NCBI GenBank assembly: GCA_035478435.1
Contig: DATIJT010000022.1
Span: 27,878 to 59,877, forward strand
Reading direction: 5' to 3'
Source: Candidatus Saccharimonadales bacterium
Lineage (GTDB): Bacteria > Patescibacteriota > Saccharimonadia > Saccharimonadales > UBA4665
DNA: 32,000 nucleotides
The notes under the pieces are model-generated. The model was not told the DNA's origin. It did no database searches and saw only the letters and a list, made by a program, of their open reading frames with translations. The position numbers were made by a program, and so were the translations under genes. Shown piece by piece: positions 1 through 32,000 of this stretch (the stretch's first letter is position 1; the number at the start of each line of letters is the position of its first letter).

Positions 1-911
1 CTTATTGGTCTATGGATGACCATATAGCCAGATACAAACTGAGAGGAATTAAAGGCCCTGTGGGCACTCAACAAGATATGCTAGATCTTTTTGATGGCGA
101 CAAAGAAAAGGTAGAGGCCCTAGAGGCAGCAATAGCGCAAGCGCTTGGCTTCACCGCCGTCTACAATGCCGTTGGTCAGATTTATCCTCGGTCGAGGGAC
201 AATGATTCCCTACACCAACTCGTCCATTCGATCGCACCGCTATCTAACTTCGCCAAGAATACAAGGTTAATGGCTATGCTTGAACAAATAAGAGAAACAA
301 CCAGATCAAGGGTAAATTCATCGGCCATGCCACATAAAATTAATCCTACCCTTTGCGAAAGAATTAACGGCTTCTACACAGTAGTAGGTGGTTATCAAAA
401 TATGATGAGAGAGATAGGTGGCGATCAATGGCTTGAAGGCACTGTGGCCGATTCGGTAGTCCGGCGCGTAGCTCTAGATAACGCCTTTTTTGCTACCGAT
501 GGCGCGCATGAAACATTTTTGAATATCATGGACGATTTTCAAATTTACCCCGGCGCAATTGATGCCGAGCTTAGGCGGAATCTACCATTTTTGAGCTCGA
601 CCAAACTGCTGATGGCCGCTGTTAAAGCCGGTATGGGCCGTGAAGATGCTCACGCGATTATTAAAGAGCACTCTTCCGCGGCGATTGAAGCGGTAAGACT
701 TCACGGAGCCCTTGATTACGACTTATACGGAAGATTGGCCCGCGACCCTGCTTTTCCTCTGGATGCCGCCCAAATTGAAGCGGCTCTTGATGAACCCATT
801 AATCTTGTAGGAAGCGCGCCTGAACAAGTCGCAAAATTTGTTCGTCAAGCCGAAGAAATTATAAGCACTGACCCTGAGGCTGCAGCTTATAAGCCTAAAA
901 GAGCACTATAG
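1..911 (+). CDS. purB: adenylosuccinate lyase, C-terminal ~300 aa (5' end outside window)
   Basis: Frame is open to the window edge, so the Met at 12 is internal. Fumarate-lyase family signature SSAMPHKINP is present. C-terminal region length fits PurB. Confidence 0.85.
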   Translation, partial: YWSMDDHIARYKLRGIKGPVGTQQDMLDLFDGDKEKVEALEAAIAQALGFTAVYNAVGQIYPRSRDNDSLHQLVHSIAPLSNFAKNTRLMAMLEQIRETTRSRVNSSAMPHKINPTLCERINGFYTVVGGYQNMMREIGGDQWLEGTVADSVVRRVALDNAFFATDGAHETFLNIMDDFQIYPGAIDAELRRNLPFLSSTKLLMAAVKAGMGREDAHAIIKEHSSAAIEAVRLHGALDYDLYGRLARDPAFPLDAAQIEAALDEPINLVGSAPEQVAKFVRQAEEIISTDPEAAAYKPKRAL

Positions 912-1628
912 ACCACTGAGTTCAGTTTGGGTCTCTTCGACTAATTTTTTAGCGAGTGCGCGGGCTTTGGCTTCCTGGGTTGGGTCGCGATCGCCGGTGG
1001 TGGCGAAACGGTCAATTTCTGCCACGGCCTTGTCTAAAGAGTTATTGATGAAACACTTGTAGTAATCGGTCGTTAATAATTGGCCTAATTCCAGAGTGGC
1101 CGTTTGCATACGGCGGTGGTAGTCGGCCGGATTTATGGTTCCGCCGTAGCGCTTCCTCAGGCGCTCTTGCCAAACTTCGTAGCTGGGCGGCAATATAAAA
1201 GCCGCTTTGACACTCGGCGCCAGCGCCTTGTAGGCCGCCACGCCCTGGACCTCGATATCGGTCAGGGCAATTTTGCCCTCGTCTTTGGCTTTTTGGATTT
1301 CAGCTACACTGGTTCCATAAAGGTTGCCGCTGTACATTTTGGCTTCCACGAAAGCGCCATCGTTTAGCATTTTTTCGGCTTCAGCTAGGTCAATGAAGTG
1401 GTATTCGCTTCCATCTTCCTCCATTACGCCGCGATTTAGGCGCGGCTGGCGGGTGGTATGCGACACGATGTGATGATATTTGCCAGTCTCGAGCAACTTT
1501 TGCTTAATGCTGTCCTTGCCGGCACCGCTGATGCCCACCAGGAATATAATCGGCGTCTGCTGGATTAAAGCAATAGTACTAGCCGAAGGTTGGTAGGAAA
1601 CTATTTTTTGGATCAGCTTTGGGTTCAT
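906..1628 (-). CDS. gmk: guanylate kinase
   Basis: P-loop GISGAGKDS, then SHTTRQPR...EYHF and NLYGTS blocks typical of guanylate kinase. Convergent 6-nt overlap with purB. Confidence 0.8.
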   Translation of the reverse strand: MNPKLIQKIVSYQPSASTIALIQQTPIIFLVGISGAGKDSIKQKLLETGKYHHIVSHTTRQPRLNRGVMEEDGSEYHFIDLAEAEKMLNDGAFVEAKMYSGNLYGTSVAEIQKAKDEGKIALTDIEVQGVAAYKALAPSVKAAFILPPSYEVWQERLRKRYGGTINPADYHRRMQTATLELGQLLTTDYYKCFINNSLDKAVAEIDRFATTGDRDPTQEAKARALAKKLVEETQTELSGL

Positions 1629-1661
1629 AACGATTTATTGTTTATATAATATCAAGTGTGT

Positions 1662-2276
1662 TTAAAATAGTCGGCTTTTTAAGCTGCATAACCTTAAAAA
1701 GATGGTGTGCAAATGAAAGCTCACGAAGAAAACGGCTGAGCCTAATAAAAGATATCCTAAGCCAGCCAAGGTTAGCAAATTGTTGCCGGCAAAATGTAAA
1801 CAAGCCAGTCCAAACGGCGCAATGACCCGGAAAAATACAACTGTGAATATTGCCCAGCCAATAATTATAAGTAGTCGAGCCATTAGCCGGATTTTATTCT
1901 CCCGGATAAGCCGCTGGCGGTCAGCGTTAACGTAATGAAGCCGGGCTTTTAATTTTTTTAAAGCGCCCGCGAGGTTTATAGGCATTATGATTATGGCGTA
2001 AAGCAAGCCGCCTACCAGCATCCAAAGCACGCTGTTGGTCGCCCGCCCCACATAGGAACTGTTTTGCAGTTTGTTGGTCACACTACTTACAGTTTCCTGG
2101 CTACTAGCGATCAAGTCGCGGGAAGCATCCCGCCCTAGCAAGGCGGTATAAATTTGCCCGTTTTGGGAGCCAATCGACCAGACCAAGCTCCCGACCAAAC
2201 TAGCAGTTAACATCAGACAAAGGCATAGGCTCAGAATTGATGGCCTTAGTAAGGTTAGTCCTGGCTTTTTATGCAT
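1662..2276 (-). CDS. hypothetical polytopic membrane protein
   Basis: 204-aa ORF with several long hydrophobic segments. No recognisable motif. Confidence 0.45.
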   Translation of the reverse strand: MHKKPGLTLLRPSILSLCLCLMLTASLVGSLVWSIGSQNGQIYTALLGRDASRDLIASSQETVSSVTNKLQNSSYVGRATNSVLWMLVGGLLYAIIIMPINLAGALKKLKARLHYVNADRQRLIRENKIRLMARLLIIIGWAIFTVVFFRVIAPFGLACLHFAGNNLLTLAGLGYLLLGSAVFFVSFHLHTIFLRLCSLKSRLF

Positions 2277-2289
2277 AAACCGTATCTAT

Positions 2290-2318
2290 TTGACATACTT
2301 TCTATCAAAGCATATCAT
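2290..2318 (+). promoter_or_regulatory. sigma70-like promoter TTGACA-17-TATCAT upstream of 2354 gene
   Basis: TTGACA at 2290-2295, 17-nt spacer, TATCAT at 2313-2318. A purine-rich AAGGAA lies before the ATG. Confidence 0.5.
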
Positions 2319-2353
2319 CTAACCATAAGCACAGTAAAAAGGAAAACAAACTT

Positions 2354-2806
2354 ATGAAAAAACTCAATACGCGGGGCTTCTCGCAACATATATTATTTGT
2401 GGCGATTATTGTCGTCTTCGGAATCGTCGGCGCCTATGTATTTGTAAGAAGCCACGCCGCTACCTGCGTAGATTATCAATACGGCTATAATTCGGCAACC
2501 GGGCACGGATCGGGCGGTATATGTGTTAACTATATTCAGATACTGGCTAATCATAAACTGCCCTACATACCTACCTATCCTTCGCCGACTCTAGAGGTAG
2601 ACGGCCACTACGGCCCTAAGACTAAAGACGGTATTTTGAGAATTCAAAAGAAGTGGGGCCTGACCCAGGATGGAATTGTTGGTCCGCACACCTGGAAAGC
2701 CCTTTGTTCCAGCGGCACGACGGGATGGGCCACCGGCGGGCCTTTCACTGCTACAGAGTTTAACGCCTGGAAAAATGCTGGCTGTTCGACCCTCTCCGCA
2801 ACCTAA
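2354..2806 (+). CDS. secreted or membrane-anchored peptidoglycan-binding domain protein
   Basis: N-terminal hydrophobic anchor. PG_binding_1-like segment DGHYGPKTKDGILRIQKKWGLTQDGIVGPHTWKAL. Confidence 0.7.
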   Translation: MKKLNTRGFSQHILFVAIIVVFGIVGAYVFVRSHAATCVDYQYGYNSATGHGSGGICVNYIQILANHKLPYIPTYPSPTLEVDGHYGPKTKDGILRIQKKWGLTQDGIVGPHTWKALCSSGTTGWATGGPFTATEFNAWKNAGCSTLSAT

Positions 2807-2830
2807 GGCCAATTTCGGGTACGTTTAGCC

Positions 2831-4036
2831 ATGGCGTACAGGATAGGTCTTGGCTCAAAACCGAGACCTATTAGCAGCTACGAAGACCTTGTCCTCCTCC
2901 TGAGTTGTGGCTTGGCCTTTTTGGTTCCTTTTTCGCAGGCTAAGAACATTGATCTTAAAGAGCTCGTTTTAATCTTAGCCGGCGGCCTCGCATGGCTAAG
3001 TGTTTACCTAAAGCGAAAGCAGGTTCTGGCCAAACTTAGCCCTTTCTCGGTAGTACTTTTGGCTAGTTTTATATTCGGCTGTTTAGCTAACGGCCTTTTC
3101 TATCATGCGGCCACCAATTTATTTGACTTGCCTTTTACGCGGCTGGGGTTAGTAGGGTTATTAGCTTGCGCAGGGTGCGGCTTGGCACTGATGCTCATAA
3201 GCGGCCGTAAGATCATGCGATGGTTTTACGCGTCTACCGTCTTAATGGCCGTTGCCGCGCTACCCTTTGATCTGGCCAGCGGACAAATTGGCGGGCGGCC
3301 GGGCGGCCTGTTTTATCAGGCAGATATTTTAGCGGTTTTCATGGGTATAGGACTACTGCTAGGCATTTATCTGTGGCGGATTTATCCCGCCCGTAAGGTC
3401 TGGTTGCTTATAGCGCAGGCTCTTATGTTGACTATTCTGCTTTTAACGCAAACGCGAGCTGTGATATTTATTTTGGTATTTCTGGCTCTAATGATAATTT
3501 ATAACTTAACACAGCGGCGGCTACTGGCTTTCACTGTTCTGGCGGCACTGGTGTTAATGATCTATGGGCTGCATGTATTAGTGCCTACGCGCTTAACCGA
3601 TCCTGGTTACGTCGTCGAGAGCGTGAGTTACAGGCTGTCATTACAAAAGTCAGCTTTAAGCGCCGTAAAGCAAATGCGGTTTTTCGGATACGGAGGGGGC
3701 AATATTATGCGGGCACTGCCTTGCTACAATCTCCAAGCCCCAAAACTACTCGTTTCTTGCAAACAAGGCTATTACTTCAATAGCAGTCATAATGTTTTTA
3801 TAGATCGTTTACTGACTTTGGGCTGGTGGGGTGGCCTGAGCTATGCGCTTTTTGTAAGTTTTAGCTTGTTCAAAGGTTGGCAGCAAGGTTCAAAGCGAAT
3901 CCTTTTTTATTGTGCTCTGTTAATAGGCGCTTATTACTTTACCAACATAACCAACATTGAACTCGAGCTATGGTTCTGGGTAATTTTACTTCAGATATCA
4001 AAATTTAAGAGCCTGACAGAATCAGAAAAGTGCTAA
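2831..4036 (+). CDS. O-antigen ligase / Wzy-like polytopic membrane protein (tentative)
   Basis: 401 aa with about 10 TM segments. Central LTQTRAVIFILVFLAL region resembles the Wzy_C/RfaL family. Assignment is from pattern memory only. Confidence 0.45.
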   Translation: MAYRIGLGSKPRPISSYEDLVLLLSCGLAFLVPFSQAKNIDLKELVLILAGGLAWLSVYLKRKQVLAKLSPFSVVLLASFIFGCLANGLFYHAATNLFDLPFTRLGLVGLLACAGCGLALMLISGRKIMRWFYASTVLMAVAALPFDLASGQIGGRPGGLFYQADILAVFMGIGLLLGIYLWRIYPARKVWLLIAQALMLTILLLTQTRAVIFILVFLALMIIYNLTQRRLLAFTVLAALVLMIYGLHVLVPTRLTDPGYVVESVSYRLSLQKSALSAVKQMRFFGYGGGNIMRALPCYNLQAPKLLVSCKQGYYFNSSHNVFIDRLLTLGWWGGLSYALFVSFSLFKGWQQGSKRILFYCALLIGAYYFTNITNIELELWFWVILLQISKFKSLTESEKC

Positions 4037-5811
4037 TCTCGCCGCAGCATGACTGTAAAGGCTTCCGCTGGGATGTCGACTTTGCCGAAGCGTTTTAGGC
4101 GCTTTTTGCCTTTGGCCTGTTTGGCCAGTACCTTCTTTTTGCGGGAAACATCGCCGCCGTACAGTCCGGTAGTCACGTCTTTGCGGTAGGCGCTGATGTC
4201 TTCGCGGGCGATGAACTTGCCGCCGATGGCCGCTTGTAGCGCCACTTGGAAGTTCTGGCGGGGAATTACTTCTTTCAGCTTGGCTACGATGTCGCGCCCC
4301 AGTTTTTCGGCTTCACTGCGGTGGACCATGACGGACAAAGCGTCTACCCGCTCGCCAGCCACGTAAAAATCTAGCTTTGCTAAATTCTCAGCCCGGTAAT
4401 CATCCAGTTCGTAGTTGAACGAGCCGTAGCCGCTGGTCAGGCTTTTAAGCTGGTCGTAAAAATCGGTCAGCAAATTGGCCAGTGGGGCTTCAAAACTGAT
4501 TAGCGCCCGGTCTTCCATGTAGCTTAGGTTTGTTTGAAGCCCGCGCTTGTTTGAAATTAGTTGGATGACTGGGCCAACGTAATTTTTCGGTACTATGATC
4601 TCGCCCTTAATCCATGGCTCGCGGATTTCTTGGATCTTAGCCGGGTCTGGCAAGTCAGTCGCGCTTTTAATGTCGAGCTCTTCACCATTCAGCAGCGTAA
4701 CTTGGTAATCGGTCGACGGGTTGGTAACGACCAGTTCCAGATTGTATTCACGCTCCAAACGTTCTCGCACGATGTCCATGTGCAGCAGCCCCAGGAAGCC
4801 GATCCGCACGCCAAAGCCCAGTACCGGCGAAGTCTCTGGCGTGAACTGCAAAGCCGAGTCGCTCAAGCTAAGTTTTTCGATAGCGTCTTTGAGCAGCTGG
4901 TAGTTTTCGTTGCTGTCGGGGAAAAAGCCGGCGTAAACGAATGGTTTTACGTCTTTATAACCTGGCAAGGCTTCGGTGGCCGGCTGGCCGGCCAGAGTGA
5001 CCGTATCGCCCACTTTGGCTTCACGGGTCGATTTAAGATTCGTAACAATGTAACCGATTTCACCACTGCTCAGGGTACGACCCTGTAGCATTTCAGGTTT
5101 AAGGCTGCCTACTTCTAAGGCGATACCGGAAACATTTGTAGCCATCATTTTAATGTTAGAGTTTTTGTTGATCTCGCCATTGAAGACGCGAACGTACAGG
5201 ATCACCCCGCGGTAATCGTCGTAGTAGCTGTCGAAAATCAGGGCTCGTGTAGCGTCGCCTGTTGAACTTTTAGGCGGAGGAACTTCTTTGATGATTCGTT
5301 CCAGGATATGTTCCACGCCTTGGCCGGTTTTAGCAGAGATTTTCAGAATATCTTCCCTTTTGCAGCCCAACAGACTTACGACTTCGGCGCTGACTTTTTC
5401 AACATTCGCGGCCGGCAGATCAATTTTGTTCAGTATCGGGATGATCGTAAGATTGGCGGCGATGGCCAAGTAAACATTGGCCAAAGTCTGGGCCTGGATG
5501 CCCTGGCTGGCGTCCACCACCAGAAGAGCCCCTTCACAAGCCTGCAAACTGCGTGAAACTTCGTAGCTGAAATCGACATGACCGGGAGTGTCGATGAGGT
5601 TTAGCTCGTAACCCCTGTAATCCATGCGTACTGGAGCTAGCTTGATAGTAATGCCCTTCTCTCGCTCTAAATCCATGCGGTCCAGGAGTTGCTCACGCAT
5701 GTCCCGCTTTTCGACCGTGCCGGTCAACTCCAGCAAACGGTCCGCCAAAGTCGACTTGCCGTGGTCAATGTGGGCGATGATGCAGAAATTACGAATGTGG
5801 TCCTGAGTCAT
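4033..5811 (-). CDS. lepA: translation elongation factor 4
   Basis: N-terminal IRNFCIIAHIDHGKSTLADR GTPase G1, DTPGHVDF G3, NKIDL G4. The ~600-aa length and C-terminal region are typical of LepA. Confidence 0.95.
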   Translation of the reverse strand: MTQDHIRNFCIIAHIDHGKSTLADRLLELTGTVEKRDMREQLLDRMDLEREKGITIKLAPVRMDYRGYELNLIDTPGHVDFSYEVSRSLQACEGALLVVDASQGIQAQTLANVYLAIAANLTIIPILNKIDLPAANVEKVSAEVVSLLGCKREDILKISAKTGQGVEHILERIIKEVPPPKSSTGDATRALIFDSYYDDYRGVILYVRVFNGEINKNSNIKMMATNVSGIALEVGSLKPEMLQGRTLSSGEIGYIVTNLKSTREAKVGDTVTLAGQPATEALPGYKDVKPFVYAGFFPDSNENYQLLKDAIEKLSLSDSALQFTPETSPVLGFGVRIGFLGLLHMDIVRERLEREYNLELVVTNPSTDYQVTLLNGEELDIKSATDLPDPAKIQEIREPWIKGEIIVPKNYVGPVIQLISNKRGLQTNLSYMEDRALISFEAPLANLLTDFYDQLKSLTSGYGSFNYELDDYRAENLAKLDFYVAGERVDALSVMVHRSEAEKLGRDIVAKLKEVIPRQNFQVALQAAIGGKFIAREDISAYRKDVTTGLYGGDVSRKKKVLAKQAKGKKRLKRFGKVDIPAEAFTVMLRRD

Positions 5812-5840
5812 ACCTAACAGATTATATCAGAGGTTGGTGT

Positions 5841-5869
5841 TTGACACGAAGCTTGACGTAGTTTAAAGT
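5841..5869 (+). promoter_or_regulatory. promoter TTGACA-17-TAAAGT placed 7 nt before the ATG (leaderless configuration)
   Basis: TTGACA 5841-5846, 17-nt spacer, TAAAGT 5864-5869, ATG at 5877. No Shine-Dalgarno can fit. Confidence 0.45.
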
Positions 5870-5876
5870 AATTTTT

Positions 5877-6239
5877 ATGAAACCTATTTATAAGACTTAT
5901 TGTGATCTTGGTGGTGATTTTGAGAGATTAGTTGGCGTAGAATTAGGTGGACGGGACGATGCAATAATCGTAGCTTGTCAATTGGGTAAATATGCCTTGG
6001 AACAAACAGAGGAGTTAGGCAAGTCGGGGAGCATATTATCAATGGATCTTGACGGGATCAGATTAATTCTTGGACTCCAGGGAGTATTGTTAGAAGAAAT
6101 AGCTAAGGGCAAGCGCGACAAAGCTTCTGAGCTAGACGTAAGTCCTAGAGAAGATGATGTGAGTTGGTGGCGACCTAATCTTCTAGCTTCAGCTATCGAA
6201 CCAATTGTCGGCCCAGTAGAACTTAGAGCTACAGCTTAA
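5877..6239 (+). CDS. hypothetical protein (orphan)
   Basis: 120-aa ORF directly behind a good promoter. No motif recognised. Confidence 0.45.
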   Translation: MKPIYKTYCDLGGDFERLVGVELGGRDDAIIVACQLGKYALEQTEELGKSGSILSMDLDGIRLILGLQGVLLEEIAKGKRDKASELDVSPREDDVSWWRPNLLASAIEPIVGPVELRATA

Positions 6240-7849
6240 ATATCAACCTTGACGGGTTTTAGGACTATTTTGCGCAAACGGCTTATAACGGGGCGAACTT
6301 CTTCCAGTTCAAACAGCGCTGAAATACTCAGGTGTACTCCAAAAATAACCGCGGCGATCAAAAAAAACTTGCCGCCAAGAGTAATGAAACCAACATCTTT
6401 GGCTCCTAAGGGGTAGAGCGAAATCATAACAAACCCGGCCACAACGCTAAAGCCGGTAACCGAAACGGTGCGTAGCACTCCGCCCCAGAACGAAGCGTCG
6501 AACAGGCCGTGGTCACGAAAAAGCATGATGACTGCCAAAATAACTACTTCGGTGCCAGCGACAATCGACTGGGCTAGAGCCAGCCCGGCTACGCCATAAG
6601 CGCTAGGCTGCGATAACTTCCAAGCCAAAAATATGTTGAAGCCAATGGTAAAAACCGACACCAGCAGCGGTGTCCGGGTATCTTTTTGGGCATAAAACCA
6701 ACGCGACATAATCGAATACATAATTCTGAAAAATATGGCTCCTGTTAGAAAACCGAATATTAAGGCAATGTCGGCATTATTGTTGGTGAAGATTAAACGC
6801 GCCAGATAAGCGCGGGCAAAGTAGCAAGTAGTGATTACTGGCAGGGTAATCCAGATCATCGCCCGTATAACCATTAGGAAATCTTTGCGAAAGAGATCGG
6901 AGCGGCCTTGGCTGAGCCGGGCATTAAGCCGTGGAAAGGCCGCCGTGGAAATGGCCGTGCCGATCAGCAGAATAGGAGCCGTATGTAAGATGTAGGCGTT
7001 GTTATAATTACTGATGGCTGTAGCTCCGCCCAGGGCCGGGCGCGAAGCGAAATTGGTTTCCACGACGCTTTGGATCTGGTCCATTCCCTGATCCATGGAA
7101 CGGGGCGGCAACTGCCGAAGCATGGAGCGAAAATCGCTGCTGCGCCACATAATTTTGGGGTGCCAATGGAAATTCAACCGGGCAGAACCAATTGCTACCA
7201 CTATCAGCTGCAAAATGGCGCCGATGATGGCGCCTACGCCCAAGCCCACAATGCCAATATTATGGCGAAAGGCGTAGATGCTAAGGATGATTGAAAGGTT
7301 ATAAAACAAGGGGGCTATGGCATAGAAAAAGAACCGGCCCATGGTCTGTTGCGCACTTGTCAGGATACCGGATATGGTAAACAGTAGCGGGTTGAGCGCC
7401 AATAGCCTCATAAGCGTCGTGGCATTAGTGAGCTGTTCAGGGTTCAAACCGGGCGCGACAACGTGGTGGATTAGTGGCCTGGCAAAAACCAGGATAATGA
7501 CGGCCACGCCAGCCATGATGATGGCCAAGAAATTGAGTAACGAAGCCGACAACTCCCACAAACCCTTACGGTCGCCATGGTGCAGCCGGTCGGACAGATA
7601 TGGCATGAAGGCTACACCGAGTGCCCCCGCCGCAATGGTATAAAAGAAGAAGTCGGGGATGCTGAAAGCCGCGAAATAAACACCGGCGTTCTGTCCAGCC
7701 AACGTATGCAAACTATTGAAGTTGGCATTGATGAGTTTGGTGCGCATAAACCCCAGTATTTGGCCAAAAAGTGAGGTAGTAACCAATAGCACCGCCACAT
7801 TGCCAAGGCTCAGACGGCGCTTTGAGTTTTCCGGGGCGGTGGGATTCAT
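6236..7849 (-). CDS. murJ: lipid II flippase MurJ/MviN family
   Basis: 537 aa with about 14 TM segments. N-terminal GQILGFMRTKLINANF resembles the MurJ SR(I/V)LGxxR start. MATE-like architecture. Confidence 0.8.
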   Translation of the reverse strand: MNPTAPENSKRRLSLGNVAVLLVTTSLFGQILGFMRTKLINANFNSLHTLAGQNAGVYFAAFSIPDFFFYTIAAGALGVAFMPYLSDRLHHGDRKGLWELSASLLNFLAIIMAGVAVIILVFARPLIHHVVAPGLNPEQLTNATTLMRLLALNPLLFTISGILTSAQQTMGRFFFYAIAPLFYNLSIILSIYAFRHNIGIVGLGVGAIIGAILQLIVVAIGSARLNFHWHPKIMWRSSDFRSMLRQLPPRSMDQGMDQIQSVVETNFASRPALGGATAISNYNNAYILHTAPILLIGTAISTAAFPRLNARLSQGRSDLFRKDFLMVIRAMIWITLPVITTCYFARAYLARLIFTNNNADIALIFGFLTGAIFFRIMYSIMSRWFYAQKDTRTPLLVSVFTIGFNIFLAWKLSQPSAYGVAGLALAQSIVAGTEVVILAVIMLFRDHGLFDASFWGGVLRTVSVTGFSVVAGFVMISLYPLGAKDVGFITLGGKFFLIAAVIFGVHLSISALFELEEVRPVISRLRKIVLKPVKVDI

Positions 7850-7998
7850 AGTATCTTCATTTGTTTACTTCCATCCAGTATAAATCAGCACGGCATCTCT
7901 TAATAGGTGTTTTTGGCTGTTTTTGCCTTTTAGGCCTCAACTATCAAAATATATCTAGGTGGATAATTTTGTGATAGGGTCGATGATCTATGAAATGG

Positions 7999-8097
7999 GA
8001 TGTCGTCCCAGCGAAAGCTGGGATCCAGTAAGACAATAAGGAATTTCCAATTTTGACTAGATTCCCGCCTTCGCGGGAATGACAGGATGTTGACATC
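7999..8097. repeat. composite double-hairpin element (E0)
   Basis: GATGTC (7999-8004) pairs with GACATC (8092-8097). This encloses TCCCAGC-GAAA-GCTGGGA (8006-8023) and ATTCCCGC-CTTC-GCGGGAAT (8061-8080). Confidence 0.7.
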
Positions 8098-8116
8098 TAC
8101 ATTTTATACTATATTA

Positions 8117-8144
8117 TTGACTTTTGTAAAATTAGGTGTAGAAT
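8117..8144 (+). promoter_or_regulatory. promoter TTGACT-16-TAGAAT, 9 nt before ATG
   Basis: TTGACT 8117-8122, TAGAAT 8139-8144, ATG 8154, no SD. Confidence 0.45.
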
Positions 8145-8153
8145 TTTAATATT

Positions 8154-8789
8154 ATGATTAGTAGTTTTGGGAAAGATATGGACTCTTTCCGGCGGTCTGC
8201 TTTGGAATCTATGACTGACAAGTTTATGGCTGCCGAGCCTGGCTCCCGAACTGAGTTTGAGCTTTCCTGTAGTGCTGTTACTAGTATTACTTCGGCATTG
8301 AGCTCCAGGGATCGCTACCTTTTCGCCCTTTATGGCCGTGAAGTAGCTGAAGACCCAGCTAAAGTCGTGCCTGAATACGACGACTTGGAAGCAACAGTTA
8401 GAAAGTGCTTAGGCCAGCCCGGCCTGATACACGAGGCCAGCGGGTTGGTCCGTCTTGGTAGGTTAGCCGGGGAAATCGAATATGATTCCAGGATTGGCCG
8501 GGCAACTGGTGACCCCACTGGTTCGCTGACCGTACCTTTATCCAGTAGTTTTATGACTAAGGTAATTCACGGGCAATTAGTCCCCAGTATGACTTCCGCA
8601 AACATCGACCATAGCACCAGTCGAAAAACCATTGAAGAGGGCAGCACCAGAGTCGCAACCGGCGGCGGCCGCTACGAGCACGAAAGAGACAGACATGATT
8701 TACACGCCGGGCAAACTGCAGTCAGAAAATGGCTGGATGAAAATACCGTAGGCATAGGCAACATCCTGCGCTTGATGCTTGATAATTAA
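8154..8789 (+). CDS. hypothetical protein (orphan)
   Basis: 211-aa ORF with an adjacent promoter. No motif recognised. Confidence 0.5.
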   Translation: MISSFGKDMDSFRRSALESMTDKFMAAEPGSRTEFELSCSAVTSITSALSSRDRYLFALYGREVAEDPAKVVPEYDDLEATVRKCLGQPGLIHEASGLVRLGRLAGEIEYDSRIGRATGDPTGSLTVPLSSSFMTKVIHGQLVPSMTSANIDHSTSRKTIEEGSTRVATGGGRYEHERDRHDLHAGQTAVRKWLDENTVGIGNILRLMLDN

Positions 8790-8806
8790 TAGGTTGGCAG
8801 GCTACT

Positions 8807-10675
8807 TTAATACAAAGCGGCGGCGGCAGGCATTTTGGAGCCTTTGAGGATTTCAGCGACTTCGGGAGCGTCAACGGTTTCTTTGGCTAGCAAGCGGTCT
8901 TTTAGGGCTTCCAGGTGTTCGAGGTTGGCTTTGATGACTGCCCTAGCGCGGTTGCCGGCTTCTTTTATCAGCGCTTCAACTTCTTCGTCTATGACTTTAG
9001 CAGTTTCGTCCGAATATTCGCGTTCGTGGACCAAGCGGTCGAGCATCATGCCGTCGTCAACGTGGAAAACTTGGTCGCGCAGTTTTTTGCCCATGCCCTG
9101 GTTGACGACCATGTCGCGAGCGATTTCGGCTGATTTTTGCAGGTCGTTGCTGGCACCGGTGGTCACTTTGTCCAGTCCCAAAATTACTTCTTCGGCAATC
9201 CGGCCGCCCAGGCCGCGAGCCAACATGTCTTTGAATTGGATGATCGATACAAACATCCGGTCTTCCGGCGGGATAAACCAGGTCACACCGCCGGTGCCGC
9301 CGCGGGGGATGATGGTGACTTTGTGGACCGGGTCGCTATCTGGCAGTACGTGGCCAACCAGGGCGTGGCCGGCTTCGTGGTAAGCAGTGGTGATTTTGTC
9401 GGCCTCCGTCATGACTTTGCTCTTGCGCTCCGGGCCGATGGCTACGCGTTCGAAAGCTTCGGTGACATCGCTTTGGGAAATCTGACTGTGGTTGTAACGG
9501 GCGGCGATGATGGCCGATTCGTTGGCGATGTTAGCCAGGTCGGCGCCCGAGCTGCCGGCGCTTTTAGCCGCCAGGGCGTCCAGGTCAACATCTTTAGCCA
9601 GTGGTTTTTTAGCGAAGTGCACTTTCAAGATGGCTTCACGGTCTTTACGGTCAGGCAAGCTAATGTTTACCCGCCGGTCGAACCGCCCGGGACGCAGTAG
9701 CGCCGGGTCCAGTACGTCGGCCCGGTTGGTGGCCGCTAGCACAATGACGTTTTGGCCTTGCTCGAAGCCGTCCATCTCTACCAAAATCTGGTTCAAAGTT
9801 TGCTCGCGCTCATCGTGCCCGCCGCCCATACCACTGCCGCGACGGCGGCCAACGGCGTCGATTTCGTCTATGAAAATGATGCAGGGGGCGTTTTTCTTGG
9901 CTTTGGCGAACAGGTCACGCACCCGTGAGGCGCCCACGCCCACGAACATCTCCACGAATTCCGAACCGGAGATGCTAAAAAACGGTACGTTAGCTTCACC
10001 GGCGGCTGCGCGGGCCAACAAAGTTTTACCGGTGCCGGGCGGGCCGACCAAAAGTACGCCTTTAGGAATGCGGGCGCCCATGCTGGCGAACTTTTTGGGG
10101 AATTTCAAAAATTCCACGACTTCCTGGAGGTCTTGCTTGGCTTCGTCGCTGCCGGCCACACCGTCAAAAGTGACCTTTTCCTTTTCATTGCCGTACAGCC
10201 GAGCCCGGCTTTTGCCAAAACTCAGCGCCTGGTTGCCCTGGCCCTGGGCGCTCCTGAGCATAAAAAACAGTACGGCGCTGATGATGACCACCGGCACTAC
10301 CGTCTCGCCAACCGCTACCCAGGGTGAAGTGCCGTTGGAGGTCGGTTTGTAGGTGACTTGTAGTTTCTTCAGATCAAAACCTTGCTCCTTCAGGCTGGCG
10401 TTCGGGTCAATATGGGTGGTTACGGACGGTGTTTTATCGCCCCTCTTGGTAATATCGAGCTGGTTACCATTAACTGCCACTGCGGAATATTTGCCGTTAT
10501 TGGCTTCCTGGACAGCGGTAGTCAGGGGGATTTCATTAGCATTTTTTTGTTGGCCATAAGCCGCTATGACAATTAGTCCAAACAAGATAATCAGGGCTAT
10601 AAAGCCAGCGTTCTTAACGCCCCGGCTACCTTTACCTGGTTTATTATCTCTGGAGCGCAAGGGTTTTTTATCCAT
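8807..10675 (-). CDS. ftsH: ATP-dependent zinc metalloprotease FtsH
   Basis: N-terminal TM pair, Walker A GPPGTGKT, Walker [10 protein letters not shown], second region of homology, zinc site HEAGHAL. Confidence 0.97.
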
Positions 10676-10709
10676 ACCGGGTTATTATACCGCCCTCTAA
10701 TATTTTTGG

Positions 10710-11642
10710 CTAGCGCTCAGTGTGTTTGAGTGCCAAAAATTCTTTGCCTATTTGCAAGGACAGTCCTTGCAAAACGTCTAGCTGTTTGCCTGGCAAGCTG
10801 ATTTTAGACCCGATCACTAATCTCTCCAGCGTCCGGCGGTCAAAATTCGGCACACCCCCTGCCCTGAGCCAAGCCGCCATGATTTCTCTGGCCACGGCAT
10901 GCGGTAAACTAACAAACCATTGGCGGTCAAGCTGGCCGCTTTTAGGCTGAAGATGTAAGTGATTTGTAAGCGCCTGGTCAAGTTCGTCGTTAAGCCGTTT
11001 GGCAGTGACCAAAATCTCTAGTAGCTTCTGCCGGTCACTCTCCTGGAGTCGCGGCATCAAGCGGTGACGGATATGGTTGCGCAAATAATTCAAATCAGTA
11101 TTTGTTGGGTCCTCCCGCCAGTCCAAACTATGGCTTTCGGCGTGATCAATAATTGCTTGTTTAGATATATCAAGTAAAGGCCGTCTTAAGTCATGGTTTG
11201 AAGCCAATGACGAAAGGCCTTTGCGCCCGGTGCCCCGGACTAAATTCAAGATGGCCGTTTCCAACAAATCGTCTTGGTGATGAGCCGTGATGATAGCCCT
11301 GGCGCCACTGGCACGCTGGACTTTGCGTAAAAATTGGTACCTGGCAGCCCTGGCAGTGGCCTCGCTGGCGTCCGGCCCTAAACGGCCTTCATCGTACACA
11401 AATGGCAAACCATATTTTCTAGCTAAAGCTTGGACGAACTGTCGGTCTTGGCTAGAGTCTTCACGAATTCCGTGGTCGAAATGAGCGACAATTAGTTGAA
11501 GGTCGAAGGTCGAAGGTCGAAAGCCTTGAACTTTGGACTTTGGACTTTGGACCTGTTTTGCGAGCAAGGCGAGCAAAACCACGGAGTCTACCCCACCGCT
11601 CACCGCTACCACATACTTACCTGACTCAAGTTCAATATCCAT
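10710..11642 (-). CDS. tilS: tRNA(Ile)-lysidine synthase
   Basis: PP-loop VAVSGGVDSVVLL followed by AHFDHGIR and a TAHHQDD block. Length and order fit TilS. Carries an unusual repeat-encoded insertion (see findings). Confidence 0.85.
   Translation of the reverse strand: MDIELESGKYVVAVSGGVDSVVLLALLAKQVQSPKSKVQGFRPSTFDLQLIVAHFDHGIREDSSQDRQFVQALARKYGLPFVYDEGRLGPDASEATARAARYQFLRKVQRASGARAIITAHHQDDLLETAILNLVRGTGRKGLSSLASNHDLRRPLLDISKQAIIDHAESHSLDWREDPTNTDLNYLRNHIRHRLMPRLQESDRQKLLEILVTAKRLNDELDQALTNHLHLQPKSGQLDRQWFVSLPHAVAREIMAAWLRAGGVPNFDRRTLERLVIGSKISLPGKQLDVLQGLSLQIGKEFLALKHTER
11498..11551. repeat. two 3x heptamer tandem repeats in inverted, imperfectly complementary arrangement, inside tilS
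   Basis: GAAGGTC x3 (11498-11518) then a spacer then CTTTGGA x3 (11531-11551). Each block is 21 nt, so the reading frame is kept. Confidence 0.9.
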
Positions 11643-11646
11643 AAGT

Positions 11647-12090
11647 TTACTTAAGTCTTTTAACTATATCGGCAGCTTTGCCACGAAGCGGAATAGGATT
11701 CATACCAATTATTTCTTCTAAGAAAGCTGATTCACTAGGCATGTCGTTTAGGATAAAAATCGGTTTGTTGAGGTAAAAAGCCAGCGCCATTTCCATCAGC
11801 ACATTGCCGCCGATGTAGTTTGGTTTCCCGTGCTTTTCATGGTTGAGCACCAATATGGCGTCGCCTTTAGCGACTTCATCAAAATGGCCGCTCATCAGCG
11901 CCGTCTTTTTGTGGTAATCGCCGGCATCGCCAAACCAGGTTTTGTAATGGCCAACATCGTAGTCATCGGCCGCTTCCATGCGCAATGCCGTTGCTGGCAC
12001 AATGACTTTATAGCCCAGGCTCTCAAGTTGTTCTTTTAATTCTATTGCCTGTTTGTAAAAATTAGCGCTCGAACAAATGGTGATGGTCAT
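11647..12090 (-). CDS. nucleoside 2-deoxyribosyltransferase-like Rossmann-fold protein (tentative)
   Basis: Start taken at MTITICSS (12090) because TATAAT lies 7 nt upstream; the longer ORF to 12138 would include that promoter. The C-terminal YIGGNVLMEMALAFYLNKPIF block resembles that family. Confidence 0.4.
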   Translation of the reverse strand: MTITICSSANFYKQAIELKEQLESLGYKVIVPATALRMEAADDYDVGHYKTWFGDAGDYHKKTALMSGHFDEVAKGDAILVLNHEKHGKPNYIGGNVLMEMALAFYLNKPIFILNDMPSESAFLEEIIGMNPIPLRGKAADIVKRLK

Positions 12091-12162
12091 GGCAATTATT
12101 ATACTAGCTAGGTTCATCAAACCTAGAAAGCCATCCACGTATTTTCAGTTAATATTTAAAGT

Positions 12163-12329
12163 TATAGCAACCCCAAAACAAAACGTGTCTTTTCCAGCCT
12201 GATGGATCAGTGAGTCAGAAACTGTCATTTCCGAGTGAGGCATATCTATAGATACGTTGAGTGAGGAATGACAGTTTCTGACTGCTGAGGCGCGGGCTGG
12301 AATGTGCGTTTTGTTTTGGGGTTGCTATA
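12163..12329. repeat. 167-nt long hairpin element (E1)
   Basis: Perfect 23-bp outer helix 12163-12185 / 12307-12329. Perfect 8-bp helix 12192-12199 / 12295-12302. Perfect 16-bp helix 12214-12229 / 12267-12282. Apical palindrome ATCTATAGAT flanked by direct GAGTGAGG copies (12233-12240, 12259-12266). Confidence 0.9.
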
Positions 12330-12347
12330 TGTCTGTATAATTACCAT

Positions 12348-12944
12348 ATGTCTGAACGGTGTTACTTAACCATACTGGGATTACCAGCGGTAGGTAAATC
12401 TTCGGTGGCTAAACATGTAGCCTCTACTTTAGGCTTTAGCGTAGCTAGTAGCGGTGAGGTACTACGAACCCTGGCTGCCGAAAGGGGGCAAGCTTTAGAA
12501 AAGCGAAGCGATTACGCTAGCTTCCAGCGACAGGTGAGACACGATTTAGGAGAAACGGCTCTTATAGACATGTTGCTAGCCACTCCTGGCGATGGCCTTG
12601 TGATTGACTCTGTGCGCAACATTGGTGACTACATCCGCTTCAAGCAAGTGGGTGGCCAATCTATCGCCCTATTTTGTGATCCAAGGATCAGCTATGGCTT
12701 TGCCAGCAAGCGCCGTGATATTAAAGATTCTATCGGTACCGAGGAAGAATTCGTCGCGGCTTGCCGGGCTGAATATCACGAAACTTTGCCTAACGGCCAG
12801 ACCGATCCCTATGGATTACATACTTATACAATCATGTTAAATGCTGATCATATCATCCCAGCCGACGTTTCACTGGGTGTCGTCAAGAAAGAAGTTATGG
12901 CCGTCATAGAACAGCACGTTCTTAAGCTACCACTTGATACCTAG
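12348..12944 (+). CDS. P-loop nucleotide kinase-like protein
   Basis: Walker A GLPAVGKSS near the N-terminus. The 198-aa size fits small NMP/nucleoside kinases, but the specific family is not recognised. Confidence 0.45.
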   Translation: MSERCYLTILGLPAVGKSSVAKHVASTLGFSVASSGEVLRTLAAERGQALEKRSDYASFQRQVRHDLGETALIDMLLATPGDGLVIDSVRNIGDYIRFKQVGGQSIALFCDPRISYGFASKRRDIKDSIGTEEEFVAACRAEYHETLPNGQTDPYGLHTYTIMLNADHIIPADVSLGVVKKEVMAVIEQHVLKLPLDT

Positions 12945-12995
12945 CCAACAGATGTAAATCGTGTTATATTTGCCTGAGCACTTAATCGTAAATGT

Positions 12996-13163
12996 CGCAA
13001 CGCACGCATTTGGATGCTGGACTAGGCGCTTACGAGAAGCGTAGCGAAATGTATTTAACATACATAGAGCGAGCATCGGAGTAAGCAACAACGTCCAGCG
13101 CCAAAAGCATCAGCAGAGTCGTCAGCTCTGCTGGCGAGCAGGCTGATGCGATGCGTGCGTTAC
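12996..13163 (+). repeat. ~168-nt branched hairpin element (E3) abutting the 5' end of tRNA-Met
   Basis: 11-bp closing helix 12999-13009 / 13151-13161 encloses hairpin A (13016-13099, with 7-, 6- and 6-bp helices) and hairpin B (13107-13149, 8-bp helices). Confidence 0.8.
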
Positions 13164-13239
13164 GCCAGGGTAGCTCAGTGGTTAGAGCACAGGACTCATA
13201 AGCCTGGGGTCGTGAGTTCAAATCTCACCCCTGGTACCA
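13164..13239 (+). tRNA. tRNA-Met (CAU), elongator type, CCA encoded
   Basis: Cloverleaf: acceptor GCCAGGG/CCCTGGT, D arm GCTC..GAGC, anticodon loop CTCATAA, T arm GTGAG-TTCAAAT-CTCAC, ACCA tail. The GAGCAC...GGGGTC pattern resembles elongator tRNA-Met. Confidence 0.9.
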
Positions 13240-13300
13240 AGCATAAGCATTATCACTTCCTCTCCATAAGGTCATTTTTATTTTTTGTTATGCTTATGTT

Positions 13301-14143
13301 ATGAACTTCTTATTCCCGCTTGCAACTATCGTTAGCTGGAGTATAGCTACAATCCTAGATAAGCTTAACTATACCCGTAATCGGATTGCTCCTAAGCAAC
13401 TGATGCTAATAGTATTTACGGGCATGTCGCTTTCGCTGGCTTTGTATATTGTCATCACCCACAAACCTTTCCCAAACTTTTCGCCGGTCGCGCTGGGCCT
13501 ATTAGGCTTAATCGGTCTCATTTCTTTCTTAGGCAACGTCTTTGACTACTTTAGCCTTAAGGCCAACGATTTACCACTAAGAGAGCCTATCGTGGATTTC
13601 GAGCCTATCTGGGCAGGTTTAGTCGGCTACGCTTTTCTGCCCAGTGAGCGTAAACCCGCTTATTTGGTGATTTTTGCTTTGGGCGCTCTTATTCTTTATA
13701 TCGGCATGCATCGAATAAAGCTGCGTCGGTTGCAGAAGGAGGGAGTATGGTACCTGCTGCTTTCGACGTTTTTCTACGGCCTGTTGCCGGTTATATACAA
13801 GCACGCCCTAAACTACCTCAGCCCAGAGTACATTAGCCTATTCCGCGTAGTCGCTATCTTGCTCCTTTGTAGCATATTCTTGCACGGCAAAAAATCCCGT
13901 AGCCACTCACTCAGCAAGGTCACTTACGGCTTGTCATCGGGAGCGATAGCCGCCGTTGGAGCAGTGGCCAATTTATATGCTATCCAATACTTAGGCGTAG
14001 TTGTAACTATGCTTTTCTTGGCGACCGGGCCGGCGCTGCGTTACCTGGCAAGCTACTTCATTTTGAGCGAAAAAGTCCGTCGCGTAGAAGTTATGTCCAG
14101 CTTTCTGCTGATAGCCGTTGTTTTGGTCGGTGTTGCTATATAA
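13301..14143 (+). CDS. EamA/DMT-family transporter-like membrane protein
   Basis: 280 aa with about 10 TM segments in two similar halves, typical of drug/metabolite transporter architecture. Confidence 0.55.
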   Translation: MNFLFPLATIVSWSIATILDKLNYTRNRIAPKQLMLIVFTGMSLSLALYIVITHKPFPNFSPVALGLLGLIGLISFLGNVFDYFSLKANDLPLREPIVDFEPIWAGLVGYAFLPSERKPAYLVIFALGALILYIGMHRIKLRRLQKEGVWYLLLSTFFYGLLPVIYKHALNYLSPEYISLFRVVAILLLCSIFLHGKKSRSHSLSKVTYGLSSGAIAAVGAVANLYAIQYLGVVVTMLFLATGPALRYLASYFILSEKVRRVEVMSSFLLIAVVLVGVAI

Positions 14144-14219
14144 TCAGAAGCCCTTCTAAGGATTGCTCCGAAGGGCGAAAAGATGCTTACAATAAAGCGA
14201 CCAGAGACTGTTTGAACAA

Positions 14220-14261
14220 ATAAGCCTGAGGTTGCGAGTTCGAGTCTCACCCCTGGTACCA
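14220..14261 (+). pseudogene. tRNA-Met 3'-half fragment (anticodon-loop to CCA), diverged copy
   Basis: ATAAGCCTGAGGTTGCGAGTTCGAGTCTCACCCCTGGTACCA aligns to 13198-13239 of the intact tRNA with 5 mismatches. No matching 5' half lies upstream, and the T stem carries a C-A mismatch. Confidence 0.75.
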
Positions 14262-14273
14262 AAAACCTGAAGA

Positions 14274-15032
14274 TCATAACCTTGGATAAATGAGATATAA
14301 ATAATAAAACGTAAAAATTACGGCGCAGGCTAGGCTAGATAAACGATCGAGGTATCCGCCATGTCCGGGTATGCCGTTACTCCATTCTTTAATATCTAGT
14401 TTGCGCTTAACAAAGCTGTTAAGTAAATCACCGGCAGCACTGCCTATACCAATCGGTAAGAATATTAGGCGCGAGAAAGATTGAGTTATAAAGATCCATA
14501 CCAAAAGCGTGCCAATAAACGCGCCCAAAAACTGACCAAAAACGCCTTCCCAGCTTTTATTAGAGTTTAATATTGATGGCAATTTATGCTTGCCTAGATA
14601 GTTCCCCAAAAAGAAAGCCACCACATCCGACAAAACCGAGGCGAAAGCAATAGCAATTAATAACGTGGCTGAGCTTTTAGGGTGTGCCAGTCCCAGAAAG
14701 TAGAAATGCAACAGGGCAAAACTAAAAATTAGATAATACAGACTTACAAGATACAGGTGACCTTTGGTTTTTACCGCAACTACAACTTCACGAAGAACCA
14801 GTAGTAATAGAGTGCAAATTACAATTAGTCGCCCCAAACCTGGCAAGTAGAGAAAAGTAACGAAAATTAAAAAAATGGGCAGCCATAAAAGGATTTTAAT
14901 GAAAAGTCTGGAACTTATGAACGCGCGAAGATCAAATCGGAAGAGCGGTAATGTTAAAGCTGTGCTGAGTGCAAATAGTATACAAAATAGTATGCTAACG
15001 CGCTCTATTGGTAATCCGTATAAATTAGTCAT
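14274..15032 (-). CDS. cdsA: phosphatidate cytidylyltransferase (CDP-diglyceride synthase)
   Basis: C-terminal signature GDLLNSFVKRKLDIKEWSNGIPGHGGYLDRLSS. Polytopic. Start overlaps the plsY stop. Confidence 0.85.
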   Translation of the reverse strand: MTNLYGLPIERVSILFCILFALSTALTLPLFRFDLRAFISSRLFIKILLWLPIFLIFVTFLYLPGLGRLIVICTLLLLVLREVVVAVKTKGHLYLVSLYYLIFSFALLHFYFLGLAHPKSSATLLIAIAFASVLSDVVAFFLGNYLGKHKLPSILNSNKSWEGVFGQFLGAFIGTLLVWIFITQSFSRLIFLPIGIGSAAGDLLNSFVKRKLDIKEWSNGIPGHGGYLDRLSSLACAVIFTFYYLYLIYPRL

Positions 15033-15615
15033 CGTAAATAATTGATTTTGCTCTAATTCGCATAATATTGGTCCTATGCGTCCAAGAAGCGAACACCGCG
15101 AGTCCTAAGTAATACCAAACAAATTCAGGTGCTATTCTTATACATAACAAGGGTAGTGCCCAGCTACTAGTAATTGAAGCGACTGAGGATCTCCTAGCCA
15201 AGACAATAGTAGATAAATAGACCATTAAGCCAGCCAGCGCGAGTAGCGGACTAATCGCCAGCGTAACCCCTAAACCGGTAGCAATTCCCTTGCCTCCTTT
15301 GAATTTAAGCCAAACCGGAAAAACATTTCCTAAAATTGCTAGCGCTCCGGCCAAGAAAATGGGTGTCTGCCCCGGTAATATTTGCCTGGATATATAAACT
15401 GCAAGAAATCCTTTGAAAGCATCCCCGGCTAGAACAATCAGGGCCGGCTTCCAGCCGAGAACACGTACGGCATTCGCGAAGCCTATATTGCCGCTGCCTG
15501 CCTTCTGAATGTCGACGCCATAATGGTTGCCAACAATTTTCCCTGTTGGGATTGATCCTAGCAGGTATGCCAAAACACTAATAAAAAGAGTCTGTAAGAA
15601 CATCATAAATACCAA
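15025..15615 (-). CDS. plsY: glycerol-3-phosphate acyltransferase PlsY
   Basis: YLLGSIPTG and GSGNIGFANAVR motifs. 196 aa with about 5 TM segments. Confidence 0.85.
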   Translation of the reverse strand: MVFMMFLQTLFISVLAYLLGSIPTGKIVGNHYGVDIQKAGSGNIGFANAVRVLGWKPALIVLAGDAFKGFLAVYISRQILPGQTPIFLAGALAILGNVFPVWLKFKGGKGIATGLGVTLAISPLLALAGLMVYLSTIVLARRSSVASITSSWALPLLCIRIAPEFVWYYLGLAVFASWTHRTNIMRIRAKSIIYDD

Positions 15616-15654
15616 CTTGCTTTATGCTACACTAAATAAAAAGAAGAGGGTAGA

Positions 15655-16314
15655 ATGCTAGCTTCGATGGGTTTCGGGATAACAGGTATCTTGTTTATCA
15701 TATTCGCTCTGGGCGTCCGGTCTTCGCTTGACCAAAAAAATAAGGCAATCTCTAGGCATTATTCAAGGGCTTATCTTCTACTCGCAGCGTCCTTTATTTT
15801 TTGGAGCATAGCAAGCGCTATAGGAAGTCGAGGGTTACTGGCCTTTTCGGTGGTCGTAGGAGACATTCTTATCTTGATCGCCACAATGCTGATACTCAAT
15901 ATACTTCTAGGATCCAGTCCCCGAAAAAACCTATGGCTTATTGGTGCTGGCGCCATTGGGATTGCCCTACTACTTGTTAGAACCATATTCTTCTATCCCA
16001 AGCCTTTTATGACAGATGGAATACTGTTCTTTAACTCCCAGCGCCTGGTTTCGTTTACGCTCACAGCTGTATTTCTGCTAATTTGGTTGCCCGTAAATCT
16101 GCGGATTGCCCAAATGATGACGGGCAATTTGCAGTCGCAAACATTGATCTATAAGCTTCTATATACGACCGCGACTCTTTCCGCGGCTATATTTTTACTA
16201 GCTAAAACACCGCTGGCAGTGAGTCTTTCATTTACAGCTATCTCGGTATCATTTTTATCTTTGGTCGTTTCTAACTTTTATGCTGAAAGAATGGGGGTTG
16301 GCCATGCAAGATGA
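15655..16314 (+). CDS. hypothetical polytopic membrane protein
   Basis: 219 aa with about 6 TM segments. First gene of a 4-gene overlapping string. Confidence 0.5.
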   Translation: MLASMGFGITGILFIIFALGVRSSLDQKNKAISRHYSRAYLLLAASFIFWSIASAIGSRGLLAFSVVVGDILILIATMLILNILLGSSPRKNLWLIGAGAIGIALLLVRTIFFYPKPFMTDGILFFNSQRLVSFTLTAVFLLIWLPVNLRIAQMMTGNLQSQTLIYKLLYTTATLSAAIFLLAKTPLAVSLSFTAISVSFLSLVVSNFYAERMGVGHAR

Positions 16315-16705
16315 CCAGCCGGTAATTTCCCCGCAGACTAACACTGATAGTTTCCAATCTCCCCCTCCTGCTCCGCCAACAAGTCTTAATAACGTCCAAA
16401 CGCCTCGGGATAGTTACAATACTACTAGCATTGTCATATTTGTCCTTTTGCTTCTTACCTTTTTCTCTCCGTTAGGTTCTATCTTGTTTTTGCCAATAGT
16501 ACTAGTAGGCCTTTTTTACGCAGTGACCCATGCCCGCAAAACGACAAACCCAACTTATCAGGACAGCGCTCCGCCCAGAGGTATCATATTTACCGTACTT
16601 AAGGTTTTGATGATCGTTGGATTAGTCATTGGCGCGGGTTTTCTTCTTTTGATAGGATTTTTCTTTATTCTATTTTCTACGGGCGGTGGACGAATGGGCT
16701 CTTAG
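16304..16705 (+). CDS. hypothetical membrane protein with Pro-rich N-terminus
   Basis: The ORF could also start at 16280; MQDDQ at 16304 is chosen arbitrarily. Three hydrophobic segments. Confidence 0.45.
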   Translation: MQDDQPVISPQTNTDSFQSPPPAPPTSLNNVQTPRDSYNTTSIVIFVLLLLTFFSPLGSILFLPIVLVGLFYAVTHARKTTNPTYQDSAPPRGIIFTVLKVLMIVGLVIGAGFLLLIGFFFILFSTGGGRMGS

Positions 16706-16711
16706 CAGAGC

Positions 16712-17614
16712 ATGGGTTTTCCAAAGACTTTTTCAGAAGTTAAATCGACGGCTAATTTATACTTGGATTTGGCTCGACCTTATAATGCCTTACCCGCGTT
16801 ACTGTCATTCGCAATTGGCTATTATTTTTATAAACCGCCGTCCGCTTGGTTCGATTTCCTTATCGGGTTTACGGTGGTAGCTTTGTTGCATTCGGCCTTC
16901 ACTATGCAAAACGACCTTTACGATATGGACGTTGACAAGGCTAACAAAAGGCAGACGCCTCTAATGAATGGATTGATACCAGTCGCTTCTTTACGCCAGG
17001 TTATTATCAACTTATTCTTCGTTTCGCTGGTAATTTCTTGGTTTAGTTCTAACAAGCTGTATTGCCTTATTTTTGTCCTGGCATATGCCGGTATTGCTTG
17101 GGCATACAATAGTCGTCCCTTTTCGGGTTCAAGACGGCCGATTATTTCTATCTTATTGCTGGGACTATTTTATACGCTGTTGCCATTATCATTTGGTTTG
17201 GCACTCGGTAACAATAATCCCACGACTGGGTTTGTGGTGTTTTGCCTGCTAATGACAGTTATCCGCTTTTCGATTTCAATTTTAAAAGATTTTAAAGATG
17301 CAACCGGCGATAGAAAACACCGTAAACGTACTTTCTACTTGGCTTTTGGTAGAAAACCAACTATTGTCGTGAGCAATTTACTAGGATGGATAGGCTACTC
17401 GCTGGTTAGCTTGATGCTCGCGCGCCGTTTTTTTGGGAAATTACCTTTAGCCCTAATCTATTTAATAATTTTCGTCGCGATTGTAAATATTATTAACAGA
17501 ACAAGCCTATTTAGAACTAGTAATGAGAAAACCTTGACCAGGATATTCCAGAAAAGTTTTACTGCTGAAAGCTATTTTGAAGCTATGATTTTAGTATGCT
17601 TAATTTCCTTGTAG
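16712..17614 (+). CDS. UbiA-family prenyltransferase
   Basis: First Asp-rich motif NDLYDMDVDKAN and second KDFKDATGDRKH. About 8-9 TM segments. Substrate cannot be inferred. Confidence 0.75.
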   Translation: MGFPKTFSEVKSTANLYLDLARPYNALPALLSFAIGYYFYKPPSAWFDFLIGFTVVALLHSAFTMQNDLYDMDVDKANKRQTPLMNGLIPVASLRQVIINLFFVSLVISWFSSNKLYCLIFVLAYAGIAWAYNSRPFSGSRRPIISILLLGLFYTLLPLSFGLALGNNNPTTGFVVFCLLMTVIRFSISILKDFKDATGDRKHRKRTFYLAFGRKPTIVVSNLLGWIGYSLVSLMLARRFFGKLPLALIYLIIFVAIVNIINRTSLFRTSNEKTLTRIFQKSFTAESYFEAMILVCLISL

Positions 17615-18285
17615 AACTTTTGCTTACCTACTTGTTCGTGCAGGGTTGGATTATTGCCTTCATGCTGCCTTTCTACCTTTGGTACAGGTATCGTCACCAG
17701 GAAGATAATGATCCCAATCATAGCTTTAGCAACCGTTTGGAAAAATTCTTTTTAAGTAAGCAAGCAAATTATTTAGTATTTTTTTGGGCGTTGGGCGAAG
17801 CCTTAGTGTGGTTTGTGATACCGGAATTCCTCCTGCTTTTGGTGGTATTCATGAGAATTCGGCGAAAAAAGGAGTTGCTGGTTTATGATGTGGCGGGTAC
17901 GGTCACCGGTACGGTGCTAGCATTTATAGTAAGCGTTCCAGATCGATTTATTTACAGCCTGCCCTATATCCAAGAAAGAATGATTAGCCTTACCCATTCT
18001 TGGTACGACAGGTTAGGCGTTTGGGGGTTACTTTACCAGCCCTTCTCGGGAGTACCTTATAAAGTATTTACCTTAATGGCGCATCAATATCATTTCTTCT
18101 TGCCCTACTTTATTGTTGTTGCCGTTCTGGTACGCATGAGCCGTTACTTTGTTGCGTATGGCTTGTTCGCAGCAATCTATCCTGGGCTTCACAGGCGGGT
18201 GAGAAGTAATTATGTCTGGCTTTTCTTGATAGCCACATTTATTTTCTCCGCGCTGCTTTTGAAAGTTTATAACTCATTCGCATAG
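17596..18285 (+). CDS. hypothetical membrane protein (possibly YqaA/DedA-like)
   Basis: 229 aa. The LGEALVWFVIPEFLLLLV segment weakly resembles the DedA/YqaA E..f.iP.e.ll motif. Overlaps the UbiA gene by 19 nt. Confidence 0.4.
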   Translation: MLNFLVELLLTYLFVQGWIIAFMLPFYLWYRYRHQEDNDPNHSFSNRLEKFFLSKQANYLVFFWALGEALVWFVIPEFLLLLVVFMRIRRKKELLVYDVAGTVTGTVLAFIVSVPDRFIYSLPYIQERMISLTHSWYDRLGVWGLLYQPFSGVPYKVFTLMAHQYHFFLPYFIVVAVLVRMSRYFVAYGLFAAIYPGLHRRVRSNYVWLFLIATFIFSALLLKVYNSFA

Positions 18286-18356
18286 CAAAGTCGACTTACT
18301 TGTAGATGTTGGCCCTTCTATAATTATTAGTTTCATTCGTATAAGTGTATACCTAC

Positions 18357-19559
18357 TTACGCGTCCAGCGCTTTGAAGCGTTCTTTGCTCACGACTAGGG
18401 CGCCGACTACGGCAAGTAGGAAAATAATCTGGAAACTTGCCTTGCCGTATCCGGCTGAGGTCAAAAGGTAGAACACCAGCCAGATAAGGCTTTTCTGGAC
18501 GTAAGACACTAGCTCCATAATCGTTAGATAGGCAATGCGGAAACCTTCATAGGAGCTGGCGGCATCGAAGATGCCTTTGGTAAAAGTCAGGCTAACGCCC
18601 ACCTCTAAGGGGCTATAAGCCAGGTTAAACAAATAAGCTCCGCTGGCGGCATTTACTAGCGGACGCATGGCGTGCATGGCGGCTTCGCCAATTGTCGAAT
18701 AGCGTAGCAGCTTGCGGCCTTTGCGGTTATCTATAATCTGGCCGTAGGCCTTGGCCACTGCTATTGATACCAGCAGGCCAATCGATGTTACCAGCCCCAC
18801 GCTCAAATAGACATCTTTCTGGAATACAAAAACCGCTATGAATAAAGGCCACAGTACACCTTGGGTTACTATGTCGAAGCTCCAGCCGGCGGCAGCCACC
18901 ATATCCCATTTGATGTCTCGCCACGGCATGCCCCTAAAGTGTACCTTCTGATGCTTCCGGACCGGTTCGGCACTCATAGCCAGCGGGATAACACTTAAGA
19001 CTATTAGAACAAAGGCCAGCCAAAGAGCGTAGTTAATGCCGTATCTGTTAGCCACAAAGCCGCCCAGGAAAGGCCCAGCCGCGGCGGCTATTTGGGCCCA
19101 GCGGTAGACGATGCTTATTTGCCTGCCTTCCTGTTTAGGGTCTTTCAATTTGGAGAAACTGGTGTGGAAAGGTATGAAGTACATGACATAGCTGCTGCCA
19201 TCTATGGTCGCGATCAACCACAAAGGCCAGCCGTAAGTCGGCAACGTCACCAGCAGAATCATTTTGACCATCAGCAAGGCATAACTGACTACCATAATGT
19301 GCTTAGGCCCAAAGCGGCCGACCAGTTTGCCGACCACTACTGCCTCAGCTGCCCGGACAGCGTAGTGGATCAGGTGATACAAAGCAATTTGGCTAAACGA
19401 AAAACCCAGCTTATAAAGATACACCGGCACGAATACATTGACGACGCTTAGGGCTAAAGTCTTGATGGTAGTACTGGTGTAGAGTTCGCTAAGTTCACTG
19501 AAACTCGCCCGCTTCCAGGAACGGCTGTAGTGCAAAAGGTAGTTGAAGTGTCTTAGCAT
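18357..19559 (-). CDS. MFS-type transporter
   Basis: 400 aa with about 12 TM segments and a central loop between the two halves. Confidence 0.6.
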   Translation of the reverse strand: MLRHFNYLLHYSRSWKRASFSELSELYTSTTIKTLALSVVNVFVPVYLYKLGFSFSQIALYHLIHYAVRAAEAVVVGKLVGRFGPKHIMVVSYALLMVKMILLVTLPTYGWPLWLIATIDGSSYVMYFIPFHTSFSKLKDPKQEGRQISIVYRWAQIAAAAGPFLGGFVANRYGINYALWLAFVLIVLSVIPLAMSAEPVRKHQKVHFRGMPWRDIKWDMVAAAGWSFDIVTQGVLWPLFIAVFVFQKDVYLSVGLVTSIGLLVSIAVAKAYGQIIDNRKGRKLLRYSTIGEAAMHAMRPLVNAASGAYLFNLAYSPLEVGVSLTFTKGIFDAASSYEGFRIAYLTIMELVSYVQKSLIWLVFYLLTSAGYGKASFQIIFLLAVVGALVVSKERFKALDA

Positions 19560-19639
19560 TTTGGTTTGTTAGTCTATTCAAAGTATAGCAAGTCCCTATA
19601 TTTGTTTTAGGTAAGCTATTATGTTATAATTATGGTGTT

Positions 19640-19972
19640 ATGAGTTATGTTGAAGGCGGTTGTTTAATATCTACCAACTCTGCTGGCGAGGTTTGTAGTG
19701 GCGATAAGCCCGTACTGCAATGCCCTACTACCAGAGAATTGGCAGTAGCGGCGATGGGCCAGAAGATCCTTACTCAAGAAAGTGGTAAGCGGTGGCATTC
19801 GGGCAACGCCCAATGTCATAAGCTTTGTGGCGATTGTGGCAAGGAAGCTGGCGTTGCAGTAGTCACGGTTGATGGCCGCGTAACTGAAGAGTTATGTTTT
19901 GTATTCTCAGAACCTCGTACAGAAGAAGAATTAGAGGCCATGTCTTCGGGACCTGGGGATATAGAAAGTTAA
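19640..19972 (+). CDS. hypothetical Cys-rich small protein
   Basis: 110 aa with 8 Cys, including CHKLCGDC. TATAAT sits 9 nt before the ATG. Confidence 0.45.
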   Translation: MSYVEGGCLISTNSAGEVCSGDKPVLQCPTTRELAVAAMGQKILTQESGKRWHSGNAQCHKLCGDCGKEAGVAVVTVDGRVTEELCFVFSEPRTEEELEAMSSGPGDIES

Positions 19973-19973
19973 A

Positions 19974-20453
19974 ATGCCCTTCCGATCGTATGTAGAAACA
20001 GTCGAAGCAAAGGGTTGGTCCCTATACGACGTTACCAAAAGTGTACCGACTGAAACTTGGGAGGAGCGTCAGCAGCATGGCCCGGTAGAAGCTGTAGAAG
20101 AAGGTGGGATGTATTTGTTCAGTCCCCAAGTTCAACCTGGCCAAACCCTAAGAGACGCTTATTCAATTACTGAGGGATTAGGGCCTTGTTTGAAAATTAG
20201 AGACGCGAATTCTTCAGAGTATAGTGGTTTAGCCTTAGCTTTTTCTACAAGACTAGCTATTTTCACACGACTACTACTAGGAAAATCGGGAGTTGTCCTA
20301 TTTACCCCCAAAACACCTCACCTTCCCATAAGTGATGCCGTAATTTTATCTGCCGCCACAGCTGAGGCCACATTTGCCAGAGACTTCTACATTATTAGCC
20401 CCGAAGATTTTGAACAAGAAGTTCGCTACATGGATTCAGAATTTCGCGTTTAG
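19974..20453 (+). CDS. hypothetical protein, tightly coupled to 19640 gene
   Basis: 159 aa. ATG lies 1 nt after the upstream stop. Confidence 0.45.
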   Translation: MPFRSYVETVEAKGWSLYDVTKSVPTETWEERQQHGPVEAVEEGGMYLFSPQVQPGQTLRDAYSITEGLGPCLKIRDANSSEYSGLALAFSTRLAIFTRLLLGKSGVVLFTPKTPHLPISDAVILSAATAEATFARDFYIISPEDFEQEVRYMDSEFRV

Positions 20454-20502
20454 CTTAAGCACTACTTGCGAAAGGGCTTACAGCTATAAATGAAGTCTTA
20501 CT

Positions 20503-20538
20503 AATAAGAAAACCGCCCCCGGAGATTTCCAGAGGCGG
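20503..20538 (-). terminator. intrinsic terminator readable on the minus strand
   Basis: 10-bp stem 20513-20522 / 20529-20538. On the minus strand it contains two G-U pairs that would be A-C mismatches on the plus strand. It is followed on the minus strand by TTTTCTTATT. Confidence 0.6.
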
Positions 20539-20685
20539 CTAAGGTATTCCGCCTACTTAGGCAGGCGAACAATCAGAAGGGGGTCAGGTGACGCGTACCT
20601 CCCACGCCACAGTAATATCACTGGCCTGCCCGTTAGATCTAGGACTTCGCAATTTGGATTACCCCCTTTCTGTTTTTAGTTTCTA
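20503..20685 (-). ncRNA. candidate ~170-180 nt small RNA of unknown class
   Basis: Minus-strand TATAAT (plus 20690-20695) upstream and the terminator at 20503-20538 downstream. Internal long-range helix 20574-20584 / 20661-20672. No ORF. Confidence 0.35.
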
Positions 20686-20754
20686 ATTACATTATAGCGC
20701 CTTTGTCCAGACTTAAATTAAGCTGTATGATAGAAGCATAAATTAAGGGGCGAT

Positions 20755-21387
20755 ATGATCAGTAAATTAGATTTTGTGAAAAATAAATGGTTTATGTTCG
20801 GCGCCGGGATTTTAATTGGCGCGCTGCTAATTTTAACCATTCGTTTCTTCTCTTACGGACCGGCCCATACTCATTACCATGCTAACTTCGCGGTTTACAT
20901 TAACGGCCGGCGCGAGGAGTTCAAAAGCCCGAAATATTACGAGGAAGAAGCGGCCTGCACTGACGAAAGCAACATAAGCACGCCTCAGGAACGCGCCCAT
21001 ATGCATGACCAGATAAATTCAGTCATCCACGTCCACGACCATGCCACCACTTGGGGCCAATTCTTTGAAAACCTGGGCTGGGTGGTCGGACCAAACTTTA
21101 TCCAGAATGCCGATGGCCAGCTAAACGTAGCCACCGATCAAGCTAAGCTGCACATTTTGCTAAATGGCCAAGATTATACCGATTTAACACCGATAACCAA
21201 TATGGTCATCAAAGACGAAGACCGCTTGCTGGTCAGCTACGGCGACGAAAGCGACAGCAACCTTCAAGCAGAGTATAAATCCGTTCCAAGCACTGCCCAC
21301 CACTACGACATCACTAAAGACCCGGCCTCTTGCTCCGGCAGTGAAAATGTTAGCCTAAAAGACCGTTTCAAACACTTATTTAACTAA
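20755..21387 (+). CDS. membrane-anchored His-rich extracytoplasmic protein (hypothetical)
   Basis: N-terminal TM segment. HTHYHANFAVYINGRRE, HMHD and IHVHDH clusters. AAGGGG SD. Confidence 0.55.
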   Translation: MISKLDFVKNKWFMFGAGILIGALLILTIRFFSYGPAHTHYHANFAVYINGRREEFKSPKYYEEEAACTDESNISTPQERAHMHDQINSVIHVHDHATTWGQFFENLGWVVGPNFIQNADGQLNVATDQAKLHILLNGQDYTDLTPITNMVIKDEDRLLVSYGDESDSNLQAEYKSVPSTAHHYDITKDPASCSGSENVSLKDRFKHLFN

Positions 21388-21391
21388 ACCG

Positions 21392-22015
21392 ATGACTTCA
21401 GCCCGCTACCTTCAAATTACAGCGTGGTCTTTAAGCTTTATTGTCTGCTTATTGGCCGTGCTGGCCTGGGGCCAAAGCTATTTGTGGCACATATCTAGCA
21501 GTTACCAATGGTTTCCACTGCTTGGGCTACTGGCCTTTAGCCTGATGTGGACACATTATATTTCTTCAGTTTTGCGCCAACGGCTGGGCTTGGAAAGAGT
21601 GGTGCTGGCAAAGTATTTTGAATGGACTAGCTGGGCTGTGCTAGTCGCCCTGTTCTTGCATCCTGGCATTCTGATCTGGCAAAGGTTTCGGGACGGTTAC
21701 GGTTTGCCGCCCCACAGTTATGAATCATATGTGGCGCCTAGCATGGCCTGGATAACACTGCTCGGTTCGGTTAATCTTTTTATTTTTCTGGCTTATGAGC
21801 TAAGGCGACTATTCGGCCAAAGGCCCTGGTGGAAATACATGCAGCAGCTCACCGATTTAGCTATGTTGGGCGCCTTTTACCACGGTTTGCGCTTAGGTGG
21901 CACTATCCAGCTCCCATGGTTCAAACCCATCTGGTATTTTTATGGCCTAAGCCTAGTTGGTTGCCTGATTTACATTTACCGGGCCAAATTTAAATCCAAT
22001 AAAATTCTTAGTTAA
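21392..22015 (+). CDS. hypothetical 6-TM membrane protein with conserved-looking His residues
   Basis: 207 aa. His residues lie within or next to TM segments (WTHY, FLHPG, FYHG). Starts 4 nt after the upstream stop. Confidence 0.5.
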   Translation: MTSARYLQITAWSLSFIVCLLAVLAWGQSYLWHISSSYQWFPLLGLLAFSLMWTHYISSVLRQRLGLERVVLAKYFEWTSWAVLVALFLHPGILIWQRFRDGYGLPPHSYESYVAPSMAWITLLGSVNLFIFLAYELRRLFGQRPWWKYMQQLTDLAMLGAFYHGLRLGGTIQLPWFKPIWYFYGLSLVGCLIYIYRAKFKSNKILS

Positions 22016-22028
22016 TTTCGCTAATAAA

Positions 22029-22055
22029 AAAGATCCGGGAGCGACCCGGATCTTT
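22029..22055. terminator. bidirectional intrinsic terminator
   Basis: AAAGATCCGGG-AGCGA-CCCGGATCTTT with an A-run upstream and T-run downstream. Serves the 21392 gene (+) and the 29-aa ORF (-). Confidence 0.8.
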
Positions 22056-22076
22056 GTTGAATTGAAACTTAAAATA

Positions 22077-22166
22077 TTATAGTTTCTTCAGGATTTTATC
22101 GATACTTAAAATATCCTTGTTGGTTGTACTGGCAAATTCGTATGCCAGTCCTTTTAACAGCTTCAT
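22077..22166 (-). CDS. 29-aa small protein MKLLKGLAYEFASTTNKDILSIDKILKKL
   Basis: Below the ORF-track cutoff. AAAGGAGG lies 7 nt before the ATG. Has its own near-consensus promoter and shares the terminator at 22029-22055. Confidence 0.5.
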   Translation of the reverse strand: MKLLKGLAYEFASTTNKDILSIDKILKKL

Positions 22167-22231
22167 TCTCAAGCCTCCTTTTATTTTTGATTAGTTGATA
22201 TTTTTTGTTTTGTGATCACGCAACACTTTAC

Positions 22232-22259
22232 ATTATACACTTTTTTGCTTTTTTGTCAA
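22232..22259 (-). promoter_or_regulatory. near-consensus sigma70 promoter TTGACA-16-TATAAT (minus strand)
   Basis: Plus-strand TGTCAA 22254-22259 and ATTATA 22232-22237. Would give a leader of about 58 nt to the 29-aa ORF. Confidence 0.6.
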
Positions 22260-22562
22260 ATTACTCGCGTATGGTTTTTGTGTTTTTTGCGCTTATGTAA
22301 ACCATGCTACACTCACCTAAATGCTTATGCAACACAAAAAACCAAAATTTAAGATATTTCTTAAAGCGCAGGCTCCCAGCCTGCAGCGATGGGTGAATTA
22401 ACCGGCCCAACTCTTGATGTATTCAAAATGCTTATAGTTGCATTTTATTGTGAATAGGTAAATAATGTTAATTAATAAGTCATTAGGGCTTTGATCACCT
22501 TTAACGGCGCACCAAGTAGCACTAAGCGGCTTGAGGTTAGAAACGTTAAATGGGAGGACAAA

Positions 22563-22769
22563 ATGTCTTCGGGGCACAAACCAAACCATGACAAATACTA
22601 CAGACACAATAGTTTTACTAACCATTATCTGAGTCACGAGGAAGAGCCGGCCGATCATCTTTCCGGCCTGACGGCCCATGAGCTACACAACGGGCCGTTC
22701 AGCAACCGCTACTTTTTGAAGCGGCGAGTTTGGCGAAACGCCCGCAAACTAAGACGCCACCCTATATAA
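22563..22769 (+). CDS. hypothetical 68-aa His-rich basic protein
   Basis: Internal start chosen because GGGAGG lies 6 nt upstream. The longer 22491 start lacks an SD. Overlaps an alternative minus ORF, which is rejected. Confidence 0.4.
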   Translation: MSSGHKPNHDKYYRHNSFTNHYLSHEEEPADHLSGLTAHELHNGPFSNRYFLKRRVWRNARKLRRHPI

Positions 22770-22801
22770 TTTTTAAAGTATATAATTGTGTAATAATTTA
22801 C

Positions 22802-23431
22802 ATGTCAGCTTTTGAGTGCGTGAAACCAACAGTAATATATGACGATCTTGACACCAGGGTAGCTGATTTTACTTTCGATTTTGATGCCTTCTATGATATG
22901 GCAAGGAGTGCTGGCTTAAACCGTGATGATATAGCCTCTTACACCCTTGAGTATCCCTCAACAGTCCCTAGGAATGGTAGGTGTGGAGATTATTCTATCC
23001 GCAGACGTTTAGCAAGAATATACGTTGGAAGCTACATAGAAAGAAATGCGACACTCATGAATGACGATTCAGATGTTGCCTTAGTTTTTGTATCCTCAGC
23101 TGTATCAAGGGGTGTAAATGATACCACAATTCACGAAACAGGTCATCACGTCGACTATTCTACAAATGGAGAGGGTAAAAACCGTTCTCGAATACACGCA
23201 GCTACACTAGCTGGTTGTTCTGCTGTTACGCTTGGGGCAGGTTTCTTATTAGAAAATCCTCTTGCCATGGGCGTACAGTTACTAGGCTTAGGGGCTATTA
23301 TTGGTAAATCTGTTAGATATCTGGGATATTCCAATCGCCCGCAGGAAGTTGTAGCCACAAAATTTGAGAGGGCTAATGCCTCTTTATATCAGATTACAAG
23401 ATTATCGCTGAATAAAAGTATATTTACTTAG
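22802..23431 (+). CDS. putative membrane-anchored zinc metallopeptidase (HExxH)
   Basis: Start taken at MSAFECV. HETGHH motif followed by two C-terminal hydrophobic segments. Low GC relative to neighbours. Confidence 0.5.
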   Translation: MSAFECVKPTVIYDDLDTRVADFTFDFDAFYDMARSAGLNRDDIASYTLEYPSTVPRNGRCGDYSIRRRLARIYVGSYIERNATLMNDDSDVALVFVSSAVSRGVNDTTIHETGHHVDYSTNGEGKNRSRIHAATLAGCSAVTLGAGFLLENPLAMGVQLLGLGAIIGKSVRYLGYSNRPQEVVATKFERANASLYQITRLSLNKSIFT

Positions 23432-23439
23432 AAAAAGCG

Positions 23440-23515
23440 TGGTGGGGGTGGATGGAGTTGAACCATCTACCAAGCGGTTATGAGCCGCCTGCTCTGACCG
23501 ATGAGCTACACCCCC
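23440..23515 (-). tRNA. tRNA with CAU anticodon, probably tRNA-Ile2 (lysidine-modified), CCA encoded
   Basis: Reverse complement folds as acceptor GGGGGTG/CACCCCC, anticodon loop CTCATAA, T arm GATGG-TTCAACT-CCATC. The anticodon arm GCAGGCGGCTCATAACCGCTTGGT closely resembles E. coli ileX as I recall it. Confidence 0.85.
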
Positions 23516-23516
23516 A

Positions 23517-23642
23517 GGCGTCGCAATGAGACGCCAGCTTCCGTTGCAGCAAAACTAGCTAAAGCTACTTTTGCTGAACTACAGCTTTTGTCGACTGCTC
23601 CTTACAAAACTTCAAACAGCTAAAGCTTGGTTTGAAGTTTTG
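23517..23642. repeat. three hairpins upstream of the tRNA 5' end; two share the apex AGCTAAAGCT
   Basis: H1 23517-23535 (6 bp). H2 23547-23576 (8+4 bp). H3 23605-23642 (13 bp perfect). The H2 and H3 stems differ, but both loops contain AGCTAAAGCT. Confidence 0.8.
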
Positions 23643-23709
23643 GTTTTGCAACAGAGGTGATTATATCAGATTAAGCCGCATAGTTATATAATGTTAGAAC
23701 TATTTAGAT

Positions 23710-24168
23710 ATGCAAAACAAACTTAAACATTACGCTAAAGTGGCTGCTGCTTATGGGTTGCAGCTCAAAGATCCCAAGTATATTGGGCAGCTATTGTTTT
23801 TGGTAATTGTATTGCTCATAAGTTGGAGCGGCGTCAAAGCCATTCAGACTAATTACGGATTGCAAAAACGCATCTCGGCCTTAGAACAACAAAATGCCGT
23901 TAAAAAGCTGGAGAATGCGAATTTGAACCTTCAGAACGAATACTACAATACCGACCAGTACTTGGAGTTATCAGCCCGACAGAACTTCGGTTTGGCGGCC
24001 CCAGGTGAAAAAGAGATAGTGGTACCCGAAAACGTAGCTTTGGCCTACACCGTGGACTTAGCCCAGCCTACCAAACCAGCCACGCCTACCAGCAAGCAAC
24101 CAGTCTACCAACGCAATTTTGAAGCCTGGGTCAACTTTTTCCTCCACCGCCCAGTAAGCGGTGATTAA
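23710..24168 (+). CDS. septum formation initiator family protein (FtsB/DivIC-like)
   Basis: Single N-terminal TM segment, a coiled-coil (LQKRISALEQQNAVKKLENANLNLQNE), then YLELSARQNFGLAAPGEKEIVV, typical of the FtsB/DivIC family. Confidence 0.7.
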   Translation: MQNKLKHYAKVAAAYGLQLKDPKYIGQLLFLVIVLLISWSGVKAIQTNYGLQKRISALEQQNAVKKLENANLNLQNEYYNTDQYLELSARQNFGLAAPGEKEIVVPENVALAYTVDLAQPTKPATPTSKQPVYQRNFEAWVNFFLHRPVSGD

Positions 24169-24192
24169 TTTTGACGATCGTCAAAATTAATC
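24163..24192. promoter_or_regulatory. perfect 30-bp palindrome GATTAATTTTGACGA|TCGTCAAAATTAATC
   Basis: 15+15 nt with perfect dyad symmetry. Overlaps the stop codon at 24166-24168 and lies 37 bp upstream of the -35 of the tRNA-fMet promoter. Confidence 0.6.
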
Positions 24193-24228
24193 CAGCATAG
24201 GCATAATAAATCCCGAGAAGTTCTTTAA

Positions 24229-24257
24229 TTGACATTTCTACCTCTGTTTGGTATGAT
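24229..24257 (+). promoter_or_regulatory. sigma70-like promoter TTGACA-17-TATGAT for tRNA-fMet
   Basis: TTGACA 24229-24234, 17-nt spacer, TATGAT 24252-24257. Predicts a tRNA leader of about 87 nt. Confidence 0.65.
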
Positions 24258-24350
24258 TCATTGAGCTTAATTTATACCTTTTCAGGTGTAAAGTTAATGG
24301 TAACGGCGCCCTTCGACTCCGCTCAGGGTGCCCTAGCCTTAAAGGCTTCG

Positions 24351-24425
24351 CGCGGGGTGGAGCAGCGGCAGCTCGCGTGGCTCATAACCACGAGGTCACA
24401 GGTTCGAGTCCTGTCCCCGCAACCA
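24351..24425 (+). tRNA. initiator tRNA-fMet (CAU), CCA encoded
   Basis: Starts CGCGGGG and ends CCCCGCAACCA, giving the C1-A72 mismatch typical of bacterial initiators. Anticodon loop CTCATAA. T arm ACAGG-TTCGAGT-CCTGT. Confidence 0.92.
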
Positions 24426-24433
24426 AAGAAAGG

Positions 24434-24463
24434 CCCGGACCGAAAAGTCCGGGGTTTTCTTTT
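24434..24463 (+). terminator. intrinsic terminator after tRNA-fMet
   Basis: CCCGGAC-CGAAAA-GTCCGGG followed by GTTTTCTTTT. Confidence 0.8.
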
Positions 24464-24506
24464 GGGGCCCGGTACAAAACTTGTTCTTGCCTATTAAGGT
24501 TATGCT

Positions 24507-24866
24507 ATGATTATCAACATAATGACATTTGAAGGACTTGGCGATAATCAGGCTGACCTAACAGCTTCTATAGCTCCAGACGTTGAAGCTTTCGACCCAG
24601 CAGCATTTTTAGCCACCCACGGCCTAGAAGACATGGCCGACCAAATGTTTGAAGCCCACGGTGGAACTTTCTCTGTAACCGAAGCTTTAGTGCAGTGTCA
24701 GCCATTTGCAGATATGGTTAGGGGCCTTGCTAAAGCCCTTAAAGATAGTCCTGGCTGCACAGAAATTCTTAAGACAACTATCGCTTCGCTAGGTAATCGT
24801 GCTGCTAATCCGCCTGAGGGCAGCTCAGCTAAAAAAAAATTACTGATGCCATTGCTAACAAGCTAA
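24507..24866 (+). CDS. hypothetical protein; probably the upstream part of a gene interrupted at an A9 tract
   Basis: 119-aa ORF whose last 12 codons follow the A9 run at 24831-24839. Shares the motif AS(I/V)xPDVEA with the downstream frame. Confidence 0.5.
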   Translation: MIINIMTFEGLGDNQADLTASIAPDVEAFDPAAFLATHGLEDMADQMFEAHGGTFSVTEALVQCQPFADMVRGLAKALKDSPGCTEILKTTIASLGNRAANPPEGSSAKKKLLMPLLTS

Positions 24867-24943
24867 ATAAACCAGTCTCCGAGTCAGTCGATCGAAAAAC
24901 CACAGAGATCTCTGCAAGTGTTACTCCAGATGTTGAAGCAGGA

Positions 24944-25954
24944 TTGGTTACTAAAGACCCCTTTACTTCAACTTTGGCCGTGGAGACCTTAGTCGCCAAC
25001 CGTCGTAGTATAGAGGAATTTCTAAGGCGCCAAGAGCAAGATATTGCTGAGACTAAATCTACTGCCAGCCACACCCTAAAAGAAAAGACTCCGGCCAAAC
25101 ACCCTCAAACGGTTACCAAAGCTAAACACAGACAGACTGAAGTAGAGAATGCTCCTAGAACCCCTGTAAGAGTCCGATCAAATAATGTAAAGACTAAAAA
25201 AGTAGAAGGTGTTAAGCTGGCACTTCGTTCAGCAAAAGCCCAACTAAAACCAGAACGTCTCGAGCCTCTTGGCTTAGCTGCCGAGCTGCCCCTGGCCGAA
25301 TTAGTCCTGCCAGAAATTGATGATAATTCTTTACTCCCAGGTGAAGAAATTGGCCTTGAACCACTGCCATACAATCTCTTAGCTGAGGCAGGAGTATCAT
25401 TTGGCGAAGACTGGCTGGTGCCAAGTGACATGTTTGATGCAACAACACCTGACCGCCTAAAAGGCACTTGGACAGTTGATGAAGCTGAAATACCAGCAGA
25501 AACTTCGTCTTGGCCGATTCCTGCTGAAAAATTATTAACCCAACGCTTGGGCGATGAACTGGCCGAGGCTTTTGCCAGTCTGGAGCCAGAAGAAGTTGAG
25601 GTGATTGAACTAATTACCGATACCATTTTACAAGTTGCCGAACAGCTTTATAACATAGCAGAAAACGACAGTGGCAACGCCCAGGTATTAGAGGAAACGC
25701 TAAAACAACTATGCGTGCAACTATTAGAGCGCTTAGGCTTAGCCCCAGATGAAGACAGAGTAGAAAATCTGCTGCAGGACTTAAAAGTAATCATGGAATC
25801 AAAGCCAGAATTAGATGAGCTAGATGTTTCACTAGAAGAAGGCACCCACGAGCGTAAGCCTACTTATTCACCTACAATTCATGCCCTGCAGCAACTAGTC
25901 AAACAAAAAGTCCTGCCGTTTTGGATGCTGGGCCGTTTAGCCTTACTAATGTAA
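24944..25954 (+). CDS. acidic hypothetical protein; frame is open back to 24833
   Basis: The only candidate start is TTG at 24944, with no SD. The frame has no stop between 24833 and 24944. Glu/Asp/Leu-rich, with a C-terminal hydrophobic tail. Confidence 0.5.
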   Translation: MVTKDPFTSTLAVETLVANRRSIEEFLRRQEQDIAETKSTASHTLKEKTPAKHPQTVTKAKHRQTEVENAPRTPVRVRSNNVKTKKVEGVKLALRSAKAQLKPERLEPLGLAAELPLAELVLPEIDDNSLLPGEEIGLEPLPYNLLAEAGVSFGEDWLVPSDMFDATTPDRLKGTWTVDEAEIPAETSSWPIPAEKLLTQRLGDELAEAFASLEPEEVEVIELITDTILQVAEQLYNIAENDSGNAQVLEETLKQLCVQLLERLGLAPDEDRVENLLQDLKVIMESKPELDELDVSLEEGTHERKPTYSPTIHALQQLVKQKVLPFWMLGRLALLM

Positions 25955-26731
25955 CTAAGCCGCTTCGCCAATTTCATGAGCAATTGCTTCAAATGCTTCT
26001 AAGCCTGTTAAGCCGTAGCTAGCGGCTTCGGTCAGCGGGCGTCCGACTATTACCATATCGGCGCCAGCTTCGATAGCCATCTTGGGGGTTGTAGGGTTGG
26101 ACTGGTCATCGGGAATAAACACGTAGCTTGGCCGGATAGCCGGCACTATAAGTACCATCTTTTCTGTTTTGGGATCGTGCCTAATTTTATCGGCCTCCCG
26201 TGGCGAACACACCAAGCCATCTATGCCAGAATCTACTGCCATATGAGCCAGGTCCCTGACCATCCACCTTCTATCGTGGCCGAAAAGCTCCTCGGTCACC
26301 ATCTCATCATGAGAAGTAAGGACAGTTACGGCTAGGACAAGTGGCCGGAGCAATTCAGGAAGCTCTGCCTGAGCTTCATTAATGCCTTGGTCAGCAGCTT
26401 CCATGCCCGCTTTACCTGCTAAAGCATGGACGGTAAGTATAGCCGCACCTTTTAACGTTAAATTCCTGGCGCGTTTGCGCATAGTTTCTGGTATATCGTG
26501 AAGTTTGTAGTCTACGAATGGTAGCTGGTTATAGCGACGTATGGTTTTTATGGCTTGGGGCACTCCAACAAGATCGGCCAGGGAGTTTACTTTTCCTGAT
26601 CCCATCCGGGCACCATATTGATACAGTCCGTGTCTTGCCGCCGCGGTGGTATCGTAATCCAGCGCGGCCACAATCCGCCTTTCTGGCTGACGAATGTTTT
26701 GGATTTGCTGTTTAACAGATACTGCTGACAT
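25955..26731 (-). CDS. pyrF: orotidine 5'-phosphate decarboxylase
   Basis: DYKLHDIPETM (DxKxxDIxxT) active-site motif. The C-terminal VIVGRPL phosphate-binding block is typical of OMP decarboxylase. Confidence 0.8.
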   Translation of the reverse strand: MSAVSVKQQIQNIRQPERRIVAALDYDTTAAARHGLYQYGARMGSGKVNSLADLVGVPQAIKTIRRYNQLPFVDYKLHDIPETMRKRARNLTLKGAAILTVHALAGKAGMEAADQGINEAQAELPELLRPLVLAVTVLTSHDEMVTEELFGHDRRWMVRDLAHMAVDSGIDGLVCSPREADKIRHDPKTEKMVLIVPAIRPSYVFIPDDQSNPTTPKMAIEAGADMVIVGRPLTEAASYGLTGLEAFEAIAHEIGEAA

Positions 26732-26762
26732 TTAGACTCTTCATTTACTATAGCAAGTTGGA

Positions 26763-26927
26763 AGGATCTATCACAAACCTCACCTTCGTTAAGCGAAAGC
26801 CTTAATGGCGATAGCGAAACTGTCAGCAGGCGAACGAGGCGTACCTTTAGGTACGGTGAGGAGCGGTCTAACAGTTGCAGCCCGCCATTAGGGCTTGAGG
26901 CTGAAGGTGAGGTTTGTGATAGATCCT
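26763..26927. repeat. 165-nt long hairpin element (E2)
   Basis: Perfect 24-bp outer helix 26764-26787 / 26903-26926. 12-bp helix 26799-26810 / 26883-26894 with one G-U pair. Imperfect helix containing GAAACTGTCA. Apical CGTACC-TTTA-GGTACG. Confidence 0.9.
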
Positions 26928-26991
26928 AGGTCTAAAATCTAACAGACAATTGTCTTGATTGGCCTATAGTTAGATTGGGAGGGGTGCGATT

Positions 26992-27081
26992 ATGACGAAA
27001 TTACAAGAACTATTACACCAACACTCTGAGCACAAACAGGTCAAAAAACTACTAGAAAAAGAAGATACTTACCTATTTTAA
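26992..27081 (+). CDS. 29-aa small ORF MTKLQELLHQHSEHKQVKKLLEKEDTYLF
   Basis: GGGAGGGG lies 7 nt upstream of the ATG. Below the ORF-track cutoff. Confidence 0.4.
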   Translation: MTKLQELLHQHSEHKQVKKLLEKEDTYLF

Positions 27082-27106
27082 TCACGAGAGCCGGGAGGGC
27101 CAGTAC

Positions 27107-27259
27107 ATGGTAGAAATACATGTCCATAAAGCACCGGACGGCTGGCGCTCCTATATCGTCCAAGGCCGCAAGATGACGGTGGTAGATGGCTTGTTCGACA
27201 GCAAAGACGAAGCTCTAAGTGGCAGCCAATCCGCCACCGAATACCTGTTTGGCACATAA
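27107..27259 (+). CDS. 50-aa small protein (DUF2188-like by eye)
   Basis: GGGAGGG lies 7 nt upstream of the ATG. HKAPDGWRSYIVQG....F.SKDEA resembles the small DGW-containing DUF2188 family; this is from recollection and unverified. Confidence 0.45.
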   Translation: MVEIHVHKAPDGWRSYIVQGRKMTVVDGLFDSKDEALSGSQSATEYLFGT

Positions 27260-27278
27260 AACCACGCGACCTACGCCG

Positions 27279-28388
27279 CTATTCCCATCTGAAGACTTTG
27301 AAGGCGATGATGTAGATGATGACTAGCCAGATGGACATCAGCCCAAGCTGCGGCGCCATTTGGGTAAGGTGTTTACCTTCGGTAGTCATAAACCGGGCGC
27401 CGTCGATCACCGGCGTCAATGGTAAATAGTTAGAAACGTGTTGCAACCATTCCGGCATCAGAAAGCGCGGGAAAAAGGTGCCGGACAGGAACATCATGGG
27501 GAAGACGATGATGTTGGCTAGCGGCGCGGCCTGGCGCTCATTCCTGGCCCAGCCGCCGATAGCCAGGCCTATACCCAAAATCAGCATGATGCTGAAGACT
27601 AAGAATGCAGCGATTTCAAAATAATTACCAACGACTTTAAGGTCAAAAACGACGCGGGCAGCTATGAACATGACGGCTAAAGATATCAGACCGATTATGG
27701 CTTGTGAAATCATGGTCGACACAAAATACTGCCAAACTTTAAGAGGTGTGGTGTGAAGCCGGCGCAAAATGCCCTGTTTTTTAAGTTCCGGGAAGACATT
27801 GACCGGGCCAAAAATGCCTAAACCCAAGATCGAAAAGCCGAGCAGGCCGGCAAAGGTGTAGTCAAACGAGGTCAGGCTTTTATTATTCGTCCTTTTGCCT
27901 TCGACGCTAAAAGGCATGGTTGTTTTAACGAACTTGGCATTGATGCCCTTGAAAGTCTGTTCTAGCAAGGAAGTTAGAGTTTGGCCGGCCTGGTCATTGT
28001 TCTGAGTGTAGATAATTTGGGCTTTGCCAGAAGGCACGCCGTTTAGCGGTTTACCGAAGTCCGGCGGCAGGACGATCGTGCCATCCAACTGGCTTTTGGT
28101 CATTTTATCTTGGGCGGTCGTTAGATCGGTGACGGTCTTGTCGATTTTGAAAACTTTTTCCGATTCAACCTGTTTCACAAAGCTTTTCGCGAAGCTGCTT
28201 TTCGACTGGTTCAGCAGCGCCACTTTGAACGACACCGAGTTGGCGCTACCCCCGGAAATACCGCCGAAGACAAACAGGAAAATCAGCGGGAACAGGATGC
28301 CAAAAAACAGCGCCAAGCGGTCGCGGAAAAAACGGCGGGTATTTAGCTTGGAAAAAACCGCTACGGTGTAAAAGGATTTCTTATTCAT
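27279..28388 (-). CDS. ABC-2 type transporter permease
   Basis: 369 aa. N-terminal TM segment, a large extracytoplasmic loop, then 5 C-terminal TM segments. Start overlaps the ATPase stop (TAATG). Confidence 0.75.
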   Translation of the reverse strand: MNKKSFYTVAVFSKLNTRRFFRDRLALFFGILFPLIFLFVFGGISGGSANSVSFKVALLNQSKSSFAKSFVKQVESEKVFKIDKTVTDLTTAQDKMTKSQLDGTIVLPPDFGKPLNGVPSGKAQIIYTQNNDQAGQTLTSLLEQTFKGINAKFVKTTMPFSVEGKRTNNKSLTSFDYTFAGLLGFSILGLGIFGPVNVFPELKKQGILRRLHTTPLKVWQYFVSTMISQAIIGLISLAVMFIAARVVFDLKVVGNYFEIAAFLVFSIMLILGIGLAIGGWARNERQAAPLANIIVFPMMFLSGTFFPRFLMPEWLQHVSNYLPLTPVIDGARFMTTEGKHLTQMAPQLGLMSIWLVIIYIIAFKVFRWE

Positions 28389-29149
28389 TAGTCACGTAAT
28401 CCTTTCCCTGTTAAATCGATGAAAACGTCTTCCAAATTGGCCTGTTCAACTTCCTGCTCTTTCTTAAAGCCTTTTTTGAGTAGTTGGCGGATGAGGTTCT
28501 TAGGCGTGTCAAGGGCGATGATTTTACCCTTGTCCATAATGGCCACCCGGTCGCACAACAGTTCGGCTTCATCCATGTAATGGGTAGTTATAAGCACCGT
28601 GACGCCTTTGTCGCGCACCTGCTGCACCAAATCCCAGAGGTTGCGCCGGGCTTGGGGGTCCAGGCCGGTAGTCGGCTCGTCCATGAAAAAGACTTTGGGG
28701 CTGTGGACTAAGGCCGCGGCAATGCTCAGACGTTGGCGTTGGCCGCCAGACAGGTTTTCGGCGAAACTGTTAGCCTTTTCATCCAGCTGGACTTCTTTTA
28801 AGAATTCTAAGGGGCTGACCTTCTCACCATAGGCAGCTGCAAAGAGCTCGATTAGCTCAGTTAACTTAGTTTTATCCTGAAAAGCCGGAGATTGCGGCTG
28901 GACGCCAATAATCCGCTTAACGGCATCCGACTGCTTGGCTACATCCAGGCCGTTTACCATGATCGTGCCGCCATCTATAGAGCGCATTGTTTCAATCATT
29001 TCCAGGGTAGTAGTCTTGCCAGCGCCGTTCGGCCCTAAAATGCCAAAAATCTCGCCTTTTTTGACTTCAAAGGAAATGCCATCCACAGCCGGCTTGTTGT
29101 CGTAGACTTTCCGCAAACCTTTAACTTTTAAGATTATATCCGTATCCAT
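28388..29149 (-). CDS. ABC transporter ATP-binding protein
   Basis: Start taken at MDTDIILKV. Walker A GPNGAGKTT, signature LSGGQRQRL, Walker B VFFMDEPTTGLD, H-loop TTHYM. The upstream 57 codons of the tracked ORF cross hairpin element E4 and are rejected. Confidence 0.9.
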   Translation of the reverse strand: MDTDIILKVKGLRKVYDNKPAVDGISFEVKKGEIFGILGPNGAGKTTTLEMIETMRSIDGGTIMVNGLDVAKQSDAVKRIIGVQPQSPAFQDKTKLTELIELFAAAYGEKVSPLEFLKEVQLDEKANSFAENLSGGQRQRLSIAAALVHSPKVFFMDEPTTGLDPQARRNLWDLVQQVRDKGVTVLITTHYMDEAELLCDRVAIMDKGKIIALDTPKNLIRQLLKKGFKKEQEVEQANLEDVFIDLTGKGLRD

Positions 29150-29223
29150 ACCCGACCATTCTACCAGAGCCACGGATATAAATAAAAACACCCGCCAAAA
29201 ATGACAGGCGTTTTTAATGGGTA

Positions 29224-29342
29224 CGGGTTTTGTGTAGGAGTACAGTTTGGTTGAAGGTCGAGTAACGAAGCGCAGCGTACTTTGTGGTACGCGAGCATCG
29301 TAACGGAGAGCTTCGGGCAAAATGTGCCCTACACGAAAGCCG
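29224..29342. repeat. ~119-nt hairpin element (E4), related to E3
   Basis: Outer pairing TTTTGTGTAGG (29228-29238) with CCTACACGAAA (29328-29338), including a G-U pair. Apical CGTAC-TTTGTG-GTACG. Shares GCGAGCATCG (29291-29300) and AAGCG(C/T)AGCG with E3. Confidence 0.75.
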
Positions 29343-29343
29343 C

Positions 29344-29538
29344 TTACTTGCGCTTAACGGTCAAAAAGCCGTTGCGTGGGTTTTCGTTAACCATAAAACC
29401 ATCTGGCAGGTCAGTAGCTTCAGGACGCTCGTCCTTGCTGAAGTAGTAAATAGTTTGCTGTTTGCCACCACGAAGTGTGACCATTTTTGAGTTTAAATAG
29501 TAAGTTACACCTTTGGAGTTAGTGTGCTTGTATGCCAT
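29344..29538 (-). CDS. small conserved-looking hypothetical protein (64 aa)
   Basis: Start taken at MAYKHTNSKG, which has GAGGGAG upstream. The longer ORF to 29607 lacks an SD. Confidence 0.55.
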   Translation of the reverse strand: MAYKHTNSKGVTYYLNSKMVTLRGGKQQTIYYFSKDERPEATDLPDGFMVNENPRNGFLTVKRK

Positions 29539-29810
29539 GCTTGGCTCCCTCTCTCTTAAAATTAGTAGTGTACCCCTAAGATACTCTGGTGGGTTTTTAT
29601 TTGTCAACCCTTATATAAATTTTCTTGCCCTTTTATTGAGTCCACAACAGGTGAGTAAACAGGCCTTTTAGACCCTAAAACAGTTTTTGATTCCTCTGGC
29701 CAAAGCCAAAATCGAATCAGAAGATTAAATTTGGAGTTGCATAAGCGCTTTAGGCTGTATTAAACTAGGTTGGTAATCATAAAAAGAATAATAAGGTGGT
29801 AAGAGAGCAT

Positions 29811-30428
29811 ATGGACTTTACTAATCGTGCTTCACAACCTCAGATGACGGGTTCGCCCGCTTCTTCGACGTCAGGAGCAACTACTTCTAACAAACACAAT
29901 AAAGTAAATGAGACTAAATGGTCGAGAGTGGTTATGGTTTTGGCAGTCACTTCAGTCGCCGTACTGGTTTTGGCAGTCTTAGCAGTAGTCAGCTTCGGTG
30001 GCGTCAAAGCTGAAGATAATTTTGTTAATAAAGATAAGTTACAGGCTGTTTTCCTGAATACCGGCCAAGTGTACTTTGGTAAAGTTAAATCGCTGAACAG
30101 TAAATATTTGGTACTCGATAATATTTACTATCTACAGACTACTCAAAATGGCACTGACAAGAACTCTACCAGCATCTCGCTAGTAAAATTGGGTTGTGAA
30201 CTGCACGAGCCATACGACCGCATGGTAATCAACCGCGACCAAGTGACTTTCTGGGAAAACCTGCAAGATAACGGTCAGGTAGCTCAAGCTGTTAGCAAGT
30301 TTGTGAAGGCTAATCCGGACGGCCAGAAGTGTGCCGATCAAAGCCAAGCTGGCAACTCACAAAATAACGTTCAGAACACTAACAGCTCAAGCTCTAGCTC
30401 AAGTAGTTCTACTACCAAAAAGCCTTAG
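29811..30428 (+). CDS. membrane-anchored protein with poly-Ser C-terminus (hypothetical)
   Basis: ATG at 29811 is preferred to the tracked GTG at 29796. Single TM segment (VVMVLAVTSVAVLVLAVLAVV). C-terminal SSSSSSSS tract. Confidence 0.55.
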   Translation: MDFTNRASQPQMTGSPASSTSGATTSNKHNKVNETKWSRVVMVLAVTSVAVLVLAVLAVVSFGGVKAEDNFVNKDKLQAVFLNTGQVYFGKVKSLNSKYLVLDNIYYLQTTQNGTDKNSTSISLVKLGCELHEPYDRMVINRDQVTFWENLQDNGQVAQAVSKFVKANPDGQKCADQSQAGNSQNNVQNTNSSSSSSSSSTTKKP

Positions 30429-30449
30429 CTAAAAGCTAGTTAGCAAGCG

Positions 30450-30481
30450 ACCACCTGGCCATTCAGCCAGGTGGTTTTATT
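30450..30481 (+). terminator. intrinsic terminator
   Basis: ACCACCTGGC-CATTCA-GCCAGGTGGT followed by TTTATT. Confidence 0.8.
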
Positions 30482-30501
30482 ATGTAAGCAATATCGGTGA
30501 G

Positions 30502-31107
30502 CTAGCTCGCTTTGCTTCTTAACCATCTAGTGACTAGCCACCAAAATGCTGCGGCAAATAGGCTCAAAAAGCCAAATACCTTGCTCCAACCGGCCAGATC
30601 TGGCGACCATTTCGGCGAAACAAAGGCAAATTTGTACAGACCATCGGCGATAGGCGCTATTTTTACACCGTGGCTAGTGACATATTGCTCGATACAAGGC
30701 ACCCGGTTCCGGCCAGAGAAATCGTGGGAATTTTGTTGTTCGCAGTAAGCTTGGGCAGCGGTGTAGATCTGGGCATTGGCTTGCTGAAGTTGTAGATTTT
30801 GCTTTTCAACTAGGCGGTCATAGGTATATTTGAGCTGAATGGGAGGATAAACAGCGCTAGGGCCAGCCGCCAGCTCGGTATTCATATGGCTGGTTACGTA
30901 GGCTTGTAGGTTCTGTAGGCTGCCTTCTATATCGCCATTATCTTTATCGGCGTTATAGACTGCCTGGCGCAAACTGAGCATATGCTGATTGTTGGACCTT
31001 AAGGCGAAAAGGCAGATCACTCCCCAAACTAGAGCCAGGATTAGAAAATAGTAGGGTTTTATGATGCGCAACTTGGTAAAAAGGTGGTGTAAGTGATGTT
31101 TGTTCAT
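30502..31107 (-). CDS. hypothetical membrane protein with TM segments at both ends
   Basis: 201 aa with N- and C-terminal hydrophobic segments. No motif recognised. Confidence 0.5.
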   Translation of the reverse strand: MNKHHLHHLFTKLRIIKPYYFLILALVWGVICLFALRSNNQHMLSLRQAVYNADKDNGDIEGSLQNLQAYVTSHMNTELAAGPSAVYPPIQLKYTYDRLVEKQNLQLQQANAQIYTAAQAYCEQQNSHDFSGRNRVPCIEQYVTSHGVKIAPIADGLYKFAFVSPKWSPDLAGWSKVFGFLSLFAAAFWWLVTRWLRSKAS

Positions 31108-31124
31108 GCTGCTTAAGATTATAC

Positions 31125-31160
31125 GACTTTATGGACTTTATGGACTTTCGACTTTAGACT
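31125..31160. repeat. GACTTT short tandem repeats (spacing 9, 9, 7) in the murC upstream region
   Basis: GACTTTATG GACTTTATG GACTTTC GACTTTAGACT. Overlaps the putative -10 TAGACT (31155-31160). Confidence 0.85.
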
Positions 31161-31166
31161 AATCTT

Positions 31167-32000
31167 ATGCACATCTATTTTTCTGGCATCGGTGGCACGG
31201 CTATTGGTCCGCTGGCTTTGATAGCCAAACAAGCTGGATTTGAGGTGTCAGGTTCCGACAAACAGACTTCACAATATATCGAATACCTCAAAAAACACGG
31301 TATAACTAATATCCACATTGGCCAAGACCGCCAAGCGATTGCCGTAGTCCATCAAAAGCGACCGATTGATTGGTTCGTTTACACTTCTGCCCTACCGCTC
31401 GAGAATCCGGATGCCCCGGAGCTGGCTTACTGCGCCGAGCAGGGCATAAAGACTTCCAAGCGAGATGAGTTTTTGAACCACATTTTCCAAACCAAAGGTC
31501 TGAAGCTATTAGCCATAGCCGGTACACATGGCAAAACCACCACTACGGCCATGGTTATTTGGCTTTTTAAGCAGCTAGGGATGCCGTTTAGCTATTCAGT
31601 AGGGGCCAAAATCCCCTTTGGCGACATGGGGCAGTTTGAGCCGCAAAGTGAATATTTTGTGTATGAAGCGGACGAATTTGACCGCAATTTTCTGGCCTAT
31701 GAACCGCACATTAGCCTAATTACCGGCGTTAGCTGGGACCACCACGAAATCTTCCCTACCCGCGAAGATTACCAAGCCGCTTTCCGCGAATTCATAGGAC
31801 AAAGCCAGCAAGTTTTTTTATGGCAAGAAGATGCCGATTATCTAGCCGTCGAACCTGGCCCTGTTATTACGAGCCTTGATAGCAGCGAAATTCTCGATGC
31901 CAAGCACAAGATTAAACTTGTGGGACTGTACAACCGCTTAGATGCCTGGCTAGCCGTGCAAGCCGTGCATTACGTCACTAAAAAGCCTGTCGAGGAGTTG
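31167..32000 (+). CDS. murC: UDP-N-acetylmuramate--L-alanine ligase-type Mur ligase, N-terminal 278 aa (3' end outside window)
   Basis: Absent from the ORF track because no stop is reached. GIGGTAIGPLA nucleotide-binding start and Mur-ligase P-loop AGTHGKTTTTAM. MurC cannot be separated from Mpl by eye. Confidence 0.75.
   Translation, partial: MHIYFSGIGGTAIGPLALIAKQAGFEVSGSDKQTSQYIEYLKKHGITNIHIGQDRQAIAVVHQKRPIDWFVYTSALPLENPDAPELAYCAEQGIKTSKRDEFLNHIFQTKGLKLLAIAGTHGKTTTTAMVIWLFKQLGMPFSYSVGAKIPFGDMGQFEPQSEYFVYEADEFDRNFLAYEPHISLITGVSWDHHEIFPTREDYQAAFREFIGQSQQVFLWQEDADYLAVEPGPVITSLDSSEILDAKHKIKLVGLYNRLDAWLAVQAVHYVTKKPVEEL

Follow-up and report, generated by a model that had tools for sequence, protein, structure and literature searches.

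Long intergenic hairpin elements in a Saccharimonadales genome and their relation to bacterial palindromic repeats

The window, a 32,000-nt stretch of Saccharimonadales DNA, contains intergenic hairpins of about 165 nt that are real and far above chance. With roughly even confidence, we interpret them as insertions of non-coding palindromic repeats, akin to REP, REPIN, ERIC and YPAL, that would have accumulated in one Saccharimonadales lineage. The sequence read covers 58 kb of the 168,750-bp contig CAZFBH010000003.1 (GCA_964517285.1), window included, together with about 79 kb from four relatives. Copy number was counted in these 58 kb of one contig.

The hairpins and their sequence groups

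Five hairpins had been located in the window by the initial annotation, and their coordinates are correct: E0 (7999-8097), E1 (12163-12329), E3 (12996-13163), E2 (26763-26927) and E4 (29224-29342). Their fold energies are -98.8 kcal/mol for E1 (z -13.7), -96.0 for E2 (z -11.5), -81.5 for E3 (z -8.4), about -65 for E4 (z -9.2) and -39.7 for E0 (z -4.3), the last being weaker than the other elements. The background of the window, in 170-nt windows, is -42.6 +/- 10 kcal/mol on average. E1 and E2 lie more than 5 SD from it, and the four deepest folding minima across the whole window are E1, E2, E3 and E4. A local folding scan (RNALfold) of the sequence beyond the window revealed two more elements, E5 and E6. 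Further copies thus exist, and the total is seven in 58 kb. The elements measure 99-168 nt, show MFE z values from -4 to -14 and contain no credible ORF. As annotated, none overlaps a credible CDS; a TTG-extended ORF touches E4, but the called ABC gene starts at 29149.

E1 (167 nt, stable strand +) is located between two divergent genes, a 147-aa ORF starting at 12090 (-) and a kinase-like ORF at 12348 (+). The 5' arm of its outer stem, 12163-12185 (+), pairs perfectly with 12307-12329 over 23 bp. Perfect helices of 23, 8 and 16 bp had been described; the first two are as reported and the third is 17 bp long. Beyond the outer stem, a weaker dyad reaches 12148 on one side and 12344 on the other, giving arms of 38 nt that are 82% complementary, with the inner 23 bp perfect. 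The TATAAT box of the kinase gene (12336-12341) is inside this extended dyad. The inner module (12213-12283, +) is closed by the perfect 17-bp helix 12213-12229/12267-12283, which contains TGTC (12222-12225) paired with GACA (12271-12274). Inside that helix are a purine-rich helix with tandem G.A and an apical hairpin with the loop TATA (12247-12250).

E2 (165 nt, +) has a perfect outer helix of 25 bp, instead of the 24 bp first given. It lies between pyrF (-) and small + strand ORFs, and a -35-like TTGTGA of pyrF is found within its 5' arm. The placement of E1 and E2 in spacers of divergent genes is confirmed. Both stand just upstream of, or overlap, the -35 positions of leaderless-looking genes. 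E3 (+) is a compound hairpin, in which a 13-bp outer stem surrounds E3a (13010-13106, related to E4) and E3b (13107-13150). It is preceded by a promoter-like site (12942-12970), and 0-1 nt separates it from the 5' end of a tRNA-Met gene (CAT, 13164-13239, +). E4, a type-B hairpin of 119 nt (+), is flanked by the stop codon (29344) and the terminator (29216-29183) of a small gene on the - strand. A GTAAGCG resembling an IS66-like end was noticed at E4; it is merely the hairpin base plus the stop codon. Outside the window, E5 (type A, locus L007, 5241-5400, on the opposite genomic strand to E2) is located between Sua5 and a NUDIX gene, and E6 (group C, L007, 3220-3368) between convergent genes. 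E4, E5 and E6 begin 0-3 nt past stop codons, and three of the seven elements (E0, E1 and E2) are between divergent genes.

The elements had been taken as one family of five. Within-group similarity, and the lack of significant similarity between groups A and B in shuffle-tested alignments, lead us to replace it by at least three sequence groups: A (E1, E2, E5), B (E3a, E4) and C (E0, E6). The closest pair is E2 and E5, with 82% identity over 133 nt (blastn E 1e-34). A local alignment of the 3' halves of E1 and E2 scores 16, against 7.7 +/- 1.3 in shuffles (0/1000), which indicates that E1 is a diverged relative of E2 and E5. A covariance model built from these three copies (R1) retrieved them alone in 130 kb, with scores of 121 bits for E1 and 182.6 bits for E2. 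E3a resembles E4 only marginally (p about 0.03 for each half), through a common two-strand motif, GA-A-GC-GYA-GC ... GC-GA-GC-A-UC; for E0 and E6, p is about 0.015. The shared motifs reported earlier were found again. The 10-mer GAAACTGTCA occurs at 12218 in E1 and at 26816 in E2 (0.04 matches expected), and GCGAGCATCG and AAGCGYAGCG occur in E3 and E4 alone. The statement that the outer stems share no sequence holds for the outermost stems of E2 and E5. It is only partly true of E1 and E2, where GAAkGTGnGkTTTGT is common to both and runs into the outer stem. With three type-A copies sampled, the uniqueness of the outer stems is at most tentative.

Group C has a recognizable architecture. E0 (strand not assigned) is a head-to-head dimer of TGTC-tagged units. 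Unit 1 (8001-8027, +) reads TGTC GTCCCAGC GAAA GCTGGGAT CCA and unit 2 (8058-8084, -) reads TGTC ATTCCCGC GAAG GCGGGAAT CTA. Both units of E6 also start with the TGTC tag, found in E0 at 8001 (+) and 8084 (-). The stems of the four units, GTCCCAGC, ATTCCCGC, ATCCCGAA and ATGCTGAA, are 8 bp long and start with AT (GT once); their loops are GAAA, GAAG, TTTAT and CTTGT, and their tails CCA, CTA, CCA and CCA. In both E0 and E6 the tags are outermost and the tails face each other. The 58 kb contain four units in two dimers. REPs of the CGTC superfamily often have TGTC as tag (also CCTC), an 8-9-bp stem whose first two positions are A-T, a loop of 4-5 nt and a CCA tail; they mostly form head-head dimers and are scattered over the genome in many copies (PMC3733652). 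Those surveyed come from 5 phyla, mostly from alpha-Proteobacteria (PMC3733652). No transposase is known for them. At the sequence level, E0 and E6 match the definition of TGTC-tagged REP dimers of the CGTC superfamily. To our knowledge, a CGTC-type REP in a Saccharimonadales or CPR host would be new.

The same unit scan found no canonical TGTC unit in E1, E2, E3, E4 or E5. The type-A elements (E1, E2, E5) nevertheless have inverted TGTC...GACA tags on either side of a purine-rich apical module. In E1, the TGTC at 12222 and the GACA at 12271 pair with each other, so this TGTC is not an unpaired tag. The start of the E1 inner module, TGTCATTTCC, resembles REP unit 2 of E0, TGTCATTCCC.

Copying of a hairpin unit, strand-specific pairing and probable transcription

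E2 and E5 are 9 kb apart. The 133-nt core of E2 (26779-26911, +) is 82% identical to that of E5 (L007, 5258-5390, opposite genomic strand), and the boundary of the homology is symmetric about the hairpin axis. It stops 16 nt inside each end of E2, beyond which the outermost stems (15-16 bp) are unrelated. This alignment shows a 133-nt hairpin unit copied between the two loci. A stem segment that looked flipped between E5 and E2 (TGTTGT versus ACAAAC) fitted no inversion model and was treated as non-homology.

The E2-E5 homology largely refutes, as a sole explanation, a local origin of the hairpins through palindrome-generating replication errors (template switching), by which they would be neither mobile nor functional. 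Such an origin would suit the perfect, locus-specific outer stems and the way in which dyad symmetry fades outward into the E1 and E5 flanks, and the outer stems alone may be so explained. For whole elements we consider it very unlikely. The core is common to distant loci in opposite orientation, motifs or REP units are common to E0/E6, E3a/E4 and E1/E2, and substitutions preserve pairing.

Pairing is better on one strand than on the other. E1 folds at -98.8 kcal/mol on the + strand versus -84.9 on the - strand, with 9 versus 1 G-U pairs. The homologous "sense" strand is also the more stable one in E2 (-96.0 versus -89.1 kcal/mol) and in E5 (-69.2 versus -50.8), and the sense strand of E1, E2 and E5 is richer in G-U pairs (15 versus 5). 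In E4, the values are -64.2 on the + strand versus -40.7 on the - strand, with 5 versus 0 G-U pairs. In a pair-by-pair substitution table of the E2 and E5 stems, 3 changes are double and compensatory, 5 are single and each goes via G.U on the sense strand without A.C juxtapositions, and 3 pairs are broken. E2 and E5 differ at 24% of unpaired versus about 15% of paired positions, and the apex is the most variable part of their core. Variation between these copies preserves pairing; its destruction had been named in the initial annotation as a refutation. The comparison shows that base pairing is kept on one specific strand alone, a pattern that reveals selection on a single-stranded hairpin, either RNA or ssDNA. 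REPINs, too, fold into hairpins "in ssDNA or mRNA" and often carry compensatory changes (PMC3116915). The purine-rich tracts could form tandem sheared G.A pairs, which would turn the sense strand into a nearly continuous rod. An internal-loop motif, GC-GNA-(G)C opposite (G)C-GA-GC, is conserved in E2/E5 and in E3a/E4.

These features also bear on the structured-RNA option of the initial annotation. The hairpins could be genes or cis-elements for rod-like structured RNAs, whose internal loops and apical hairpin would bind protein and whose basal duplex would be an RNase III processing stem. RNA pairing agrees with the G-U bias towards one strand and with the substitution pattern, internal-loop sequences are conserved on both strands while helices vary, and all three type-A copies are oriented as the downstream gene. 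AT-rich hexamers, which precede the hairpin base by about 7 nt in E1, E2 and E4, add a weak argument. The position of E3 implies that it must be transcribed with tRNA-Met, in the leader of the tRNA precursor, since the 0-1 nt between the two leaves no room for a promoter. However, REPINs show similar compensatory change, and the elements are absent from relatives (84% FtsH identity) and from every collection scanned. Perfect 23-25-bp Watson-Crick outer stems are unlike the product of slow compensatory evolution, no terminators follow the hairpins, and neighbouring genes are unrelated in function. The stable strand of E4 is antisense to the mRNA whose 3' UTR holds E4, which argues against a simple mRNA-level function of this element and fits an orientation set by the element itself. 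An Rfam covariance-model search, as had been suggested, matched no known family to the elements: at gathering score it returned tRNAs only (three tRNA-Met genes), and at E-values up to 10 only spurious miRNA-like hairpin matches over the elements. On balance, the structured-RNA reading is possible but unlikely.

Several known RNAs were considered individually. 6S, SRP and Y RNA are without Rfam support. UGACAGU resembles the substrate strand of the hairpin ribozyme, a reading rejected on inspection of the sequence, as the helix is fully paired and has no loop A. A K-turn was likewise rejected, the bulge geometry being wrong. A literature search on hairpins, MITEs and structured RNAs in Saccharibacteria and Patescibacteria found nothing relevant.

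E4, E5 and E6 appear to be located in 3' UTRs. Their position just past stop codons, shared with E3, would be expected of intrinsic terminators or transcriptional insulators. This is a most improbable explanation. No hairpin has a T-run after it, and a terminator scan finds a separate canonical terminator adjoining E4 that is conserved in the nearest relative. Moreover, E0, E1 and E2 are between divergent genes, where there is no 3' end.

Insertion sites, relatives and distribution

The nearest relative (L031) has an FtsH 84% identical to that of the genome studied here. Its gene order at the E4, E5 and E6 loci is the same, yet none of the three elements is present there. At the E4 site, identity in the upstream gene is about 88% as far as the stop codon, and the terminator has a conserved 3' half and T-tract. 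The sole extra segment is the hairpin, about 100 bases with the outer stem included. This comparison shows E4 to be a discrete insertion relative to the nearest relative. At this site it gives no support to the idea that the elements insert into pre-existing palindromes: in L031 the point of insertion is free of any palindrome, and the whole hairpin is missing. The proposed comparison of syntenic spacers thus gave an answer for E4, E5 and E6; the sites of E1 and E3 are without counterpart, because the relatives retrieved with FtsH share just the tilS-ftsH-murJ-lepA block. An RNALfold scan, a covariance-model search and a tagged-unit scan of about 79 kb from four relatives detected no comparable hairpin or TGTC unit.

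Several elements stand next to genes that the relatives lack. Compared with L031, E5 is accompanied by an extra NUDIX gene and E6 by an extra LssY_C gene, and the C-terminus of Sua5 diverges from that of the relative where the extended dyad symmetry of E5 starts. Next to E0 is a 211-aa ORF that the relatives do not have between ftsH and murJ. E1 and E3 flank the orphan kinase-like gene, for which no homologues were found. The 147-aa neighbour of E1 was considered as a hidden Y1 transposase and gave no Pfam hit; judging by its sequence, it may rather be a nucleoside deoxyribosyltransferase-type protein. As judged from these loci, the elements are lineage-specific additions.

This neighbourhood could also mean that the hairpins are boundaries of acquired gene cassettes, either attC-like recombination sites or entry hot spots. 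The lineage-specific ORF at E0, the kinase-like gene between E1 and E3, the extra genes at E5 and E6 and the change in Sua5 would agree with it, as would the strand-specific folding, which is also seen in attC sites. However, attC core sites (RYYYAAC/GTTRRRY) are absent, the ends being TAGCAAC/GTTGCTA in E1 and CACAAAC/GTTTGTG in E2, and no integrase was found in 58 kb. The genes are in both orientations and mixed with essential genes, E4 was inserted without an accompanying gene, and new junctions may simply be neutral landing space in a compact genome. We give this explanation only a slight chance.

Wider searches gave chance matches at best. A 21-mer scan of GTDB representative genomes returned one chance match, in a high-GC actinomycete. 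In JGI metagenomes, a 22-mer gave 0 matches and a structure-aware pattern two chance matches. IMG/VR yielded only chance matches, all in coding sequence, and blastn against plasmids and phages found nothing. The outer stems were also examined as phage-matching spacers or guides, with 0 matches for the E2 arm and one chance 19-mer for the E1 arm, and this idea was rejected. Logan contigs of SRR9179560 and SRR9179562, from the same strain, are identical to the window and show no presence/absence difference of elements; they break inside E1 and E2.

Proposed origin and comparison with known repeat classes

To account for these data, we propose that the copied unit is a single-stranded hairpin. 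We favour ssDNA, with an RNA intermediate as the alternative. Movement of the ssDNA hairpin would depend, as proposed for REPINs, on a tyrosine (HUH) transposase with its gene in another part of the genome. Insertions would survive solely in intergenic DNA, often directly after stop codons, and would then be co-transcribed, E3 with tRNA-Met and E4, E5 and E6 in 3' UTRs. As near-continuous rods of 60-75 bp, the transcripts might be RNase III substrates or exonuclease barriers. The outer stems might arise in three ways. They may be the termini of subfamilies that extend beyond the 58 kb sampled. They may result from insertion at the axis of a local dyad symmetry, as for YPAL targets, an option unsupported at E4. 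Or the palindrome may be extended or corrected by intrastrand template switching after insertion. The symmetric boundary of the E2/E5 homology favours the second or third option over ordinary gene conversion.

Some observations stand against a REP-like reading. Across the 58 kb there is no RAYT, IS200-like or other transposase, RT or integrase, in agreement with the mobility genes having been reported as absent nearby. Types A and B are without canonical units, their termini are not conserved and target-site duplications are not seen. The location of three of the seven elements between divergent genes is a further point, and the conservation of internal-loop motifs is also what a protein-binding RNA would show.

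A bolder version can be formulated, which we regard as quite unlikely. The hairpins would represent an undescribed strand-specific element, RNA or ssDNA, of which a core of about 133 nt is copied and then gains a long, perfect, site-specific outer duplex, by insertion at a dyad axis or by inverted copying of the flank. Such elements would mark the entry junctions of lineage-specific genes in a streamlined CPR genome. There is no evidence at present for a new RNA class or a new mobility mechanism.

Genomes of Saccharimonadales and other CPR bacteria combine small size with dense gene packing, so that finding seven long palindromic repeats within 58 kb, with three in divergent promoter spacers, represents a notable load. 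If confirmed genome-wide, palindromic repeat insertions would bring tagged REP/REPIN-type elements into a CPR lineage and would exemplify conservation and copying of the hairpin core instead of the termini. They could also serve as markers of recent genome change, since they adjoin genes missing from the nearest relative, and account for the breaks of its short-read assemblies at the elements.

The REP-like option of the initial annotation is supported by the tagged dimers of E0 and E6, the inverted tags of E1, the insertion of E4 and the lineage specificity. E0 and E6 resemble CGTC REPs in their extragenic location, their closeness to ORF 3' ends and their ability to form a single larger hairpin (PMC3733652). 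The position of E4, E5 and E6, 0-3 nt past stop codons, is that of uni- and conv-REPs (PMC3733652), whereas a location between divergent genes, as for three of the seven elements, is unusual for REPs (PMC3733652). E1-E5 also differ from REPs in not being built of canonical 20-40-bp units. As in REPINs, compensatory changes maintain the hairpin in E2 and E5 (PMC3116915). In REPINs, which have highly conserved ends and a more variable spacer (PMC3116915), and in MITEs, however, the ends are the most conserved part, whereas in the E2-E5 comparison conservation is lowest in the outermost 15-16 bp. A further difference from REPs and REPINs is that long outer stems, specific to each copy, enclose the elements. 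REPIN/RAYT systems have a cognate RAYT (Y1 transposase) gene flanked by the repeats (PMC3116915); no RAYT is present among the Pfam-annotated genes of the 58 kb.

The classical MITE features are lacking. Like bacterial MITEs of the Correia, RUP and ERIC type (PMC2229807), the elements are shorter than 200 bp and non-coding, with transcripts predicted to form long stem-loops, but conserved terminal inverted repeats are missing, as the termini of E1, E2 and E5 differ, and no direct repeats indicating a target-site duplication, often TA in MITEs, flank E1, E2, E4 or E5; there is a weak shared flank motif, AAGTY...RGTCT. Correia/NEMIS elements of Neisseria have similar properties, with about 100-155 bp, a location near genes or promoters, and hairpin transcripts of Correia that are cleaved by RNase III. 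Unlike the elements described here, Correia has conserved terminal inverted repeats of 24 bp and a TA duplication.

Compared by published properties alone, YPAL/RU-2 of Yersinia is close in size, 168 bp against 165-168 nt here (PMC2229807). Its copies are highly similar genome-wide, whereas here only E2 and E5 are close, and its target-site duplications of 3-26 bp have no equivalent here (PMC2229807). YPAL, which is not AT-rich, has internal inverted repeats and uses targets that include or border dyad symmetry (PMC2229807). It is co-transcribed with neighbouring genes (PMC2229807), as is probably the case for some elements here. ERIC/IRU (127 bp) and YPAL are, like the present elements, non-coding and intergenic and give long RNA stem-loops (PMC2229807). 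The earlier remark that the hairpins belong to no familiar class was therefore too strong, since stem-loop repeat families (REP/REPIN, ERIC, YPAL) fit. The type of about 165 nt, exemplified by E1, is outside the definitions of REP, REPIN and MITE but probably works like them. The elements are best filed as a variant within the known bacterial stem-loop repeat families, rather than as a demonstrated new RNA class.

Genes bordering the hairpins

Five of the seven hairpins of this genome (E0 to E4 in the window, E5 and E6 in the neighbouring sequence L007 of the same contig) lie next to genes that are missing from the nearest relatives at the syntenic position. Such neighbours are a 211-aa ORF (window 8154-8789), an orphan kinase-like gene (window 12348-12944), an LssY_C gene (L007 3382-4248) and a NUDIX gene (L007 5446-5991). 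At the ftsH-murJ junction, one relative (L004 2904-5426) carries a different insertion, with a gene for an 840-aa TraG/TrwB-like coupling protein. More than one lineage has extra DNA at this junction, suggesting that the site readily accepts insertions.

E5 is located between the Sua5 and NUDIX genes. A 14-nt direct repeat (AGTAAAAGTCTAAA / AGTAAAAGTCTTAA) is found at L007 5232-5245 and L007 5271-5284; one copy corresponds to the final Sua5 codons and the stop, and the other is within the E5 core. Sua5 ends here in ..RQGSVKV*, and the relative has a longer C-terminus, ..RQGAVQLDRGQVQ*. Insertion of E5 seems to have replaced the 3' end of the Sua5 gene.

Logan contigs L013, L015 and L016 (SRR9179560/62, same strain) terminate within E1 and E2; de Bruijn assemblies of this organism are broken by the hairpins.

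Other sequence features

The terminator adjoining E4 (window 29183-29216, - strand) contains CTGTCATTT in its loop. The same heptamer-plus begins both the E1 inner module and REP unit 2 of E0. Its presence in the terminator loop may be due to chance or may represent a remnant tag. A perfect, spacer-less 30-bp palindrome (GATTAATTTTGACGA|TCGTCAAAATTAATC; window 24163-24192) covers the stop codon and final bases of a DivIC-like gene ending at 24168. The palindrome may be an operator or, alternatively, an 'empty' stretch with dyad symmetry like those that the outer stems of the hairpins resemble.

The kinase-like gene, a 147-aa ORF and the NUDIX gene have TATAAT or TATAGT 6-9 nt upstream of their ATG (window 12336-12350, window 12090-12106 and L007 5431-5448, respectively) and no Shine-Dalgarno sequence. 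Judging from these start regions, the three genes look leaderless. Separate from the hairpin elements, a 300-nt gap without genes (window 20454-20754) is a candidate small RNA on the - strand. It shows multiple strong hairpins with a canonical terminator (CCGCCTCTGGAAATCTCCGGGGGCGGTTTTCTT) at the end, and gave no meaningful Rfam match at E up to 5.

CAT-anticodon tRNA genes and a tRNA-Met-like half next to the EamA gene

Three tRNA genes with a CAT anticodon are found within 11 kb (window 13164-13239, 23440-23515 and 24351-24425). As a set rather than gene by gene, they presumably correspond to initiator, elongator and tRNA-Ile2. About 1 kb downstream of the first, an intact tRNA-Met, lies a tRNA-Met-like 3' half (GGTTGCGAGTTCGAGTCTCACCCCTGGTACCA; window 14230-14262). 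The two flank an EamA gene (window 13301-14143), an arrangement resembling the att duplication that integration of a small island leaves behind.
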